Positions 1-64,000 of a DNA stretch of 64,000 nt are shown here, piece by piece. The position numbers and the translations under genes are program-made. Source of the stretch: an uncultured Bacilli bacterium (lineage in GTDB: Bacteria > Bacillota_I > Bacilli_A > RF39 > UBA660); contig CAKOJJ010000002.1 in assembly GCA_934089275.1 (NCBI GenBank), positions 10,732 to 74,731 on the forward strand, written 5' to 3'. The first letter of the stretch is position 1. The number at the start of each line of letters is the position of its first letter. Below the pieces are notes generated by a model. The model saw only the letters and a program-made list of their open reading frames with translations, was not told where the DNA came from and made no database searches.

Positions 1-242
1 GCAGTAAATGAAATTGTAACATTTTTTAGTTCTTCACTTAATTTTTGGCACTCTTTAATTTTGGCCTCTTCATCTCTTTCTCTTTCTTCTAAAGTTCTAT
101 CAAGTTTCTTTTTATTTCCTTCATTACAAGGAACAGCAAGTCCAAGTTTTATCAAGTAATTTTGAGCATATCCATCACTTACATTGATTATCTCATCCTT
201 TTTTCCTTGTTTCTTTACATCTTTAAGTAATATAACTTTCAT
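1..242 (-). CDS. rplI: 50S ribosomal protein L9, N-terminal part (gene continues beyond the left edge)
   Basis: Not in the ORF track because there is no stop in the window. The reverse complement from the ATG at 240-242 reads [47 protein letters not shown], the canonical L9 N-terminal domain. Confidence 0.85.
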
Positions 243-292
243 ACTATCACTTCCATCTTTTAATATTATATCAAATTATTATGAATTTTTCA

Positions 293-943
293 TTAACAAT
301 CCTTTTTAGAGAATCTCAAATGATATTCAGTATCTTGATATTTAAAATCACTTTTATATAAATAATCTATCTTTTGCATTTCATCTTCATAATAGTTTGC
401 CATAGTTTCATTATTTACTTTTATATATATGGAGTGCAAATATATATAAGCTTTGTTAATTCGTTTTGAACCAATTTCTATATATTCCAAAAAAGATTCT
501 CTAGCATTAAAATAATCACCCATTTTATATAAGGCCTTAGCTTTATAGTATAAAATATCTGGCATTTTTGTTATTGAATATGCATAACTTGCGTACATAT
601 ATGCCGAAACATAATCTCCATTTTGTATTTCTTTCGGAATTCTCCAAACTGCATCTTCGTATACTTCTTTTTGATATTCACTGAAAAAGTATACTCTTTG
701 TTCATTTTTTATTTCATTTTCAATTATTCTTTTTTCCGTTTCTCCAGGAATACTTAAATTAACTAAAATATCATACACCTGAAAATGATATCCAAGTTTA
801 GCAAGTGTAAGTAAGACTGGATATAACTCTTTAGTTTCATGTTTTTCTTCCATAAGTGTATATATACAATCAAAAACATCTGTATAACGCTTTTGTGATA
901 AAAGTTCATTAATTTGATCCATACAATCACCTCTAATGTGCAA
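293..943 (-). CDS. hypothetical helical-repeat (TPR-like) protein, paralog of the next ORF
   Basis: 216-aa ORF. C-terminal half YKAKALYKMGDYFNARESFLEYIEIGSKRINKAYIYL aligns with YEGKGFYKCHNYVEAEKTLLKYVELGSVKTPKAYLYL of ORF 992..1663. Confidence 0.5.
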   Translation of the reverse strand: MHIRGDCMDQINELLSQKRYTDVFDCIYTLMEEKHETKELYPVLLTLAKLGYHFQVYDILVNLSIPGETEKRIIENEIKNEQRVYFFSEYQKEVYEDAVWRIPKEIQNGDYVSAYMYASYAYSITKMPDILYYKAKALYKMGDYFNARESFLEYIEIGSKRINKAYIYLHSIYIKVNNETMANYYEDEMQKIDYLYKSDFKYQDTEYHLRFSKKDC

Positions 944-991
944 GTTATTATATCATACCTAAAATGGAGAAACAAATCGAATAATTGAATA

Positions 992-1663
992 CTAAACAAT
1001 AAATTTATTAAGTTGAATATGGCATTTCTTTCTATCTATACCACTATTTATAAAGTCATAAAAATAGTATGGATTACTATAAACAACGTTAACCTCTTCA
1101 ACTTTTTTCTTATATTTAAGATATCTAGGTTTATCTTTTCTTAATTTAAATATTTGAGCTAGATATAAATAAGCTTTAGGAGTTTTTACACTTCCCAATT
1201 CTACATATTTTAATAAAGTTTTTTCAGCTTCAACATAATTATGACATTTATAGAAACCTTTTCCTTCATAATAAAGAAAAATTGGCAACCTACTTACATA
1301 ATATCCCCATTCACATAAATCATAGACTAAATCATATTCATGACGATCGAAAGCCTCTCTAATCATTTCAATACATCTATCAGCTATATCTTTTTGTTCT
1401 TCAGTTAAACTTTCTTTCATCTCATATTCTGAGATAGAATTATTAATTATCTTTTTTAAATCAACATCACTTCTAGGATTATATGTATCTCTTAATATTT
1501 CTTTTACTTCAGTAGCATAACCCACATTTGCTAAAACTAAAAGAGATGAGTAGAAAGTTTTACGATCACTTATAATACCTTTTGAAAATTTTTGTAATAA
1601 ATTTATTGCTTCGTCATACTTTTCATTTTCGATAGCTATTCTTAATGAATACCAATTATCCAT
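992..1663 (-). CDS. hypothetical helical-repeat (TPR-like) protein, tandem paralog
   Basis: 223-aa ORF with the same architecture and shared motifs as ORF 293..943. No specific family recognised. Confidence 0.5.
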   Translation of the reverse strand: MDNWYSLRIAIENEKYDEAINLLQKFSKGIISDRKTFYSSLLVLANVGYATEVKEILRDTYNPRSDVDLKKIINNSISEYEMKESLTEEQKDIADRCIEMIREAFDRHEYDLVYDLCEWGYYVSRLPIFLYYEGKGFYKCHNYVEAEKTLLKYVELGSVKTPKAYLYLAQIFKLRKDKPRYLKYKKKVEEVNVVYSNPYYFYDFINSGIDRKKCHIQLNKFIV

Positions 1664-1720
1664 AGTATCCCTCCTTAATGACTCATATTATATCATAAAA
1701 AAAAGAAACTTGCGTTTCTC

Positions 1721-1945
1721 TTATTTAACAAATGGTATTAAAGCCATAAATCTTGCTCTTTTAACTTGTTGAGCAATATGTCTTTGATGTTTAGCACAAG
1801 CTCCAGTCATACGTCTAGGCATAATTTTACCTTTTTCATTAATGTATTTTGAAACGATTGCTACATCTTTATAATCAACGCTTTTACCAGCGCACATTTG
1901 ACAAACTTTTTTCTTTTTTCTAAAAAATTCAGCCATTTTATTCAT
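1721..1945 (-). CDS. rpsR: 30S ribosomal protein S18
   Basis: KKVCQMC...IMPRRMTGACAKHQRHIAQQVKRARFMALIPF is typical S18. The position after ssb fits. The true start is probably the second ATG (MAEFF, 1936), which has better spacing from GAAAGGA. Confidence 0.9.
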   Translation of the reverse strand: MNKMAEFFRKKKKVCQMCAGKSVDYKDVAIVSKYINEKGKIMPRRMTGACAKHQRHIAQQVKRARFMALIPFVK

Positions 1946-1951
1946 TCCTTT

Positions 1952-2404
1952 CTAAAATGGTAAATCGTCATCGCTTAAAACTACTTCTGAACCAAAATCT
2001 TTAAAAGGATCTTCTTCAAGGTTAGCAGGAGTACTTGATGATTCACCAGCATTATTCATATTATAATTTACGGAATTATCAGCACTAGCTCCTTTTGAAC
2101 TTAAGAATCTAACATTGTCAGCTACAACTTCTGTAACGTATCTCTTTGTACCATCTTGAGCATCATAGCTTCTAGAAGTAATTCTTCCAATAACAGCTAC
2201 CATACTCCCTTTAGAACAATATTTACATACATTTTCAGCTTGGTTTCTCCATACAACGATATTAATAAAGTCTGTATGAGGTTCTCCATTTGCACCTGGT
2301 CTTCCATCAACTGCTAAACTAAAAGTTGTTGTGGAAATACCTGTACCAGTTGTTCTAAGTTCTGGATCTCTTGTTAATCTTCCAACTAAGCATACATTAT
2401 TCAT
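1952..2404 (-). CDS. ssb: single-stranded DNA-binding protein (chromosomal)
   Basis: OB-fold N-terminus MNNVCLVGRLTRDPELR, a Gly/Asn/Ser-rich linker and the acidic tip DDDLPF. It lies between rpsF and rpsR. Confidence 0.92.
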   Translation of the reverse strand: MNNVCLVGRLTRDPELRTTGTGISTTTFSLAVDGRPGANGEPHTDFINIVVWRNQAENVCKYCSKGSMVAVIGRITSRSYDAQDGTKRYVTEVVADNVRFLSSKGASADNSVNYNMNNAGESSSTPANLEEDPFKDFGSEVVLSDDDLPF

Positions 2405-2409
2405 ATATC

Positions 2410-2700
2410 TTACTCCTCGTCTAATCTGATAATCATATGTCTAAGAACGTTTTCATTAATTCTAGCCTTACGATCTAATTCAGAAACAATTTCATTTGTT
2501 GCATTAAAATCAACTACAAAGTAAAAACCAGTAATTTCTTTATTGATTGAGTAAGCAAGTTTTTTATTACCTAAATCTTTAGAATCAGTAACTTCACCTT
2601 TCATAGATGTGATAACTGATTTTAAATCTTCAGCAATTTTCTTAGCTGCGTCTTCTTCAACAGTAGTTTTTACTATGAACATCATTTCATATTTGTTCAT
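2410..2700 (-). CDS. rpsF: 30S ribosomal protein S6
   Basis: MNKYEMMFIV...; 96 aa; first gene of the rpsF-ssb-rpsR operon. Confidence 0.9.
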   Translation of the reverse strand: MNKYEMMFIVKTTVEEDAAKKIAEDLKSVITSMKGEVTDSKDLGNKKLAYSINKEITGFYFVVDFNATNEIVSELDRKARINENVLRHMIIRLDEE

Positions 2701-2764
2701 ACTACACCTCCTTATGGTCTATTTGGCTTCAATTAAGAAGCAAGGAGCCTTCAAGCTCACGAGT
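2701..2764 (-). ncRNA. rpsF 5' leader, possible S6:S18 autoregulatory element
   Basis: 64-nt untranslated leader between the promoter and the RBS. It contains the hairpin GAGC-TTGAAG-GCTC. An rpsF leader bound by S6:S18 is described in Firmicutes, but the structural match was not verified here. Confidence 0.3.
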
Positions 2765-2793
2765 ATTATAGCAAAATCACTTTCTTTTGTAAA
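2765..2793 (-). promoter_or_regulatory. sigma-A type promoter of the rpsF operon
   Basis: Minus strand reads TTTACA-17 nt-TATAAT (-35 at 2788-2793, -10 at 2765-2770). Confidence 0.6.
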
Positions 2794-2820
2794 CAATATA
2801 TGAAAAAAAGATATAATTTA

Positions 2821-3921
2821 TTAAACATTAAATCTAAAATAAACTATATCTCCATCTTGCATTAAATAATCTTTTCCTTCAAGTCTAACTCGACCTGCTT
2901 CTTTTACTTTAATTTCACTTCCATAATTTTTGAAATCATCAAAACTCATTACTTCAGCTTTAATAAATCCTCTTTCAAAATCAGTATGAATTAATCCAGC
3001 ACAGCTTGGTGCTTTCATTCCCTTTTTAAATGTCCATGCACGACATTCATCAGTACCACTTGTAAAGAATGTTGCAAGACCAAGTAAATCATATGTTGCA
3101 AATATTAATTTATCAAGACCACTAGAAGTTATTCCAAGTTCACTCATGAATTCGTTTTTTTCTTCATCCTCAAGTGGAGCAAGATCTTCTTCAATCTTAG
3201 CGCACATTACGATTACTCCGGCATTTTCTTGACCAGCATATTCACGAACTTTTTCAGTGTACTCATTTTTTCCAACAGCTACATCTTCTTCATTTACATT
3301 AGCAACATAAATAATTGGTTTTGCTGTAATGAAAGAAAAATTTTTCAACACTTGTTTTTCAGCATCATCAAATTCAACTCTTCTTAAAGGTATATTTTTT
3401 TCTAAAGCCTCCATTGATTTTTTCAAAGTGTTTATTTCCAAAAGTTCATTTTTATCTTTAGTCATACTAGCTTTTTTACCAATTTTATTTAAACGATTAT
3501 TAATTATCTCTAAATCAGCAAGTATTAATTCTACATTGATTATTTCAATATCTCTTATTGGATCAACGTTTCCTTCAACATGAGTTATATCTTTATTCTC
3601 AAAACATCTAACAACTTCAACTATAGCATCTGTTTCTCTAATATGACTTAAAAATTTATTTCCAAGACCTTCGCCACTAGATGCGCCTTTAACAAGACCA
3701 GCTATGTCAATAAATTCATATGAAGTTGGTACAACACTTTTTGGTTTATAATATTCAACTAAATAGTCAAGTCTTGTATCAGGTACAGTAACAACTCCAA
3801 CATTTGGTTCAATTGTAGCAAAAGGATAATTTGCAGCAAGTGCACCTGCCTTAGTTATTGCATTAAATAAAGTTGATTTTCCAACGTTTGGTAATCCTAC
3901 TATTCCAGCTTTTAAAGCCAT
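2821..3921 (-). CDS. ychF: ribosome-binding ATPase YchF
   Basis: N-terminal P-loop GIVGLPNVGKSTLFNA; 366 aa; C-terminal TGS-like end IVYFRFNV. The ychF-rpsF synteny is conserved. Confidence 0.92.
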   Translation of the reverse strand: MALKAGIVGLPNVGKSTLFNAITKAGALAANYPFATIEPNVGVVTVPDTRLDYLVEYYKPKSVVPTSYEFIDIAGLVKGASSGEGLGNKFLSHIRETDAIVEVVRCFENKDITHVEGNVDPIRDIEIINVELILADLEIINNRLNKIGKKASMTKDKNELLEINTLKKSMEALEKNIPLRRVEFDDAEKQVLKNFSFITAKPIIYVANVNEEDVAVGKNEYTEKVREYAGQENAGVIVMCAKIEEDLAPLEDEEKNEFMSELGITSSGLDKLIFATYDLLGLATFFTSGTDECRAWTFKKGMKAPSCAGLIHTDFERGFIKAEVMSFDDFKNYGSEIKVKEAGRVRLEGKDYLMQDGDIVYFRFNV

Positions 3922-3971
3922 GTTATCACATCCAATTCACAAAGTATTATATCAAGAATAAAGACAAAATA

Positions 3972-3993
3972 AAAGGATTAAAACTAATCCTTT
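3972..3993 (-). terminator. rho-independent terminator after the HtrA-like gene
   Basis: AAAGGATTA-aaac-TAATCCTTT hairpin overlapping the stop codon, followed on the minus strand by TTTTATTTTG. Confidence 0.55.
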
Positions 3994-5120
3994 AATGTAA
4001 CTTCAACAGTTTTCTCTTTACCGTCTCTAATATAAGTTATTTTAACTTTATCTCCAACTCTATAACGGTAAAGATAATATTTCAAATATTTATAATCTTT
4101 AATTTTGTAATCATCTAATTTAACAATTACGTCACCTTTTTTAAGTTTTGCAGCAGAGGCAGTTGAATTACTTGATACATCAACAACAACAGCACCACTT
4201 GTAATACTAGAACTTATTTCTACTCCATTATATTCTGCACCATCAACAGAAGTCATCGTAACTCCTAAAACAGGTCTTGTTACTTTTCCGTTGTTTTCTA
4301 AATACTCTGCAACTGATAAAGCATCTTCAATTGGTATTGCAAATCCCATATTTTCAATAGATGTTCCACTTAATGTAGATGATGATAATTTACTATTTGT
4401 AATTCCGATTACTTCACCATTTGAGTTAGCAAGTGGACCACCTGAATTACCAGAGTTTATTGAAGCATCGATTTGTAATAAATTCATATACCATGAATCT
4501 CCACTTTGTCCATAATAACTTTTCTTAGAAGATGAACTCATTTCTACCATACGATTTTTTCCACTAAGAATTCCACGAGTTACTGTGAATGAATATTCAA
4601 GACTTACTGGAGTTCCAATAGCGAATATTGTATCTCCTACTAATACATCTTCACTTTTACCAATTTCAGCAACTGCTATAACTTTATCTTTTGGAATTTT
4701 AACAACTGCAACGTCAGCATATTCGTCGCTTCCAACAAGTTCTCCAGTTACTTCAGTTTCATTAGATAATACTATTTTTATACTTTTAGCACCATCTACA
4801 ACATGGTGATTAGTGAATATATAACCATATTTGTCATCAGTTTTATAAACAAAACCACTTCCCCAACCACTTAGTTTATCTTCACTAGTTCCAACTTCAA
4901 CAATAACAGATGCATCATATAATTTAGAAACAGCATCACTTATTCCTTTATCAGTAACTGTAACTTCTTTTTCAGTAACATATTTTACGTTTTTACTAAA
5001 AATTTCTTTTAATGGCACATAGTTAACAACTATATCTCCAATTGCAACAAGCACAAGTACGATAATACCTACAATTATTGCAACACTTAATCCTTTTCTT
5101 GATTTTTTATCTTCTTTCAT
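3984..5120 (-). CDS. membrane-anchored HtrA/DegP-family serine protease with C-terminal PDZ domain
   Basis: N-terminal TM helix. Catalytic motifs TNHHVV, DVAVVKI and GNSGGPL. PDZ-like tail. Confidence 0.85.
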   Translation of the reverse strand: MKEDKKSRKGLSVAIIVGIIVLVLVAIGDIVVNYVPLKEIFSKNVKYVTEKEVTVTDKGISDAVSKLYDASVIVEVGTSEDKLSGWGSGFVYKTDDKYGYIFTNHHVVDGAKSIKIVLSNETEVTGELVGSDEYADVAVVKIPKDKVIAVAEIGKSEDVLVGDTIFAIGTPVSLEYSFTVTRGILSGKNRMVEMSSSSKKSYYGQSGDSWYMNLLQIDASINSGNSGGPLANSNGEVIGITNSKLSSSTLSGTSIENMGFAIPIEDALSVAEYLENNGKVTRPVLGVTMTSVDGAEYNGVEISSSITSGAVVVDVSSNSTASAAKLKKGDVIVKLDDYKIKDYKYLKYYLYRYRVGDKVKITYIRDGKEKTVEVTLKD

Positions 5121-5131
5121 AGAAGACCCTC

Positions 5132-6076
5132 CTATTCCATATCTAAAAGTGATTTATAATTTATTGGAAATCCCATTTTCGCAAGAACTTTATCTATTGA
5201 TACTACTTTTAATTTTCCAGATAAAGCATCTATTTCATAAGATAACTCAGCCATTAACAGCCTAAAATCATCCTTTGACAATAAATATTTAAAAATAATA
5301 ACTACAGAAAATAAATCTCCTTTACCATATATATATTCATCATTTATCTTTGGAATATTCAAACTATCATGATAAATATTATCTGGTATAACTTTTTGAG
5401 TTCGATGTTCAAAAAGAATATCTTCATGAGCACATAAATTACGATAATTGGATAATATTGGTAAAAACTGCAATAGATTTTCTGGTTCAACATCATAATA
5501 CTTAGCTATTTCTCTTTGATCATTTGGTTTTAATATTGTATATAATTCACTAGTGATACCAAATGATAAAACTTTAACTACTACCCAAAGAGGTATATAA
5601 CCATAGTTGTTGATGTAATGCTTTGTTGCTTCGTGTTGACCTCCATTTACTCTAATTTGGCGTTTCATCTTTTTTAATAGGTCATTTACCTGTCTTACTT
5701 TATCAGGTGCTTGATTATAGTTTATATTTCTTAAATAATCACTTTCTTTATAACCATATTTTTGAGATAAAACATATGAAAATATACTTTTAGTATTATT
5801 TTCAATAATTAAGATATTTTTAAACATTATATTTCTTAATTGTCTATCAAAATAGAATAAAGAATATAATTCTTTAAAAGTAGTTCCTTCTAAAAATAAC
5901 TTAGGATTATCATTTCTCATAAATAAATGACGATATCCCATCAAGAAAAAATAATTTTCTCTTAATATAATATTTTTAGTGTAATCAATATCATCAATTA
6001 CTAAACCTTTACCTTTTAATATCTCAATTTGTTCATCTAGAGTTTTAAATGTTTTTGCACCCATATTTTTATCCAC
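5132..6076 (-). CDS. Abi_2 (AbiD/AbiF-like) abortive-infection family protein
   Basis: N-terminus TLDEQIEILKGKGLVIDD...ILRENYFFLMGY matches the characteristic Abi_2 family opening. 314 aa. Confidence 0.8.
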   Translation of the reverse strand: MDKNMGAKTFKTLDEQIEILKGKGLVIDDIDYTKNIILRENYFFLMGYRHLFMRNDNPKLFLEGTTFKELYSLFYFDRQLRNIMFKNILIIENNTKSIFSYVLSQKYGYKESDYLRNINYNQAPDKVRQVNDLLKKMKRQIRVNGGQHEATKHYINNYGYIPLWVVVKVLSFGITSELYTILKPNDQREIAKYYDVEPENLLQFLPILSNYRNLCAHEDILFEHRTQKVIPDNIYHDSLNIPKINDEYIYGKGDLFSVVIIFKYLLSKDDFRLLMAELSYEIDALSGKLKVVSIDKVLAKMGFPINYKSLLDME

Positions 6077-6148
6077 CTATTATATATTCTATCACATCCA
6101 ACAAATAAAATATATAACTTAATTATGAATATATTATGAAAAAAAATG

Positions 6149-6535
6149 CTATGCAGCATTTTTATTTTCATTAATTAAAGTTAATTTCTTTGCTTGTTCT
6201 TCTTGTAAAGATATAACATTGTTACTTGGGAATTCAACAACTTTACCATCTTCTTCAAGAGCCTTAATATTCTCATCAATTGTAGCTATTAAATATTGTT
6301 TATACGCTGATAAACGAACAGCTATCTCTCTTAATCTTCTTAAAGTAGCAATTACTTGTCTTCGTTCTTCCGAAGTAGTAATCTCTTGAGTAGAATCAAT
6401 AATTTTATCCAACAAGCCATTACATTTAATACATAACTTATCAAAAACACTTGAATTTTGTCTAGTGACTAATTTTTCTAAAACTAGATTAATTGAATCA
6501 AGCTCTGTGTTAAACATACTAATTTTTTCTGACAT
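6149..6535 (-). CDS. hypothetical coiled-coil protein
   Basis: 128-aa ORF with no recognised motif. Confidence 0.45.
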   Translation of the reverse strand: MSEKISMFNTELDSINLVLEKLVTRQNSSVFDKLCIKCNGLLDKIIDSTQEITTSEERRQVIATLRRLREIAVRLSAYKQYLIATIDENIKALEEDGKVVEFPSNNVISLQEEQAKKLTLINENKNAA

Positions 6536-6617
6536 AATCCCACTCTCCTACTAAGATTATACCAAAAATGTAAATTTACAATTCATTTAATTACTATGTT
6601 TACAATACGTTTTACAA

Positions 6618-7073
6618 TTAATATCCTAAAGTCTTAATTACCTTTTCAACTTCATTATTCTTATCTCTAGGAGCTTTAATAAGAATATATGAATCACTTA
6701 TCCAAGATATATAATAAATCTTTTCATCAGTTTTTAACATAAGACTTGTCCATGTTTTTCCACTGGTAATCTTTTTTTCATAGTTTTCTCCTATTTCACT
6801 GAAAATATTTTGGTATTCATCAATGAATATTCCTTCAACATCGTATTTCTTTTTTCCTTTAAGAAAAAAGACACTTACTTCATCCTTATATGCATTATAC
6901 GCTGACACAGCATAATCATAGTTGCTTAGAACATCTTTTATCGAATAATTCATCTCTGTCATTTTAGATGAAAAAGCATCTCCAGTAATACTACTTTTAC
7001 TTCCACAACCAACTAAAAGAAAACTAAATAATAAAATAGCAACAATTTTAATCTTTTTCATAATTATCAACAA
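6618..7073 (-). CDS. lipoprotein, function unknown
   Basis: Signal peptide with lipobox LLVGC-GS. The likely start is MKKIKIV at 7061. Confidence 0.6.
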   Translation of the reverse strand: MLIIMKKIKIVAILLFSFLLVGCGSKSSITGDAFSSKMTEMNYSIKDVLSNYDYAVSAYNAYKDEVSVFFLKGKKKYDVEGIFIDEYQNIFSEIGENYEKKITSGKTWTSLMLKTDEKIYYISWISDSYILIKAPRDKNNEVEKVIKTLGY

Positions 7074-7899
7074 TCTTTCTATTTATACAATCATATGTAT
7101 CTACAATGGCAATAAAAGCATGATCATCTATAAGTTTTATGCCTTCTTTTAACTTGAAATAATCATTGGATGATATAACGGATAATAATATCTTGCTACT
7201 TTTCTTACTATATCCACCTGTTACATCTAAAGTAGTTAATTTATAATGTAAATCATTAACAATATAATTTCTTACTTCTTGTTCCTTTTGAGTTATAACA
7301 TAAAACATTTTATAATCATTTATACCAAATTCAGCCTTTGTTATTAAATAACGAATAATTATTATCATTATTAAAGAATATAATCCAACATTTAAACTTA
7401 TAAAGATCACCGTTAATATTACATTAAATACATCAATAGCTAATGAATAGCTTTTAGAATGTACATTAGTTAATGAAGAAAATATATCTTCTATAATAAA
7501 TATAACAGATGCTTTATAACCAGCTTTAAATATAAAACTATAACCAATGCCAATTAAAAACGAAGCAACAAGAATACTTATCATCATTTCTGGTAGTTGT
7601 ATTGGATAATACTCACTTATAAAACTTGTTAAATATGAAATTATAGGTATTAATATAGCTGGCAATATATATAATTTAATAGTTTTTTTATCAACAAATA
7701 TTAAAGAAAAAAGCAAAATAATTATATTAAGAATTAACATATTTATATATACATTAGATGTAAAAATGTAACTAAATAAACATGCTAAGCCATCACTTCC
7801 AATGCTAATTAATTGATTCGGTAATACAAAATAATTAAATCCTAAAGATATAATAATGCATCCCACTAATATATTAAATATTCTAATAATTTTATCCAT
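7048..7899 (-). CDS. YitT-family membrane protein (DUF2179 C-terminal domain)
   Basis: Polytopic N-terminal region with an IGSDGLA-type motif and a soluble C-terminal domain. 283 aa. Confidence 0.55.
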   Translation of the reverse strand: MDKIIRIFNILVGCIIISLGFNYFVLPNQLISIGSDGLACLFSYIFTSNVYINMLILNIIILLFSLIFVDKKTIKLYILPAILIPIISYLTSFISEYYPIQLPEMMISILVASFLIGIGYSFIFKAGYKASVIFIIEDIFSSLTNVHSKSYSLAIDVFNVILTVIFISLNVGLYSLIMIIIIRYLITKAEFGINDYKMFYVITQKEQEVRNYIVNDLHYKLTTLDVTGGYSKKSSKILLSVISSNDYFKLKEGIKLIDDHAFIAIVDTYDCINRKIVDNYEKD

Positions 7900-7902
7900 A
7901 AA

Positions 7903-8995
7903 TTACCTACTTTTCAATACACTTTCAATGATTGGGCCAATGTCACCATCCAAGATTTTTGTCGGATTATTGGATTCATAGCCACTTCGTAAATCTTTTA
8001 CTAAACTATAAGGTTCTAAAACGTAGTTACGAATTTGACTTCCAAAATCAATTGAACTATTTCCTTTTATAGAATTTAACATTTTATTTTGTTCATCCAT
8101 TTTAATTTTATATAATTTACTTTTTAAGATTTTCATAGCTGTTTCTTTATTTCTAATTTGACTACGTTCATTTTGAACAGTTACTACAATACCTGATGGA
8201 AAATGGGTTATTCTGACAGCCGAATCAGTTGTATTTACTCCTTGACCGCCATTTCCACTTGAACGATATACATCTACTCTTATGTCATCATCATTGATTT
8301 CAATATTAGCGTCTTCTATCTCCGGCGTAACGTTTACAGCTGCAAAGGAAGTGTGTCTTCGATGATTAGAATCAAATGGACTTATTCTAACCAATCTATG
8401 CACACCAATTTCACCTTTTAAATAGCCATAAGAATATATTTTTTTAACATAAATAGTAACACTTTTAATACCTGCATCATTCGCGTCCTGTTTATCAACT
8501 ATCTCATATGGAATATCATTTTTAGAAAAATACATTGTATACATTCTAAGAAGCATGTCTGCCCAATCTTGTGATTCAGTTCCACCAGCTCCTGGATGTA
8601 TTTCTAAATAACATCTATTTTTATCAAATTCTCCATTTAATAAAGTATTTAATTCTAAACTTTCAAGTGATGTTGACATTGAATTAATAAGGGAAACTAA
8701 TTCATTATAAAGTTCTAAATCACTTTCAACTGCAAGAAGTTCCAATGTTTGTTTTGCTTCCTCAATTTGTCTACTTAAAACGTTATAGTCTTCAATCTCT
8801 TTTTTCAAAACCGTTAAATTAGAATTAATTTCATTATATTTGTTTTGATCCGACCAAATTGAAGAATCATTTAATTTTTCTTCTAAAGCTTTTATCTCTT
8901 CATACTTTTTGTCGACGTCAAAGAGACCTCCCAATATCACTTAATTTATCTTCTAAATTTTTTAATTGTTCTTTTAAATCATTAAGATTATCCAT
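7903..8995 (-). CDS. prfB: peptide chain release factor 2, requires programmed +1 frameshift
   Basis: The ORF track frame (7903..8940) carries SPF and GGQ motifs. The upstream frame starts at ATG 8993-8995 (MDNLNDLKEQLKNLEDKLSDIGRSL) and ends at the in-frame TGA 8918-8920, in the context GGGAGG TCT CTT TGA C. This is the canonical RF2 frameshift site. Confidence 0.93.
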
Positions 8996-9917
8996 GTCTT
9001 CCTCCTCCTGAAGAATGTCCACCACCAGATGAACCGGTGCTATGTCCACCACCACCAGATGAACCTCCAGATGATGAACTAGTTTTATAACTACTTGTAT
9101 GACTTCTTAAAAATCTATCTTTCTTCACTGTATAATTTATTGAATTTTTGTCTAAATAATCAAATGCTGTTGTAGCTTTTTTTACCATCTTATTCTTACG
9201 AATTTGAACAGAAACAACAATTGATGAAACAATGATAGCTCCAATTATAGCAACTACATAAGGTGGATAAAAACCTTTAATAACATTTCCATATTCATCC
9301 AATGTATCATTTCGAACATCAAAAGGTTTTCCTTCATCATAATAACTACTTAATTTGTTGATGAATAATTCTATTCCACCCTTATAGTCTACTCCACCTT
9401 TAAAGTATGGGTATATATCATCCAAAATACTTTCTAGTCTTTCATAAGTAAAATAAAGTTGAGCATTTCCAAATGTATATATATTAAAATATGGATCACT
9501 TTCATAAGTATTTCTTAGTAATAAAACTCCTGAATAATATTCATCATCTAAACCAAAATCATTGTAATCATAAAAATCAGCCGCATAATTTTCATTAATC
9601 GAATCTGAACTATATTCTAAATCAACTGAAACAAAAACAATGTCAAATCCAGTTTTTTTAATAAATTTATCCATTTGCAATTTTAAATCAGTTTTATCAT
9701 CAGATGATAAAATATTTGAATAGTCATAGATTTTTTCTGATGCATCAACATAAGGAGTATCAATTGCACGATATATTCTACTCCAAGAAGACATATCCCA
9801 TTTTTTAGATACACCATAATTATTTGCCTTAATTCTCATTTTAGTTTCAGTAGCTGCAAAAACAAACGTTGGAAGAAGTAAGAAAAGACATATAATTAAA
9901 CATAATTTTCTTTTCAT
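8988..9917 (-). CDS. TPM-domain (YgcG-like) membrane protein with Gly/Ser-rich tail
   Basis: Signal peptide, TPM-like core (ILSSDDKTDLKLQMDKFIKKTGFDIVFVSV...GVLLLRN), one TM helix and the tail SSGGSSGGGGHSTGSSGGGHSSGGGRHG. The stop overlaps the prfB ATG (ATGGATAA). Confidence 0.65.
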   Translation of the reverse strand: MKRKLCLIICLFLLLPTFVFAATETKMRIKANNYGVSKKWDMSSWSRIYRAIDTPYVDASEKIYDYSNILSSDDKTDLKLQMDKFIKKTGFDIVFVSVDLEYSSDSINENYAADFYDYNDFGLDDEYYSGVLLLRNTYESDPYFNIYTFGNAQLYFTYERLESILDDIYPYFKGGVDYKGGIELFINKLSSYYDEGKPFDVRNDTLDEYGNVIKGFYPPYVVAIIGAIIVSSIVVSVQIRKNKMVKKATTAFDYLDKNSINYTVKKDRFLRSHTSSYKTSSSSGGSSGGGGHSTGSSGGGHSSGGGRHG

Positions 9918-10978
9918 TGATTAATACCTCCAAAAACAAAAATAATATATGAAATAACTAAAATAATTATAAATATTAAAGCAAATACAAGAGCAAACAT
10001 AATAAATGCTTTCTTTTTATCAAGAGGAATATTTCCAACAAATTCCCCACTTTCTCCATTCATTGCAAAAATATAAAACTTATCTTTATATTTTACATTT
10101 ACCATATAAACAGGTAACATAACATATTCACAGTTTTGATTGCTAGACGAAATGTTACTTTTAGTAATAGATTTAGATGCATATCCAATCGCGCTTGAAA
10201 GCATTTCATCTTTAACTGAATTTTCTACACGAGCTTCAGCATTTTTATAAGCATCTTCTTTTGATACATCATATTTTTCTGCTAGAAAGCCTGAAAGATA
10301 TGCATGATTATATGGCACTAAAGATTTATAGTCAAAGGGTTCAATCGTATTCATTATATCATCATCAAATCTAACGGAACCATCAACTGGAACCATATAA
10401 AATTTCATACTAGCTGCTCGTTCAACATCATAGTAATCTGTTTTAGTATAATGAGTATCGCCACTTGACCAACTGCTTACTCTGGTTGCATTGATGTCCA
10501 TTTCTCCTGAAGATGCTACATCAAATAACCAAAACGGAATATATACTCCCATAATTTTTTCAATATTTTTTTCATTTATAAATTCTTTAGGAATCAAACG
10601 TCTTCCTTTTTTTAATCCTTTAAAAGCAGTAATCGCGTCTTCTTTTGTTTTTTTAAATGGAATAATTTTACTAGGAGCAAATTCACCACTTAAACGACTT
10701 TTAATTATTGAAGTATTTCCACAATAAACACAAAAAGTTGCTGCTGTATTTTCGTCTGTAATTATTACAGCTCCACAATCTGGACAATTATAGTTAACAT
10801 ATTCAACGCTGCTTTCTGAAACATTATTTTCTTCAGAAGACATATCTTTTAACTCTTCAGCTTTAAATTCTCCATCACAATATTCACATTTAAAAAGACC
10901 AAGTTTAGGATTAAACTCAATCGGAGCTTGACATCTAGGACACTTATTATCTAAAACTTTTTTCTTTGTTCTAGCCAT
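9914..10978 (-). CDS. double zinc-ribbon membrane protein, function unknown
   Basis: Two CxxC...CxxC ribbons (CPRCQ..CEYC, CPDCG..CVYCG) and a C-terminal TM helix. The start is set at MARTKKK (AGGTGA RBS) rather than the ORF-track start at 11011. Confidence 0.55.
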   Translation of the reverse strand: MARTKKKVLDNKCPRCQAPIEFNPKLGLFKCEYCDGEFKAEELKDMSSEENNVSESSVEYVNYNCPDCGAVIITDENTAATFCVYCGNTSIIKSRLSGEFAPSKIIPFKKTKEDAITAFKGLKKGRRLIPKEFINEKNIEKIMGVYIPFWLFDVASSGEMDINATRVSSWSSGDTHYTKTDYYDVERAASMKFYMVPVDGSVRFDDDIMNTIEPFDYKSLVPYNHAYLSGFLAEKYDVSKEDAYKNAEARVENSVKDEMLSSAIGYASKSITKSNISSSNQNCEYVMLPVYMVNVKYKDKFYIFAMNGESGEFVGNIPLDKKKAFIMFALVFALIFIIILVISYIIFVFGGINQ

Positions 10979-11055
10979 ATTATCACCTACAAAAATTATA
11001 TCAAATAGCATAATATAAATCTATAAAAAAAGTCTTTAGCTTTAACTAAAAACTT

Positions 11056-12186
11056 TTATGCTATCTTTTGTTTTTTAAACACGACAATACTATTTAGAAT
11101 AATGAATAAAACTATAAATCCTAATATAATTAAATCATTAATCAAGATTGGTTTTATAGAATCTAAGCTTAAGTTAGTTAAATTAGAAACTATATTGTTT
11201 GCACATACATACCAATAAGTTGGAAATATATGAGCAATGTTTATTACAGAATTAGGTAAATATTCTAAAGGTACAAACACTCCAGACAAGAAGGATGTAC
11301 CAACCGCGATAACATTAACTACTCCTCCTAAAGCATTTTTATTGTTTATCAAATTGCTTAATAATATTCCTAATGCTAATGCTGCAAATGTAAATATTAA
11401 AGAATTAAGTGCATATATTAATCCATAATAATTTAATAATTCAGATTTAAATAAAATAAGTCCAATAATCATATAAAATGTCCATAAAGAAACAGCATAA
11501 ACCATACTTGATAATATAATGCTTCTATTTCTTATTTTATAACTTGTACTGCTGATAATTGAACGCATTTTAATTTTTCTTTCATTAAAGATAGCTAAAA
11601 TAGTGCCTAAAACAATTATTAAACCAGCAAGTAAAGAATAACTAGCAAAATTGAAATACGTATTTATTTTAGAAGATGCTACTGTATTCTTTTTTGAAGT
11701 TAAATCTATTTTAACATCCACATTCAAAGCCGTATTTAAATTTTCAATTGCTTCAGTTTCACTTTCAAACATCGATAAATATATATCTTGAGTCTTTAAG
11801 TAACGATCTACATACATTTGAGCTAATGTTGAATCATAATCACCAGTAGTTTTAATACTAAGTTTATCTTTATCATTTTTATTAAATCCTTCATCTATAT
11901 ATAACACATAACTAACTTGTCTATAAAATAATGCATCATCGATATCATATGCATCATATTCTTTGATTTCACATCTAGAAGATAAATATTGAATAAAATT
12001 ATCCGTAACAATCGATTTTTCGTCTTTATTTATAATAGCTATTTTAGGTTTTTCAGCTTCATATAAAACGTTATTTTCATTTGTAGTAACATTTATACCA
12101 CCAAAACCTACTAAAATGACACTATAAAGTATAATTAATCCTTTATATTTTTTTAATATTTTAAAAAATGTACTAGATACTGTCAT
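11056..12186 (-). CDS. ABC-2 type transporter permease
   Basis: N-terminal TM helix, a large extracytoplasmic loop and a C-terminal bundle of about 5 TM helices. It lies downstream of the ABC ATPase. Confidence 0.65.
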   Translation of the reverse strand: MTVSSTFFKILKKYKGLIILYSVILVGFGGINVTTNENNVLYEAEKPKIAIINKDEKSIVTDNFIQYLSSRCEIKEYDAYDIDDALFYRQVSYVLYIDEGFNKNDKDKLSIKTTGDYDSTLAQMYVDRYLKTQDIYLSMFESETEAIENLNTALNVDVKIDLTSKKNTVASSKINTYFNFASYSLLAGLIIVLGTILAIFNERKIKMRSIISSTSYKIRNRSIILSSMVYAVSLWTFYMIIGLILFKSELLNYYGLIYALNSLIFTFAALALGILLSNLINNKNALGGVVNVIAVGTSFLSGVFVPLEYLPNSVINIAHIFPTYWYVCANNIVSNLTNLSLDSIKPILINDLIILGFIVLFIILNSIVVFKKQKIA

Positions 12187-13318
12187 ATTTAATCCTCCTC
12201 ATACTTCTAATCGATAATAAAATTAAAACAAAAGAGAAAAGTAACATATTAACAATATCAAAAATAAATCTTTGATTGCTAGTATAATAATATGAAGCAT
12301 ATAAAGCATCAGTAACCATACTAGCTGGATTAATTCTACTTAAAATTGGTACATAAGTATCAATTATATATTTCATAGTTATTCCCATCATTCCTGATAA
12401 GAAACAAAATACCATAGATGAAGCAATCATAATACCTGTTTTTGTATTTTCTTTAATCGGTAATGTTCCAACAAATATACCAATACTTGTTCCAGCAAGT
12501 GCCCCATTTAAGGAAACTATTATCAAGTTTATAATATTATTTCCATAATCAACTTTTAATACCAATATCGTATAAAGAATCAATAAGGCTATTCCAATAA
12601 GTTCTATTAAATAACTTGCTAATACACTTGCTAAAACCATTTTTGTTTTATTTAATGGTGCAATTGTATTTCTTTTTCCAACCGCGTCTATATTAGCTTG
12701 TTCTTTATTAATAGCTGTCATAGCAAACATACCACCATATAATAAAGCCATGGCAATTACTGTATAATATTCAATCATAGTATAACTTAAATTATTATTG
12801 CTCACATTTTTTAATTTTATATCTTGATTAAGTTTGTCCATAATATTTTTTGTAGCATCATAATCTTCAAGTTTAACTTTAGAATAATAATCATTTAAAA
12901 CATTTTTATTAAGTTCTATTTCTTCAATAACACTTGTTAATACAGTTTGATATATTCCATTTTGTTTAACAGTTACTTTTGGTTCATCATCTTTAATACT
13001 AAAATAACCAATTATTTCATCATTATCCAATAGTTTTTTAGCTTTTTCTTCATCTACATATAAAACATTAAATAATCGATTGTCGTTCTTTTCATCACTT
13101 AAAGATTTAAAAGTTTCTTTATAAATAATATTCTCATTAAAAGATTCATCATTAATTATTGCAATATTGCTAGGATTATATTGTTCTTCTTTTTCTATAT
13201 TTGAAAAAGCCATTTTAAAAAATGATCCTAATAACAACGGAAAAGCAAAAGTCCAAAATATAAGAGCTTTATTTCTTAATAAACTTTTAAAAGTATATTT
13301 AAACTTTCTAACAAACAT
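12173..13318 (-). CDS. ABC-2 type transporter permease
   Basis: Same architecture as 11056..12186. It overlaps both neighbouring genes. Confidence 0.65.
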   Translation of the reverse strand: MFVRKFKYTFKSLLRNKALIFWTFAFPLLLGSFFKMAFSNIEKEEQYNPSNIAIINDESFNENIIYKETFKSLSDEKNDNRLFNVLYVDEEKAKKLLDNDEIIGYFSIKDDEPKVTVKQNGIYQTVLTSVIEEIELNKNVLNDYYSKVKLEDYDATKNIMDKLNQDIKLKNVSNNNLSYTMIEYYTVIAMALLYGGMFAMTAINKEQANIDAVGKRNTIAPLNKTKMVLASVLASYLIELIGIALLILYTILVLKVDYGNNIINLIIVSLNGALAGTSIGIFVGTLPIKENTKTGIMIASSMVFCFLSGMMGITMKYIIDTYVPILSRINPASMVTDALYASYYYTSNQRFIFDIVNMLLFSFVLILLSIRSMRRIKYDSI

Positions 13319-14256
13319 CAGTCTCTTAAATCCTTTCCAGTAAGTTCCAAGAATACATCATTTAAAGTAGGTTTAGAAGATGTAATACTTCCATATTTAA
13401 CTTTTTTCTTATTAAATAAATCTATTAATTCGCCAATATTATTTTTACCTTTTTTATAAGTAATAGTAAGTACATTGTTTGTATAGTCTATATAATCTAC
13501 TTCCTTTTTATTTGATATTTCTTCTAAAATATTTTCACTTAAATCATTAACATCTACTACTACTTTTTCTTCAATATTTGATAATTCTTTTAACTCTTCT
13601 TTTGTACCACTTGCTAGTACTTTTCCTCTATCTAAAATGATAACTCTATCACATAGTTCTTCCACTTCTTCCATATAATGAGTTGTATATAGAATTGTTG
13701 CTCCATTGTCCCTTAAAGTTTTAATGTTATCTAAAATATTATTTCTACTTTGAGGATCTACTGCAACCGTAGGTTCATCAAATATTATAAGTTTTGGTTT
13801 ATGTGCGATTCCACAAGCTATGTTAAGTCTTCTTAATAAACCACCAGAAAGTTGTTTTGGATAAAACTTTTTAAAGTTATTTAAACCAACTAATCCAATT
13901 GCTTCTTCTACATATTCACGTCTTTTATCTTTGTCATAAACATATAATCCACAAAAATAATCTATATTTTCATAAACTGTTAATTCCTCAAATACAGCAA
14001 CTTCTTGAAATACAACTCCAATGTCTTTTTTTATATCATAACTAGTAGGTGTCATGCATTTCCCAAATATCATTATTTTTCCACTTTGATAATTTAGAAG
14101 AGATAGAATCGAATTCATTGCTGTTGTCTTTCCACTTCCATTTGGTCCAAGTAAACCTAATATTTCATTTTCATAAACATCAAATGACAAATCATCCAAT
14201 GCTTTTAAATTTTTATAACATTTTGTTAAATGCTTTACTTCTATGACTTTATTCAT
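13318..14256 (-). CDS. ABC transporter ATP-binding protein
   Basis: Walker A GPNGSGKTT, signature LSGGLLRR, Walker B LIIFDEPT. The start is set at MNKVIEV (AAAGGAG RBS). Confidence 0.85.
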   Translation of the reverse strand: MNKVIEVKHLTKCYKNLKALDDLSFDVYENEILGLLGPNGSGKTTAMNSILSLLNYQSGKIMIFGKCMTPTSYDIKKDIGVVFQEVAVFEELTVYENIDYFCGLYVYDKDKRREYVEEAIGLVGLNNFKKFYPKQLSGGLLRRLNIACGIAHKPKLIIFDEPTVAVDPQSRNNILDNIKTLRDNGATILYTTHYMEEVEELCDRVIILDRGKVLASGTKEELKELSNIEEKVVVDVNDLSENILEEISNKKEVDYIDYTNNVLTITYKKGKNNIGELIDLFNKKKVKYGSITSSKPTLNDVFLELTGKDLRD

Positions 14257-14260
14257 CTTT

Positions 14261-15079
14261 TTACTCCTTTGTATCAATTTTTATAGAGCCTATTCCACCA
14301 TCAATTTTAATACTATTATCACCATTTCCAATGGTAGTTTCGTTTTCTATTTCTTTATCATTTAGTTTAACACTGCCAATTCCCTTAGAAGCATATATTT
14401 TATAATTATCTATTGAATCTTTTAAAGTTAGATTAATACTTCCAACTCCACCATCTATATTTGATGAACCAGTTAGTTTTGCAGTTATACTAACACTTCC
14501 AACACCCATATCTAATTTCATATTATTTATGTTTCCAGAATTTATATCTATTTTTCCAGTTCCACCATCAACAATTAATCTGTTTTCAACATTTAAATTA
14601 CCACAAGTAAATTTTCCTGCTCCTAAATTGAAATTACCATTTTTCATATTTAATGAACTAATATCCGTTACACCTGCTCCTAAAGAAAAAGTAACATCAT
14701 TGAAAGTGTAATATTTTGGAATATAAATAGTTATAACACTTTGATTTCTTTTTCTAATTGAATGTTTTTTCTTTTCCTTTACATAAGCAGTAGAATTATT
14801 CATTTCATAAAATACATATTTATTATTTGTTTCTATTATAAAGTTTGCACCTTCTTCAATTTTAATAGTTGAAGTATTTATATCAACATTCAAGTTTTTT
14901 ATATCATCGATATTTTCAACATCTACTAAAGTATATATTTTTTTATATTCGCCTTTATCAACTTCAAATAAAGATAATACTGATATTACTGCACTTATAA
15001 TTCCAGCAATTATAGAAACTCCTAATATAAGCGCTAGAGAGAGGGCAATTGTTCTTACTATTGAATTTTCATTACTCAT
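14261..15079 (-). CDS. DUF4097-like beta-strand repeat protein (putative adhesin fold), membrane anchored
   Basis: N-terminal TM helix. Repeated G-x-G-S-(I/V) strands (GVGSVSI, GVGSINL, GIGSVKL, GIGSIKI). Confidence 0.55.
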   Translation of the reverse strand: MSNENSIVRTIALSLALILGVSIIAGIISAVISVLSLFEVDKGEYKKIYTLVDVENIDDIKNLNVDINTSTIKIEEGANFIIETNNKYVFYEMNNSTAYVKEKKKHSIRKRNQSVITIYIPKYYTFNDVTFSLGAGVTDISSLNMKNGNFNLGAGKFTCGNLNVENRLIVDGGTGKIDINSGNINNMKLDMGVGSVSITAKLTGSSNIDGGVGSINLTLKDSIDNYKIYASKGIGSVKLNDKEIENETTIGNGDNSIKIDGGIGSIKIDTKE

Positions 15080-15750
15080 TTAATCTCTATTCCTCCAAAT
15101 GCACATCTACCATTTATATATATGGTTTTAACATTTTCTTTCTTTGAAACTTTATTATCAATTCCACCAAATATACAAGAAGACGTTACTACAACATTTA
15201 CATCTTTAGGAACATATATTTCTATTCCTCCAAACACAGCATTAGCGTTTATAGAAATATCTTCTTTAATAATCGCACCTCTAAGATCAACCTTTATACC
15301 ACCAAAGATTGCTTCTACATTGGTACCTTTAAATTCTTCTTTGTCATAATTTATCTTTTGACTTGAAAAAACTGCTGTATTTACTTCATCACTGCCTTTA
15401 ATATTAAGTTCTTCTATTTTTTTCTTGATTTTATTACCAAATATTTCTTTAACTATATAACTAACTCCAATAATAACTAAAATAACCGGTAATAATAATT
15501 TAAGAACCATTTCAAAAGTAACAACTTCTTGACAACCTAATAATAAAAGAGTTCCAATAACTATTCCAATAATACTTCCTGTTTTATCATGATCTTCAAA
15601 TAAACCAAACACACATGGAATGATTATAAATAAAGTCCACCATCCATCAAAGAAAATATCTATATCAGTATAACCTAAAGTTTTTAACCCAAATAATACT
15701 CCAACAGCAATAAAACATAACCCAATCAAAACATTTTTAAATTTTTTCAT
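15076..15750 (-). CDS. LiaF-like cell-envelope stress protein
   Basis: Four N-terminal TM segments and a C-terminal repeat FGGIKVDL/FGGIEIYV/FGGIDNK/FGGIEIK, typical of the LiaF/YvqF C-terminal domain. Confidence 0.55.
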   Translation of the reverse strand: MKKFKNVLIGLCFIAVGVLFGLKTLGYTDIDIFFDGWWTLFIIIPCVFGLFEDHDKTGSIIGIVIGTLLLLGCQEVVTFEMVLKLLLPVILVIIGVSYIVKEIFGNKIKKKIEELNIKGSDEVNTAVFSSQKINYDKEEFKGTNVEAIFGGIKVDLRGAIIKEDISINANAVFGGIEIYVPKDVNVVVTSSCIFGGIDNKVSKKENVKTIYINGRCAFGGIEIK

Positions 15751-16348
15751 TTCTTACCTCCAAATTTTTATAATCTTTTAAACTTTTTAAATTAAATTCT
15801 GTTTTTAACTTCATTAAATTCATAAGCGCTAAATATTGTTCAACTAACAACAATTCAATTTCTTCATCACTAAAGTTACATGTATGATTTAATATAAGTG
15901 AAACTATACCTTGGGTAAATAACCACATCTTTAAATGAAAGTCTTTTATCATTTCATCAGTAAAATTATTCATCTTCTTCATATTAATCGCGATTATTTT
16001 AAATGATTCATCATTAATCATACATTCCATCGCATTTCTTTCTGAAGGAATTGTAAATATTGCTTTAAAAACATTTGGATTTATTTTAGCAAATCTAATA
16101 TATCTAATTCCTGTATCCTTATAATCCTTAGATAATTTCATATAATCATTATATTTTTGATAACAATAATCTAACACTTCCTTTTTTAAACTATCCATAT
16201 TATCAAAATTAGAAAATAATGGTTGAACAGAACAATTCAATTTCTTAGCTAAATCTCTAGCATTAAGCGAATCAATTCCCCTTTCTTCTACCAGTTCATA
16301 TCCAGCTTTAACAATGTCTTCTTTACTAATCCTTTTTAACGGTGGCAT
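15737..16348 (-). CDS. TetR/AcrR family transcriptional regulator
   Basis: HTH LNARDLAKKLNCSVQPLFSNF. The start is set at MPPLKR (GAAAGGAAAA RBS); the ORF-track start is 16366. Confidence 0.8.
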   Translation of the reverse strand: MPPLKRISKEDIVKAGYELVEERGIDSLNARDLAKKLNCSVQPLFSNFDNMDSLKKEVLDYCYQKYNDYMKLSKDYKDTGIRYIRFAKINPNVFKAIFTIPSERNAMECMINDESFKIIAINMKKMNNFTDEMIKDFHLKMWLFTQGIVSLILNHTCNFSDEEIELLLVEQYLALMNLMKLKTEFNLKSLKDYKNLEVRNEKI

Positions 16349-16436
16349 ATTTGTTTTCCTTTCCATAACGTTTGTTATATATCATATGTTATATTATAAA
16401 TTTATATTTGTCAATAAAAAAATAGCACCTTTGATG

Positions 16437-17147
16437 CTATTTGGTTTTACACGTGCAATTTGAACTTAAAGTAAGAGGAATTTCGTAAGTTATATCTTTT
16501 CCTTCAATAGTTAAAGCTTTAATTTTTAAGTATAAACTATTTTCCTTAAATTCTTTACATAATCTTGAATAATTATCTACCGTAAATAAAGCATTTTCCA
16601 AAAAATCCTCTAACTTAGTTGGAGTAACACTATCATGAGAATAAGTAGCAATTTGTTTATCTATATCATTTTCTTTTTCATATAAAATACAATCTATCTT
16701 TTTATAAATATTTACATCATCTCCACCACAATAAGTTATTTTATTTATAAATATTGATGATTTTTTATCGTTATAGGAAATTGTTCCTGAAATATTAAAA
16801 TCATTACATTTAGTTGATAAAGTTTTAAATTCATAAGTATCATTATGACCTAATAACATAATAATAAACATCAAAATAATAATAAATATTCCGATTATTG
16901 CACTTTTCAAATATTTATAATCTATTTGACGATTCGGTTTTTTTTCGCCATCTAAAAACTCATCTATTCCTATATTAAAATCTTCACTCATTTGTTTTAT
17001 AAGTGACATATCTGGAAGATTTTTGCCATTTTCCCATTTAGAAACAGCTTGATAAGTAACACCATATTTATCAGCAAATTCCTTTTGAGTTAAATGATTT
17101 TCTGTTCTAAGTTTTTTTATAAATTCACCTATTTTATTTTGATCCAC
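16437..17147 (-). CDS. membrane-anchored XRE-family HTH protein
   Basis: HTH LTQKEFADKYGVTYQAVSKWENG, a central TM helix and an extracytoplasmic C-terminal domain. Confidence 0.75.
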   Translation of the reverse strand: MDQNKIGEFIKKLRTENHLTQKEFADKYGVTYQAVSKWENGKNLPDMSLIKQMSEDFNIGIDEFLDGEKKPNRQIDYKYLKSAIIGIFIIILMFIIMLLGHNDTYEFKTLSTKCNDFNISGTISYNDKKSSIFINKITYCGGDDVNIYKKIDCILYEKENDIDKQIATYSHDSVTPTKLEDFLENALFTVDNYSRLCKEFKENSLYLKIKALTIEGKDITYEIPLTLSSNCTCKTK

Positions 17148-17238
17148 AAAACCACATCCATTATCTATTTAATTATATCATTATATTTAATAATTCTAAA
17201 TATTTTTTATTGGCATAAAATTATAAAAAGGAGAAGAT

Positions 17239-17460
17239 ATGAAGATAAATGATTTAGTAACTATTGATGAAAACCATTATATAATTTTTAGCAAATGTAA
17301 ATATAACAACACCGAATTTTATTATTTAATTAATGATAAAGAAAAGAAATATTGCTTCTTCGAAAACAAAAAAGCAATTTTAATTGAAGATAAAAATCTA
17401 ATGGATATACTTACACCATTGTTTATAGATACTTTTAAATTACATTTTGATATAACATAA
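17239..17460 (+). CDS. hypothetical small protein
   Basis: 73-aa ORF preceded by AAAGGAGAAG. One of the few plus-strand genes in the chromosomal part. Confidence 0.45.
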   Translation: MKINDLVTIDENHYIIFSKCKYNNTEFYYLINDKEKKYCFFENKKAILIEDKNLMDILTPLFIDTFKLHFDIT

Positions 17461-17501
17461 ATTTATTGAAAAAAGCAATATATTTATTGATATAAAATAA
17501 A

Positions 17502-18044
17502 TTATCTGTTTTTATATAAAAAGCAGTTTTTTTCATGAGCATATATAACACCTATTGCACAAAGATATGAATAAATAATTGTCGAACCCACAAACTTCAT
17601 TCCACGCTTTTTTAAATCAAAAGATATCTTATCAGAAAGTTCTGAGGTTGTTTTTCCACTTTCATAAAAAATAATTCCACCTGTAAAAGTACAAAGATAA
17701 TTATAAAAACCTCCAAATTTTTTTATGATATCAAAATATATTTTGGAATTATTAATACTTGCTTGAATCTTTAATCGATTACGAATAATTGCTTTATCGT
17801 TCATTAATTTTTCAATTTTTTTATCATCAAAGTTCACAACCTTATTTATATCAAAACCTTCGTATGCTTTTAAAAAGGCTTCTCTTTTATTTAAAACACA
17901 TTCCCATGAAAGACCAGCTTGAAATGATTCAAGTATAAACATTTCATAAAGATATTTTTCATCTTTATTTAAAATACACCATTCATTATCATGATAGTTA
18001 ACATATTTTTCATTTTTTAAATTACACCACGAACATCTATTCAT
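17502..18044 (-). CDS. tag: DNA-3-methyladenine glycosylase I
   Basis: RCSWC...YHDNEW...ESFQAGLSW is the Tag signature. Confidence 0.85.
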   Translation of the reverse strand: MNRCSWCNLKNEKYVNYHDNEWCILNKDEKYLYEMFILESFQAGLSWECVLNKREAFLKAYEGFDINKVVNFDDKKIEKLMNDKAIIRNRLKIQASINNSKIYFDIIKKFGGFYNYLCTFTGGIIFYESGKTTSELSDKISFDLKKRGMKFVGSTIIYSYLCAIGVIYAHEKNCFLYKNR

Positions 18045-18546
18045 ATTTATCCTCCGGAATACTCATATAATCTTTATAACTTCCTTCTAACTTTAGCAAA
18101 TTTAGTTTATTATTAATTCCTCCACCATAACCAACTAAAGAATTATTTTTTCCAATAACACGATGACATGGAATAATTAAACAAATGGGATTTCTATGCA
18201 AAGCTCCCCCTACTGCTTGAGCAGACATTTTCTTTATTCCACGTTTTTTAGCAATACTTTGAGCAATATCTCCATAAGTTAAAAGTTCTCCAGAAGGAAT
18301 ATCTTTGATTTCATCTATTACCGATAAGCAAAAATTGCTTACACCAGTAATTTTAAACTTTGGAGTAAATGTAGGTTCAACTCCAGAAAAATAAATATCT
18401 AACCATTTTACTGCTTCAGTAAACACTTCCTCATTTTCACAAATTATTTCTTCATTTGAAAACTCCAACCTAGTTAAATATTCCCCGTCACTTTCAAGTA
18501 TTATGTTATCAAAATTATATGGTGTTATATAAATTTTTTTATACAT
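18037..18546 (-). CDS. ogt: methylated-DNA--protein-cysteine methyltransferase
   Basis: Active-site motif IPCHRV and the preceding LTYGDIA helix. Confidence 0.85.
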   Translation of the reverse strand: MYKKIYITPYNFDNIILESDGEYLTRLEFSNEEIICENEEVFTEAVKWLDIYFSGVEPTFTPKFKITGVSNFCLSVIDEIKDIPSGELLTYGDIAQSIAKKRGIKKMSAQAVGGALHRNPICLIIPCHRVIGKNNSLVGYGGGINNKLNLLKLEGSYKDYMSIPEDKYE

Positions 18547-18555
18547 TATATCACT

Positions 18556-19446
18556 TCACTTTAAGCGTCTTTTTATTATATCATCACTTTCTAATTTTCC
18601 AATAAGTAAAGATGAATTTTTATCGTGTCTTTTAATATTTTCAGCAACTGCTTCTTCATCATAATTCGCATAACAATATTTACACATATGCGGACAAGTA
18701 TTATACCATCCAATATCAACCATCGGAACACAGTGGCATTTGTGATCCTTTCTAGCAGTCCATTCACCTTTATAGATTTTACCAGTTAATTTGTAAACAA
18801 GTTCTTTTGACATACATTCATCTTTAATAAATCCATATTCAACTAAAGTGTTATCTTCAAAACAAGTAGAAACTTTAATATTATGAGATTCCGCAATAGA
18901 GCTAAAATTAGTTCCAATTAAAGCATAATCAGAATTACTAAATTCTTTATATTTTAAAGTACTATAATTTTTTCTAACATTTTTATAATCATCAATGAAA
19001 GATACAATTATTTTATTAATATAACCATCCAATTTTGAGCAAAGCTTAGAAAATGCTTTAATATGATAAGAAATTGAATAAACATCACTTATAAATATTG
19101 GATCATATCTAACAACAACATTTTCTATTCCTAGAATTTTACTGATTTTCTTCACTGATTCTATAACTTTACTTTTATCAGGGACATTTGGTTCAATATC
19201 CTTTTTATATGGAGTAATTGTTACATGAAAAACAATTGGTTTGTTAATAAGTTCTAATTTATCAACAATAGGAATTGGATTTTTAGTACAAAATAAAATT
19301 GCATCTACATCTTCAAAAAAAATTCTACTAACTAGTTTTTTATTAAAAGGATTTCTTACATCAACAAATCCTTCATTGTATCTATTCATAAACCAATCTG
19401 TATAAAAGGCAACAATATCTGTTCTTCCACTCACATTTAATATCAT
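18556..19446 (-). CDS. DUF1848-family protein with C-terminal Cys cluster
   Basis: N-terminus ILNVSGRTDIVAFYTDWFMNR resembles DUF1848. C-terminal CHC...CPHMCKYCYAN suggests an Fe-S or metal site. Confidence 0.5.
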   Translation of the reverse strand: MILNVSGRTDIVAFYTDWFMNRYNEGFVDVRNPFNKKLVSRIFFEDVDAILFCTKNPIPIVDKLELINKPIVFHVTITPYKKDIEPNVPDKSKVIESVKKISKILGIENVVVRYDPIFISDVYSISYHIKAFSKLCSKLDGYINKIIVSFIDDYKNVRKNYSTLKYKEFSNSDYALIGTNFSSIAESHNIKVSTCFEDNTLVEYGFIKDECMSKELVYKLTGKIYKGEWTARKDHKCHCVPMVDIGWYNTCPHMCKYCYANYDEEAVAENIKRHDKNSSLLIGKLESDDIIKRRLK

Positions 19447-20297
19447 TCTACATTGTCTTTCTTTAACACTTCAAACATATTATCTAATATCAAATTAGCA
19501 TTTAACCCCCGAACAAAAGTAATTTCGTGATCACTTTTGACAAAGATAAACTTGTTGTCTTCACCTATTTCTGGAGCACATATATTTATAGTTTTAAACC
19601 ATTTTTTATTTATCATATAAGCAACAACGCTTATATCCCAAAGTGGCCATCTTCTATGTGGACCCCAAGGTCTATCATAAAATTTGTCAATTAAATAATC
19701 ATTTAAAGCATTTCCACTTTTAAGTTCATATTTTAATTCGTATATTGACATAAGTAAATTTGACGTTATAGGAGAACATGGAATAACTGTCATATTAACT
19801 TTAGATGAAAAGACATATCCTACTGCATCAACATCTTGCTTAAAATTAAAATCTTGATTATCACCAAATAAAAAGTTACTTCCTAACCAAATTAGTTCAA
19901 TTTTATTTATAACTTCAGGATGATGTTTTAACAATATAGCTATATTAGTAAGACATCCTATAGCTAAAATATAGGTTTTATCACATTCTTTTATAATTTC
20001 AAACATTCTTTTTATTGCATCTGTTTCTTCCTCATAACCATTTTTAAAATAGTCTCTACTTCCTTTTACAATGGTTGTATAGTCATGAATACCTAAATAA
20101 TCATAAAGTTTGCAGGCTTCTTTATAACTTGCATCAATAGATTCTGCTACTGTACCTTTCCACATACTATGTTTAAAAGGAGCAATCGTGATTGCTTTTA
20201 CATTAAACATGTTAGATTTTAAAAGATATGCAATCGCGAATAAATCATCTGCTTCATTACATACATCACTATCTAAGATAACATTTGGTTTATTCAT
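19443..20297 (-). CDS. nucleoside hydrolase-like (IUNH family) protein
   Basis: N-terminal aspartate cluster ILDSDVCNEADDLFAIAY resembles the IUNH DxDxxxDD motif, with a 2-residue insertion. Confidence 0.5.
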   Translation of the reverse strand: MNKPNVILDSDVCNEADDLFAIAYLLKSNMFNVKAITIAPFKHSMWKGTVAESIDASYKEACKLYDYLGIHDYTTIVKGSRDYFKNGYEEETDAIKRMFEIIKECDKTYILAIGCLTNIAILLKHHPEVINKIELIWLGSNFLFGDNQDFNFKQDVDAVGYVFSSKVNMTVIPCSPITSNLLMSIYELKYELKSGNALNDYLIDKFYDRPWGPHRRWPLWDISVVAYMINKKWFKTINICAPEIGEDNKFIFVKSDHEITFVRGLNANLILDNMFEVLKKDNVE

Positions 20298-20354
20298 AAT
20301 ACCACTTCCATACTATATATAGTATAACAAAAAAAGATATAACTTAATATATCT

Positions 20355-20798
20355 CTAATTAAAAATAAATATTGAAATATTCAAATATAACGCAAATAAT
20401 AACCAAATTATATAAGGAATTTGTAAGTATCCAGCTATTTTATTTTTAGAATACATTTGATAAATCATTATAACCACAAACCAAATTAAAAATATTAATT
20501 CTATTGTTGAAAACAAATAGGTTTTAAACAAAAAAAACAATGGACTCCATAATGAATTTAAAACAAGTTGCATTCCATACACTTTATAAACCTCATTGTC
20601 ATCTTTACTTGATAAATATAAAGAAATACTCATAAGTATATAAAGAATTGTCCAAACAATTGGAAATAATATTTTAGGAGGAAATAAAACTGGTTTAATC
20701 AAATAATCTGTATTAAAATCAATAAAAATAGTAGGTAAAACGGCAACTCCAAAAGTAATTAACAATATAATAATAAATTTTTTCATATTCATCTCCAT
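20355..20798 (-). CDS. tspO: TspO/MBR family tryptophan-rich sensory protein
   Basis: Five TM helices and Trp-rich motifs (PPKILFPIVWTILYILM, NSLWSPLFF). Confidence 0.7.
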   Translation of the reverse strand: MEMNMKKFIIILLITFGVAVLPTIFIDFNTDYLIKPVLFPPKILFPIVWTILYILMSISLYLSSKDDNEVYKVYGMQLVLNSLWSPLFFLFKTYLFSTIELIFLIWFVVIMIYQMYSKNKIAGYLQIPYIIWLLFALYLNISIFIFN

Positions 20799-20827
20799 TA
20801 TTATTATATTTAAATCATTTAAAATTA

Positions 20828-21421
20828 TTATGAGGATCTAATGTGATTTTCAAATTCTTTTTTATATTTTTCAATTGTTTCAGAGACATTAAAGGAATAA
20901 ACACTTGTTAGTATTCCATCAGCTGGATCCACTTCCGTTTTTTCAAGTTTACCACCTAATGCTTCCATAGTTTTACTTGAACCTAAGTTGTCAACATCAC
21001 AAGAAAGCATAATATTCGATAATCCAATTTTTTGAGCCTCAAAAAGACCTAAATACAAGTTTATTTTATTATATCCTTTTCTTCTTTCTGTTGGACGAAT
21101 ACTATATCCAATATTTCCACCAAAGGAAATCATTTCCTTTGGTAGATTCCATCGAACACTTATGGTTCCAACTAACTTATTATCATCTTCTCTAATAAGT
21201 AAAAATGTTTTAGTTTGAGCTCTATGCATACTTTTCGCATATTCTTCATTTTGCATATTTAAACATTTAGTTAATGCTTCTTCAAATGTTAGTCCCGAAA
21301 GAATGTTATCTAAAGAACCCATCCCATTAAGATCTGAATTATAATCCACAAACTCATTAATATAATCAACTATATCCTTTTTTCTTTGAATAGATGGTCT
21401 TTCCAAATAAAACTTGTTCAT
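20828..21421 (-). CDS. GNAT family N-acetyltransferase
   Basis: Acetyl-CoA loop IRPTERRKGYNK and the overall GNAT pattern. Confidence 0.6.
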   Translation of the reverse strand: MNKFYLERPSIQRKKDIVDYINEFVDYNSDLNGMGSLDNILSGLTFEEALTKCLNMQNEEYAKSMHRAQTKTFLLIREDDNKLVGTISVRWNLPKEMISFGGNIGYSIRPTERRKGYNKINLYLGLFEAQKIGLSNIMLSCDVDNLGSSKTMEALGGKLEKTEVDPADGILTSVYSFNVSETIEKYKKEFENHIRSS

Positions 21422-21439
21422 ATATTTCCAATCTATATT

Positions 21440-21673
21440 TTATTCATTACTAGTTAAATCAACATATAATTCAACTAACCCACATTTTGGACAAACTCTT
21501 GCTTTTAAACGTTTTTTAGACATTTTCTTATTACTAAACAACATTTTAGTCCCATTTTGTTCATCATCATAATCTAAAAATATTTGTTCTTCAAATTTAA
21601 TTCCACCAACATAATTAGTATGAAGACTAGAACATTCAATCATTTCAACATTACAATCTTTACATTTTTTCAT
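21440..21673 (-). CDS. small zinc-ribbon protein
   Basis: 77 aa with CKDC...CPKC pairs. Confidence 0.45.
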   Translation of the reverse strand: MKKCKDCNVEMIECSSLHTNYVGGIKFEEQIFLDYDDEQNGTKMLFSNKKMSKKRLKARVCPKCGLVELYVDLTSNE

Positions 21674-21740
21674 TTAAACTCTCCTAATCATTTTATTTTG
21701 TTATATATACTATATCATAAATTATAATTTAATTGTTTTC

Positions 21741-23477
21741 CTATTTCCCTTTTTTTATTTCAGATTCATATAGATGCTTATATTCAGAACATCTATTTAA
21801 CAATTCTTTATGAGTTCCAGAATCTATTATCTTTCCATTTTCAATAAAGAATATTTTATCACAGTTTAATATTGTAGAGAATCTATGTGCTATTATCATG
21901 ATTGTATATTCATTCTTTAAATTATTAATGGCTTCTTGAATTTTACCTTGTGTTTCATTATCCAATGCACTTGTTGCTTCATCAAATAAAATTATTTCCG
22001 TCTTTTGAATTAATGCTCTAGCGATAGCAAGTCTTTGTCTTTGACCGCCAGACAAAGTAACACCACCTTCACCAACTACTGTATTATATTTATTTGGCAA
22101 ACTCTCAATAAAATCATCTAGGCAAGCTAAACGACACGCTTCTTTTATCTCCTTTAATGTTACATCTTCTTTAACAAGCTTCATATTATCAATAATACTC
22201 ATATTAAAGATATAAGGACTTTGAGATATAATTGTTATATTACCCCTAATAGAATCTTCATCTAAATCATTTATTGAATTTCCATCTATAAGAATATCAC
22301 CAGACTCAATATTATACATTTTACACATTAAACTAAAAATCGTTGTTTTGCCACTTCCACTTTTTCCGACAAAACCTACAGTTGTATTAGCATCTACTTT
22401 AAAATTAATATTATCTAATACTTTTAAATCATTATCATAAGAGAACGAAACATTTTTAAATTCAAAATTACCTTTAATATTATCAATATGTTTTTTACCA
22501 AATTCTTCTTTGTTAAATGATTTATTATCTAATAAGGAAAACACTCTTTCAAATGATAAGTTAAAACAATTGGCTTCTTCTAATAAATCGGATATGCTAG
22601 CCATAAAGCTTTGCATAACTCGTTCTCTATAAGAAAATAGTGCAATACTCATCGCGACAGACAACTTGTTACTACTTATTAAATACATAAATAATATAAT
22701 TAAAACAAATTGAAATAATTCTTTTAAACATTCAATAACAAAGTTATAAGAAATATCAACATTACGCATATCTAAATATTTTTGATTTTTTTCTTGAATA
22801 TTTTCATTCAACATATTAACAAATCCACTTTTAGCATTTAACATTTTAACGTCTCTAGCACCTCTAACTAATTCACTTGTTAAACCGGTTACTTTTTCTT
22901 GTTGTTTTCTTTTCTCTTTATCCAGTTTATTTATCTTTTTAGATTTTGATAAATGTAACATAGTTAAAATAACCGAAACCAATAAATAAAAAATAAAAAC
23001 ATACTTGTTAATAATAAATATTGAAATAAATGTACCTACACTCGAAATAATTCCGACTAATTTTCCATAACCAGCAGTAAACATCTTAGCTAGCTCATCA
23101 GTATCTTTTGTCATTCTTTGAACAAAAACACCACTTGAATTATTATCTAAATCTGTTTGAGAAATTTTTAATATTTCACTGCTTAATGATTTTTGTAATT
23201 TTTCGGTAACTCCAACAGTAAACTTTTGAGTGTTTTTTCTTATCAATACCGTCTTTAGTGCATTTATTAATCCTAATACTAAAACAACTAAACTCATAAC
23301 GATTAATTGAACCCAATTGTTATCTGTCAAATATACAAGTTGATTAGCAACTAGAATCGGTAAAGCAATTCCGATGATAATACCAAAAATTGATCCAATT
23401 GTTTCAAGTATTAAACAACTTTTATATTCTTTTCCATACTTATAAACTGTTTTTATGTTTTTAAAAGTTTGTTTCAT
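21741..23477 (-). CDS. ABC exporter, fused permease/ATPase (MsbA/multidrug type)
   Basis: Six-TM N-terminal half. Walker A GKSGSGKTT, signature LSGGQRQR, Walker B ILFDEATSALD. Confidence 0.88.
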   Translation of the reverse strand: MKQTFKNIKTVYKYGKEYKSCLILETIGSIFGIIIGIALPILVANQLVYLTDNNWVQLIVMSLVVLVLGLINALKTVLIRKNTQKFTVGVTEKLQKSLSSEILKISQTDLDNNSSGVFVQRMTKDTDELAKMFTAGYGKLVGIISSVGTFISIFIINKYVFIFYLLVSVILTMLHLSKSKKINKLDKEKRKQQEKVTGLTSELVRGARDVKMLNAKSGFVNMLNENIQEKNQKYLDMRNVDISYNFVIECLKELFQFVLIILFMYLISSNKLSVAMSIALFSYRERVMQSFMASISDLLEEANCFNLSFERVFSLLDNKSFNKEEFGKKHIDNIKGNFEFKNVSFSYDNDLKVLDNINFKVDANTTVGFVGKSGSGKTTIFSLMCKMYNIESGDILIDGNSINDLDEDSIRGNITIISQSPYIFNMSIIDNMKLVKEDVTLKEIKEACRLACLDDFIESLPNKYNTVVGEGGVTLSGGQRQRLAIARALIQKTEIILFDEATSALDNETQGKIQEAINNLKNEYTIMIIAHRFSTILNCDKIFFIENGKIIDSGTHKELLNRCSEYKHLYESEIKKGK

Positions 23478-24031
23478 TTTATCACCCTTTCTAAATTATC
23501 TATTAAATTTCTTATTAAACTTTTTATTTCTTCATCCGTAACTACGATACTTTTACAAGCAATTTGACAGGACAAGCCATGCGTATAGAATCTAACATCA
23601 CGATATAATTTCTTTGCTTGTTCAGGTGTTAAAGAATATTGTTTAGGAATAGAGGTAATAGTTTCAACATTCCAACTTGACGATAATACTTCATCAATTG
23701 TTCTTGAACCCGCTAACTCAGACATAAATAAGGCTTTAAATATTTTCGATTCATTGTAAGCAAAGCTTGCATATGCATAACTTATTGTATAAAGATAATC
23801 ATTCTTATCAACGATTTTATCTATATATAGATCATAATAATCATGAAGATACTTTTTCAATTCGATTTTAAAATTATCCATGTTATTAAAATTTCTAAAT
23901 AATGGTTGAGTGGAACAACCGATATATTTGCATAGATCTCTTGAATTCAATAACTCTATACCAAATTCATTAATATAATCCTTTGCTTTAAGCAAAAACA
24001 TTTCCTTATCGTATTCCACTTTTCTTGCCAT
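23474..24031 (-). CDS. TetR/AcrR family transcriptional regulator
   Basis: HTH LNSRDLCKYIGCSTQPLFRNF. Translationally coupled to the ABC exporter. Confidence 0.8.
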   Translation of the reverse strand: MARKVEYDKEMFLLKAKDYINEFGIELLNSRDLCKYIGCSTQPLFRNFNNMDNFKIELKKYLHDYYDLYIDKIVDKNDYLYTISYAYASFAYNESKIFKALFMSELAGSRTIDEVLSSSWNVETITSIPKQYSLTPEQAKKLYRDVRFYTHGLSCQIACKSIVVTDEEIKSLIRNLIDNLERVIK

Positions 24032-24673
24032 ATAATCACCTCTTCCAATAAAATATCAATTGTTATTTTATTATATGCACAGTGTTCTGTCAACTATAAA
24101 ATAGCAGATGTTATTTTATAATACAAATAGTAATTGATTTAATAAAATATAATTTTAATTTATAACCAAAATACAAAACAAAACATTCTTAACTGAGCAT
24201 TCTTTCACCACTGCTACATTACTAACAAAAGTAGTGCAATATTTGCCGAAAACATGGTATAATTTTAAAGAATAGGAGTAGAGGGAAGTTATAGTTATTA
24301 ATACTAGTATACAAATGATGTTTTTATTTTTTTAACGATAAAATAATGTTGTATTTTATATACCTAGTTGTTTAATTAGCATTATCTAAATAAGAACAGC
24401 AAAAAAAAAATAAATATATGCAAAATTACGTAAATCGCTTTTGAAACATTTAATCGACTAATCTTTAGACTATTCAAGACTTTGGTAAATTTAAATTATA
24501 TGTGTTAAAAACGCATAAAAAGGAGGTATTCTATAAGATTTGTTAAAACTTTTTATATGTAATAAACAATCGATAAAAAAAATCTTTGATTCATTTCAGG
24601 ACTTATTAATTTACTTACATTAATAGTCCTAATACAAGTCTAAATCAAAGATAATAAAAGAAGGAGGAAAATT

Positions 24674-25573
24674 ATGACTTGTTCAAAATGTGGTGCAAAT
24701 AATATTGATGGTTCTAATTTTTGTATTAAGTGTGGTGCAAATCTAAAAGAAATGCCACAAACCATTCAGACTAACAATGCACCTAGTCAAAATTTACAAC
24801 AAATGAACGTACAACAAGAACAACCAATAAATAGTCAACAATTAGAAAATACTCAACAACCAACATATAACCAACCAATTCAACAATCAAATGCTAATAC
24901 AAGTGCTAGCACTTCTCCATTAAACTATTTAATGTATATTATAGCTGTTATGATAAAACCATTTAAAAGTTTTAAAGAAGAAGAAACTAAATTAAATGAT
25001 ACTAAAACATCATTAATTTTAGCACTAATTATGTCAGGTGCAATGACTATTATAAATTTAATAAAAACAATATTTTCAACTGTAAGAGTTGCAAGCTATA
25101 GTTGGACAAGTGGTTACACTTATTCATGGCAATGGGATAATTTAAAAAATATTAAATGGATTGAAGTTATTGGTAAAAACTTCTTAATATATGCCTGTGT
25201 TCTTTTAGCAATTGCATTAATATTCTATTTAGGAAGTTTAATCATAAAGAAACAATTAAGTTTTATAAAATCTTTATCAATTGCTTCTACTTCAGTAATT
25301 CCTGCTATTATATGTGGAATGATTATTTCTCCATTAGCAGGAAAAATATGGAGTCCATTAAGTATTGTATTTATTGCTGTTGGTGGAGTTTATTCATTTA
25401 TTATCCTTTATGAATTAATGAATGAAGAGTTAAAATTAGACGGTGATAAAAAGATTTACTTTAATCTAATATGTCTTGGAATATTAACTATTGCTGGATA
25501 TTATGCATTTATGAAATTATTCATGAGTTCATTGACAAGTGAATTAGGTGGACTTTTAGATTTATTTAAATAA
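24674..25573 (+). CDS. zinc-ribbon / Gln-rich linker / Yip1-like polytopic membrane protein
   Basis: N-terminal CSKCG...CIKCG ribbon, a Q-rich low-complexity linker and 5 TM helices. Strong RBS GAAGGAGGA. Confidence 0.6.
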   Translation: MTCSKCGANNIDGSNFCIKCGANLKEMPQTIQTNNAPSQNLQQMNVQQEQPINSQQLENTQQPTYNQPIQQSNANTSASTSPLNYLMYIIAVMIKPFKSFKEEETKLNDTKTSLILALIMSGAMTIINLIKTIFSTVRVASYSWTSGYTYSWQWDNLKNIKWIEVIGKNFLIYACVLLAIALIFYLGSLIIKKQLSFIKSLSIASTSVIPAIICGMIISPLAGKIWSPLSIVFIAVGGVYSFIILYELMNEELKLDGDKKIYFNLICLGILTIAGYYAFMKLFMSSLTSELGGLLDLFK

Positions 25574-25680
25574 TATATTTTAGTTGTATACATTATACTG
25601 ATTTAAAACTAATCTATATAGAATAAAAAGGCAACTAATATCTTTGTTGCCTTTTATTAATAAAGAAAGGGAGGAAAAAT

Positions 25681-28512
25681 ATGTTTTGTCCAAAATGTGG
25701 TACTAATTTACCAGAAGAATCCGAATTTTGTTCAAACTGTGGAACAAATTTAAAAGATATTCAAACAAATCAAGACAATGTAAATGAACAATATAACAAC
25801 ATTGAACAATCTCCAACTAATAATCAAACTAAAGAAGAAACTACAACAGAAATGATTTCTGAAAAAAGTAAGAAAATTTTTAATCCAATTATAAACAACA
25901 TCAAACTATTTATTTCAAAATATAAAAAACAACTTTTGATAGGTGTTGGAAGTTTAGTAGTAATTATTGCATTAGTTATTACATATAAACAATTATATGG
26001 ATTCGAAAGTTTAAAATGGAACAAGGAATATGAAGATTATAACTTAAAATATATAAGTCAAAGTAACGTTAAACTTGGAATAAAATTTTCTGATGAAAAA
26101 AAACTTGATAAATTAAAAGTTAAAACAACTTGTGGTGAAAGTGAAATAACTGGTTCTGAATTAAATTGGAATTTAACTGAAGCATTAGGAGAATGCAAAG
26201 TAGATATAAGCTACAAACTAAAGAAAATAAGTAAAAAATTTACTATTATAAATCCTTTTGCTGATAAACAAGAATTATCATTGAATTATGAAATAGATAA
26301 TGATTCGGATGAAGATTTAGATTTAGATGGTTTAACTAACAAGCAAGAAAAAGAATATGGAACTGATCCTCAATTGTCCGATTCTGATATGGATGGATTA
26401 GATGATTATTACGAAATTTTTACAAGTAAAACTGATCCATTAAAAGCCGATACCGATGGTGATGGACTAAGTGATTTTGATGAAATAGAATTAGGTCTTG
26501 ATCCATTAAAAGCCGATTCTAAAGGTGATGGTATAAAAGACGGTAATAGAAAAGTTTCTTACTCTGTTAAGAACGAAAAAAATGGTATTACTTTAGAAAT
26601 ATCTGGAACAGGCAACATTGCTAGTTCCACGATCGATACTTCTAAGAATTCAACATTTAAAGAAATGAGTGGATTATTAGATACTGTGTACAATTTTTAT
26701 ACTTCAGGAAAAATAGAAACAGCAACAGTAACTATACCTTATTCACTAGAAGACTTAACAACTCAAAAATTAAATGAAGATAATCTTACGCTTTACTATT
26801 TTAATGAAAAAACAAAAGAATTAGAAGCTATGCCAACAACTGTTGATAAAGAGAATAAAAAAGTTACAGTTACATTAAAACATTTTTCAAAATATGTTTT
26901 AGGAGATAGCAATGTAGTTTTAACTAAATCAAATAATCAAATAATGATGGTTATAGATAATTCCGTTTCAATGTATACTTACTCACAACTTACATCTTTA
27001 GGTTATACAAAAATAACAGGAGCAGACGGCAACGATAGTAATTTTAAACGATTATCATTAACAAACAATTTAATTGATATGTTTACAGGAAATTATAATT
27101 TCGGAATAAGTGAATTTGCCGGTAATTATATTAATAAACAAAAGTTTACTGATAATAAAGAGTCAGCAAAAAAAGCTGTTAATGCAATAAAAAATGATAT
27201 TGAAAAAATTGGAAATGGAACAAATATTGTAAATGCTCTTACAAACGGTATTAACGAATTTAAAAAAGATGAAAATAACCACTACTTAATATTATTAACT
27301 GATGGAAAAGATACATCTACATATAATACTTTATCTTCAAATAAAACATCAATCATTAACAAAGCTAAAGCTAAAGATGTAAAAATTTGTGTAATCGGTT
27401 TAGGAACAAAAATAGATACTGACGATCTTAACACTATTGCAGAAGGTACTGGATGTGATTATTATAACGCAAGTGATGCTGAAGCTTTAGACGAAATATA
27501 TTCGATTATAGGAGCAGATATAAATTATAATTTAGTAGATGTAGATGGTGACGGAAATGTAGATGGAACAGTAATTGCTGACAGTGGTTTTATAGTAACT
27601 AAAAACGGATTCTCTTTTCCTAATTATGGAACTAATTTATCAAGTGGTGGACATTGCTATGGAATGGCTACTATAGCAGAACTTTACTACACAAAGAAAT
27701 TACCATTAAGCTTTAATACTAAAACAGTAAAAGATCAAACATCATATGCATATGATTTAAATAAAACATATTTTGCTAATTACAGTAATTTATATGATTA
27801 TAAATTAAAAACTAGTGTTTTAAAAAATACATTTGGATTTAATACTTTTGGAGAAGAAAAACCAAAAGATTATATGACTTTATCTGGCAACACTCTAGTT
27901 TATAGTGAAAAATTCAAAGAAGAATTAAACAACTCTGAAATGTATGATATCTCAGTAAGCAAATCTGCATTAGATTCAAAAAGTCAACTAGAAAAATGGG
28001 GAGTTAATTACAAAGAAGCAGAAAATGCTTTATTAAACGAAGATAAAATGCAAACAAGTAATATGATAGAAAACTCTGATAAACAAATAATAAATGCTAT
28101 TTATGCAGGTTTTATAAAACAAGATGCAACGGATCATTATTCTTCATCTTCAAACTTCCTTATATGGGCAAGAAACGTTTTTGGATCTGAATCATCGAAA
28201 AAACTAAACTCAGCAGCATTTATTGAATTATTAAGAGATAGACTAGATAGTGGAGATGTACCTGTAATATTTGGATCATTTAGTGGAGGTCTTCATGCAA
28301 TAAATGCAATTAGCCTTGTTCAAGATAATACTGATTCTAATCATTATTACATTGGTGTTTATGATAATAATTATCCAGGTGAAAAAAGATATGTTGACGT
28401 TCAATGTAATAAGAAAACATGTGTAACAAAAGCAAATAATTATTACACAAAATCTAAAGAACCAATACGTATTACTATGTCATTAGATGAAGATTTAAAA
28501 TATTTTAAATAA
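25681..28512 (+). CDS. large surface protein: zinc ribbon, TM helix, thrombospondin-type-3-like Ca-binding repeats, vWA domain, C-terminal putative cysteine-peptidase-like domain
   Basis: CPKCG..CSNCG ribbon; TM helix at about residues 85-105; DxDxDGxxDxxE repeats (DSDMDGLDDYYE, DTDGDGLSDFDE); vWA MIDAS motif MMVIDNSVSM; DVDGDGNVDG; then GGHCYGMA ... GGLHAINAI. Confidence 0.6.
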   Translation: MFCPKCGTNLPEESEFCSNCGTNLKDIQTNQDNVNEQYNNIEQSPTNNQTKEETTTEMISEKSKKIFNPIINNIKLFISKYKKQLLIGVGSLVVIIALVITYKQLYGFESLKWNKEYEDYNLKYISQSNVKLGIKFSDEKKLDKLKVKTTCGESEITGSELNWNLTEALGECKVDISYKLKKISKKFTIINPFADKQELSLNYEIDNDSDEDLDLDGLTNKQEKEYGTDPQLSDSDMDGLDDYYEIFTSKTDPLKADTDGDGLSDFDEIELGLDPLKADSKGDGIKDGNRKVSYSVKNEKNGITLEISGTGNIASSTIDTSKNSTFKEMSGLLDTVYNFYTSGKIETATVTIPYSLEDLTTQKLNEDNLTLYYFNEKTKELEAMPTTVDKENKKVTVTLKHFSKYVLGDSNVVLTKSNNQIMMVIDNSVSMYTYSQLTSLGYTKITGADGNDSNFKRLSLTNNLIDMFTGNYNFGISEFAGNYINKQKFTDNKESAKKAVNAIKNDIEKIGNGTNIVNALTNGINEFKKDENNHYLILLTDGKDTSTYNTLSSNKTSIINKAKAKDVKICVIGLGTKIDTDDLNTIAEGTGCDYYNASDAEALDEIYSIIGADINYNLVDVDGDGNVDGTVIADSGFIVTKNGFSFPNYGTNLSSGGHCYGMATIAELYYTKKLPLSFNTKTVKDQTSYAYDLNKTYFANYSNLYDYKLKTSVLKNTFGFNTFGEEKPKDYMTLSGNTLVYSEKFKEELNNSEMYDISVSKSALDSKSQLEKWGVNYKEAENALLNEDKMQTSNMIENSDKQIINAIYAGFIKQDATDHYSSSSNFLIWARNVFGSESSKKLNSAAFIELLRDRLDSGDVPVIFGSFSGGLHAINAISLVQDNTDSNHYYIGVYDNNYPGEKRYVDVQCNKKTCVTKANNYYTKSKEPIRITMSLDEDLKYFK

Positions 28513-28538
28513 AAGTAATATTTTTGCAATTACAAAAA

Positions 28539-28565
28539 CAGACAAGTAAATGTCTGCTTTTTGTT
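28539..28565 (+). terminator. rho-independent terminator
   Basis: CAGACA-agtaaa-TGTCTG followed by CTTTTTG. Confidence 0.5.
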
Positions 28566-28710
28566 TACAATAAAAACGTTTTCAACAATTATAAAAATCA
28601 CGTCAATGTAAATTGCTACAGCATTGTCTCTAAACCACAAAACTTTTTAAATGTCATACATTTGACTACATTCTTCTATAATACGCTTTGCTAATTATTT
28701 ATATCTAAGA

Positions 28711-29169
28711 TTATTTGTTTTTTAATGACATTTCATATATTATTCTTTGTCTATTAAAGCCAATATGTTCATACATTTTTAAAGCATTGTCATTAAACAT
28801 CCAACAATTTAATTCAATTCTATCACAATTATTTTTCAATGCTATATTTCTTACTTCTTCCATTAATTTTTTGCCTAAACCTTTTCCTCTATAATTTCTA
28901 TCTATTATCAATTGATCGACATCTAATTTTTTTGAATGTTTTTCTTTTATCTTATATGAAAGATAACCAACTATAATATCATCATCAAGAATTACTATTG
29001 TGGATAATTCTTCAAAATTTTTTATTAAATCTTCCTTTAATGTTTCATCAGAAATATTAGCAAAAATATCGGGTCTTCCATTTTGATGATATCTATAACC
29101 TTCAATAAAAACATCTAATAATCCTTTATTTAAATCATCAATTGTTGCTTCTCTAATTATATTATTCAT
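28711..29169 (-). CDS. GNAT family N-acetyltransferase
   Basis: Motif A DRNYRGKGLGKKLMEE; 152 aa. Confidence 0.75.
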   Translation of the reverse strand: MNNIIREATIDDLNKGLLDVFIEGYRYHQNGRPDIFANISDETLKEDLIKNFEELSTIVILDDDIIVGYLSYKIKEKHSKKLDVDQLIIDRNYRGKGLGKKLMEEVRNIALKNNCDRIELNCWMFNDNALKMYEHIGFNRQRIIYEMSLKNK

Positions 29170-29334
29170 AAACTCAGCTCCTATTCAAATTATATCATAC
29201 TTTTCTATGACAGTGATTCAAAGCCTCTATAAACAGTGAAAATGTTGTGTTCCTTTTACTTTTCTTTCTTTATAAGTTTTAGATACTTTATCACAACATA
29301 TTTAAATTATATTTACTTAATTTTATGCATAGAA

Positions 29335-29358
29335 AAAGCCTTTATTTAAAGGCTTTTA
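29335..29358 (-). terminator. terminator hairpin directly after the SEC-C gene remnant
   Basis: AAAAGCCTTTA-tt-TAAAGGCTTTT, a perfect stem with A/T runs on both sides. Confidence 0.6.
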
Positions 29359-29359
29359 A

Positions 29360-29407
29360 CTATTTTCCACAACATTGCTTATATTTTTTTCCTGAGCCAC
29401 ATGGATA
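29360..29407 (-). pseudogene. orphan 3' end (last 15 codons) of a SEC-C (SecA-type metal-binding) motif gene
   Basis: Minus strand reads TAG|YPCGSGKKYKQCCGK|TAG, a textbook SEC-C motif. A stop lies immediately upstream, and none of the three frames upstream continues the gene. Confidence 0.55.
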
Positions 29408-29419
29408 CTATTTTGCTAT

Positions 29420-29540
29420 CACTCGGCTTCACTTTGTTGCATTTTTCCCTTTAAATTCGCACTTTTTTGCACTCGATTACACTTGGTTACACTTGGCTTT
29501 TATAGCAGAAAGTATCTAAAAACGTATCTAAAAGTATCTC
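29420..29540. repeat. array of helically phased short direct repeats (candidate recombinase arm-type / architectural protein sites)
   Basis: CACT at 29420, 29430, 29460, 29470, 29480 and 29490 (CATT at 29440). Tandem TTACACTTGG x2 at 29477-29496. GCACT-N5-GCACT. GTATCT at 29512, 29524 and 29534. Confidence 0.6.
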
Positions 29541-29643
29541 GATTATGGTTAAATGTTGGTGCTAACATTCTTTAACTCATTGAGTATTATACCATATTTT
29601 TATTTAAGTTTCTACATTTCAAATAATAATCTTTTCCACAATG

Positions 29644-29676
29644 ACTTGACTTTTAGCTGATAATAAGTGATTAATA
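29644..29676 (+). promoter_or_regulatory. promoter-like block P1 (ACTTGACTT-N11-TAAGTGATTAATA)
   Basis: Contains TTGACT (29646-29651) and an A/T-rich -10-like region about 27 nt upstream of the ATG at 29703. Near-identical block at 33673-33705. Confidence 0.5.
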
Positions 29677-29702
29677 TAACAAAATTAGAAAAGGAGGAAA
29701 AA

Positions 29703-29906
29703 ATGGAATTTGTAATAAAGCCAAGAAATAAAATCGAATATAAAACTCGTAAAAAATTACTTAAAGGAAAATTCTCAGTCAAGAATATTTCCATTAGTAT
29801 TACCTCAGATGATCCATCTGATTTATCTATATTAGCAATGCACAAAAATCTTATTGAAAAAGCAATCGTTGATAAAATAAACAAAGAATTTTACTTTAAT
29901 GATTAG
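29703..29906 (+). CDS. hypothetical small protein (accessory cassette gene 1)
   Basis: Start at MEFVIK, behind AAAGGAGGAAAAA. The ORF-track GTG start at 29667 lies inside the promoter block. Confidence 0.5.
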   Translation: MEFVIKPRNKIEYKTRKKLLKGKFSVKNISISITSDDPSDLSILAMHKNLIEKAIVDKINKEFYFND

Positions 29907-29929
29907 TCTACCAAACTAAGCAAAATATT
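29903..29929 (+). repeat. copy A of the 27-nt element TTAGTCTACCAAACTAAGCAAAATATT
   Basis: Exact reverse-complement identity to 62367-62393. It begins at the stop codon of gene 1. Confidence 0.9.
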
Positions 29930-29950
29930 TTATATAGAAAGGATTAAAAA

Positions 29951-30205
29951 ATGAATAAACGTCAAATCGAATTATTAAATTTTGTTGGTTTCCAAGTTGA
30001 TGGAGATAATATCAAATGGAAAAACAATTCACTTGCTTCTATTTTCTTTGATAAAAATTCTGGATTATTTAGCATAAAAGTACAAGAACATAATTTCGCC
30101 CCTGGAGATTATAACTCTATTGAATATCTTTCCATTGATTTAAATCATATGTTAGGGTTAGTTTATGAATTAAATTCTATTAAGGAGGTATCTAATGAAA
30201 ACTAA
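29951..30205 (+). CDS. hypothetical protein (accessory cassette gene 2)
   Basis: 84-aa ORF with RBS AAAGGA; no family recognised. Confidence 0.5.
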   Translation: MNKRQIELLNFVGFQVDGDNIKWKNNSLASIFFDKNSGLFSIKVQEHNFAPGDYNSIEYLSIDLNHMLGLVYELNSIKEVSNEN

Positions 30206-30539
30206 ATATGTTATAAAAGGGTTAGTTGATGATTCTTCTTCAAAAGGAACTGTTGCATATTTTACAAGAGTTGAAGAACAAATTATATGGAACAATAAAC
30301 CATTTGATGTCCGTGTCTGCTCTGAAGTAATTGAAGGTGCTACATTTTACGACTCATACCAAGATGCTTTAGATACTATCAAGGAATATAGTTTACACAA
30401 TTTTAAGCCTTATCCTGTATGTCCGATATGTAATAGAGATTATTCTGAACATCCTGCAATTTCTAGAAATGATAACAAAACAGAAATATGTCCTAATTGT
30501 GGAATGCAAGAAGCAATCATTAATTATATAAAAAAATAA
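30195..30539 (+). CDS. hypothetical protein with C-terminal CxxC...CxxC zinc ribbon (accessory cassette gene 3)
   Basis: Overlaps gene 2 by 11 nt, RBS AAGGAGG. C-terminus CPICNRDYSEHPAISRNDNKTEICPNCG. Confidence 0.55.
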   Translation: MKTKYVIKGLVDDSSSKGTVAYFTRVEEQIIWNNKPFDVRVCSEVIEGATFYDSYQDALDTIKEYSLHNFKPYPVCPICNRDYSEHPAISRNDNKTEICPNCGMQEAIINYIKK

Positions 30540-30559
30540 GGATACGATTATGTATCCTT
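30538..30559. terminator. bidirectional terminator between convergent operons
   Basis: AAGGATAC-gattat-GTATCCTT. It sits between the stop of gene 3 (30537-30539) and the stop of the REase (30560-30562). Confidence 0.55.
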
Positions 30560-32353
30560 TTATGCTATCTGCATTTTCCAATTATTAATAACTTCTTTGG
30601 TTTTTTCACTCCAAATTTTAAAATCTTTAGAATTAAAAGCCACTTTATGTATTTCAACTAATAATTCAACCAGATTACCTATTTTTATATTATGATTATA
30701 AATAAATTTAATTATATCCTGATATTGAACAATAGTTAATGGAACTACTGGAACAGGTTTTCCAACCCAGCTTTCTCTATTTAAAACAAAGAATTGCCAA
30801 TTCGTTCTAATATTTATAGATGTTGATATAAACAAGCCTAACACATCTTTTTCTTGATAAGCATCAATAAAACTTAAAACATGATCTATTACACTTGATG
30901 CTTCATGTTCCCATTGTCTGACTCCTGTCATCAATGATACTTCTGGTAAAACAACATAATTTTCATAATACAATTCCATATCTGGTGTGTTTCCTACACC
31001 TGGTGCAAAACTTTTTGGTGTTAAGTCCTCTTCCACATTAAAGTTTCTTTTGACCTTCTTTTCCCCGTCAATTGCTAATAAAGATTTCCAAGTGTTTACT
31101 TCTAACCATAGGGCACTCATATCTTCATTTCCTAATATATCTTCATATTTATCCAAAATTTCATTTCTTGCCTTTGTAGTTTTAGCAATAAATTCGATAT
31201 ATTTTTTTTCATTCAATCCTGTTATATAATCAACAGTTTCTTTTTCTATAATTTTTATTGCAGTATCATCATTATTAGCAACTGTACTCAATTTTTTCTT
31301 TAAGGTTGCAACTTGAGTATCTATATTCTCTTTTATTGAAACGTTATAATTATCTTTGATGTTTTCTACAAGAGGAATATTATTTAAGTATTCAATTTTA
31401 TCTACAACAAGTTTTCTTCTTTCAATTGGATTATCCCAAGGTAATGTTGTTGCATTAGGATTTCCATACCACTCCATATATTCATCAATTGAAGAAAACT
31501 GAGTTGTTTTAAATTCATAAGTGTTAAGTAATAAATCAACTTTCGATTTTGAATAATCATTTACTCTTACCTTTGTAGCATAACTTCTTCCTGATAAATT
31601 AAATAAGCCTGTATATACAAGACTTCTACAAAAAGCTTCTGCATAATCATAATATGAACCTATTTGATTATCAATGCTACCATATGCATCAATAAATGTT
31701 TTCTCACATATACTTTTAACCATTCCAGTATCATTTTTGTTTGAAAGAGCATTATATCTTTCCCTAAATAATGATATTGCCTTGTACATTTTTTCCATTT
31801 GACATCTTTTAGTACATCCAAACAAAAATACTATCTCACTTCTATTTAAAAAACCAAATTTATTTATGGCTTTTAATAATAACTCCATTGGAAATATTCC
31901 ATCATTTTCATCTAAATCTGATTTTGTTGAAACTTTATTAGGAAAGTATAACTTTAACAATTGTTTTAAAAAATCTTCTGCATCAAATGTATCATTTAAA
32001 ATCAAATTCCCTACTTTAGTATTGTGAATTATTCCTCTATCATCAACATAACCAAAGCCAAAAAATTCAAATGATATCTTATCGTTTCTACCATTGCTTT
32101 CAGTTTCTTTTACATCATAATTTCCTGTTACATATTGACTATAATTTAACGAACTTAAAAAAGTATCTTCTTCACGATGAGCATTATATATGTATTCTCT
32201 TCTAATAGGCATCACTTTTCTTTTTGTAAATTTACTTTCGTGATCTTCATCTTTTTCGTTCCAGTTCTTGCCATCTAGTTTACCAAATTCTTTATACCAT
32301 TGTACTGTTTTGATTATACTTCTTGGCTTTGTTCTCCACCACCAACTTGCCAT
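30560..32353 (-). CDS. type IIS restriction endonuclease, AlwI family-like (AlwI/MlyI/PleI/N.BstNBI group)
   Basis: The C-terminal catalytic region GNTPDMELYYENYVVLPEVSLMTG...EASSVIDH and CRSLVYTGLF resemble, from memory, N.BstNBI GNQPDMEIIYEDFIVLGEVTTSKG and RYFRYTGLF. It lies immediately downstream of a DNA MTase. Confidence 0.55.
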   Translation of the reverse strand: MASWWWRTKPRSIIKTVQWYKEFGKLDGKNWNEKDEDHESKFTKRKVMPIRREYIYNAHREEDTFLSSLNYSQYVTGNYDVKETESNGRNDKISFEFFGFGYVDDRGIIHNTKVGNLILNDTFDAEDFLKQLLKLYFPNKVSTKSDLDENDGIFPMELLLKAINKFGFLNRSEIVFLFGCTKRCQMEKMYKAISLFRERYNALSNKNDTGMVKSICEKTFIDAYGSIDNQIGSYYDYAEAFCRSLVYTGLFNLSGRSYATKVRVNDYSKSKVDLLLNTYEFKTTQFSSIDEYMEWYGNPNATTLPWDNPIERRKLVVDKIEYLNNIPLVENIKDNYNVSIKENIDTQVATLKKKLSTVANNDDTAIKIIEKETVDYITGLNEKKYIEFIAKTTKARNEILDKYEDILGNEDMSALWLEVNTWKSLLAIDGEKKVKRNFNVEEDLTPKSFAPGVGNTPDMELYYENYVVLPEVSLMTGVRQWEHEASSVIDHVLSFIDAYQEKDVLGLFISTSINIRTNWQFFVLNRESWVGKPVPVVPLTIVQYQDIIKFIYNHNIKIGNLVELLVEIHKVAFNSKDFKIWSEKTKEVINNWKMQIA

Positions 32354-32364
32354 ATTTTCATCTC

Positions 32365-33507
32365 CTAAAATTCATAATTTGTTATTATTAAGTGTTCAAC
32401 TTTTTTATCATTTCTATTTTTTATACTTACTAAATATTTCTTGTCAAATGATTTAATGTAAAATCCATTTTTATTATATAGATCATATATAAAATCTGTA
32501 TTTTTAATTATAAGCATAAATTTAGCCTTAGTATGATTTAAGTAATTTGCTAATCTAATTTGATCCTGCTTTCCAAATTCATTATTAGCATATGTTGAAA
32601 ATTCAGTATCATATGGTGGATCTAAAAACATAAAATCATTTTCATTTAAATCTATTTTTTCGCAAAATTCTTCGAAGTCTAAATTATATATTTGAGTATT
32701 TCGTAAATAATTACGGAGTTCATCTGAATTTAAATGTTTAATTTTTTTGCCAAAGTCTTTTCTATTATAACTGATTCCCCCATAAGGAACATTAAATTTT
32801 CCACTTGCATTATATCTAAACATTGATGCATAACAATATTCTCTTATAAAATAGAATATTGCACAATAAAATTCATTATCTATACCTAATTCTTTTCTGT
32901 TATTATACAAATATCTAAAATGCATATAATACGCACTTTTTAGAGCACACTCAATATTTTCTAACACATTATCATCTTTCATTTTTTCTCTTTTTGCTTC
33001 TATTTTTTGCATTCTTTCAATTTTTGATGATAAATTTCTTTTAACCTCATTAATAAAATTGTCTATGTTAATATTAAAATGTTCAGTTAATAACCCATTA
33101 AATTCCTTTGAATGCTCAAAAACAAACTCATATATTTTATCTTTTAAATTTGTTGATAATTTTTTTCTATTTTCTTCAATTTGACAGTCTTTCGAATATG
33201 ATAAATATATATTTAGTAATTCGTTACTGTTATTTTGAACTATTTTTTCTAATAGTTTCCAGTTTTTATTTATTTCATTTAATTTATTAATAAATTTCTT
33301 ATTTCCTGCCTTTATTAAATTATACAATAATATGAGTTCATCTGATTTATCATTTATAATTGAGTTTTTACAATTAACATTAAGATATACGGAACCTCCA
33401 CCAACAAATGGCTCTATATATCTATCATAACTTTCGGGCATATTTTCTAAAATTATAGGTAATTCCTTTTCTTTACCACCTGCCCATTTTATAAATGATT
33501 TTTCCAT
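32365..33507 (-). CDS. Dam-family (D12 class) N6-adenine DNA methyltransferase with a large internal insertion
   Basis: FIKWAGGKEKE, EPFVGGGSV (SAM motif) and FLDPPY (catalytic). 380 aa, versus the roughly 270-290 aa I recall for typical Dam. Confidence 0.85.
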   Translation of the reverse strand: MEKSFIKWAGGKEKELPIILENMPESYDRYIEPFVGGGSVYLNVNCKNSIINDKSDELILLYNLIKAGNKKFINKLNEINKNWKLLEKIVQNNSNELLNIYLSYSKDCQIEENRKKLSTNLKDKIYEFVFEHSKEFNGLLTEHFNINIDNFINEVKRNLSSKIERMQKIEAKREKMKDDNVLENIECALKSAYYMHFRYLYNNRKELGIDNEFYCAIFYFIREYCYASMFRYNASGKFNVPYGGISYNRKDFGKKIKHLNSDELRNYLRNTQIYNLDFEEFCEKIDLNENDFMFLDPPYDTEFSTYANNEFGKQDQIRLANYLNHTKAKFMLIIKNTDFIYDLYNKNGFYIKSFDKKYLVSIKNRNDKKVEHLIITNYEF

Positions 33508-33538
33508 ATGAACCTCCTCCTAGTTTTTTCTTAATACA

Positions 33539-33547
33539 ATTATACCA
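33539..33547 (-). promoter_or_regulatory. extended -10 (TGgTATAAT) for the R-M operon
   Basis: Minus strand reads TGTGTGGTATAATTG, about 30 nt upstream of the MTase RBS GGAGGAGG. Confidence 0.45.
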
Positions 33548-33589
33548 CACAAATTTAGAATAGCTATTCATTTGATATAAATTTCAACT

Positions 33590-33616
33590 AAAAAAGACTA
33601 CAATTTGTAGTTTTTT
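33590..33616. terminator. bidirectional terminator-like hairpin insulating the R-M operon
   Basis: AAAAAAG-ACTACAA-t-TTGTAGT-TTTTT. Confidence 0.4.
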
Positions 33617-33672
33617 GTAATTATATCATAAAAAATTTTTTTTCAAAAGATTATGACAAAATTTTTTTAATT

Positions 33673-33705
33673 ACTTGACTTATTTATTTTTTTAAGTGAT
33701 TAATA
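33673..33705 (+). promoter_or_regulatory. promoter-like block P2 (ACTTGACTT-N11-TAAGTGATTAATA)
   Basis: Same 9-mer and 13-mer, with the same spacing, as 29644-29676. Confidence 0.5.
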
Positions 33706-33728
33706 CTATCAAACTGGAGGTGATTTCA

Positions 33729-34055
33729 ATGTTTAGGAAGTCTAATGGAGACATTACAGATGAGGAATTTGAAAAAATTATAATTCCATTAAACAAAAAT
33801 GTTAATGACTATATTTTAAAATACATATTATATGATTTTGTTGCTTTTTATATTGCTTCAGGTTACGAACGAAATGTATTTTCAAAAACCACACTAAAAA
33901 CAGAGTTCAATACTGCTGTTGAAGTTCTAGGAGACTGCAATAGTGATCAGTGTTTTGATTCAAAAAAAATAGCCGATATATTGCAAACTAAATTTTCTCT
34001 TAAAATAGTTTCAGAAAAGCCTTTAAAATTGGAAAAAATAGAATATAAACTATAA
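33729..34055 (+). CDS. hypothetical protein
   Basis: Start at MFRKSNG behind GGAGGTG; 108 aa; no family recognised. Confidence 0.5.
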   Translation: MFRKSNGDITDEEFEKIIIPLNKNVNDYILKYILYDFVAFYIASGYERNVFSKTTLKTEFNTAVEVLGDCNSDQCFDSKKIADILQTKFSLKIVSEKPLKLEKIEYKL

Positions 34056-34058
34056 AAA

Positions 34059-34082
34059 ATGAGAGATTAACTTATCTCTCAT
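34059..34082. terminator. bidirectional terminator between convergent genes
   Basis: ATGAGAGAT-taactt-ATCTCTCAT, a perfect 9-bp stem. Confidence 0.55.
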
Positions 34083-34312
34083 TCCTCAAAAAATTTGTCT
34101 ATTCTCACGCCAAGAACCACTGATATTTTGTATAAAGTAATTAATGAAATATTATTTCTGTCATTTTCAGCTTCTATTCGCTTTAAATGGTCTGGTGTTA
34201 CATCAATTGCTTCTGCTAAATCCATTAAACGAACTTTTTTAGCATTACGATATTTTTTGATGTTTTGACAAATTATTGATTTAATGTTCTTATTGAACTC
34301 ATATTCATTCAT
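34079..34312 (-). CDS. XRE-family HTH transcriptional regulator
   Basis: NIKKYRNAKKVRLMDLAEAIDVTPDHLKRIEAE; 77 aa. Confidence 0.75.
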   Translation of the reverse strand: MNEYEFNKNIKSIICQNIKKYRNAKKVRLMDLAEAIDVTPDHLKRIEAENDRNNISLITLYKISVVLGVRIDKFFEE

Positions 34313-34452
34313 CTAACATCACCCTATAAATATTATTCCATTTATTTTCTAAAAAATAAGCGACCTTTCGTGCCAATTTTCCGTTTATGTGTTATAATGA
34401 ATTAAAGCTAATTTTTACTACAAAAAGTCAAAATATTATACGGAGGTGTAAA

Positions 34453-34767
34453 ATGGACAAACAAAATTCGAATTTAGAAATTGCACATAAATTCATTCAA
34501 CTAATGGAATATAAATCATTAGAAGAATCAAAGCTTTTTATTAAACATTATGAACAAAGAATAAAATATAAGTCTGAATTATTAGCTATTTTAGAGGATG
34601 AAGAACCTCCTAAATTCTTCAAAAAAGCTCATCAAAAATGGATAGATGAGAAAAAACAACTTGAAGATGAACTTGAAGATGCTTATCAAAAATTATATGA
34701 AGAGCACACTTTTGCAGGAGAACTAATGATTAGTTTAGCAAAAGAAAAAAGCCCAGCACTTAATTGA
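34453..34767 (+). CDS. hypothetical coiled-coil protein
   Basis: Start at MDKQNSN behind GGAGGTG. A perfect extended -10 TGtTATAAT lies at about 34391-34399. Divergent from the XRE gene. Confidence 0.5.
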   Translation: MDKQNSNLEIAHKFIQLMEYKSLEESKLFIKHYEQRIKYKSELLAILEDEEPPKFFKKAHQKWIDEKKQLEDELEDAYQKLYEEHTFAGELMISLAKEKSPALN

Positions 34768-34787
34768 TGCTAGGCTATTTTTTATTT
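34750..34787. terminator. bidirectional terminator (end of lysis module / end of 34453 gene)
   Basis: AGCCCAGCA-loop-TGCTAGGCT (one mismatch), followed by ATTTTTTATTTT. Confidence 0.5.
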
Positions 34788-35777
34788 TATAGTAAGTTTT
34801 TGTCCTGGATATATAAGGTTTGGATTTGCTATTCCATTATCATTTGCTATCTTCTGATATGTAGTTCCATACTTCTTGGCAATAGCAGACAATGTATCTC
34901 CTTTTTTTACTATGTAGGTTTGATAATTTTGTGTATTAGATGTTCCACTTATTTTAATAACTTGTCCTACATAAATCAAGTTAGGATTAGAAATATTATT
35001 TATCCTTGCCAACTCTTGATATGTTGTGCCATATCTATTTGCTATGCCACTTAATGTATCTCCTGCTACTATAGTATATGTAGTTTCGGATATTTGTGGA
35101 GTGGATGGTTGACTTGGTTCTGATGGTGATTCAGCATTATTATTCTTCTCATACCCATTTAATCCTGTATTTTTTATTATTGTAGGGTAATCCTTATAAG
35201 CATAGTCTGTATCAATTCTCATACCACTAATACTTCCATTTGATGAATTTTGCCACATACCATATTCTCCATAATTAAAATTAGGTTTAGAATTAGACCA
35301 TACTGCCAACCATTTATCATATCTTGATAAACTAGCTGTATCAATGTAATTATTAAAATAGTTACTATTAGCATAAATGCTTACATAGTAACCTTTATTT
35401 TCAAGATATTCGCAAAAACCTTTAATCGCTTCTGCCATTTTACTTTTACCAACTCTTTGATGTCTATCTTCTTCAACATCTATACAAATTGGATATTCAA
35501 ATTGCTTTCCTTTCAAGCAATTTTTATACATATATTCCGCTTCTGCTTTTCCTTTATCATATGTATTTGCACAACTATACCAATATGCTCCAACAGGTAT
35601 CCCTTTAGATTTTGCTTGATTATAAAAATCTTCAAAGCAAGAATCTTTGTTATAACTTACTCCTGTTCCCCATCCAGTAAATCCTGCTCTTAATATTACA
35701 AATTCTGCACTTGCTTTTATATTATCAAAATTAATTCCTTTTTGATATGATGATATATCTATTCCTTTTCTTTCCAT
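34782..35777 (-). CDS. endolysin: GH25 muramidase + two LysM domains
   Basis: [17 protein letters not shown]...VILRAG (GH25), a Pro/Ser linker and two LysM repeats ([34 protein letters not shown]). Start at MERKG behind GGAGGAAAA. Confidence 0.9.
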
Positions 35778-35778
35778 A

Positions 35779-36174
35779 TTATTTTCCTCCATTATCTTTC
35801 TTTAATTGTTCTAATACTTCCATTACTTTTTCTGGTAATGGCAATCCCATAGACCCCCAGTTTTCAAGAATTGAGATTCCTTCGTTTGCTACAAAAAAGT
35901 AGATTACAAGATTTCTAATTGCTCCAGTATCTCCAACTATTTGATCCAATTGAACTGATACAGCAACTATAATCAAGTAACCTACTTTCTTTATTATTCC
36001 CTTTGCACCAATCTTACTATTTATCTTCTTATTGGCTATTGCATCACAGACACCTGTTAAATAATCAAGTGCAATGATTATTAGCAATGTTTTCAATGCC
36101 ATATCCCAACCTCCTAAAAAATAAAGCACAGTTGTCAGAACTGTACTTGTAAAAAAATTAAAAATATATTTCAT
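35779..36174 (-). CDS. holin (phage_holin_4_1 / toxin-secretion holin type)
   Basis: Three TM segments and the LDYLTGV motif. It lies immediately upstream of the endolysin. Start at MKYIF behind AGGAGGG. Confidence 0.8.
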
Positions 36175-36185
36175 TATTTTCCCTC

Positions 36186-36596
36186 CTATTTTGTTCTTTT
36201 CCACATATATACTGCTAAGTATGGTGGCATATTGCTAAATTCCTTCGAATTTGCAAATCCTCCATCATTCAAACATATATTAGCCCAAGTATTTGTTATA
36301 CCTGTGTTACATCCACATCCATATTTTGTTCCACTAACTGATTGTCGAACCATAGCTCTCGAAGGTAAGTTTGCTTCTGATAATTTTGTTGTTGCATTGC
36401 CCCCTTGAGTTGCATTCTTATATGTATTTCCACAAGCTAATAAAAACTTATCTTTTATTTGTTCCCATGTTCCACCAAAAAAAGTTGATGGATTTATTTC
36501 AGTAACTGATATATATACACTACCTACTGGATAATATGGGCAAGGATAAATGTAATCATTATCTTTATTTTTAAACTTAATTGCTTTATTTCCCAT
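36186..36596 (-). CDS. tail-tip / baseplate fibre-like protein, paralog of 36983..37459
   Basis: Shares the N-terminus NKAIKFKNK..YPCPYYPVGSVY...FFGGTWEQIKDKFL and the C-terminus PPYLAVYMWKR with the 158-aa ORF. Confidence 0.55.
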   Translation of the reverse strand: MGNKAIKFKNKDNDYIYPCPYYPVGSVYISVTEINPSTFFGGTWEQIKDKFLLACGNTYKNATQGGNATTKLSEANLPSRAMVRQSVSGTKYGCGCNTGITNTWANICLNDGGFANSKEFSNMPPYLAVYMWKRTK

Positions 36597-36605
36597 TACT
36601 ACCTC

Positions 36606-36983
36606 CTAATGCAATTGAGTCCAGCCTTCTGGAACTGTGCTATTAACTCCTCTTCTCAAATAAATTCCTCCTGAAGTATTAAAGAATAATTGCCATAGCC
36701 AACTTGAACTATCTGTTTTTTGCCACGTTCTACCATCATTTGTAAGGACTACTAAAACGCCATAAATTGACGTAGAATAAGGAGCATTTTGCCACCCATT
36801 GCCACCAACACTATAAATTCCTGGTGTATAGTAATCATTAAAATTATTTGATGTTGTAGCTCTATATTCTAATATTTTTCTTCCACTATATTGATTTAAT
36901 ATTGTACTTAATTGTACTTTGTTATGAGTTATAGATGAACTATCTAAATATGTATTATTTTTAAATTTAATTGCTTTACTCAT
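36606..36983 (-). CDS. tail-tip protein with knob-like C-terminal domain
   Basis: Start MSKAIKFKNN overlaps the upstream stop (TAATG). It shares only the KAIKFKN N-terminus with its neighbours. Confidence 0.5.
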   Translation of the reverse strand: MSKAIKFKNNTYLDSSSITHNKVQLSTILNQYSGRKILEYRATTSNNFNDYYTPGIYSVGGNGWQNAPYSTSIYGVLVVLTNDGRTWQKTDSSSWLWQLFFNTSGGIYLRRGVNSTVPEGWTQLH

Positions 36984-37459
36984 TACTCTATTCTCCTCCA
37001 AATATAAACTGCTAAATATGGTGGTAGAGAACTGCTCAAGTCTGTATCTCCTATTGAATATCTAATAGAATCTGTTAATGTTCCACCACTGGATTGATTA
37101 TGTCCAGAATTATAATTATCAGATGAAGTTAGTTCTGTACCATAACTTTTAGAATATCTGCCTTTTTCATAACTCCATGCTCCTTGATTAGCATAATTGT
37201 CACACATAATTTCATAGTAATTCATTCTATGTCCTATTTTAAAGTCATGTCTATGACTTTGGCTTCCACCCATTGTTCCAGCCTTATAAGAGTTACCTGC
37301 TCCAATTAAAAATCGATCTTTTATCAATTCCCATGTTCCTCCAAAATACGTTGACGGATTAACATCATTTAAAGATAAATAAATACTACCTATTGGATAA
37401 TATGAACATGGATAAACTGGTTCATTGTTTTTATTTTTAAACTTTATTGCTTTACTCAT
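36983..37459 (-). CDS. tail-tip / baseplate fibre-like protein
   Basis: MSKAIKFKNKNNEPVYPCSYYPIGSIY...GGTWELIKDRFL...PPYLAVYIWRR. Confidence 0.55.
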   Translation of the reverse strand: MSKAIKFKNKNNEPVYPCSYYPIGSIYLSLNDVNPSTYFGGTWELIKDRFLIGAGNSYKAGTMGGSQSHRHDFKIGHRMNYYEIMCDNYANQGAWSYEKGRYSKSYGTELTSSDNYNSGHNQSSGGTLTDSIRYSIGDTDLSSSLPPYLAVYIWRRIE

Positions 37460-37468
37460 ATGAACCTC

Positions 37469-38881
37469 CTACCAAGTTGAAATTACATCATAGTCAAGGA
37501 TTTCAATTCCATTTACTTCTAATGATTCCGATTGGGTTGGAAAGCAATTTATACCAACAGATAATTTCTTAGTATCAACAAATAAGATAAATTTTCCTTT
37601 AGGCAATATAACATTGTAAGTTGTTGTTCCAAATTTATCTTTAATTATTATTTGATAATTCCATGCTGACTCTTTGTCTTTTGTCATCGTAACCTTAGTA
37701 TTATCATTTATTGCTATTGGACTACAATATGAACTTTCTGTTGTTTTCTTATATGCATATGTTATTGAAATTTTATTTTTATTGTTTACACTTGAATACG
37801 ATGCATCTACCAATAAATAAGTTTCATTTTCATAATTGTTTTTTCTTTTAAGTGATATTATTGCTGACGGCAATGACCATTCTAAAAAAGTTACTGTTTT
37901 AGTAGCTGTTGTTGTATTACCTCTACTATCAGTAACTTTTACGGATAAAGTTAAATTATTTGACGAATTGATTGTTCCAAAATCTATATTTCCTGCACTT
38001 GTTACGCTTTTTGTTGTGTTATTTATTGTCACATCATACTTGCTTATTGTTGCAGATTTTTTTGCAGTTGCACTTGTTATAGTAACTAATAACTTTGATA
38101 AATTTTGAACTAATTGCTGGTTGTTACCTGTAACATTCACTGTTGTTGAATTATTATCTTTATATGAGATATTGCTAGAACTAAATGTTGGATTACCATT
38201 TACTATCGTCATCGTTCTATCTAAATACGAGGCCGACAACTCTGATGATCCACTCATACAGCAAATTGTAAATCTAACAGCCAATGTATTACTTGATTTG
38301 CATAAGTTTCTCAGTGTATTTCTTTCGCTCTCGCTTAAATTAAAAGTACAACTTGTAGCTCTACTATCAAGAGTTCTTGTTATTAATTGTGAATTACCTC
38401 CTGCTTCCATTTTTGCTTTCAATGAAAAATAACCTCCACTTGGATTAGTGAAAGTTATTGATGGATTTGATTCATCATTAAAATTATCGGCACTCGATAT
38501 ATTTGAGTACCTTGGTATTCTTGTTAACCCTATACTACCACTTTTATTTTCATCTCCACTATAATAAACTCTTCCGTGTAATGTAAATCCTACATCTCCT
38601 GCAGTTCCATCTGCGTTATGACCTACTGTTATCGTTCCAGAAGTTGAACCAGTAGCTGCTGGGAATACTTTTGAACTCCAACTTGTTGTTCCAGAGTTAT
38701 ATACTGTTTGTCCATTTACAACAACACTACAATTATAAATAGAATAATATTGTGAACTTCCACCAATGGACTCCAAAGTCCATCTTATTGTTGAAGTATT
38801 GTTAGCAATACTATATGATTCTTCATATACTGTTAATTTTAAGTATCTTCCACTATATGAACTTGTTTGTACACTTGCCAT
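37469..38881 (-). CDS. siphovirus tail/baseplate structural protein (DUF859-like)
   Basis: N-terminus SYSGRYLKLTVYEESYSIANNTSTIRWTLES is typical of the DUF859 family. Position downstream of Tal. Confidence 0.55.
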   Translation of the reverse strand: MASVQTSSYSGRYLKLTVYEESYSIANNTSTIRWTLESIGGSSQYYSIYNCSVVVNGQTVYNSGTTSWSSKVFPAATGSTSGTITVGHNADGTAGDVGFTLHGRVYYSGDENKSGSIGLTRIPRYSNISSADNFNDESNPSITFTNPSGGYFSLKAKMEAGGNSQLITRTLDSRATSCTFNLSESERNTLRNLCKSSNTLAVRFTICCMSGSSELSASYLDRTMTIVNGNPTFSSSNISYKDNNSTTVNVTGNNQQLVQNLSKLLVTITSATAKKSATISKYDVTINNTTKSVTSAGNIDFGTINSSNNLTLSVKVTDSRGNTTTATKTVTFLEWSLPSAIISLKRKNNYENETYLLVDASYSSVNNKNKISITYAYKKTTESSYCSPIAINDNTKVTMTKDKESAWNYQIIIKDKFGTTTYNVILPKGKFILFVDTKKLSVGINCFPTQSESLEVNGIEILDYDVISTW

Positions 38882-38891
38882 GTTCCACCTC

Positions 38892-40538
38892 CTATGTTAA
38901 TGGAACAATTCCAATTCCAGTATTATCTGTAGTTTTAATTCCTAACCATCTGGCTAATCCACATAAAGTTATTTCTTCTTCAACTACTGATTTCTTCATA
39001 TGGAACTCATCTCCATTCATCCAAAAGACTTTATTTCCTTTGAAATCATATCCAGTAAATTCAGATGGATTGATTACAACCTTGCTACCATCTGTTCCAT
39101 ATATACAAATACCATTTTCATCAAATGTTCCTATTAATCTATTTGCAATATCATAAATTTCGATTCTACCTGCTTCATTCACTTTTGCACCAACTTTAAA
39201 AGTTCCACCTTTAACCAATGATGCTGTCATATTTATTACATTGATATTTTGCATATCTAATGTTCCATCAATAAGCCATGCAGAATTAAATGTTCCATTT
39301 ATTCCTGTATTAGAGAAACCTATACCTTGAGCATTTATCATCATTACATTTGTTGCTGTTTCTTTAGGAAGAGCATCAACAACAAGGATTCTATCTCCTT
39401 CATAAATGACATAACTATCTCCAAGTTTTCCCCATATTTTAGAAGTTGCCTCATTTAATTCTTTTTTTAATGTAACCTTTACCACTTCATTTGCAGATGT
39501 AATATCTTCTTTCGTATCCACTTTAATTTTTTCAAATAAATTCTTTAATTTTGATTTAAAATTTCCAAACTCTATCTCTGTATATTTATCTCTAATGCAA
39601 TCATATTTTAATGAAATAACATTAGTCATTAAGTTAATACCTAATTTTTCATGTTCTACTACAATTACATCTCCTAAATCAACTACACCATCGATATGTG
39701 CTTTAACTTTATAATTGCATTTCATATATTGATTTTCTTCAAGATAATTTAATGCTTGTTTTCTTAAATCTTTTATAAGTGCCTCTTTATATTCGTCCTC
39801 TTTTAAATTACCATTTTCATCTTTATACTCATCTTGATTTATGTCTTGGTCAAACTTTATAACTTTTGTATAAGGTATATCATATTTAACACTTGATTCT
39901 AAATATAATTCTGGCAATGTTATTCCATCATAACCAACTGGCAACATCTTAGTTACAACGTTATCCCAATTTTCTGTAGCTTCTATATTGGTAGAGTTTT
40001 TTCCATACTTAATTACTACACCTCTATCTGTTCCTATTACATTTTTTACTCCAATAGTCCAGTTATCTCTGTATAAGTGACCTCCCCAATTTTCTACTAC
40101 TATTGAAATGGCCTCCTCTAAACTTTTCCTAATTATTCTTGCAGAGTTTTGCAACGTAATATCTGATATCATTGTGAATGGTGTTTCAGTATCACAAGCA
40201 TTATTCAAATGATCTAGAGCATCATTACAATTTTTATTTACTACATAAGAATCTGCTATTACATATTTAGATGAGTCTTTCCATAAGTGATATCCCTTCA
40301 TAGATATTTTATTATTTTTTCTGTTGGGATTAGTCAACCTAAATCCTTGCTCTCCCCATCTTGTATTTGCTCTTACAATCATTCCTTCTTGTAGATAATC
40401 TAAATCATCTATTGATGTTTCTATATCGATATAATAATCTCCATTATCTTCTATATATATTTCTGCTTTAGTTGGATGTAATATTTTCAAACCATTATTG
40501 TTAAATAGTATTTCATCTTTATCAAACACCTTAATCAT
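38892..40538 (-). CDS. tail-associated (Tal-like) minor structural protein
   Basis: About 548 aa, following Dit. The start MIKVF overlaps the Dit stop (TAATG). Confidence 0.65.
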   Translation of the reverse strand: MIKVFDKDEILFNNNGLKILHPTKAEIYIEDNGDYYIDIETSIDDLDYLQEGMIVRANTRWGEQGFRLTNPNRKNNKISMKGYHLWKDSSKYVIADSYVVNKNCNDALDHLNNACDTETPFTMISDITLQNSARIIRKSLEEAISIVVENWGGHLYRDNWTIGVKNVIGTDRGVVIKYGKNSTNIEATENWDNVVTKMLPVGYDGITLPELYLESSVKYDIPYTKVIKFDQDINQDEYKDENGNLKEDEYKEALIKDLRKQALNYLEENQYMKCNYKVKAHIDGVVDLGDVIVVEHEKLGINLMTNVISLKYDCIRDKYTEIEFGNFKSKLKNLFEKIKVDTKEDITSANEVVKVTLKKELNEATSKIWGKLGDSYVIYEGDRILVVDALPKETATNVMMINAQGIGFSNTGINGTFNSAWLIDGTLDMQNINVINMTASLVKGGTFKVGAKVNEAGRIEIYDIANRLIGTFDENGICIYGTDGSKVVINPSEFTGYDFKGNKVFWMNGDEFHMKKSVVEEEITLCGLARWLGIKTTDNTGIGIVPLT

Positions 40539-41236
40539 TACAACCACCTCGATTTCGGTTCAATTGAAATTTTGGTAAGATTTCCAGACCACGATATTGT
40601 GTTTTCGCCAACTTCAAATATCGGAAAAGTTCCAAGCATATTTCTGTTTTTTAAAACATTATCTAGATATGCCTCTTCTTCAAGACTATCTATAACAACC
40701 TTTGTTTCGTTTTCTGGAAATACATATTTAAACAAATTAAAACCATTGAGTGATATCTCAATAGTTCCTGTTCCCTCTAATGTGATTATTGGTTTTGATT
40801 TTTCTAATCCAACATTAGTTATTTTTAATGACGTTTCATTATTTATATCAAGAATTATACTTTTTTCATCTTTTAGATATTTGTATGGCTGAGTATAAAA
40901 CTTTACTACTGCTGTTTTAAATCTAATTAGTCTTTCATAATCTATTTTTTCAATTATTTGTGCTTTATAAACTTTATCAGGTTCATCACTAATTATTAGT
41001 TCTCCTACTCCTGTAAAATACTTCATAACTCTATCAATATCATAATTTCTTGCAAGACCTATTCCTATACTTTTGGTATAACTTTCATAGCCTAATTCTT
41101 CTATGATATCTCCATCTCTACCATCAATCTTAGTGATTGACGTTTTCATTTTTGGTTTAGTAATTGGTGGTATATTTGTAATTATTAGTCCTGGTATAGT
41201 TTCACTATCTATATTCTTCCATATTATTTTTGCCAT
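40538..41236 (-). CDS. distal tail protein (Dit)
   Basis: 232 aa, immediately after the tape measure gene. N-terminus resembles the siphovirus tail family. Confidence 0.65.
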   Translation of the reverse strand: MAKIIWKNIDSETIPGLIITNIPPITKPKMKTSITKIDGRDGDIIEELGYESYTKSIGIGLARNYDIDRVMKYFTGVGELIISDEPDKVYKAQIIEKIDYERLIRFKTAVVKFYTQPYKYLKDEKSIILDINNETSLKITNVGLEKSKPIITLEGTGTIEISLNGFNLFKYVFPENETKVVIDSLEEEAYLDNVLKNRNMLGTFPIFEVGENTISWSGNLTKISIEPKSRWL

Positions 41237-43866
41237 TACGAATACACCACCTTTTCTATTTTATCTATTATCAACTCTCCAAATATTTCATCAAATACTT
41301 TAAAAGACATACCATTTAATGCTTCTTTAAATGCTGTTATTAATAAATCTAACGAATATGTGTTATTTTCCATATTCAAATTATCGTAATTAGTATTTAC
41401 TCCTACATCAAAATCAGTAGGAATAGCATTCTGCATTAAATCTGATACATTATTCATTTCTTCTGTAAATCCTTCGCCTATACCAAGTGCTAGGTTTGTA
41501 CCTATTTGATCCTTAAATACTGTTGATGGAGAATGAATACCAAAGAATGATTTTATACCATTCAAAATAGATTGACCAAATCCTTTTATTTTATTTAAAA
41601 CCCAATCTTTAGCATTATTGATACCATTCCATAATCCTTGAACTAAATTTTTACCTACATCTGTAATTTTTGATATTCCACTTACTATTCCATCTTTAAC
41701 TTTATTTAATAAGTTTTTACCTACTTCTCCAAGTTTTCCATAGTAATTTGCTATGCCATTTATTAATGAGGTTATTATTTGAGGTATTTTTGATACTAAT
41801 TGTGGTATTGCTTTTACAAGACCTACTGCCAATTTAACTATCAAAATAACACCCATTTCAATAATTTTAGGCAAATTATCAGTAATAGCCGATACCAATT
41901 TATCAATTATTATAGGAATTTTATCAATTAATTGTGGCAAAGCATTTAGTAACCCCTCTGCTAGTCCAATTATCAACTGTATTCCTGCATCAATAATTAA
42001 ATCAATATTATCTAGCAAAGTTTCTGCTATCAAAAGTACACAATCAATAATTTGAGGTATCAAAGTTGGTAACGAACTTGCAATTCCTGTTATAAGTGAA
42101 ACTATAACTTGTATTCCTGCTTCTATTATTTGAGGTAACATTGAAACCAGGGCTTGTAATATAGTTTGTATTACTTGATTGATTCCTGACATTAAATTAC
42201 CAATATTTCCTGTTATTCCAGTTATAAGATTTTGAATTAACCCTACTCCCATTTCTAATACTTGTGGAAGTAATTTATCTGCTAATCCTAATATCAAATT
42301 TACAATTCCATCAAGTGCAATACTTATTCTTGGAACTATATTTTCAGCCATTGTCATGACACTTTCTACAAAATTACTAATCAAACTATCAAAGTTTGCA
42401 TTATCATCTGCTATTCCTGTTACCAAATTCGTCCATGCTGATTTCATAGAGTTTATTGACCCAGAAATTGTTGTACTTGCCTCTTTTGCTGTTGTTCCTG
42501 TTATTCCAAGTTCTCCTTGAATTACATGAATTGCTTGATATACATCATTAAGACTGCTTATATCATATTTAACGCCACTTATTTTACTTGCATCAGCAAG
42601 TAATCTTTCCATTTCTGATTTTGTACCACCATAACCTAATTTAAGGTTATCTAGCATAGTATAATTCTGTTTTGCAAACCCTTGATATGCACTTTGTATC
42701 ATGGACATATCTGTACCCATCTTGTTAGCATTATCAGACATATCCGTAATTGCCATGTCTGCAACTTCTGCACTTTTTGCAGTATCATTATTTAAACTTT
42801 GTAAAAGACTTGCAGAGAAACTTGTAACTGTTTCCATGTATTGATTTGCAGATAGTCCAGCAGTTTTATATGCATTATTAGCATAGCCCTCTACAATACC
42901 AGCACTGTCTTTAAATAATGTTTCAACACCACCTACCAACTGCTCATATTCTGCATAATTAGCTATGGCCTCTTTTCCAAGATTAACAATTCCATTTACC
43001 ATTGTTCCCATTGCACTTGCTAATCCCTTAACACCTGCAATAATAGCCTCACTTGTTAAATGAGCTTTTATTAAATCTCCAAGTTTTAATGTTTCATTTC
43101 CTGCAGATTTTTCTGATGATGTAAATTCATCAATAGCTTTTGTTGAATTTCTTATTTTAGTTTCATTATCTTTAATATTTCCAGACAAAGTCTTAATTTC
43201 TCCAGCAAGAGCTTTAGCTTCTTTTGAATTTTTTCCTTGTTCTAATACTACAGAACCATATTGAACTTTAAGTTCATTTAGTTTACTCTTTTGTTCTGCT
43301 ATTTTATCGTTCAACTTATCGTATGATGATTTATTTTCATTTAAGCTTGCATTGTTTTGTTTAAGTTCTGTATTCAGTTTATTTACTTCTGCTTCTGCAT
43401 TATTTAACTGAGTTTGATATTTATTTATTGTAAGTTTATTTTTATCATATTGAGCTTCTTCTTTAGCGAGTTGAGTAGATAAATCAGCAACAATCTTTTC
43501 TTGATTTTTTATTTCATCAGATGTTGCCGTTGTACTATTCTTTAACTCATCTAACTTCTTTTTTTCTTTTTCAAGATTTACCATTAACTCCATTATTCCA
43601 CTAGCATTCTTATCCTGCTGTGTTTTGAAGTCTTCAAGTGCTTTTCTATAGGTAGCGACCTTTTTATTTCCTTCTTCTATCTCTTTATTAAGAATAGTAT
43701 TTCTAGAGGTTATGGCTTGTACAGATTTATCGTTTTTATCAAATTGTGTTGATACAAGTTTCATCTCACTAGCCATAACTGTTAGATTGCTTGTAATTGT
43801 TTTCAAGGCTTTGGTATATTCACTTTCGCCTGTAAGTTTTATTGATCCACCAAATGAACTAGCCAT
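41236..43866 (-). CDS. tail tape measure protein
   Basis: 876 aa. Coiled-coil N-terminal third and internal tandem hydrophobic repeats (LPQIIEAGIQVIVSLITGI-type, at about nt 41700-42310). Confidence 0.9.
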   Translation of the reverse strand: MASSFGGSIKLTGESEYTKALKTITSNLTVMASEMKLVSTQFDKNDKSVQAITSRNTILNKEIEEGNKKVATYRKALEDFKTQQDKNASGIMELMVNLEKEKKKLDELKNSTTATSDEIKNQEKIVADLSTQLAKEEAQYDKNKLTINKYQTQLNNAEAEVNKLNTELKQNNASLNENKSSYDKLNDKIAEQKSKLNELKVQYGSVVLEQGKNSKEAKALAGEIKTLSGNIKDNETKIRNSTKAIDEFTSSEKSAGNETLKLGDLIKAHLTSEAIIAGVKGLASAMGTMVNGIVNLGKEAIANYAEYEQLVGGVETLFKDSAGIVEGYANNAYKTAGLSANQYMETVTSFSASLLQSLNNDTAKSAEVADMAITDMSDNANKMGTDMSMIQSAYQGFAKQNYTMLDNLKLGYGGTKSEMERLLADASKISGVKYDISSLNDVYQAIHVIQGELGITGTTAKEASTTISGSINSMKSAWTNLVTGIADDNANFDSLISNFVESVMTMAENIVPRISIALDGIVNLILGLADKLLPQVLEMGVGLIQNLITGITGNIGNLMSGINQVIQTILQALVSMLPQIIEAGIQVIVSLITGIASSLPTLIPQIIDCVLLIAETLLDNIDLIIDAGIQLIIGLAEGLLNALPQLIDKIPIIIDKLVSAITDNLPKIIEMGVILIVKLAVGLVKAIPQLVSKIPQIITSLINGIANYYGKLGEVGKNLLNKVKDGIVSGISKITDVGKNLVQGLWNGINNAKDWVLNKIKGFGQSILNGIKSFFGIHSPSTVFKDQIGTNLALGIGEGFTEEMNNVSDLMQNAIPTDFDVGVNTNYDNLNMENNTYSLDLLITAFKEALNGMSFKVFDEIFGELIIDKIEKVVYS

Positions 43867-43880
43867 ATATACCTCCTTCC

Positions 43881-44449
43881 TTAATTAAGCCATTCCTCAT
43901 TTTCCATTACCAATTCATTTAATCTTTGATAGCTAATACCTTTAAGAGTAAAATCATAATAATTTTGATAATGGTAATACAGATTTTTGAAAGTTCTATA
44001 CGTAAGTCTTCCTACTTCTTTACTTGGTAATCCAAGTAACTTTATTCCCACAAACAAAATCCACGAGAAATCAATCTGCTCTGATTCTTCCTCGTGGACT
44101 ATATGTTTTTTGGGTGGTCTTCCTTAACGCTTTCTGTAATAGCTTTATTTAGTTTTTTAGCTGATTCTTGTATTCCTGCTTTAGTAATCAATCTACCAAC
44201 TTGTTTTAATGTTAATAATGGATTTTCTGTGCCTTTTTCATCATTTTCAATGTCTATACCTTCATTTATCATTTCAGTAAAACCAAATATTAATGCTTTA
44301 GCATTTGGTTCTCCATTTTTATTATCAGTAAGTCTTCCCCACTTCTGAACACTTCCATATTTAGCTTGAATTGTTTCCATTACATTCAAATTAAATACAA
44401 GTGGATACATCCTTCCATCTACTTCAAATTCAAATTTATAATCTTTCAT
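43881..44449 (-). CDS. tail assembly chaperone, -1 frameshift fusion (GT-like)
   Basis: Slippery heptamer A AAA AAC (plus coordinates 44105-44111) in the correct X XXY YYZ phase. The -1 frame stays open for about 75 codons (HIVHEEESEQIDFSWILFVG...EEWLN) to the TAA at 43881-43883, just before the TMP RBS. Confidence 0.7.
44099..44449 (-). CDS. tail assembly chaperone (G-like, frame 0 product)
   Basis: 116 aa, between the major tail and tape measure genes. It ends just after the slippery site. Confidence 0.75.
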   Translation of the reverse strand: MKDYKFEFEVDGRMYPLVFNLNVMETIQAKYGSVQKWGRLTDNKNGEPNAKALIFGFTEMINEGIDIENDEKGTENPLLTLKQVGRLITKAGIQESAKKLNKAITESVKEDHPKNI

Positions 44450-44459
44450 TTTCTTCTAC

Positions 44460-45014
44460 CTACTTTCCTGCTGGTGCTTTTAACAATCCATCAAGATATG
44501 TTATTGCTTCTTCATATGTTTCAAATGTTTTAGTTTTTGACCAAGTACCATCTTTTAATTTTAAAACTGTACCCTCTAATGTGGTTGTAGTAAATTCAAC
44601 ACTCTCGCCTTTTGTCTTTTCATCTGGCAGAGCATCCTTAAATTTTACTTTACTCAAAAATTCAACTTTGTATCTATATACTCCTGATACTACTTTCGTG
44701 ATGATTCGACCAAATCCAACATAAGGTGGAATGTCAGTATCTTTTCTTATCATTTCGCCATCTTCACTGATTTCATGACCTGTTAAATTAGAAAATGTTT
44801 CGTCATCATCTTCATCAACTGTTATTGATACTGTTCCTTTTTTTACTGAGTAATCACTTTCTGCTAGACCATCATCTGCATACAATTCTGCAGAATTTAA
44901 GTCTAATGAAACTTTACAATCAATTGCCTTGCCTAATTGTAATGAACCTTTGTATGTTTCCTTTTCTTCATCTAATAAACCATATCTAAAGTTTTTTAAA
45001 CCTATTCTTGCCAT
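44460..45014 (-). CDS. major tail protein
   Basis: 184 aa, in the canonical position upstream of the chaperone. Confidence 0.7.
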   Translation of the reverse strand: MARIGLKNFRYGLLDEEKETYKGSLQLGKAIDCKVSLDLNSAELYADDGLAESDYSVKKGTVSITVDEDDDETFSNLTGHEISEDGEMIRKDTDIPPYVGFGRIITKVVSGVYRYKVEFLSKVKFKDALPDEKTKGESVEFTTTTLEGTVLKLKDGTWSKTKTFETYEEAITYLDGLLKAPAGK

Positions 45015-45016
45015 AT

Positions 45017-45364
45017 TTATCTCATCCTTTCCTTTTCAAATTCTATGGTTTTGTGATATAGTCCTGTATCTTCTTCATACATATCTGGACTACATCCAAC
45101 TCTTATAAATTCATTATTTTCCATTAACTCTATAATTCTTTTTTCTATTTTCAAAAAGTTTGATACACTAAATATATCTATATCAATACTTACAATACTT
45201 CCAATTTCTTTATCATCTCCAAATAAATAAGGATCATCTCCTGTGAATGTATAAGTCACATAAGTTTTTTCTTTCCCTTTATAAGTTAAATAGCTTACTG
45301 GGATTTTTTTATTATCAACTTGAAAATTATTAAATATAGTTTTTAGTAATTCATAATCATTCAT
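45017..45364 (-). CDS. tail completion/terminator-like protein
   Basis: 115 aa, between the gp10-like and major tail genes. Assigned by position. Confidence 0.45.
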   Translation of the reverse strand: MNDYELLKTIFNNFQVDNKKIPVSYLTYKGKEKTYVTYTFTGDDPYLFGDDKEIGSIVSIDIDIFSVSNFLKIEKRIIELMENNEFIRVGCSPDMYEEDTGLYHKTIEFEKERMR

Positions 45365-45767
45365 CTTTTATATACCTCTTTTGAACATCTAGCATCGCAT
45401 TTGTTATTGCTGACTTTTGATTAAATGCCTTTCTTAAAAATGGCTTTTTCTTTTCGCCTTTACTTGTTCCATATTCTCTTGCAAGTGCTATTAGTGGTAT
45501 TGGTGTTCCATCATCCTTATAACCATAAAAACCGACTTTGGTATTAATACCATCATCGGTTATAGTCTTATATGTTCTTGTTATCTTTAATCCTTTTTCT
45601 ATACTTTCAGTTTTTTTAAAACTTGACTTCATATTTGATTTTACATTGTTGTATACAACTTTAGCTCCTGCTTGAGTCATTTCTTTAAACATAGTATCGG
45701 ATTCATCTGTCAGCTTTTTTATGCTACTCATAAGTTCTGTTGGAAATTCTATATTAAATCCTGCCAT
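45357..45767 (-). CDS. HK97 gp10-family head-tail joining protein
   Basis: 136 aa; position and pattern (AGAKVVYNNVKSNM...FLRKAF). Confidence 0.55.
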   Translation of the reverse strand: MAGFNIEFPTELMSSIKKLTDESDTMFKEMTQAGAKVVYNNVKSNMKSSFKKTESIEKGLKITRTYKTITDDGINTKVGFYGYKDDGTPIPLIALAREYGTSKGEKKKPFLRKAFNQKSAITNAMLDVQKRYIKDE

Positions 45768-46093
45768 TATTTTGTTACTTCTTTCGCCTGGATTTCTAAT
45801 TCAACATTTTCTTCATCGACATTATTCAGATACTCTATTGTGTACTTTTTAGAATTAAATTCTATAACCATATCACGAGTAATCTTAGTCTTTGGATATC
45901 TTATAGTAAAATTAGTATAAGCTTTTTCAAAATCAGAATTATTTGCTATCAATGTAAATCCTTTTGTTGTTTTTACATTTGCCCAGGTAGTGAGAAGAAG
46001 TTTTTCAGATTTATTTTTAAATCCGCTTTTATCTTCTTCTATTACTTCCTGGAATATTGATATTTTTTTATTATACTTACCTGCATTTAACAT
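45767..46093 (-). CDS. head closure / head-tail adaptor protein
   Basis: 108 aa; LNAGKYNKKISIFQ...WANVKT...FTIRY pattern of SPP1 gp16-type head closure proteins. Confidence 0.6.
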   Translation of the reverse strand: MLNAGKYNKKISIFQEVIEEDKSGFKNKSEKLLLTTWANVKTTKGFTLIANNSDFEKAYTNFTIRYPKTKITRDMVIEFNSKKYTIEYLNNVDEENVELEIQAKEVTK

Positions 46094-46374
46094 ATATTAT
46101 TCCTTGAGTGAAGTCCTAATATTGTTTCTACAACTTTATTCAAATTTGTCTTATCAACATATAACGTTCTGTTATCATACATATCTTGGCACAAAATAAA
46201 AATGACAATCACAAAATCATCATATTCGTCTAGGTCTTGCACTCCAGTATTTTCTTTTATAAAACTTTTTGCAATATTTATTAAATTATCGAGCAATATT
46301 TTTTCTTCTTCGCTGACTTCAGATAGTCTGATATAATCTGCGATTTCTTGAAATGTTATTTTACTAACTTTCAT
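46087..46374 (-). CDS. gp6-like head-tail connector protein
   Basis: 95 aa, directly after the capsid gene. IADYIRLSE...LINIAKSFIKENTG pattern. Confidence 0.6.
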   Translation of the reverse strand: MKVSKITFQEIADYIRLSEVSEEEKILLDNLINIAKSFIKENTGVQDLDEYDDFVIVIFILCQDMYDNRTLYVDKTNLNKVVETILGLHSRNNIC

Positions 46375-46404
46375 ACTTTCCTCCTATCTAGAGGTTACTT
46401 GTTA

Positions 46405-47607
46405 CTATTTTGACTCTGTTGATTTTACTTGACTTCCAGCACATACAAGTTTTGAAATCTTTTGTGCATCTTCTACCTTAGAATCAAATTCCATCCAAGC
46501 AACAACTCCTACTGCGTGTTGATCAGCATATTTTTCTCTTAACACTTCGATTTCTAATTCCTCTACAAATTTTGTTGCAAGTCCACTCATATCTCCATAA
46601 TATACTGGGGTATTTCCTGCACCTATTTCATCCATATTGTCTGACTCATAAACTGGTTTACCAAGTAATGTATAACCAAAATCATTAGTAATATCATCTT
46701 GTAATAAGTATCTACCATTACTATCTTTTAATAATGAAATAGTTGTTAATGTTTCTGGTGACATTATCCAAATAGCATTTTTTTGAAATCTTTGTTTTAC
46801 TTTTCTTTTAGTTTTTATTAATTCATCAGCAGTTATCTCTGTTGCTTTAGCAGTTTGGATTTGTAATTTTACTCCTTTTGCTAAACCATCAACCTTTCCT
46901 TCTGTTCCGTGAATTAATTCTCCTTCAACAAAGATTGCTATTGACTCAGACATAATGTTTATAACTTCTTGTACAATATTAAAATCACTATTATTTACTA
47001 ATGATTTAGATATTTTTGCTAATGCTCCTGCTAAAAATCCAGTTAATTCAATATTAGCAAATGTACCAATATTACTTTCTAATGATTTAAATTCTGTTGC
47101 ATAAGCCATGTTTACCTTTGCAGATGATGTTTCTGAGTAGTATGGTATCTCTAATTTTCCTTTAACATTGTATTTTGTAGATTTCTCTAAAATAGGTGAT
47201 ATATCATATACTTGCTTGATTATTTTCTTAGCAATTGATACTGGAATAACTGCACCATTATCTCCTTTGGTTAAATTAACATCAGCTCTTTCTTCTGCAA
47301 TAATTCCACGAATATATCGTTCAAATGCCTTTTCTTCTTGTATAGCTCTTTCTTCTTGTTCCTTCATTTCTTCATCTTCCTCCTTCTTTTCTTCTTCCTG
47401 TGCTTCATCTGGTTCTTTTGTTAATTCACGACCTTTTGTGATAGCACTTAAAGTGTCATTTATTCTTCCAATTTCACTTTCTAACTCTTTAAATAATTCA
47501 TTCTCTTCATCAGTGAATGCTCTTTCTTCGGTCTTTACTGTATTAAGTAATTCCTCCATTTTATTTTGCTTTTCAGCTTTTTGTTCTGTTAATGCTTTTA
47601 AATTCAT
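46405..47607 (-). CDS. major capsid protein, HK97 family
   Basis: 400 aa, with an N-terminal coiled-coil/acidic delta domain. It follows the prohead protease. Confidence 0.85.
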   Translation of the reverse strand: MNLKALTEQKAEKQNKMEELLNTVKTEERAFTDEENELFKELESEIGRINDTLSAITKGRELTKEPDEAQEEEKKEEDEEMKEQEERAIQEEKAFERYIRGIIAEERADVNLTKGDNGAVIPVSIAKKIIKQVYDISPILEKSTKYNVKGKLEIPYYSETSSAKVNMAYATEFKSLESNIGTFANIELTGFLAGALAKISKSLVNNSDFNIVQEVINIMSESIAIFVEGELIHGTEGKVDGLAKGVKLQIQTAKATEITADELIKTKRKVKQRFQKNAIWIMSPETLTTISLLKDSNGRYLLQDDITNDFGYTLLGKPVYESDNMDEIGAGNTPVYYGDMSGLATKFVEELEIEVLREKYADQHAVGVVAWMEFDSKVEDAQKISKLVCAGSQVKSTESK

Positions 47608-47619
47608 AATTTTCTCCTC

Positions 47620-48240
47620 CTAATTTTTCTTTATTTTTTCTATTCTTTTCTCGTAATCCGAATAATCTATTTTTTCTTTTAATTTTTCGGTTTCTTTTAT
47701 TTCTACAGAACTAAAACTTTCCGTTCTGTATTCAACTACTTTTACTTTGTCATCTCGCATTTCAATGCTAGTTCCAAGGTATGCTGGATATTTTCTATCA
47801 TCAATTATTGATACTTCTAACAAATCTAAATCTCTAACAACTCTTTCTTCTATTCCATCTTCATTTGTTTTTCTATCTTCTTTATTACATAGAAATCCAA
47901 ATGACCAACCTCTTAATTTGTTTTCCTTGGCTTTCTGAATAACTTCTGAGTCATCAATTTCTACTATTGCTCGAAGTCCTATGTTGTCCTCAAATAATTT
48001 AGCTTTACCACTTTTAGTATCTGCTAGTTCTCTATCTTGTTCATGATCCAATAAAACTCTTACGTTTTCTGCTCTTTCCAATGCTTTTTGAAAAACTCCA
48101 GACCTTATCTTTTCTATGAATTGACCTCTAGTGTCATACAAGACTTTTGATGCTCTTTCCACAGCATTTACATATCCATCTATAACTATCTTGTCATTTC
48201 TAACTTCAACTCTCATTGTTACCACCTCCATTCTGTCCAT
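47620..48240 (-). CDS. HK97-family prohead protease
   Basis: IDGYVNAVE...VRVLLDHEQDRELA...GLRAIVEI pattern. The true start may be an internal Met (48231 or 48216). Confidence 0.8.
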   Translation of the reverse strand: MDRMEVVTMRVEVRNDKIVIDGYVNAVERASKVLYDTRGQFIEKIRSGVFQKALERAENVRVLLDHEQDRELADTKSGKAKLFEDNIGLRAIVEIDDSEVIQKAKENKLRGWSFGFLCNKEDRKTNEDGIEERVVRDLDLLEVSIIDDRKYPAYLGTSIEMRDDKVKVVEYRTESFSSVEIKETEKLKEKIDYSDYEKRIEKIKKN

Positions 48241-49423
48241 TCATATCAACTATAGCATTTGTATTTGGGGTATAATATTTTCCTGTGTTTATATCAAATA
48301 CAACATTTGCAAGATTAAGTGTTATAACATCCAATCCTTCAATGCTGTCATAGTCTTCTAGATATCTAATTTCATTTTTACTAATCCATCCTGTTTCAGC
48401 AGCAACTTTATATGCCTCATATCTCTCTTTGATATTGCCTCTTGTTATTTCTCTTGTATCAAATTCAAAATAAAAAGACTCTTTCTCTTTTTCGAGTAAA
48501 AAGTCTTTGTTTAGTGCTGTTTTTATTGCACTTAATATTGGCATTACCGCTTCTTTCATAAACTCATCAAAATTTGGCTTGTTATGAAATATATTGTCTA
48601 TTTCATCTTGAAGTGTTTTCTTACGCTCATTCAGTTGCAATTCTACTGTTGTACTTGAGCCTTCTTTAAAATCCATTCCTTCGTTCAATACAATTGCATT
48701 ATCACTTTTATTTGAATATAAATTAGCCCAAGCTTGTTTTAACATTTGGATTTCTTTTTCTCCTAACCTTCTTTGAGAAGTTATAAATCCCTTTTTCGCT
48801 CCACCTGTTTTGACTAATCCAAGTTCATACAAAAGTGTTTGATATGCATTCTCTATTGCTGTTGACACTTCACTTATTACACTTCTACCAGAACCACCAT
48901 TTTTGGTACTTCTTAGTATTGTAAGAAAATTAAAAGTTTCATAATTTTTTCCTTGAACCATATATGTTATATCCTTAAATATTGGATCAAAGTTTGTATT
49001 GATAGTTACATTACTAGCATCTACATATCTTAAACTCTTAAACTTATTTTTAGATTTTTCTATGTATAGATATCCACCTTTATCCAACAAGTAATCTTGA
49101 ACCCATGCTTTTCTCATTTGAAATGCATCAAGTGTATCTCCAGGTTCTGTGTTTAACAACTTAATTCTTGGATCACTTTTCACTTCTTCAACTTTCTTTT
49201 TTCCAGTTGTTTCATCTATTGACTCTTTATATAGTTTAATAGGTATCATCGCAACTGTATTACATATTCTATCAACAGCACTTGATACTGCTGGCAGTGA
49301 GATTGCTTTTTCTTTATCAATTTTTTCTCCCTTTAGCATTGCCTTTAAAAGTACATCATTTACAAGCTCATCAGTTTGAGTTACTGTTTCATCTCTTTTT
49401 CTAAAAAAATTAAATAATCCCAT
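48206..49423 (-). CDS. portal protein, HK97 family
   Basis: 405 aa, between the large terminase and the protease. Confidence 0.85.
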   Translation of the reverse strand: MGLFNFFRKRDETVTQTDELVNDVLLKAMLKGEKIDKEKAISLPAVSSAVDRICNTVAMIPIKLYKESIDETTGKKKVEEVKSDPRIKLLNTEPGDTLDAFQMRKAWVQDYLLDKGGYLYIEKSKNKFKSLRYVDASNVTINTNFDPIFKDITYMVQGKNYETFNFLTILRSTKNGGSGRSVISEVSTAIENAYQTLLYELGLVKTGGAKKGFITSQRRLGEKEIQMLKQAWANLYSNKSDNAIVLNEGMDFKEGSSTTVELQLNERKKTLQDEIDNIFHNKPNFDEFMKEAVMPILSAIKTALNKDFLLEKEKESFYFEFDTREITRGNIKERYEAYKVAAETGWISKNEIRYLEDYDSIEGLDVITLNLANVVFDINTGKYYTPNTNAIVDMNGQNGGGNNES

Positions 49424-49433
49424 GTTCCATCTC

Positions 49434-51128
49434 CTATTCTATTACCTGTACAAAGAATCCATCATTGTCTAAGAATACATCCTGTTGTAATAAGTAAACT
49501 GCATTTATCAATGCAACTACCATATCAACCTTTCCTTGACTTCTTTTCTTTGTAATGTATCTATTCATATTGGTATCATAGGTACATCTTGCATTTTCAA
49601 AGTTAATTTCTAATAATTTATTTTCTTCATATCTAAACTTTCTATCTAATATCTTTTCATATAATAATTTTGTTGGACTATGTAATGTATCACTATGTTG
49701 TCTAATCTGAATTGTAGTATATTTTCTCTCCCATTTTTGAGCCGATGATAATGCATTATATCTATCATATCCAATAGCCATTATTGTAACTTTATATTTA
49801 TTTTCTATTTGAAATACAAAATCTTCTATAATGGCATAATCTACTGTTTTATTACCACAAGCAATACATTTCATAGTTTTTATAAATTCTCTATAATCTA
49901 TCTTCTCGAACTTATTTTTCTCATCTATTCTTCCTTCTGGAATAAATGCAACAACATCAGCAAGTATTTCATCATCTTCCTCAGATACCATTGCTACTGC
50001 ACAGTTATCGTTTGTCATTGCAAGGTCAACTCCTAGATATACTTTTCTACCAGTCCAATTAATATTTGCTACCTTACAACTCATTACCTCATTTATATCT
50101 ATGTAACTTTCTGTTCCCATTCCCTGATAAATAATATTGCAGTGTTTTGTAAGAAAGTTTTCTCTTACACTTTCTACTGCTATTGCTTTAGCTCTCTTCT
50201 TAATTAAATCTTCCCATATTTCTGGGATTTCAAGAGCAACTGGATTTGAATGCTTTAACACATTATCATCAGTTGTCCATTTGCTTATTAGCTCTTCATC
50301 TGGTTCATATAGCAATGCAAATACTGTTTCGTCTTTTTCTATTCCATCTAATACTCTTTTCGCATATCCGACTTCATCTTCAAATGGATTATTGAATGTT
50401 GGATACTTAGTTGAAATAATACAACCTAACTTATTTAAAATATTTAATTGTCCAGACCTCATTGATTCAATCGCATATGGATTTGGTAATGCTCCTACTT
50501 CATCAGCAAGAAATACATTTGGTAATTTTCCATCCATTCTACTACTTGAATAATTTAGTGGATAATATCTGCTCTCAGTTAGATTAAATTGTATATAATC
50601 CCTTAAGATTTTAAATCTTTTAGTTTCTTTATGAATGTATATTAATGGACTAGATTTTAGCGTTTCTTCTATTGCTGTTTTAACTTCTCTTGATAGTGAA
50701 CCATCTGGAGCAACTGAATAGAACTTTGAGTATTTAGGCTCTAATAAAAACAACAAAATAAATATCGTTGCTATTGTATAAGTTTTAAAATTTTTTCTTG
50801 CTATTTCAAGTATTGCTGTTTCATATCTTCTTTTATCTAGATTATTACGATATACTACACATAAAATTGAAATATAAAATACCCATTGGTATCCACAAGA
50901 ACACTCATAAATTGATTGTCCTGCTTTTAAACCTTTGGGCATTATTAAGATTTTTAAAATTGATTCAATTTGTTTTACTTTCGCCTTGTTTATTAAATAC
51001 TTTGGATTCTTTCCATCTGCTATATCTAGGAACTCTTGGCATTGTTTAATTACATATTTTGGTGCTGGTATTTTATAATTTACAACATCACTAGCATACT
51101 TATACGCTTTATTGTTCAATCTTACCAC
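49434..51128 (-). CDS. terL: terminase large subunit
   Basis: 564 aa with Terminase_1-like organisation, preceded by a P27-type small subunit. Confidence 0.85.
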   Translation of the reverse strand: MVRLNNKAYKYASDVVNYKIPAPKYVIKQCQEFLDIADGKNPKYLINKAKVKQIESILKILIMPKGLKAGQSIYECSCGYQWVFYISILCVVYRNNLDKRRYETAILEIARKNFKTYTIATIFILLFLLEPKYSKFYSVAPDGSLSREVKTAIEETLKSSPLIYIHKETKRFKILRDYIQFNLTESRYYPLNYSSSRMDGKLPNVFLADEVGALPNPYAIESMRSGQLNILNKLGCIISTKYPTFNNPFEDEVGYAKRVLDGIEKDETVFALLYEPDEELISKWTTDDNVLKHSNPVALEIPEIWEDLIKKRAKAIAVESVRENFLTKHCNIIYQGMGTESYIDINEVMSCKVANINWTGRKVYLGVDLAMTNDNCAVAMVSEEDDEILADVVAFIPEGRIDEKNKFEKIDYREFIKTMKCIACGNKTVDYAIIEDFVFQIENKYKVTIMAIGYDRYNALSSAQKWERKYTTIQIRQHSDTLHSPTKLLYEKILDRKFRYEENKLLEINFENARCTYDTNMNRYITKKRSQGKVDMVVALINAVYLLQQDVFLDNDGFFVQVIE

Positions 51129-51471
51129 CTGCTATTATTTGTAGCAGTGGATCATCATCTTCGGTCACATCATCTTTTCTTAATGATATTATAATTTTCA
51201 TTAATGTACTTACTGTCTTATTAGCACTGTCTGTAGTTCTATTGTAATCAGATATTGCTGGATGAGAATAAACATTCTTTCTTCCTTTAACATACTCTTT
51301 AGTTACAAGAGTACCATCCTCTTTGATAGTTTTTTCCAAATCATTCAATATTTGTAATTGAACTTGATATCTTTTAAATGTTGTTAGAAAGAAGAAGTTT
51401 TGTTCTACACCATGTTGTTCTGCAATTCGAAGGATTTCTTGAGCCTGTTCGTTTAATGACATTTTGTTCAT
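51109..51471 (-). CDS. terS: terminase small subunit (P27 family-like)
   Basis: 120 aa, overlapping terL. KGRKNVYSHPAISDYNRTTDSANK pattern. Confidence 0.65.
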   Translation of the reverse strand: MNKMSLNEQAQEILRIAEQHGVEQNFFFLTTFKRYQVQLQILNDLEKTIKEDGTLVTKEYVKGRKNVYSHPAISDYNRTTDSANKTVSTLMKIIISLRKDDVTEDDDPLLQIIAGGKIEQ

Positions 51472-51488
51472 TAAAAATTACCTCCTTC

Positions 51489-52274
51489 TTAATACAAACC
51501 CCATTCTGCAAATTTTTCAAATCCACCCATAAGGCTTATAAATTCTCTTGCTATTTCAACTATTTCTTTGTATGGTCTACCATCCACTATTTCATCTCCA
51601 ATAGCACAACTAATGTTTATCACTTCTCCAGTAAATTGTGCTTTTAAAAATGCATAGATATTCACAGATACATCTGCCTTTGATAAGTCTTTTCCATGTA
51701 GGCCTCCACCTGTTACGCTTTCTGCCATATCACTGCCAAGTTTTCTATTAGTTGCACCTGTGTCTACATTTATACCACCTGTCCAATATCCCAATGGATT
51801 GATTACTGCAGTTGGATATAATCGTTTTAGTTCTTTTTTATGTGCATTACTCTGACATATTATCAAACGACCATTTTCATCTAATATGTATTTACCATCA
51901 CAATGATATTTTTCATAAATATCTCTTGCTATTTCAGAAATTACAACATCACACATTCTTATTGGAACACCTTTAAATATTCCATTATCTCCACATCTTA
52001 TTTTTTTATTTTGATTTTTATATAAGTGTCTATCCTGTTTCACTACTTGCAAATCCAATTTAACCTTTCCTGCAATTCTATTTACTATTCTTGCCACTTC
52101 CTTAAATGAAAATATCTCACTCGTTTCAATTATCACATGACATCTTTCATGTCCTATTAAAACCTCAACTGCTACTTTTGGATTTCTATTTTTCTTATAT
52201 GCCAAATCAACAATAGCTCCAGCAATTCTATCGGCTATTTTATCTGGATGACTTGGATTAACTTTTTCTATCAT
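51489..52274 (-). CDS. miniature S-adenosylmethionine synthetase (MetK)-like protein
   Basis: 261 aa, aligning by eye to MetK motifs. [16 protein letters not shown] matches GHPDKIADQISDAVLD. CGDNG matches [27 protein letters not shown] matches [37 protein letters not shown] matches GGGAFSGKDPSKVDRS. Confidence 0.65.
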   Translation of the reverse strand: [261 protein letters not shown]

Positions 52275-53577
52275 TGTTTTCCTCCTTCAATAAATTTTCT
52301 AATATTCCTTGTAATACATTTACTACAATACTATTTCCTGCTTGCTTATATAATTGAGCATTTGAATTAACTTTACTTGATTTCTCATAATCACTATCAT
52401 CAAATCCCATAAGCCTCCAACACTCTTTGGGAGTTAACTTTCTTATTCTTAATTGGTTTTTATGTTTAGTAGTTACTCCTAAACAATCGCATCTTGTATC
52501 TAAAGTTGGACTTAAATTATTATTTTCACTATTTTGAGTATAAAAATTGTTCATCCTACTTGTAGAATAACTATGTCTAATAACATCCATTTCTTTAACT
52601 TTATTTTCATCAATTAGTTTCTCACATAATTGCTTTTTTAGGCTCTTTTCAACTACTCCTATGTCTGGAGAAGTTTTTAGGGTTGGTATCATTTCTTTTT
52701 GAACTGTTCCCCTTTTTTTATCCATATTTGTTATATAGACACCATCTCCATCCGTTGCTTCTAAATATCCTTTTTTAGTAGCATTTTTAATATGTAAGCA
52801 TTCATTTTGAAGATTTGTTGTTTCTTCTAATTTATCACTATAAGTAATCATCCCACTATGTTCTTCCCCTGCCCCACGAGCAGTTAATGTAGGAACGATA
52901 CTATTATTCCCTTGCACTTTTTCAAATGGCTTTTGATATGACTTCCAATGTGATATTCTATCTATCTTTTCTTCTGTTAGATAATATTTTTCATCTACAT
53001 TTTTTTCTAGCATATCCTTAAGTTTCTTTTTCAATATTTGTGGCTTTGGAAAACTAAAAGAGTCTTTACCAATATCATTTCTAATCGATACTGTAAAAAC
53101 TCTTTCTCTATTTTGTGGTATCCCATAATCTTTAGCATTTAAAACTTTATAATAGCTTGTATATCCTAAATCTTCTAATGCCTGAATATAAGCATTAAAA
53201 TTGTGAATATGTTTCTTACTTAATATATTTTTTACATTTTCCCATATTACATACTTAGGCTTTACTTTTTTTACTATTCTTATTGTTTCATACATAAGAC
53301 TACTTCTCGTGCCACTATTTCTATCTCCACCTGCTTGCTTTCCTGCAAGTGAAAAATCTTGACAAGGACTACCATGCATTATTAAATCTACATCTATATC
53401 TTTATCCCACATTGTTATATCTTGGGGTATATAGTTTGTATCATGTAATGCATTAAAACTTGCTACTGCATACTTGTCTATTTCAACATAATCTGACAAT
53501 TTATAATTAATATGAAGATTTTCAAGTGCTTTACTACAAGCACCTATTCCACCAAACAATTCTAATATTTTAATCAT
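52258..53577 (-). CDS. DNA (cytosine-5)-methyltransferase
   Basis: Motifs ELFGGIGA (I), GSPCQDFS (IV), WENVKN (VI), QNRERVF (VIII), AGNSIVV (X), with a long variable region. Confidence 0.9.
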   Translation of the reverse strand: MIKILELFGGIGACSKALENLHINYKLSDYVEIDKYAVASFNALHDTNYIPQDITMWDKDIDVDLIMHGSPCQDFSLAGKQAGGDRNSGTRSSLMYETIRIVKKVKPKYVIWENVKNILSKKHIHNFNAYIQALEDLGYTSYYKVLNAKDYGIPQNRERVFTVSIRNDIGKDSFSFPKPQILKKKLKDMLEKNVDEKYYLTEEKIDRISHWKSYQKPFEKVQGNNSIVPTLTARGAGEEHSGMITYSDKLEETTNLQNECLHIKNATKKGYLEATDGDGVYITNMDKKRGTVQKEMIPTLKTSPDIGVVEKSLKKQLCEKLIDENKVKEMDVIRHSYSTSRMNNFYTQNSENNNLSPTLDTRCDCLGVTTKHKNQLRIRKLTPKECWRLMGFDDSDYEKSSKVNSNAQLYKQAGNSIVVNVLQGILENLLKEENNDRKS

Positions 53578-54898
53578 CTTCTGGGATTTCTATTCCTTCC
53601 ACTATCTTAACAGCTGTTTTTCCTGTTAGAGTTTCCCATCTATCTATGATTACATCAACATATTTAGGATCAAGTTCTATTGAATAACAATTTCTTCCTA
53701 AATGTTCACAACTAATAAGAGTTGACCCAGAGCCTCCAAAAAAGTCAATTACATTCTCTCCTGGTTTGCTACTGTTTCTTACTAATCTTGATATTAATTT
53801 AATTGGTTTCATCGTTGGATGAACATCATTTTTTAATGGTTTATCTTCATGAATTATTGTTGTTGGTGTTTTATCTTCTATTATTTCTTTTATCATATCT
53901 TTTAATTCTTCTTTAGATAGTTTATCTAAATCAGCTTTATCTTCAAACACTGTTGTTTGAGTCCTATCATTTATAAAATAATGACCAGCTCCTTCTTTCC
54001 AGCCATATAAACAAGGTTCGTGCTTCCATTGATAATCTTGTCTACCAAGCACAAGAGCATTTTTTACCCATATTAGATTTTGCTTTACTTGACCTCCTGC
54101 ATCCATTAATGCTTTTCTAAAGTTATATCCCTCTGTATCTGCATGGAATATATAATATGCTCCTCCTGGTTTTAAAACTCTCATCATCTCAGTATAAAAA
54201 GCATTAAGAAATAAATAAAATGATTCATCATCCATGTTATCATTTAATATTTTATTTCCATTATCTCTTTCTTTTCCATAACCACTTTCATTTATTGAAC
54301 CATAATTAACATTGTATGGTGGATCTGTTACACATAAATCCATAACTGCTCCATCTAATAGTTTATCTATATCATTCTGACTTGTACTATCTCCACACAT
54401 TATTCTGTGGTTTCCAAGTTGATAGATATCTCCATATTTTGCCTTTGGTATTTCTGGTAGTTTTTCTTCTACATCATAATCATCTTCTTCAAACTCTATG
54501 TCTGTTTGATTAAAATCAAAATCTTCAAGTTCAAATCCAGTAAGTGACACATCAAAATCTAAATCAGCCAGTGCTTTTATTTCCTGTCTTAATATTTCAT
54601 CATCCCAACCTGCATCAAGTGCAAGTTTATTATCTGCTAAAATGTATGCTCTTTTTTGTTCATCTGTTAAATCTTCAACAAATAAACAAGGTACTTCTTC
54701 CATTCCTAACTTTTTAGCACCTAACACTCTACCATGCCCTGCTATTATTCCAAAGTTGCTATCTATTAAAACTGGATTTATAAAACCAAATTCTTTTATG
54801 GATCGAGATATTTTTTCTACTTGTTCTTCACTATGAGTTCGAGCATTATTTTCATATGGCTTTAATTTTTCAATTTTAACATTCTCGTATCTTCTCAT
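53570..54898 (-). CDS. ParB-like N-terminal domain fused to N6/N4 DNA methyltransferase
   Basis: ParB-type KLKPYENNARTHSEEQV...IAGHGR, then the MTase catalytic motif TDPPYN and a C-terminal SAM-binding FFGGSGST. Confidence 0.85.
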   Translation of the reverse strand: MRRYENVKIEKLKPYENNARTHSEEQVEKISRSIKEFGFINPVLIDSNFGIIAGHGRVLGAKKLGMEEVPCLFVEDLTDEQKRAYILADNKLALDAGWDDEILRQEIKALADLDFDVSLTGFELEDFDFNQTDIEFEEDDYDVEEKLPEIPKAKYGDIYQLGNHRIMCGDSTSQNDIDKLLDGAVMDLCVTDPPYNVNYGSINESGYGKERDNGNKILNDNMDDESFYLFLNAFYTEMMRVLKPGGAYYIFHADTEGYNFRKALMDAGGQVKQNLIWVKNALVLGRQDYQWKHEPCLYGWKEGAGHYFINDRTQTTVFEDKADLDKLSKEELKDMIKEIIEDKTPTTIIHEDKPLKNDVHPTMKPIKLISRLVRNSSKPGENVIDFFGGSGSTLISCEHLGRNCYSIELDPKYVDVIIDRWETLTGKTAVKIVEGIEIPEDD

Positions 54899-55013
54899 AT
54901 TTGACCTCCATTTTCCAAAAAACTCACGGAAAAAATAAAATTGTGTGAATGAAGGTGGGCTGTCGGTCTTGAAAAAATAAAAAGAATTGATTGTTTGATG
55001 GTGGGGGGATTGA
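54899..55013. other. candidate cos/packaging recognition region
   Basis: A 115-nt gap directly downstream of the HNH gene, locally GC-rich for this DNA. It contains GAAGGTGGGCTGTCGGTC (from 54951) and GATGGTGGGGGG (from 54997), sharing GA(A/T)GGTGGG. Confidence 0.3.
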
Positions 55014-55382
55014 TTATTCTCCGCTTCTTATCAAACTTCTCAATTCTTCTCTACTTATTTGACCTTTCTCTGCCATTTCATGATGCATTCTACACAATGT
55101 TATTAAATTATTACTATCTAATCTCATTGAGTAATCTTCTTCTATTGGTACAATATGATGAACTTCTAACTCCTTATAGGTATATTTATAATTCGTATCA
55201 TATTTACCACTTAGACACACCTTGCATAAATACTTATCTCTCTTTCTTATACTCTTGCTTTTTTCTGTCCACTTATTTGTTTTTCTAAAACTATTAGCTT
55301 TACTCTTTTTCTTTGTGGTTGGTCTTTTACATACTATATTCATATCATGTATTGTTCCGCAGATTGAGCAAGTTTTAAGCAT
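55014..55382 (-). CDS. HNH endonuclease (packaging-associated type)
   Basis: CxxC...EVHHIVPIEED...NLITLCRMHH; 122 aa. Confidence 0.8.
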   Translation of the reverse strand: MLKTCSICGTIHDMNIVCKRPTTKKKSKANSFRKTNKWTEKSKSIRKRDKYLCKVCLSGKYDTNYKYTYKELEVHHIVPIEEDYSMRLDSNNLITLCRMHHEMAEKGQISREELRSLIRSGE

Positions 55383-55408
55383 CTATTTCACACTCCTTTT
55401 ATTCGCAC

Positions 55409-55439
55409 AAAAAAAGACTACCTCTTTTATAGGTAATCT
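55409..55439 (-). terminator. rho-independent terminator after the nitroreductase pair
   Basis: Minus strand reads AGATTACCT-ataaaag-AGGTAGTCT followed by TTTTTT. Confidence 0.6.
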
Positions 55440-55528
55440 TCTATAATACTATTATATTACTTTTAGTCTTGCCATACAATGACACGAACTGCCAAATTGT
55501 AATTTGTAAACAACTTAACTATTTTCAC

Positions 55529-56053
55529 TTATATCTTATTTATTTGTATTTTATGTTCTTTTGGATTTTCTTTTATTGTGGAATAACCAAATGAACCACA
55601 TAATACAGGATTAAAATCATCTGGTATTTTCAACTTATTTTTTAAATTATTATCCTTAGAAATAATACTACAAGCTCCTGCCCAAAGTAAACTATCTACT
55701 CCTAAATCAGTAGCTGCTAAAACCATATTTTCTAATATGCAACCTGCATTTGCATATTCAACACCAACTACTTTTTGTGCTTTTGCTGAAACTATTATAA
55801 GTGTTGGTGCAATAAAATTCCTATCTCTTTTAACTTTAGTAATATTAAAAATCAATTCTATAACTTTATTACTTATTTCATCTAATATTTCTTTATCTTG
55901 AATAACTGTAATAAGCATTTCATCATATTTGCCAGATGCAACAGGTGCTTTTTCTCCTGCACAAATTATTTTATCTAATATCTCATCTGAAATTTGATGT
56001 TCTTTGTAACTTCTGGTTGATTTTCTTAAATTAATTGATTGTATTGTTTCCAT
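55529..56053 (-). CDS. nitroreductase family protein
   Basis: NLRKSTRSYKEHQISDEILDKIICAGEKAPVASG opening and size (174 aa) are typical of small FMN nitroreductases. Confidence 0.7.
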   Translation of the reverse strand: METIQSINLRKSTRSYKEHQISDEILDKIICAGEKAPVASGKYDEMLITVIQDKEILDEISNKVIELIFNITKVKRDRNFIAPTLIIVSAKAQKVVGVEYANAGCILENMVLAATDLGVDSLLWAGACSIISKDNNLKNKLKIPDDFNPVLCGSFGYSTIKENPKEHKIQINKI

Positions 56054-56074
56054 ATCTTTCCCTCCTACAACTTA

Positions 56075-56581
56075 CTACTTATATTCTACTATGTCCTCTA
56101 TATCTTTTCTTTTATTATGTAAAGGATTCATTGGACAATCTACTGTTCTGTATCCTAATGGAAGTAGACAAACAGGTGTTAATTCATTTGGAATATCAAA
56201 CTCTTCTTTTAATATCTTTTCATCAAAAGCCTCTATCCATATATTATCTACGCCAAGATTTGTTGCTTCTAGCATCATGTGTGTAGCAACTATACAAGAA
56301 TCCATTTCATAAGTAGTAAAATTTTCTTTATGATAAGCTTCTTCTTTATTTCCACACACTATTAGAACTGTTCTTGCACCATATCTACATCTTGATGCTT
56401 TATCTATTTTTTCAATTCCATTATTACTTTGAACAACATAGATTTTAATTGGTTGATTATTTTTGGCAGTTGGTGCTAATCTTCCAGCATCTAATATTTT
56501 ATCTAACTTTTCTTTTTCCAACTCTCTATCACTAAATTTTCTTATTGCTGTTCTTTTCCTTATAATTTCTTCAAATTCCAT
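56075..56581 (-). CDS. nitroreductase family protein
   Basis: IRKRTAIRKFSDRELEKEKLDKILDAGRLAPTAKNNQP is the canonical nitroreductase N-terminal motif. 168 aa. Confidence 0.8.
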   Translation of the reverse strand: MEFEEIIRKRTAIRKFSDRELEKEKLDKILDAGRLAPTAKNNQPIKIYVVQSNNGIEKIDKASRCRYGARTVLIVCGNKEEAYHKENFTTYEMDSCIVATHMMLEATNLGVDNIWIEAFDEKILKEEFDIPNELTPVCLLPLGYRTVDCPMNPLHNKRKDIEDIVEYK

Positions 56582-56637
56582 TTTTCGTTCCTCCTTACAA
56601 ATTACTATTTATATTTAAACTAATATCTATAATTTTA

Positions 56638-56904
56638 TTACTCATTAAAATTTTCAGCTAAATACTCAGCAAGTTGTCCCTCTGTCATATCATCCATCAT
56701 TTCTGTTTCTTGTTCAATTAATAAATCTTTTGGATTTTTATATTCATTATCATCTTTTATAGTTTCTACAAATTGGCTAGTCATTACACTTCCACAAGTA
56801 TGATTACAATAAGGGCAATCTATATCTTCACTTGTTTTACATCCAGGATATACTGTTCCAACTAATCTATACGAAAAACTTTTTCCACATTTTGGACATT
56901 CCAT
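56638..56904 (-). CDS. Cys-rich zinc-ribbon protein with acidic C-terminus
   Basis: CPKCG...CPYCNHTCG; 88 aa. Confidence 0.45.
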   Translation of the reverse strand: MECPKCGKSFSYRLVGTVYPGCKTSEDIDCPYCNHTCGSVMTSQFVETIKDDNEYKNPKDLLIEQETEMMDDMTEGQLAEYLAENFNE

Positions 56905-56979
56905 TTTTTACCTCCATATCTAATTTTTTATATTATACTATAAAACTTTGTTTTTATCGAGGATTTTACCAAAATTATA

Positions 56980-57011
56980 TAAAAAGATTATCCCTAAAGT
57001 AGAGATAACCT
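56980..57011 (-). terminator. rho-independent terminator after the late-regulator gene
   Basis: Minus strand reads AGGTTATCTCT-acttt-AGGGATAATCT (two G-U pairs) followed by TTTTTAT. Confidence 0.5.
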
Positions 57012-57077
57012 TTCATAGCATTTTAACTGATTTTATTATTTAATTTATATTTGAAGAACTCATATAATTTTATATTG

Positions 57078-57497
57078 TTATTGACCTTTCTCATTACAGA
57101 TTGTTCCTTTTTCTTCTTTTCTTAACCAATTGCTGTGTTTTCTATATACACTTCTAACACTCATATACATTTCTTCCGATATATCATCCCAGCTTTTAAA
57201 GTCAAGATATCTTTTATTAAAAATTATTCTTGTTTCTATATCGTTTATTGTTGATATATACTTTTCTATTTTTTCCATTTCTTCAAGAGCTTGTATTTTT
57301 CTCTTTTCTAATTTATCTTTTAATCTTATAAGTAATTCTACCTTTTTTTCAATAGGACTCTCGTTACTATGTGCTATTGGCATTCCTGTTATTTTTGATG
57401 ATCCAATTGTTGTTTCATTTATCGATTCTATCCTATCTTCTAAATCTTTTATTTCAAGTGATAAATAATAATATTTTGACAATTCTTTTTTTGTCAT
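57078..57497 (-). CDS. sigma-70 region-4-like phage transcriptional regulator (DUF1492/ArpU-RinA-like late activator)
   Basis: N-terminal coiled coil LSKYYYLSLEIKDLEDRIESI and a C-terminal HTH SWDDISEEMYMSVRSVYRKH. Confidence 0.5.
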   Translation of the reverse strand: MTKKELSKYYYLSLEIKDLEDRIESINETTIGSSKITGMPIAHSNESPIEKKVELLIRLKDKLEKRKIQALEEMEKIEKYISTINDIETRIIFNKRYLDFKSWDDISEEMYMSVRSVYRKHSNWLRKEEKGTICNEKGQ

Positions 57498-57808
57498 ACT
57501 TTAAGAACTTTTTCCTTTTTCCATTCCAATATGTGGCACATTCTCAACATTTCATTTGCCCTATGTCTTATGTTATCGATAGTTTCATCTATTTCCTCAG
57601 TTGTTTGGCAAATAAAGAAACCACCTGTTTTACCACTAACACTTCCTACTATCAGATAAAATCTTGTATCCTCTCTGATATTCTGAATTACTTTTCTCAT
57701 TGATTTATCACTTTTTATATCAAATATTTTTCTTAATTCCTTATTCTTAATAAGATTTTGCTTTCCTATATGATTTTCTATTAAATAGCTATATACTTTT
57801 TCCTCCAT
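57494..57808 (-). CDS. hypothetical phage protein
   Basis: 104-aa ORF, overlapping the downstream gene by 4 nt. Confidence 0.45.
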   Translation of the reverse strand: MEEKVYSYLIENHIGKQNLIKNKELRKIFDIKSDKSMRKVIQNIREDTRFYLIVGSVSGKTGGFFICQTTEEIDETIDNIRHRANEMLRMCHILEWKKEKVLKV

Positions 57809-57818
57809 TCTACCACCT

Positions 57819-58268
57819 CTATTCTGTTAAGTATCGATGGCTTGTACTTAATGTTTTCATCTCTTTGTATACTAATGGAACTTTATATCCATACTTTTGC
57901 ATATCTTCCAATAACCAGCTAGGTATTATTCCTGCTGATACAAACATTATTGCTTTATCATAGTTCCTCATTTCATGATCTTCGTCAAGTTCTCCTACTA
58001 CTCCATATTTGAAATAGCCATCTTTATACATTAAATCTAATATTTCTATTTTTTTACGTTCATCAATATCTTTACACACACTAATCATTTCAGCTATTGT
58101 TGGTATATATTTATTTGTTACTGCCATTTTCTTTATGGCTTTTTTAAATGTTATTTCATCTATTTCATGAAAGTATTCATACCATATACTTACTTGAGTT
58201 GAGTCAAATTCTTTGTTATATAAAATACCTAGATAACTCATTGCTTTTGCAAATTGTTCTTTAGTCAT
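57819..58268 (-). CDS. G39P-like helicase loader/inhibitor domain protein
   Basis: FAKAMSYLGILYNKEF...VSIWYEYF...YIPTIAEMISV matches the pattern of replicative helicase loader G39P N-terminal domains. Confidence 0.55.
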   Translation of the reverse strand: MTKEQFAKAMSYLGILYNKEFDSTQVSIWYEYFHEIDEITFKKAIKKMAVTNKYIPTIAEMISVCKDIDERKKIEILDLMYKDGYFKYGVVGELDEDHEMRNYDKAIMFVSAGIIPSWLLEDMQKYGYKVPLVYKEMKTLSTSHRYLTE

Positions 58269-59046
58269 TTAAATAATCTTCCCAATCTATCATTTTTGCT
58301 AAATCTTTTGTAGTAACATTTCTTTGAACTGTTGGTTGATTTAAGTATCCTTCAAACTTTGTTCCAAACAATGTTTCTGGTCTTAAATATTTAGCCATAT
58401 CAGTTCCGTACCATTCATTAAATTTTTTGTCTATTACTACTTTAAAGTCATCTAAAGTATATCCCTCATTAAATCTAGCATGAATTGGAGTTCTTGTTTT
58501 AGCTGATGTTGATTTATAATTCGACCCAATCTTTTGATTCAAGTAATTAACAATTTCAGCATATGGGATATTGTCCTGCTTGTCTGGACTAATTACCTCT
58601 ATCTCTTTGTCTATACTTTCCTTACTCTTAACTAACTCTAAACTTTCCTTACCTATACTTACCTGTGTATCCATTGTGTGTCCAGATTGTATACAAGGTG
58701 TATCAGAACTCATATATGCTTTGTTTTCATCAAGTAAAAGCATTGACTTTTCCTGTTTATAGTTAGTTTCTTTATACCTATCTTTCTGAATGTAATTGTG
58801 TATTTTCCAGTGCTTAATAACTACCACTCCCGAATCAAATGGAATAATAAACTTTCTTAATATTAGTACATTTATATCATCAGATGATGCTCCTATCATT
58901 TTCATTATTTTCTTTGGAGAATTAACAAATCCATCATCATCTGCTCTCATTCCTAAATCATAATATAATAATCTAGCACTCATTGGCATATCTAGGAATG
59001 CATCACTATCAATTATTGTTTTTGCAAACATTCTTCTTTCTGCCAT
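58261..59046 (-). CDS. phage replisome organizer (N-terminal organizer domain + conserved phage C-terminal domain)
   Basis: RRMFAKTIIDSDAFLDMPMSARLLYYDLGMRADDDGFV (replisome organizer N). C-terminal IPYAEIVNYLNQKIGSNYKSTSAKT...RPETLFGTKFEGYLNQ. Confidence 0.8.
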   Translation of the reverse strand: MAERRMFAKTIIDSDAFLDMPMSARLLYYDLGMRADDDGFVNSPKKIMKMIGASSDDINVLILRKFIIPFDSGVVVIKHWKIHNYIQKDRYKETNYKQEKSMLLLDENKAYMSSDTPCIQSGHTMDTQVSIGKESLELVKSKESIDKEIEVISPDKQDNIPYAEIVNYLNQKIGSNYKSTSAKTRTPIHARFNEGYTLDDFKVVIDKKFNEWYGTDMAKYLRPETLFGTKFEGYLNQPTVQRNVTTKDLAKMIDWEDYLND

Positions 59047-59126
59047 TACTTTTTACCCATCTTATCTATAAAATAAATTATGATAATGGTGGCACAAATT
59101 ATTAATGTAATAATTATACTTTGCAT
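59046..59126 (-). CDS. 26-aa hydrophobic micro-ORF
   Basis: MQSIIITLIICATIIIIYFIDKMGKK. Strong RBS AGGAGGT 7 nt upstream. Its stop overlaps the organizer ATG (TAATG). Below the ORF-track cutoff. Confidence 0.45.
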   Translation of the reverse strand: MQSIIITLIICATIIIIYFIDKMGKK

Positions 59127-59138
59127 GACACTTACCTC

Positions 59139-59420
59139 CTATATATAATTTCTTCCAATCAACTTTATAAAATCATCTCTTGTATGAGTTTCTTCGTACT
59201 TCTTTTGACAAGTTTGCTTTAGAAACAAATCAAGTTTATGCCCTTTCATTCCATGTACTCCATTTGTACCTTCATGATGGTCATAACATAACCAAACTTT
59301 AAAACCATTCTTCTCACTTATTTTTCTATTAGCAGTTCCAAAGTATATATGATGGTCATGTAAACCTGTTTGTTTAGAGCAAATAAAACATTGTTTTTTA
59401 GTTTGTATAATACTTTTCAT
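59139..59420 (-). CDS. small Cys/His-rich (HNH-like metal-binding) phage protein
   Basis: CFIC...HDHHIYFG...LCYDHHEG..GVHG; 93 aa; family not firmly recognised. Confidence 0.4.
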   Translation of the reverse strand: MKSIIQTKKQCFICSKQTGLHDHHIYFGTANRKISEKNGFKVWLCYDHHEGTNGVHGMKGHKLDLFLKQTCQKKYEETHTRDDFIKLIGRNYI

Positions 59421-59886
59421 TAGTTTCTATTCCCAATTCATTTGCCCATGCAATAATAATATCTAATAATTTTTTCATTTCTTTAGTATTTAACTTAGAA
59501 CTTCCAACAAAACACTTATATACAATGTATTCTTTTCCATTTTCATATGTAGGTCTTACAACCCTAACAGCTCTAAAATTTTTTCTTAATTCATCTTCTG
59601 CTTCACTTATTCCAAGTAAATAAATATACTTAGCATTTGCTTGTTCTAATGCTAATGAATATATTTCTATCTCACTCATATTTTGAGTGTCATGATCAGC
59701 TATTTTATGAATTAGAGCCCACATATATTTGTTTTGCTGTAATGTTCTTTTGCTTCTTATTTCTTTAAGTTCAAGCACATATTCTTTATTATTTTCTATC
59801 TCTATGTCAGAGAATAAATTTTCTATGAGCATCATTTGATTTTTTATGTTTCTAAATACTTGTCTTACAATTACTGTTGTTCTCAT
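59398..59886 (-). CDS. NinB/Orf-family recombination mediator
   Basis: RSKRTLQQNKYMWALIHKIA parallels lambda NinB RNRSLDQNRKLWACLGDVS. C-terminal LLDIIIAWANELGI parallels LLELIQAFGTERGV. Confidence 0.6.
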   Translation of the reverse strand: MRTTVIVRQVFRNIKNQMMLIENLFSDIEIENNKEYVLELKEIRSKRTLQQNKYMWALIHKIADHDTQNMSEIEIYSLALEQANAKYIYLLGISEAEDELRKNFRAVRVVRPTYENGKEYIVYKCFVGSSKLNTKEMKKLLDIIIAWANELGIETNEKYYTN

Positions 59887-60308
59887 TAAAATGGCAAGTC
59901 ATCATCAGTTACTACGCTATCTCCAAAATCAGAAAATGGATCATCATTAATGCTATCTTCTGGATATTCAGGTGCTGGTCTTTCATCTTTAGATTTATTT
60001 TCTAAAAACTCTAATTCGCTAATAATTACATCTGTTAGATATCCTCTACTACCATCTTCTTTTTCATAGCTTCCTGTTTGTATTCTCCCAATTATTCCAA
60101 TACGATTTCCTTTTCTTACATAATTACATATAGTTTCGGCTCTTTTATCCCATGCCACTGCACTAATGAAATCAGCATCCTTTTCTCCTGACTCATTTTT
60201 GAAACTACGATTTACTGCAATTGTAAATCGTGTATATGCTTTATTACTTTGAGTATATCTCAATTCAGGATCGGCTGTTAGCCTTCCTATTAAAACAACT
60301 TTATTCAT
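59886..60308 (-). CDS. ssb: phage single-stranded DNA-binding protein
   Basis: MNKVVLIGRLTADPELRYT OB fold and the acidic tip DDDLPF, identical to the tip of the chromosomal SSB. Confidence 0.9.
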   Translation of the reverse strand: MNKVVLIGRLTADPELRYTQSNKAYTRFTIAVNRSFKNESGEKDADFISAVAWDKRAETICNYVRKGNRIGIIGRIQTGSYEKEDGSRGYLTDVIISELEFLENKSKDERPAPEYPEDSINDDPFSDFGDSVVTDDDLPF

Positions 60309-60903
60309 ATTCTTCCTCCATTAAATAATTTTTTAAAAATTCCATTACCATTTCTTCTTTTATAGGTAATTCAATATATTTTCTAACTTTATCTCTTAGA
60401 TGTATTCCTCTCAGAAAAGAAATATCTACATTATATGATTGTTGATATCCAATTCTATATAAATTTGTTTGAAAAGCCACATACTCTTTATCAAACACAC
60501 TTGTCCTTTTTATGTCGGCAATGCCTACTTTACCTTCATATTCAAGTATCAAGTCTATTCTTCCTGCTGATACTGGCTTACCATCAAAAAATAAAACTAT
60601 TGGTACTTCATTATCACGACATTTAAATCCAAATTGCTTTTTCAAAAATTTATAATTTCTTAGTTCAATACATTCTGGATTATCAATGTTTTTCTTTTCA
60701 TAATTCTCAATTGATTTATGTACTTCCGTTCCTTTATCAGCAGCTCTTTTTAATACTCTTTTATCAACGCCATTATATTTATTTCCAAACTTACTCTTTA
60801 ATATTTGAGTAATGCTTGGAAGAATAACTCCATCATAAATGTATGTATGTGTTTCATCTATGTATTCAAGTATTCCTCCAGCAATTTCCCATGTTTCTAT
60901 CAT
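60301..60903 (-). CDS. PD-(D/E)XK (RecB/Cas4-like) exonuclease
   Basis: GTEVHKSIE, GRIDLILE...GIADIKRT (D...D/E-x-K) and a YRIGYQQ-type tail. Confidence 0.65.
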   Translation of the reverse strand: MIETWEIAGGILEYIDETHTYIYDGVILPSITQILKSKFGNKYNGVDKRVLKRAADKGTEVHKSIENYEKKNIDNPECIELRNYKFLKKQFGFKCRDNEVPIVLFFDGKPVSAGRIDLILEYEGKVGIADIKRTSVFDKEYVAFQTNLYRIGYQQSYNVDISFLRGIHLRDKVRKYIELPIKEEMVMEFLKNYLMEEEYE

Positions 60904-61226
60904 TTAGTTCTAATTGTAATGTAGGCTGATTTTTTTCCATCCATTGTTACATATTTATCATATAAGTCTGGATTTTCTTCTTGAAACTTTTCTTTATTAA
61001 ATTTTTCAAGATTTGTTTGCTCTGCAATATAAGAAATTGAAAGTCCTGTTATTTCATCTGCAATTTTTATTACACCTTTTGCTTCCATTGCTTCTTTTAT
61101 TGTCTTTTTATATCCATCTTGAATTGCTTTTAATTCTTTAATTTTCTTTTCAATGTCTATAAGATTATCAACCATTCTTGATGCAAGAATAGGTTTATCA
61201 TTTTCAATTACTATTAAGTCTTTCAT
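60900..61226 (-). CDS. hypothetical coiled-coil phage protein
   Basis: 108-aa ORF between the ERF and exonuclease genes. Confidence 0.45.
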   Translation of the reverse strand: MKDLIVIENDKPILASRMVDNLIDIEKKIKELKAIQDGYKKTIKEAMEAKGVIKIADEITGLSISYIAEQTNLEKFNKEKFQEENPDLYDKYVTMDGKKSAYITIRTK

Positions 61227-61897
61227 TATTTTTCCTCTTTTCTATCTTTAATAATTTTTGAAGCATTTTCCATTGATAATTCATCAACTTTTGATACTTT
61301 GTAGCTATTTTTTAAAATTTCTTTTAAACCTTTTACATCATCTTTAAACAGATTCTTTATAGCTGTTTTTTGTCCTGGAGTTATTGTTCCTTTTTTAAGT
61401 TTAGGACTTTGTACCTGCTTTTTATAATTATTTGATTTTGAAGAGTTCTTTTCATCCTCTCGTTCTGGATCATCCTGAGTTGCAACTAAAAATGTTGAAG
61501 ATAAAAATCTTTTTAATGCTCCAGTTGTAGCTTTATATCCTGCTTTATCTCCACGATCAAGCCCCTCTCCAGTATGTTTACTTGTTTCTGTAAATCCCGT
61601 ATCAATATCAATTAGTGTACAAGCAAGTGTTACTGTTCTTCCAAATGGTTGCTTATCAGTTCCTTCAAATGTTCCATAGTCTATTTCATCAACAAACAAT
61701 TCAATTCCATATTCACTGAATAATTCTGTGAATAATTCTTTATATTGTGCCTCGCTAAAATATTGGTAGTTATCATATTCGTTAACTTCTCCATTTGTTA
61801 ATTTTCCCTTTTCTTTTAAGGCTTTTCTTATTTTGTTTTTCTTTTGTTGCAATTTGGCACATAATTCAAGTGTATTAGTTGGTGCATTATCCTGCAT
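61226..61897 (-). CDS. ERF-family single-strand annealing protein
   Basis: YQYFSEAQYKELFTELFSEYGIEL and GDKAGYKATTGALKRFLSSTFLVATQDDPE parallel P22 Erf YKYRSCEDILEGVKPLL and AAQVTGATSSYARKYCLNGLFGIDD. Confidence 0.6.
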   Translation of the reverse strand: MQDNAPTNTLELCAKLQQKKNKIRKALKEKGKLTNGEVNEYDNYQYFSEAQYKELFTELFSEYGIELFVDEIDYGTFEGTDKQPFGRTVTLACTLIDIDTGFTETSKHTGEGLDRGDKAGYKATTGALKRFLSSTFLVATQDDPEREDEKNSSKSNNYKKQVQSPKLKKGTITPGQKTAIKNLFKDDVKGLKEILKNSYKVSKVDELSMENASKIIKDRKEEK

Positions 61898-62150
61898 TAG
61901 TTACACCTCCTTGATCTGCCAATTTTCTTAATCTCTTTTCATCGATATTAAAATATTTAATTACATATTCCATTGATACTAAATATCTTGGAAATACTAA
62001 ACCATCATCGACCATTTGGTTTCTAATTTCATTTTTTATTTTAAGGGCTTTGTTATACCCAACACATCCTATCTTTTGAATATCTGCTGTTGATGCCCAC
62101 AATTTATTTATTGTTTTTAATACTTGATTAGCATTCATACTTTTATTCAT
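61887..62150 (-). CDS. small DNA-binding protein, excisionase-like (ICEBs1 Xis-type pattern)
   Basis: WASTADIQKIGCVGYNKALKIKNEIRNQM..GLVFPRYLVSMEYVIKYF resembles Xis/HTH_17-type proteins. Start at ATG 62150 (AGGTG RBS). Confidence 0.35.
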   Translation of the reverse strand: MNKSMNANQVLKTINKLWASTADIQKIGCVGYNKALKIKNEIRNQMVDDGLVFPRYLVSMEYVIKYFNIDEKRLRKLADQGGVTNAG

Positions 62151-62310
62151 GCTCACACCTCGTTTCTATAATAACTGTAGGTGCTTCTGTGTTTCTTATT
62201 AATTGGTTCAATTTTTGACCAACAAAAAACAACTGTACTATTATTAACATTTCTGGTAATAATAACAGAGTTGCCTTAACCCAAGGCTTTAATATTATTT
62301 TCTTTTTCAT
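62143..62310 (-). CDS. 55-aa small membrane protein
   Basis: MKKKIILKPWVKATLLLLPEMLIIVQLFFVG... RBS AAAGGAA. The stop overlaps the next ATG (ATGAATAA). Below the ORF-track cutoff. Confidence 0.5.
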   Translation of the reverse strand: MKKKIILKPWVKATLLLLPEMLIIVQLFFVGQKLNQLIRNTEAPTVIIETRCEHE

Positions 62311-62345
62311 TTTTCGTTCCTTTCTTTATTTGATTTTTGTTCAGT

Positions 62346-62393
62346 TTAGTTTGGTAGACTAACTATAATATTTTGCTTAGTTTGGTAGACTAA
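62346..62393 (-). repeat. copies C (62346-62362) and B (62367-62393) of the TTAGTCTACCAAACTAA element, in tandem
   Basis: Minus strand reads GTTAGTCTACCAAACTAAGCAAAATATTATAGTTAGTCTACCAAACTAAACTG. Copy B overlaps the last codons of the Cro-like gene. Confidence 0.9.
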
Positions 62394-62610
62394 CATTTTC
62401 TTTATTACCATTTTGGTAAGTAGATGGTAAAAAAATTTCTTCAAGTGACTTTTTAAAATACTTGGACAGAGCAAACATTTCATCACTCGTAAATTGCGAG
62501 ATGCCTTTTTCTTTGTTGCAATATGTCCTTTTTGTGATATTTAAGTATTCTGCTAAGTCTTTTTGTCGTACATTGTAGACTTTTCTGAGCTTTACTAACT
62601 TTTCTTGCAT
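62377..62610 (-). CDS. Cro-like XRE-family HTH regulator
   Basis: VRQKDLAEYLNITKRTYCNKEKG; divergent from the CI-like gene. Confidence 0.8.
   Translation of the reverse strand: MQEKLVKLRKVYNVRQKDLAEYLNITKRTYCNKEKGISQFTSDEMFALSKYFKKSLEEIFLPSTYQNGNKENVSLPN
62405..62419. promoter_or_regulatory. operator-like palindrome O3 (TTACCA-TTT-TGGTAA)
   Basis: A perfect 6-3-6 inverted repeat inside the 3' part of the cro-like gene, with the same TACCA-N3-TGGTA core as O1 and O2. Confidence 0.45.
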
Positions 62611-62646
62611 CTTATTTCTTCCTCCTTCCTATCTAATGACACTCAC

Positions 62647-62675
62647 ATTATAATACCAATTTGGTAATATTACAA
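62647..62675 (-). promoter_or_regulatory. lytic (cro-ward) promoter with embedded operator O1
   Basis: Minus strand reads TTGTAA-17 nt-TATAAT. The spacer contains the palindrome TACCAA-A-TTGGTA (plus coordinates 62654-62666). Confidence 0.6.
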
Positions 62676-62714
62676 TAGTTTTTTGAAATTTTTTTCTTTT
62701 TTTTTGAAATATTA

Positions 62715-62743
62715 TTCCATTTTGGTAAGTTTTATGCTATAAT
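62715..62743 (+). promoter_or_regulatory. repressor (CI-ward) promoter with operator O2
   Basis: Extended -10 TGcTATAAT (62735-62743). The half-degenerate operator TTCCA-TTT-TGGTA (62715-62727) overlaps the -35 position. Confidence 0.55.
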
Positions 62744-62762
62744 CAGCTTATGGAGGTGCAAT

Positions 62763-63404
62763 ATGGATATTAATAAATATGTTGCCGATAAAATTAAATA
62801 TTATCGAATCCAGAGAAATTTGTCCCAGGAAGAAGTTGCTGAAGAATTAGAAACTTCTGCAGTAAATATTTCAAGATATGAAAATGGTGATAGAAAAACT
62901 AATCAAGATATATTATTTAAATTAAGCCAACTATTTGGTGTATCTATTAATGATTTTTTCCCACCTGTTGATAATGCAAAATATATTGACCTTATATCTA
63001 ATACTATCAAGATTCCAGTTCTTGGTTTTATAAAAGCAGGTGTTCCTATTGAGGCACAAGAAGATATTATTGATTATGTAGATATTCCTGCAATATGGAC
63101 AAAAGGTGGCAAAGACTTTTATGCCCTAAAAATTTCTGGAGATAGCATGACTCCTAAATATAATGAAGGAGACATTGTTATTTTTGAACAAACAAAAGAC
63201 TATGAAGCAGGACGAAACAAAGATTGTGCTGTTATGGTCAATTGTACTGAATGTACTTTTAAAAAGGTATTTATTGATGAACATGGTATAACATTACAAC
63301 CTTATAACATGAATTACGAACCAATGCGATTCACAAAAGAACAAGCTATGCAACTACCTATTACTGTAGTAGGAATTGCAAAAGAAAAAAGAGTATCTTT
63401 ATAA
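62763..63404 (+). CDS. CI-like repressor: XRE HTH + S24 (LexA-type) autopeptidase domain
   Basis: HTH LSQEEVAEELETSAVNISRYENG. Peptidase motifs ISGDSMTPKY (Ser) and TFKKV (Lys). Confidence 0.88.
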   Translation: MDINKYVADKIKYYRIQRNLSQEEVAEELETSAVNISRYENGDRKTNQDILFKLSQLFGVSINDFFPPVDNAKYIDLISNTIKIPVLGFIKAGVPIEAQEDIIDYVDIPAIWTKGGKDFYALKISGDSMTPKYNEGDIVIFEQTKDYEAGRNKDCAVMVNCTECTFKKVFIDEHGITLQPYNMNYEPMRFTKEQAMQLPITVVGIAKEKRVSL

Positions 63405-63410
63405 AAAAAA

Positions 63411-63434
63411 GACCTACTGTTCGAACAGTAGATC
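63411..63434. terminator. palindromic hairpin between CI and int
   Basis: CTACTGTTC|GAACAGTAG (63414-63431) is a perfect 9+9 palindrome. The A8 run lies upstream on the plus strand, so the U-tract is on the minus-strand side only. Confidence 0.45.
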
Positions 63435-63444
63435 ATGAAAACCG

Positions 63445-63470
63445 TTAGTCTACCAAACTAAACAAAATAT
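63445..63470 (+). repeat. copy D of the element (TTAGTCTACCAAACTAAACAAAATAT)
   Basis: The 17-mer is identical to copies A, B and C. Overall 25/26 identity to copy A. Confidence 0.9.
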
Positions 63471-63575
63471 CCAATAAAGAATATAATGCCTGGGTCTTCA
63501 TCCTGTATTATATCACTTTCATTGGATTTGCACAAGTTTTATGGCAAAAATAATTTAAAAGGAGAGTGATATTTT

Positions 63576-64000
63576 ATGCCTATATATAAATCTAAAACAC
63601 CCACAAAGGACGGCAGATGTTGGTTCTATAAGGTGCAATATCCAGATAATTTTAATAATATAAAAGTTTCAATTAGTAAAAAATTTGCTACCAAGACAGA
63701 AGCAAAAGATGCAGAAAGAATTTTCTTAACTTCTGTAAAAGATGAGCAAAAAATTCCAAGCAAAATGACTATCGGTGAGTTATGGGATACTTTTCTTTCA
63801 TATCAAGATTCTAGAGTTCGTATTTCTACTAAAAGAGGTTATCATCATACTGCTAAATACATTGAACCAGTTTTTAAAATAAAAGTCACAGAATTTGATT
63901 TACAAAAATATGAAGCTTGGTTAAATGATTTAAGAGCTAAAGACAACTTAAACCTTGTTTCAAAAAACGATAAATTAAAAGTATTCAGAGCTTTACTTAA
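63576..64000 (+). CDS. int: tyrosine integrase, N-terminal part (gene runs off the right edge)
   Basis: Not in the ORF track. RBS AAAGGAGAG. MPIYKSKTPTKDGRCWFYKVQY... (arm-binding-type N-terminus), followed by a SAM-like core-binding region TIGELWDTFLSY... Confidence 0.8.
   Translation, partial: MPIYKSKTPTKDGRCWFYKVQYPDNFNNIKVSISKKFATKTEAKDAERIFLTSVKDEQKIPSKMTIGELWDTFLSYQDSRVRISTKRGYHHTAKYIEPVFKIKVTEFDLQKYEAWLNDLRAKDNLNLVSKNDKLKVFRALL

What the first reader, a model, noticed from the sequence alone, without database searches (positions are those of the whole stretch)
51489..52274. Miniature MetK-like SAM synthetase encoded by the prophage
The 261-aa ORF retains, in order, several hallmark MetK motifs: HPDKIADxI, GDxG, the GG...D.G.T.RK loop and GGG..GKD.SK.D. 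I recall bacterial MetK as roughly 380-400 aa, which would make this ORF about one third shorter, with the central domain appearing trimmed. It overlaps the stop of the Dcm gene and sits in an operon with two DNA methyltransferases.

A phage-borne minimal SAM synthetase could boost SAM supply for self-methylation during infection. Alternatively it could act as a decoy or modulator of host MetK. SAM metabolism is an established battleground between phages and R-M/BREX-type defences. I cannot tell from sequence alone whether it is catalytically active.
Basis: partly seen in the sequence, partly recalled or inferred. Interest (0 to 1): 0.65.

Follow-up and report, generated by a model that had tools for sequence, protein, structure and literature searches.

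The report
Miniature phage SAM synthetase beside methylases
A prophage gene encodes a 261-residue, stripped-down but apparently complete version of the enzyme that makes the methyl donor SAM, most likely to feed the phage's two DNA methylases; this gene family is common in gut and streptococcal phages and is already in the literature, so the find is ordinary except that the bacterial host seems to have no SAM synthetase of its own.

Summary
The ORF is on the minus strand (51489-52274) and encodes a 261-aa MetK homologue. Its start overlaps the end of the Dcm gene by 17 nt, and it lies in the run HNH, ParB-N6/N4 methylase, Dcm, mini-MetK, small ORF, TerL.

It is not a MetK with one domain removed. 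About 13 small deletions are spread over all three domains (19, 48 and 56 residues lost). The AlphaFold model (pLDDT 95.7) keeps three beta-alpha-beta-beta-alpha-beta repeats and matches only MAT structures (TM 0.74-0.78). All 16 textbook active-site residues are kept, including those supplied in trans across the dimer. dN/dS is 0.10-0.12.

The family (phrog_1569) is very large: at least 8,000 clusters at 90% identity and at least 337 species genomes. It usually sits next to a ParB-methylase and the terminase.

It is already published:
- Renard 2021: "135-amino-acid truncation", with knock-out phenotypes.
- Kieft 2021: viral metK, conserved motifs, dN/dS below 1, paired with dcm.
- de Jonge 2024: K00789 in 59% of Heliusvirales.

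I found no enzymology.

Best reading: an active minimal SAM synthetase supplying the phage methylases late in infection. The decoy idea is not supported.

Locally unusual: the host genus (0 of 21 genomes) has no metK of either type.

The parts
51489..52274 (-). Mini-MetK: a 261-aa methionine adenosyltransferase homologue (phrog_1569).
   Evidence: - ORF.
- Family hits: Pfam PF00438 7e-11; phrog_1569 1.3e-66; PDB MetK hits.
- Structure: AF2 pLDDT 95.7; Foldseek top 50 all MAT.
- Catalytic map.
- Selection: dN/dS 0.10-0.12.
52281..52285 (-). GGAGG Shine-Dalgarno, 6 nt upstream of the mini-MetK ATG and inside the Dcm coding sequence.
   Evidence: Read directly from the sequence.
52258..53577 (-). 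C5 cytosine DNA methyltransferase (Dcm-type), 439 aa. Its last 17 nt overlap the mini-MetK start.
   Evidence: Pfam DNA_methylase 3.9e-71; phrog_116; PADLOC type II MTase models.
53570..54898 (-). ParB_N-domain / N6-N4 DNA methyltransferase fusion, 442 aa.
   Evidence: - Pfam N6_N4_Mtase 6e-34 plus ParB_N 3.7e-08; phrog_498 1.6e-169.
- A homologue lies within a few kb of the mini-MetK in 53 of 82 related loci.
55014..55382 (-). HNH endonuclease, the first gene of the packaging-proximal run.
   Evidence: Pfam HNH 9e-07; phrog_144.
51109..51471 (-). 120-aa ORF directly after the mini-MetK, probably the small terminase subunit.
   Evidence: - phrog_13845 5.7e-54.
- Weak Terminase_4 match, 0.0036.
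- It sits immediately before TerL, and the same gene order occurs in L010, L097 and L098.
49434..51128 (-). Terminase large subunit.
   Evidence: Pfam TerL_nuclease 2e-35 plus TerL_ATPase 6e-10.

Best explanation
The gene encodes a catalytically active, minimal methionine adenosyltransferase that makes SAM from ATP and methionine.

**What is shown**
- It keeps the three-repeat MAT core and the full set of substrate-, metal- and triphosphate-binding residues. It has shed about 120 residues of loops, helix ends, hairpin tips and the C-terminal tail.
- It is translationally coupled to the phage's two DNA methyltransferases and lies directly before the terminase genes.

**What is inferred**
- It is co-transcribed with them, and it works as a homodimer with the active site at the subunit interface, as in all class-I MATs.
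- It raises the local SAM supply late in infection, so that newly replicated phage DNA is fully methylated before or during packaging. The DNA is then protected against restriction in the next host.
- In this host lineage, which encodes no SAM synthetase, the phage enzyme would be the only intracellular route to SAM.
For: **Fold**
- AF2 model: pLDDT 95.7, pTM 0.93, with three beta-alpha-beta-beta-alpha-beta units.
- The Foldseek top 50 PDB hits are all MAT/MetK, TM normalised to the query 0.66-0.78.

**Active site**
- E. coli H14, D16, K17, E42, E55, Q98, D118, D163, K165, D238, R244, K245, K265, K269 and D271 map to the identical residues H9, D11, K12, E37, E50, Q80, D96, D126, K128, D171, R177, K178, K195, K199 and D201. 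F230 maps to W164.
- Each position is conserved in 29-34 of 34 diverse family members.
- The residues that act across the dimer in MetK (E55, D118, K265) are conserved too.

**Selection**
- dN/dS is 0.10 and 0.12 against relatives at 94% and 83% identity. TerL gives 0.01-0.07 and portal 0.02-0.10 in the same comparisons.
- In the same loci the mini-MetK is 58-73% identical, the ParB-methylase 36-55% and TerL 22-26%.

**Context**
- A ParB-methylase homologue lies within a few kb in 53 of 82 loci.
- The immediately downstream ORF is a ParB_N/N6_N4 methylase in 31-34 of 74 loci and a radical-SAM enzyme in 5.
- The upstream ORF is a small terminase in 20 of 71 loci.
- In the window there is a GGAGG, a 17-nt overlap with Dcm, and no minus-strand terminator from the HNH gene to the start of TerL.

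**Host**
- No bacterial-type or archaeal-type MAT in the assembly or in 21 congeneric species.
- TrmD and at least 10 radical-SAM ORFs are present.

**Literature**
- Kieft 2021 reports conserved viral MetK motifs, dN/dS below 1 and pairing with dcm.
- The Phi1207.3 paper proposes a phage MetK as methyl-donor supplier for a methylase.
Against: - I found no enzymatic assay of any ~260-aa member in the library searched, so activity is inferred.
- It fails the curated metK equivalog cut-off (49.8 against 309.4 bits). The Pfam central and C-terminal domain models do not fire.
- The dimer could not be modelled with the tools at hand.
- Close TerL relatives of this phage in metK-less hosts (G047, G192, G088; 61-77% TerL identity) carry no mini-MetK. 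The gene is therefore dispensable even there.
- About a third of related loci show no methylase homologous to the window's two within the flank. Some look chromosomal rather than phage.
- The only genetic study reported host phenotypes (aggregation, biofilm), not methylation.
Confidence: 0.7

Rival explanations
1. Lysogenic-conversion gene. The enzyme is made in the lysogen and benefits the host by raising cellular SAM. In this metK-less lineage it would convert a SAM importer into a SAM producer. Phage DNA methylation would be secondary.
For: - Deleting the short prophage metK in S. agalactiae 12/111phiA changed aggregation, glycocalyx and biofilm, with partial plasmid complementation.
- The host genus lacks any MAT yet depends on SAM.
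- Within the order, mini-MetK occurs in 17 of 214 genomes without metK and in 1 of 87 with it (Fisher p = 0.03).
Against: - The gene sits inside the late packaging run, with no promoter signal above chance and no terminator of its own. It is translationally coupled to Dcm.
- The enrichment cannot be separated from where such prophages occur: the TerL control gives 17 of 214 against 2 of 87, p = 0.07.
- The family is mostly found in hosts that do have metK, such as Streptococcus, Clostridia and Gardnerella.
- Complementation in the GBS study was incomplete and confounded by secondary mutations.
Confidence: 0.15
2. Non-catalytic or altered-function MetK relative. Examples: a SAM, ATP or methionine binding subunit that docks on the methylases; a tripolyphosphatase only; or a MAT variant valued because it escapes regulators or inhibitors that target full-length MetK.
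For: - About 120 residues are missing, including surface elements that could carry regulatory or tetramer contacts.
- It fails the curated metK cut-off.
- A few divergent members (P0189, P0190, P0255) have lost catalytic residues, so non-catalytic derivatives exist in the family.
Against: - The window protein and about 90% of diverse members keep every catalytic, metal-binding and methionine-binding residue. A mere binding or scaffold protein would not be expected to keep all of them.
- The fold core is intact at very high confidence.
Confidence: 0.1
3. Decoy or modulator of host MetK. The short protein would form mixed oligomers with host MetK to change host SAM synthesis.
For: - MAT active sites are formed across a dimer, so heterodimers are conceivable in principle.
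- Phage T3 SAM lyase is known to act on MetK (PDB 8bb1 appears among the fold hits; T3 preprint listed).
Against: - No MetK gene in this assembly or in any of the 21 congeneric genomes, so there is no target here.
- Full conservation of catalytic residues is not needed for a decoy.
- The consistent genomic partner is a SAM consumer, not a defence or anti-defence gene. PADLOC gives no hit for the mini-MetK.
Confidence: 0.03

Closest known systems
Short prophage MetK of Streptococcus Javan-like prophages (12/111phiA MetK, Renard et al. 2021, PMC8223999); phrog_1569; the KEGG K00789 'auxiliary metabolic gene' of Ca. Heliusvirales (de Jonge et al. 2024, PMC11283538) and of gut viruses (Kieft et al. 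2021)
   Same: - Same family: 64-70% identity to the Javan and Heliusvirales 'NatCom' phage copies and a full-length phrog_1569 match.
- Same ~260-aa length.
- Same placement between small-terminase or packaging genes and DNA methylases.
- The truncation relative to E. coli MetK was already noted in print.
   Different: - Gene order is inverted here. The methylases lie upstream of the mini-MetK, whereas the common order is TerS, MetK, ParB-methylase, Dcm.
- The host is an uncultured, 27% G+C, reduced-genome Bacilli lineage that lacks metK. The published cases are in hosts with their own MetK.
Cellular class-I methionine adenosyltransferase (E. coli MetK, 384 aa, PDB 1FUG/7LL3/7LOO; Ureaplasma MAT 6RK7; human MAT2A)
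   Same: Same three-repeat fold (TM 0.74-0.78 normalised to the query). Identical catalytic, Mg2+/K+, triphosphate and methionine-binding residues.
   Different: - 123 residues shorter, through about 13 dispersed deletions plus loss of the 23-aa C-terminal tail.
- Only about 20% sequence identity.
- Below the TIGR01034 cut-off, and invisible to the Pfam central and C-terminal models.
- Oligomeric state unknown.
Full-length phage MetK, e.g. orf29 of S. pyogenes prophage Phi1207.3 (353 aa, all three Pfam domains; PMC4260502)
   Same: Phage-borne MAT next to an HNH endonuclease, a ParB-domain methylase and a C5 methylase. The authors propose it supplies the methyl donor for the methylase.
   Different: That protein is about 90 residues longer and is recognised by all three Pfam MetK domains. 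The window protein belongs to the shortened lineage.
Phage T3 SAM lyase (gene 0.3 'SAMase')
   Same: A phage protein that manipulates the host SAM pool in the contest with restriction and BREX systems (preprint listed).
   Different: Opposite strategy and an unrelated fold. T3 destroys SAM and inhibits MetK to disarm SAM-dependent defences, whereas this gene is predicted to make SAM to drive self-methylation.

Membership tests
Class-I MAT / MetK (TIGR01034; Pfam PF00438 + PF02772 + PF02773) | Three-domain pseudo-threefold beta-alpha-beta-beta-alpha-beta fold | tested here: met
   The AF2 model (pLDDT 95.7) shows three such units. The Foldseek top 50 PDB hits are all MAT, E down to 5e-19, TMq up to 0.78.
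Class-I MAT / MetK (TIGR01034; Pfam PF00438 + PF02772 + PF02773) | Signature motifs and catalytic residues (HPDK; GxGDxG; GGPxxDxGLTGRK; GGGAFSGKDxSKVDRS; K165; E42/E55/Q98) | tested here: met
   All 16 mapped residues are kept: 15 identical and F230 to W. They are conserved in 29-34 of 34 family members.
Class-I MAT / MetK (TIGR01034; Pfam PF00438 + PF02772 + PF02773) | Score above the curated equivalog cut-off, with all three Pfam domain models detected | tested here: not met
   TIGR01034 gives 49.8 bits against a cut-off of 309.4. Only PF00438 (N domain) fires. It is a divergent offshoot, not an equivalog by NCBI's rule.
Class-I MAT / MetK (TIGR01034; Pfam PF00438 + PF02772 + PF02773) | Homodimer with the active site formed by both subunits | not testable with these tools
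   Only monomer prediction is available. Indirect support: the trans-acting residues E50, D96 and K195 are conserved.
Class-I MAT / MetK (TIGR01034; Pfam PF00438 + PF02772 + PF02773) | Catalyses ATP + L-methionine to SAM + PPi + Pi | not testable with these tools
   I found no assay of a ~260-aa member in the literature searched.
Short phage MetK family (phrog_1569; Renard 2021 'truncated' prophage MetK) | Full-length similarity to the family profile and to phage members | tested here: met
   - phrog_1569 1.3e-66, residues 1-260.
- 24 phage records cover at least 80% of the protein at 63-70% identity.
- At least 8,000 clusters at 90% identity, nearly all 260 aa.
Short phage MetK family (phrog_1569; Renard 2021 'truncated' prophage MetK) | Located in a phage or prophage beside DNA methyltransferase(s) and the terminase genes | tested here: met
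   Window gene order. The same neighbourhood recurs in related loci.

The most novel reading that the evidence does not exclude
The host genus, and roughly 70% of sampled genomes in its order, has lost both known types of SAM synthetase. It still encodes SAM-dependent enzymes, so it must import SAM.

In such cells the prophage's 261-aa enzyme would be the only intracellular SAM source. The phage would carry it because imported SAM cannot sustain a burst of DNA methylation. If it is expressed in the lysogen, it would make the host a SAM prototroph.

The family would also be the smallest natural MAT, a roughly 260-residue catalytic core.
Probability: 0.3. Interest if true: 0.6.

Novelty: new member of a known kind. 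Interest (0 to 1): 0.3.

Why it matters
As a gene find it is ordinary. Phage metK is one of the commonest auxiliary genes in gut viromes, and the truncated form has been noted before. Two things keep some value:

1. **The short form has apparently never been assayed.** A roughly 260-residue MAT that keeps every catalytic residue would define the minimal catalytic core of an essential, drug-targeted and biotechnologically used enzyme family.
2. **The host lineage has no metK.** It offers a natural setting for testing whether phage-made SAM limits phage DNA methylation. It would also show whether prophages can complement a host auxotrophy for a central cofactor.

Tried and rejected
- **Decoy of host MetK.** Rejected: the host genus has no MetK and the catalytic residues are conserved.
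- **One domain deleted.** Rejected: the deletions are dispersed and all three repeats are retained.
- **Archaeal-type MAT in the host as an explanation for the missing metK.** None in 41 genomes.
- **The ~345-aa, ~320-bit MetK class in the order as another phage form.** Rejected: it has three Pfam domains, chromosomal neighbours and a SAM-I riboswitch leader, so it is a host gene.
- **Enrichment of mini-MetK in metK-less genomes as evidence of necessity.** Nominal p = 0.03, but the TerL control shows a similar skew (p = 0.07). Close phage relatives in metK-less hosts lack the gene, so this is not conclusive.
- **Defence-system membership.** PADLOC gives no hit for the mini-MetK.
- **Viral structure library (BFVD).** No significant match, so no viral MAT model to compare with.
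- **Host SAM riboswitch as a pointer to a SAM transporter.** There is one riboswitch, but no recognisable transporter downstream.
- **Literature searches for enzymology of a short phage MAT.** They found none.

Full report
**Observation**

The window holds a 261-aa ORF at 51489-52274, on the minus strand; the plus-strand frame is full of stops. It carries, in order, [28 protein letters not shown] and [13 protein letters not shown].

The similarity to MetK is statistically sound:
- Pfam S-AdoMet_synt_N at 7e-11.
- PDB MetK chains down to 7e-09, with two independent aligned stretches: the HPDK region and the triphosphate loop.
- A full-length match to phrog_1569, 'unknown function', at 1.3e-66.

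The ATG lies 17 nt inside the end of a C5 (Dcm-type) methylase ORF and follows a GGAGG. Dcm itself overlaps a ParB_N/N6-N4 methylase ORF by 8 nt.

The minus-strand gene order is HNH, ParB-methylase, Dcm, mini-MetK, a 120-aa probable small terminase, TerL, portal, protease, capsid. From the HNH gene to the start of TerL there is no minus-strand terminator-like site, and promoter-like sites are no more frequent than in shuffled sequence. The arrangement reads as one late, packaging-proximal unit.

The prophage is bounded on one side by an S24/HTH repressor at 62763-63404. At the other end lies a GH25-LysM lysin at 34782-35792.

**Anatomy**

I aligned 34 diverse family members with E. coli K-12 MetK and five cellular MetKs from the host's class. 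The 123 missing residues are not one domain. There are about 13 deletions of 3-17 residues, costing 19 residues in the N-terminal domain, 48 in the central domain and 56 in the C-terminal domain including the tail.

The AlphaFold2 model built on that alignment is very confident: pLDDT 95.7, pTM 0.93, and no segment below 70. It retains three beta-alpha-beta-beta-alpha-beta units with shorter helices and hairpins. Foldseek against the PDB returns only methionine adenosyltransferases in the top 50, with E down to 5e-19 and TM 0.66-0.78 normalised to the query.

The classical E. coli active-site residues (literature numbering) map as follows.

| E. coli MetK | Window protein |
|---|---|
| H14 | H9 |
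| D16 | D11 |
| K17 | K12 |
| E42 | E37 |
| E55 | E50 |
| Q98 | Q80 |
| D118 | D96 |
| D163 | D126 |
| K165 | K128 |
| F230 | W164 |
| D238 | D171 |
| R244 | R177 |
| K245 | K178 |
| K265 | K195 |
| K269 | K199 |
| D271 | D201 |

Each position is conserved in 29-34 of the 34 sequences. The roles assigned to these residues rest on established MetK structural and mutagenesis work, recalled from memory. The mapping itself is computed.

Residues that MetK contributes across the dimer interface are among those conserved. That is indirect evidence that the dimer is kept.

By NCBI's equivalog rule the protein is not a metK (49.8 against 309.4 bits), and the Pfam central and C-terminal models do not see it.

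**How common it is**

- At least 8,000 clusters at 90% identity, almost all 260 aa, in the large protein collection.
- 1,307 clusters at 50% identity with E up to 1e-3, of which 208 are below 1e-30. Full-length members are mostly 260-300 aa.
- At least 337 species genomes, spanning Bacilli, Clostridia and Gardnerella, plus some Bacteroidales and Spirochaete MAGs.
- 25 deposited phage genomes. These include Streptococcus Javan prophages, Gardnerella phage vB_Gva_AB1 (there annotated as SAM synthetase) and Ca. Heliusvirales gut phages.

**Context in related loci**

- In 53 of 82 loci a homologue of the window's ParB-methylase lies within a few kb. It usually starts about 810 nt after the MetK start, on the same strand.
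- By Pfam, the immediately downstream ORF is a ParB_N/N6_N4 methylase in 31-34 of 74 loci and a radical-SAM enzyme in 5. The upstream ORF is a small terminase in 20 of 71. The consistent partners are therefore SAM consumers and the packaging genes.
- The mini-MetK is much better conserved across these loci (58-73% identity) than the methylase (36-55%) or TerL (22-26%).
- Against the two closest relatives, dN/dS is 0.10 and 0.12. That is purifying selection of the same order as the portal gene.

**What is already known**

- Renard et al. 2021 studied the metK of S. agalactiae prophage 12/111phiA, a relative of the Javan prophages hit here. They state that it differs from E. coli MetK 'by a 135-amino-acid truncation' without affecting the catalytic part. 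Deletion changed aggregation and biofilm phenotypes. No enzymology was done.
- Kieft et al. 2021 list viral metK as a widespread auxiliary gene. They report conserved substrate-binding motifs, dN/dS below 1, clades separate from bacterial MetK, and co-occurrence with dcm.
- de Jonge et al. 2024 find K00789 in 58.9% of Ca. Heliusvirales genomes.
- The Phi1207.3 paper proposes that a (longer) phage MetK supplies the methyl donor for the neighbouring methylase.

Earlier notes of this scan reached the same reading for sister loci. I re-derived the points I use.

**Mechanism**

The best-supported explanation is an active, minimal SAM synthetase, co-expressed with the phage's two DNA methylases just before packaging. 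It would keep SAM from limiting methylation of the replicated phage genomes.

- **Shown:** fold, residue conservation, purifying selection, gene coupling and neighbourhood.
- **Inferred:** catalysis, dimerisation, timing of expression and the effect on methylation.

**What is unusual in this window**

- The window's assembly is 1.25 Mb, 27% G+C and 74% complete. Its only MetK-like sequence is this phage gene.
- None of 21 other species genomes of the same genus, many 91-95% complete, has a bacterial-type metK. No genome among 41 relatives has the archaeal type.
- Across 301 genomes of the order (299 of high quality), 87 have a host metK, 17-18 have only a mini form, one has both, and 196 have nothing.
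- The host metK group includes a roughly 345-aa version that I checked. It has three Pfam domains, chromosomal neighbours and a SAM-I riboswitch leader.
- The host nevertheless encodes TrmD and at least ten radical-SAM proteins and one SAM-I riboswitch. It uses SAM and presumably imports it.

In this lysogen the prophage gene would thus be the only SAM-synthesis capacity. I could not show that this is why the phage carries it:
- The excess of mini-MetK in metK-less genomes is nominal: 17 of 214 against 1 of 87, p = 0.03.
- TerL-related prophages show a similar skew: 17 of 214 against 2 of 87, p = 0.07.
- The three closest TerL relatives in metK-less hosts lack the gene.
- Most family members live in hosts that have metK.

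**Limits**

- No dimer modelling was possible.
- The BFVD fold search gave nothing significant.
- Host taxonomy is only known as an uncultured Bacilli lineage. The closest named relative of the phage module is a goat-colon 'Bacilli bacterium' MAG, with TerL at 90% and orf120 at 98% identity.

**Verdict**

- It is a new member of a known and published phage gene family, and interest is low to moderate.
- The open points worth a bench test are the never-measured activity of the 260-residue core and its role in a host without metK.

Noticed in passing
whole host genome (G000) and relatives; the window is G000:C2:10732-74731: - The host genus lacks any SAM synthetase gene: 0 of 21 congeneric species for TIGR01034 and 0 of 41 relatives for PF01941.
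- About 70% of 301 genomes of the order lack metK.
- TrmD and at least 10 radical-SAM ORFs are present, which implies SAM import or an unknown synthetase.
   Followed up: partly
window 30560-33507 (minus strand): An AlwI-family restriction endonuclease (597 aa) and a D12-class N6-adenine methylase (380 aa) form a type II R-M pair just beyond the prophage lysin (34782-35792). It may be phage cargo at the prophage end or a host system next to the attachment site.
   Followed up: no
G000:C4:64630-64713 (locus L096): The metK-less host's single SAM-I riboswitch (60 bits) is followed by a terminator-like hairpin. Only tiny or unrelated ORFs lie downstream, with no recognisable transporter or methionine gene.
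   Followed up: partly
L091:8251-9291, L092:8513-9538, L093 (genomes G107, G222, G245 of the same order): A shortened (340-346 aa) host MetK scores only about 310-330 bits on TIGR01034. It has all three Pfam domains and a SAM-I riboswitch leader, and is common in this order. It is an independent, milder case of MetK shrinkage in reduced genomes.
   Followed up: partly
related loci L010-L089, ORF directly downstream of the mini-MetK: - In 5 of 74 loci the immediate downstream neighbour is a radical-SAM protein instead of a DNA methylase.
- A few loci have plainly chromosomal neighbours (GMP synthase, HrcA, DnaN), suggesting non-phage branches of the family.
   Followed up: no
family members P0189, P0190, P0255 (alignment A1): Three divergent ~261-267-aa members have substitutions at several catalytic positions (for example H9, D11, E37, D171, R177/K178). 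They may be inactivated or repurposed pseudo-enzymes.
   Followed up: no
window 49434-54898 compared with L097: Synonymous divergence is mosaic between this prophage and its closest relative: TerL dS 0.06, orf120 0.03, mini-MetK 0.25, ParB-methylase 0.55. This points to recombination that exchanges the methylation module separately from the packaging genes. In L097 the Dcm gene is called as two ORFs (85 + 345 aa).
   Followed up: no
window 24674-28512 (plus strand): Two adjacent host ORFs begin with zinc-ribbon domains: a Yip1-domain membrane protein (299 aa) and a 943-aa VWA-domain protein with a TSP3 repeat. They lie outside the prophage.
   Followed up: no

Follow-up and report, generated by a model that had tools for sequence, protein, structure and literature searches.

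We propose that a 17-nt element repeated four times in a prophage marks base pairing between RNAs, and we give the model rather more credence than doubt: on sequence and structure prediction, copy D would be part of an antisense sRNA of about 96 nt that pairs with copies A, B and C and thereby represses the first early gene together with an accessory gene. The repeat is confined to one group of phages, a conserved structured RNA lies opposite copy D, and this RNA and the sites co-vary across phage lineages. The element most plausibly acts at the RNA level. Here, the window means the whole 64,000-nt stretch of DNA that was analysed.

A repeated element specific to a group of prophages

The 17-mer TTAGTCTACCAAACTAA matched the window at exactly four places, the same count being obtained when two mismatches were allowed, whereas dinucleotide shuffles gave a chance expectation of 0.03 and none of 100 shuffles reached four copies. 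Our analysis therefore confirmed the fourfold occurrence reported in the initial annotation, and likewise the identity of copies A and B over 27 nt (TTAGTCTACCAAACTAAGCAAAATATT).

29903-29919, + strand: copy A, exact 17-mer match
62377-62393, - strand: copy B, exact 17-mer match
62346-62362, - strand: copy C, exact 17-mer match
63445-63461, + strand: copy D, exact 17-mer match; its minus strand is hairpin P3, the specificity region, of the predicted sRNA

On extension of the A/B match, 35 nt were 91% complementary, and the similarity between copies C and D extended beyond the 17-mer. The annotation had placed all copies between cistrons, which does not strictly hold for A, which overlaps the stop codon of the upstream gene, or for B, which lies partly within the cro-like ORF, the end of which (VSLPN and stop) uses the element's TAA. 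Its proposal that all four copies are transcribed as the same hairpin stands for A, B and C, which are in sense orientation relative to their flanking genes, and is probably wrong for D, because D is best explained as part of an RNA read from the opposite strand.

All copies in the window are confined to a prophage of about 35 kb integrated in secA, and the window's 29 kb of host DNA contained none. Among 185,579 species genomes, only one related contig had several copies and one further contig had a single copy in the same context; the remaining 16 matches were chance-level singletons in unrelated taxa, and a metagenome scan for the 17-mer gave the same picture. These results support a phage-specific element and rule out a dispersed host repeat (REP/MITE-like), a possibility raised in the annotation, as the copies are not spread across host DNA or related genomes. 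Megablast and blastn searches against cultured phages found no relative of the region, only about 200 nt of the HTH-coding part of CI matching Streptococcus prophage repressors, and the viral contigs, when searched with the CI protein, yielded only one further, distant locus, L027, with neither the element nor the sRNA.

The positions of the copies also bear on integrase binding.

near 29400 and ~64,900 (the latter window-equivalent, past the window end): att core, about CCACTTCCACAAGGA, at the secA 3' end

The copies lie 0.5, 1.5 and 2.5 kb from the att core, not within ~150 bp of it at both prophage ends, and arm-type integrase sites were rejected because the att arm positions are filled by a different repeat, AAAACGTATCTAA. 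Copies B/C and D are inverted repeats on either side of the cro-CI cassette, 1039 bp apart; no support was found for an invertible switch or terminal inverted repeats of this cassette, into which copy A does not fit.

A structured RNA gene predicted opposite copy D

Folding, covariance modelling and covariation indicate that copy D most likely lies within a conserved structured RNA gene on the opposite strand.

63403..63500, - strand: predicted structured sRNA gene, ~96-98 nt (fold, covariance model, covariation)
63507..63535, - strand: predicted sRNA promoter P_as, of the form TTGTxx-17-TGnTATAAT (sequence inference)
63403..63434, - strand: sRNA intrinsic terminator, a 10-bp stem (63434-63411) then T8 (63410-63403)
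63482..63487, + strand: candidate int-promoter -10 (TATAAT), from the promoter scan match TAAACA-17-TATAAT

The predicted RNA has a closing stem P1 (5' GAAGACC with GGUUUUC), hairpins P2 and P3, and a terminator hairpin that, with its U8 tail, overlaps the CI stop codon. P3, together with the neighbouring 3' portion of P2, corresponds to the reverse complement of the 17-mer with its flanking bases, and P3 can be extended to 7 bp through a U:G pair on the antisense strand, which is impossible on the sense strand. In the window, the minimum free energy was -30.2 kcal/mol (z -4.66) for the minus strand versus -13.0 kcal/mol (z -1.66) for the sense strand; all lineages showed the same four-helix minus-strand fold at -25.8 to -30.2 kcal/mol (z -3.6 to -4.7), with sense-strand values of -13 to -21 kcal/mol.

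A covariance model seeded from three distant relatives matched the window at 63404-63499 (-) over its full length (41.9 bits, E 1.6e-6) and gave one full-length match per phage, always on the predicted strand. It had no match in 738 kb of unrelated viral DNA with the same -10 motif and a T-run, which was taken from among the matches listed in the viral-contig search for these features and, consisting mostly of chance loci, serves as a negative control only. In the alignment used for pair counts, which was fitted to the covariance-model structure, 96.1% of cells were paired versus 78.5% after shuffling (0 of 500 shuffles were as good), and slid controls reached at most 52.7%. Double-sided changes occurred in 21 of 33 sRNA pairs, and about 14% of alignment cells were G:U, valid on the minus strand only. 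A plain MAFFT alignment gave no structure with RNAalifold because it was out of register, and the covariance-model alignment was used instead. Eight of nine pairs covaried in the terminator stem and one of seven in P3, the stem of which (AGT/ACT) is nearly invariant across lineages; since complementarity alone does not demand this invariance, P3 may have an additional protein partner. Rfam gave no match at gathering score in the window and, within 63300-63650, only chance-level matches (E above 0.7).

P_as, predicted to promote sRNA transcription, comprises a -35 TTGTGC (63535-63530), a 17-nt spacer, a TG (63515-63514) and a -10 TATAAT (63512-63507), which would place the sRNA start at ~63499-63501, the first base of stem P1. 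Its 13-mer ATTATATCACTTT is invariant in all aligned lineages, its -10 sequence AAAGTGATATAAT is invariant, and TTGT stands exactly 17 nt upstream of TATAAT in nine of nine lineages scanned; the -35 is weak, and P_as is absent from the list of a simple promoter scan. At the other end of the gene, a terminator scan reported the post-CI hairpin on the minus strand only, and on the CI-sense strand every relative has an A-run ahead of the hairpin and no T-run behind it. Facing P_as, 20 nt downstream of copy D, is the hexamer that by its sequence may be the -10 of an int promoter; relatives have a -10-like hexamer 17-23 nt past the element. The element itself was rejected as a promoter, since none of copies A, B and C is followed at a constant distance by a conserved -10, as was a plus-strand TATAAT between C and B, which is absent in the related locus L003.

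Joint variation of the element between phage lineages

In diverged relatives, a different hairpin of 5-6/8-5 architecture occupies the same places, after cro and after CI and, in one, in the accessory operon. Eight element variants were found among phages that are 48-95% identical in the neighbouring 89-aa protein (no family, weak excisionase-like match only). Their stems are AAAGT/ACTTT or TTAGT/ACTAA, and their loops CTACCAA, TTTGCACG, TTTGCACT, TTGCGAC, TCCACA, CTTGCAA(A), CTACGAA and CTGCGAA. Within each genome the cro-side copy equals the CI-side copy, and between genomes the copies differ; in two pairs of close lineages, a single loop-base difference is mirrored in both copies. The accessory-operon copy of L092, in the place homologous to copy A, is identical over 27 nt to that phage's own CI-side copy. 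Three internal differences between CI-side copy and target are A-to-G changes that keep a U:G pair and one, within the sRNA/target complementary block of L091, gives an A:G mismatch, a G:U bias (3 compatible vs 1 incompatible difference) that is not statistically significant.

The loops vary independently of the protein switch. The CI operator O3 is almost identical in L080, L081 and L091, which have three different loops, the loops differing despite these near-identical operators and Cro proteins that are ~73% identical, so that loop specificity is not tied to CI/Cro specificity. The CI/Cro operators of the window read TTACCA-N3-TGGTAA, and relatives have other sequences; the idea that the loop CTACCAA is a CI/Cro half-site (TACCA) was rejected because the relatives' loops bear no likeness to their own operators.

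The same variation disfavours a DNA site with 5-7-5 architecture, one of the alternatives in the annotation, because the length of the central segment varies: it is 6 nt in L080, 7 nt in the window, L075, L085 and L087, and 8 nt in L068 and L072. Such a site would be an operator formed by a 17-bp inverted repeat and bound by a dimeric regulator or recombinase, which would act near -41 of the int promoter in the case of copy D and by roadblock or looping after cro. The 5-7-5 form is as long as a lambda-type operator, the promoter-like TAAACA-17-TATAAT upstream of int has a -35 that shares bases with copy D, and B/C and D bracket the cro-CI cassette. A dimer of fixed spacing, however, should not tolerate a centre of 6, 7 or 8 bp, nor the 1-nt bulge of the L078 variant, which has one extra base in the 3' arm. 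Moreover, the centre is perfectly conserved from copy to copy within a genome, which is not typical of operator spacers, the deviations between copies are of the G:U type, the loop is uncoupled from the CI/Cro operators (TACCA is shared in the window and in no relative), and the tandem copies are spaced by 31 nt in the window versus 28 nt in L003. We consider this reading very unlikely.

Candidate target sites and a model for repression

A gapless scan for Watson-Crick and G:U complements of the sRNA across the whole 64-kb window returned B (29 nt), A (28 nt) and C (20 nt) as the three best trans-complementary sites, the next best being GU-rich runs of at most 19 nt. The cro-side copy was the best site of its locus, with 20-31 nt, in 11 of 12 lineages.

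62367..62395, - strand: candidate target site B, 29 nt uninterrupted (3 G:U), sRNA nt 29-57
62344..62363, - strand: candidate target site C, 20 nt perfect, sRNA nt 37-56
29903..29930, + strand: candidate target site A, 28 nt (3 G:U), sRNA nt 28-55
62143..62310, - strand: first early gene, 55 aa, presumed to be regulated via sites B and C
29951..30205, + strand: accessory gene 2, 84 aa, presumed to be regulated via site A

Site B is in the PR (cro) transcript, where it overlaps the cro ORF at its end and comes immediately after operator O3. The end of site C is separated by 33 nt from the ATG of the first early gene, and a second, 9-nt match to the sRNA (AAUAAAGAA) adjoins the Shine-Dalgarno sequence of that gene. 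Site A lies between accessory gene 1, the stop codon of which is inside the element, and gene 2, ending 20 nt before the gene 2 ATG. The three sites are thus located about 20-35 nt upstream of start codons, and direct occlusion of the ribosome-binding sites is not assured because contiguous pairing stops 20-33 nt before the start codons. Unconstrained RNAduplex energies over-extend the duplexes and are useful only as an approximate comparison with shuffles. The 55-aa protein, basic at its N-terminus and with a single hydrophobic helix, matched no family in Pfam or PHROG; its gene is found at the same position with 43-61% identity in the relatives compared and was called there in further relatives.

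In the model that we favour, the sRNA would be transcribed leftward, from ~63500 to 63403, from an extended -10 promoter of its own located between int and the CI-like gene, and would end at the intrinsic terminator adjoining the CI stop codon. Sites A, B and C, as sense mRNA targets, would form 20-29-bp duplexes with it, pairing probably beginning by loop-loop contact of the two hairpins. Downstream expression would most likely be lowered, by blocking of ribosome access or standby binding and/or formation of an RNase III substrate. The sRNA would also be complementary along its whole length to any RNA that reads through from CI to int, and its promoter would face the candidate int promoter. 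We infer that the sRNA is made and pairs in vivo, as well as the sign and mechanism of the regulation.

The sRNA might instead be real and act in cis only, as antisense to CI-to-int read-through and in interference with the int promoter, with A, B and C not targets and kept for another reason such as recombination or protein binding. Consistent with this idea, the case for the sRNA gene is good in its own right, the RNA is complementary to the CI-int spacer along its whole length, a conserved -10-like box ahead of int stands opposite P_as, and the trans sites stop short of the start codons. We nevertheless regard cis-only action as unlikely, as it fails to explain why the cro-side and accessory copies, with unrelated flanks, track P3 through eight variants and why they keep a constant mRNA-sense orientation.

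The sense-strand hairpin and antitermination

The annotation had compared the two copies downstream of cro to a lambda nut site. There is a likeness in that nutL and nutR are short hairpins that flank the immunity region, each just past the first gene, and have loops specific to the phage, and a difference in that the element here forms no stable hairpin and its CI-side copy is read from the other strand. The isolated sense RNA hairpin is marginal (-1.0 kcal/mol, z -0.51), 37 of 200 shuffles folding equally well. In contrast with lambda nut, no boxA was found at the element, and copy D is located after the CI hairpin, thus not between promoter and terminator as nut sites are. No minus-strand intrinsic terminator was found between the cro-side copies and 61800, the left edge of the scan, and in relatives a terminator-like A/T hairpin and T8 come before the cro-side copy rather than after it. 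PHROG and Pfam scans of the early ORFs (51.1-62.6 kb) found no N-like protein, although sequence searches of this kind could miss a novel RNA binder; the ORFs found encode recombination, replication and methylase proteins and one late activator-like protein. A nut-like antitermination site therefore finds no support in these data.

More generally, the sense hairpin could be an RNA site for a lineage-specific phage protein acting in antitermination, processing or translational control. The sense orientation of the copies agrees with such a role, as do loops that are the same within a genome and different between genomes, like boxB/N of lambdoid phages, the conserved AGT/ACT stem, which suggests a structural requirement, and the G:U-type substitutions that keep the hairpin in L081 and L087. 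We judge this role quite unlikely all the same: besides the weak folding and the relatives' terminator-like hairpin ahead of the site, Pfam and PHROG gave no candidate RNA-binding protein, arginine-rich or other, for the early region, the structure, promoter and terminator at copy D all favour the opposite strand, and loops differ among phages with near-identical O3 and similar Cro.

Comparison with known phage RNAs

Trans-target antisense immunity RNAs are textbook knowledge for P1/P7, P4 and P22, all enterobacterial phages, and in the related heteroimmune phages P1 and P7 both c4 RNA and its targets differ in the bases that pair. Features of an antisense immunity RNA were found in silico here: a small structured RNA gene, complementary upstream sites and joint change of the two between phages. 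The predicted sRNA is most likely, on our model, a Gram-positive counterpart of the P1 c4 and P4 CI immunity RNAs; the table of a 2025 review of phage sRNAs contains a single Gram-positive example, SprY, unrelated to lysogeny control (PMC12197685).

The c4 antisense RNA of P1/P7 (immI), given as 77 nt in that review (PMC12197685), represses synthesis of the Ant antirepressor (PMC8546580) and, as reported there from Citron & Schuster 1992, is processed from the same operon transcript that it regulates. Like c4, the sRNA is a small structured phage RNA of similar size with predicted trans pairing to short sites upstream of phage genes, and the differences in pairing bases between P1 and P7 parallel the lineage-specific loops. 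In contrast to c4, it has its own predicted promoter and terminator between the repressor and integrase genes, belongs to a CI/Cro-type Gram-positive siphophage, where it is antisense to the CI-int spacer, and has as presumed targets the first early gene and an accessory gene rather than an antirepressor gene. It had no sequence or structure match to C4 or other families in Rfam.

In P4, the central sequence of the CI RNA recurs as complements at two further sites (seqA/seqC) in phage transcripts, and pairing shuts off the downstream early or replication genes (PMC4825925). The repetition of an immunity-RNA core, as complements, at further sites in phage transcripts is common to both systems. 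The P4 RNA, however, is cut from the leader of the regulated operon and acts by premature transcription termination, and P4 has no CI/Cro-type protein repressor, whereas the phage studied here has a classical CI/Cro switch with three operators too. P22 sar (68/69 nt) and lambda OOP (77 nt), described in PMC12197685 as controlling ant and cII, respectively, are likewise short antisense RNAs with their own promoters in the immunity or regulatory region of temperate phages. Their targets overlap their own genes, whereas the sRNA has extra sites of 20-29 nt located 1 kb and 33.5 kb away; the table of PMC12197685 enters sar as trans-acting.

Type I toxin-antitoxin systems, often prophage-borne, resemble the arrangement in that ~20 nt of complementarity lie in the 5' UTR of an mRNA for a small (~50-aa) hydrophobic protein. 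IstR-1/tisB is such a system with a separately encoded antitoxin RNA, and Clostridioides difficile prophages carry type I systems (PMC7699646). Here, by contrast, the 55-aa gene, the toxin role of which is putative, is not stand-alone but the first cistron of the early lytic operon behind cro, and the second candidate target precedes a non-hydrophobic accessory gene.

If the model holds, the widespread secA-integrating prophages of uncultured gut Bacilli add to the CI/Cro switch an unannotated structured sRNA with its own promoter, which would couple the early lytic operon, the accessory genes and the integrase. More tentatively, and with more doubt than confidence on our part, the sRNA could form a second, RNA-based immunity layer, its specificity lying only in the 6-8-nt loop and evolving independently of the CI/Cro operators, with joint control of the first early (possibly toxic membrane) protein, the accessory genes and the integrase. 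In that case, phages with the same repressor specificity could differ in RNA immunity, and vice versa, and the regulatory architecture would be previously undescribed for Gram-positive temperate siphophages and naturally reprogrammable. The lineage variants would amount to a set of natural orthogonal sRNA/target pairs, with coordinates, fold, targets and compensatory variants defined in silico.

Module exchange at the element

The annotation had also considered a conserved linker for modular exchange between phages, and mosaic junctions do coincide with the element. In L035, the accessory promoter is joined directly to the element, followed by gene 2, with no gene 1, and L002 lacks gene 2 just past the element. 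In addition, phages with Erf proteins that are 94% identical have exchanged the immunity and sRNA module, and among the phage's own products are Erf, a RecE-like domain, an exonuclease, SSB and NinB, which could keep patches of homology identical as a means or result of module exchange. A linker should match between phages, however, and the element is lineage-specific and identical only within a genome; the hairpin form, the constant place before ribosome-binding sites and the RNA gene at copy D would also be left unexplained. We thus find a non-regulatory linker highly improbable; if pairing with the sRNA is the function of the copies, short repeats where modules meet can be traces left by regulation between RNAs instead of linkers for recombination. 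Gene conversion could in principle cause the within-genome identity of the short repeats, since the phage encodes Erf, exonuclease and NinB.

Distribution of the repeated element

The 17-mer TTAGTCTACCAAACTAA occurs at four places in the window, 29903 (+) in the accessory operon (copy A), 62377 (−) and 62346 (−) on the cro side (copies B and C) and 63445 (+) between CI and int (copy D), with no others at up to two mismatches and 0.03 matches expected from shuffles; 27 bases are identical between copies A and B, as the initial annotation had reported. Its description of the element as intercistronic and always sense to the flanking genes held in part. Copies A, B and C are sense to the flanking ORFs, whereas copy D lies in a predicted RNA gene on the opposite strand; the 77-aa cro-like ORF takes its last codons and its stop from copy B, and the stop of accessory gene 1 overlaps with copy A. 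The sense-strand hairpin formed by the element alone is marginal (−1.0 kcal/mol, shuffles being equally good). A lambda nut-like antitermination site, the function first suggested, fails on several counts: the low stability of this hairpin, no N-like protein found among the early genes, the placement of the element with respect to terminators, and copy D's strand.

The element is phage-specific and not a host repeat. The host DNA that makes up the window's first 29 kb has no copies, and a scan of one genome per species across 185,579 species returned 18 places, 16 of them single chance-level matches in unrelated taxa and the other two in gut MAG bins from one sample with the same prophage context, one carrying three copies. 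IMG/VR and the metagenome collection yielded a few contigs of related prophages in which the element is arranged alike, together with chance singletons. In L003/L026, where the region has 85% identity with the window, all three copies in the contig are intact, and the spacer between the tandem copies is unrelated and shorter (start-to-start 28 nt vs 31 nt in the window).

The immunity region and its relatives

The prophage extends from ~29.4 kb to ~64.9 kb (window-equivalent coordinates, the right end lying past the window) and is inserted within the 3' end of secA, with the SEC-C motif re-created at both ends. Its immunity region contains the following features.

62763-63404, +, CI, 213 aa, S24-type
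62377-62610, −, Cro, 77 aa, XRE, divergent from CI
62409-62423, 62654-62668 and 62713-62727, three palindromic operators, TTACCA-N3-TGGTAA

Cro is followed by genes for a 55-aa hydrophobic protein, an 89-aa protein, Erf, exonuclease, SSB, NinB, replication and a late-activator-like protein. The third operator, ~230 bp away from the first pair, falls within the 3' end of the cro ORF and immediately upstream of copy B. In relatives, operators occupy the same three positions with their own sequences (TACGGT-N3-ACCGTA, TTCCGA-N4-TCGGAA, TTACGA-N5-TCGTAA), a layout suggesting repressor looping as in TP901-1-type switches.

The diverged relatives were decisive for how we read the element. They were reached through homologues of the 89-aa protein (57-99% identical) in syntenic loci from gut metagenomes and IMG/VR, and share the order secA, int, CI, cro, 55 aa, 89 aa and Erf, with CI and int read toward secA and cro and its followers away from it. 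Each carries a short hairpin element at two places in inverted orientation to each other, one after cro, just upstream of the ribosome-binding site of the 55-aa gene, and one after the CI hairpin, upstream of int. Within one genome the element is identical over 20-28 nt, and between genomes it differs.

Element variants in the window and in loci of related phages (5' arm, loop, 3' arm)
Window: TTAGT-CTACCAA-ACTAA
L068: AAAGT-TTTGCACG-ACTTT
L072: AAAGT-TTTGCACT-ACTTT
L075: AAAGT-TTGCGAC-ACTTT
L080: AAAGT-TCCACA-ACTTT
L081: AAAGT-CTTGCAA(A)-ACTTT
L085, L091: AAAGT-CTACGAA-ACTTT
L087-L090: AAAGT-CTGCGAA-ACTTT

The outer stem pairs covary (TT..AA vs AA..TT); loop length is 6, 7 or 8 nt. The accessory operon of one relative follows the same rule: on contig 3300028833_003330 (L090, L092, L095), the copy after the gene-1 homologue is that lineage's own element, identical to its CI-side copy over 27 nt. 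A conserved linker for module exchange between phages, one of the earlier proposals, would be expected to be common to phages, whereas the element is private to each. The alternative of a DNA site of 5-7-5 architecture (operator or recombinase core) is less likely, since the spacing varies between 6 and 8 nt, the centre is perfectly conserved inside each genome and the element shows no coupling to CI/Cro operators. The operators vary by lineage without tracking the loops (L080, L081 and L091 have nearly the same O3 and three different loops), and the TACCA common to the window loop and operators is therefore best read as coincidence.

In the lineage L078/L079, whose 89-aa protein is only 57% identical to that of the window, the window loop CTACCAA follows cro in two tandem copies; the 3' arm has one extra base (ACTTAA), giving a bulged stem, and the contig ends before the sRNA locus.

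A predicted small RNA gene at copy D

Copy D is predicted to sit in an RNA gene on the minus strand. The post-CI hairpin scores as an intrinsic terminator on that strand only (10-bp stem, then T8); on the CI-sense strand it has an A-run before it and no T-run after it in every lineage. About 70 nt to its right lies the 13-mer ATTATATCACTTT, invariant in all aligned lineages, whose reverse complement, AAAGTGATATAAT, is by sequence a TGn-extended −10, with TTGT exactly 17 nt upstream on the minus strand in 9/9 lineages scanned and a spacer of variable sequence. The predicted transcripts of the lineages, from 7 nt past the −10 to the T-run, are 98-108 nt long and fold alike, with a closing stem from the first base (P1), P2, P3 and the terminator; P3 is the reverse complement of the element. 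In the window this RNA (63500 to 63403) folds at −30.2 kcal/mol (z −4.66) vs −13.0 (z −1.66) for the sense strand, an asymmetry also found in five of six other lineages tested.

A covariance model seeded with L087, L088 and L090 only gave one full-length match per phage on the predicted strand (window 63404-63499 (−), 41.9 bits, E ~2e-6) and none in 738 kb of unrelated viral loci, which had been chosen among the matches listed for the −10 motif plus a T-run. In a 14-sequence alignment fitted to the model, 96.1% of cells are paired vs 78.5% when shuffled (0/500 shuffles as high), and pairing falls to at most 53% when partners are slid by 1-3 columns. With the same caveat of model fitting, 21 of 33 pairs changed on both sides (P1 7/9, P2 5/8, P3 1/7, terminator 8/9). 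Many pairs are G:U, valid on the minus strand only.

Complementary sites and proposed mechanism

A gapless scan (Watson-Crick plus G:U) of both strands of the window ranked the following sites, all on the mRNA-sense strand, as the best complements of the sRNA.

62395..62367, site B, 29 nt
29903..29930, site A, 28 nt
62363..62344, site C, 20 nt

The next candidates were GU-rich runs of at most 19 nt, and in 11 of 12 lineages no site of the locus outranked the cro-side copy (20-31 nt). CI-side and target copies show three internal A-to-G differences (window A and B; L081; L087-90), which keep a U:G pair with the sRNA, and one difference in L091 giving an A:G mismatch; this G:U-compatible bias (3 vs 1) is suggestive and not significant. 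Paired blocks end 20-33 nt upstream of start codons. In the window a second match, AAUAAAGAA (9 nt), directly adjoins the Shine-Dalgarno sequence of the 55-aa gene, and unconstrained duplex predictions for relatives often reach the Shine-Dalgarno sequence, which we take only as a lead.

We infer expression and regulation throughout from these sequence features. The predicted promoter P_as would drive synthesis of the sRNA, whose P3 loop would touch the complementary hairpin loops of sites B and C in the cro promoter (PR) transcript and of site A in the accessory transcript; pairing would then spread over 20-29 bp, and downstream cistrons would be less expressed through disturbed 30S binding or standby sites and/or duplex cleavage. 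It is possible that the sRNA acts in cis only, which would leave the three-locus co-variation unexplained. The sRNA is perfectly antisense to any CI-to-int read-through RNA, and P_as points toward a conserved −10-like box that lies ahead of int at 63482-63487, so that the sRNA probably restrains int as well. It may serve to maintain lysogeny, to confer superinfection immunity or to set timing.

ATTATATCACTTT (63507-63519), which is also the predicted −10 of the sRNA promoter, and the equally invariant AGTGATAT (~63564-63573, immediately ahead of the ATG of int) form inverted repeats in the window and all related loci; their pairing in int mRNA could sequester the stretch that links the Shine-Dalgarno sequence with the start codon.

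Relation to known systems

Functionally closest are the P1/P7 c4 RNA (PMC8546580; table in PMC12197685) and the P4 CI RNA with seqA/seqC (PMC4825925), described in these sources as small immunity-region RNAs whose core recurs, as complements, at target sites within phage transcripts. The predicted sRNA differs in having its own promoter and terminator, where c4 and P4 CI RNA rely on processing, in lying between repressor and integrase of a CI/Cro-type Gram-positive siphophage, in its targets and in its lack of homology to any Rfam family, no family matching its region. Searches of cultured-phage databases found no relative of this region; the window terminase is 64% identical to Lactobacillus delbrueckii phage terminases, and one close 89-aa homologue is annotated as from a Bacilli MAG.

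Mosaicism and other features of the prophage

Mosaic breaks in the accessory operon coincide precisely with the element: the window (29667-30205) has all three genes, L035 (minus strand 1010-940) has the promoter joined directly to the element without gene 1, and L002 (577-624) has gene 1, the element and a gene 3 homologue without gene 2. Between window 61226-64000 and L081, Erf is 94% identical and the int leader nearly the same, whereas CI (35% identical), Cro (21% identical) and the sRNA hairpin differ. The immunity-plus-sRNA module has been swapped as one unit, and one of the junctions falls at or close to the invariant 13-mer. Several relatives (L068 3740-3775, L075 3725-3760, L085, L087) have an A-rich tract, a weak A/T hairpin that may be a weak terminator, and a conserved ATTTTTTTTACTG between the cro stop and O3; the counterpart in the window falls within the longer cro ORF.

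Sequence coding for the SEC-C zinc-binding motif is present at both prophage ends (core ~CCACTTCCACAAGGA; window ~29340-29410, L025 5990-6221, L068-L075 1-1300), and candidate Int arm-type repeats, AAAACGTATCTAA, lie ~90-120 bp from the att core on both sides, at the positions expected of arm sites. The accessory region 30560-33507 (−) encodes an AlwI-family restriction endonuclease (597 aa) and a D12-class N6-adenine methyltransferase (380 aa), likely a prophage-borne restriction-modification system. Two 70%-identical 50-nt promoter-like blocks (ACTTGACT...AAGTGATTAATA; 29640-29689 and 33669-33718 (+)) precede two plus-strand accessory gene groups and probably represent a shared moron promoter. 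Finally, the tail/lysis-proximal gene block contains a 29-nt motif, present three times at the ends of genes, and a 180-nt direct repeat (36409-36588 and 37275-37454, 74% identity), which may reflect duplicated small structural genes.
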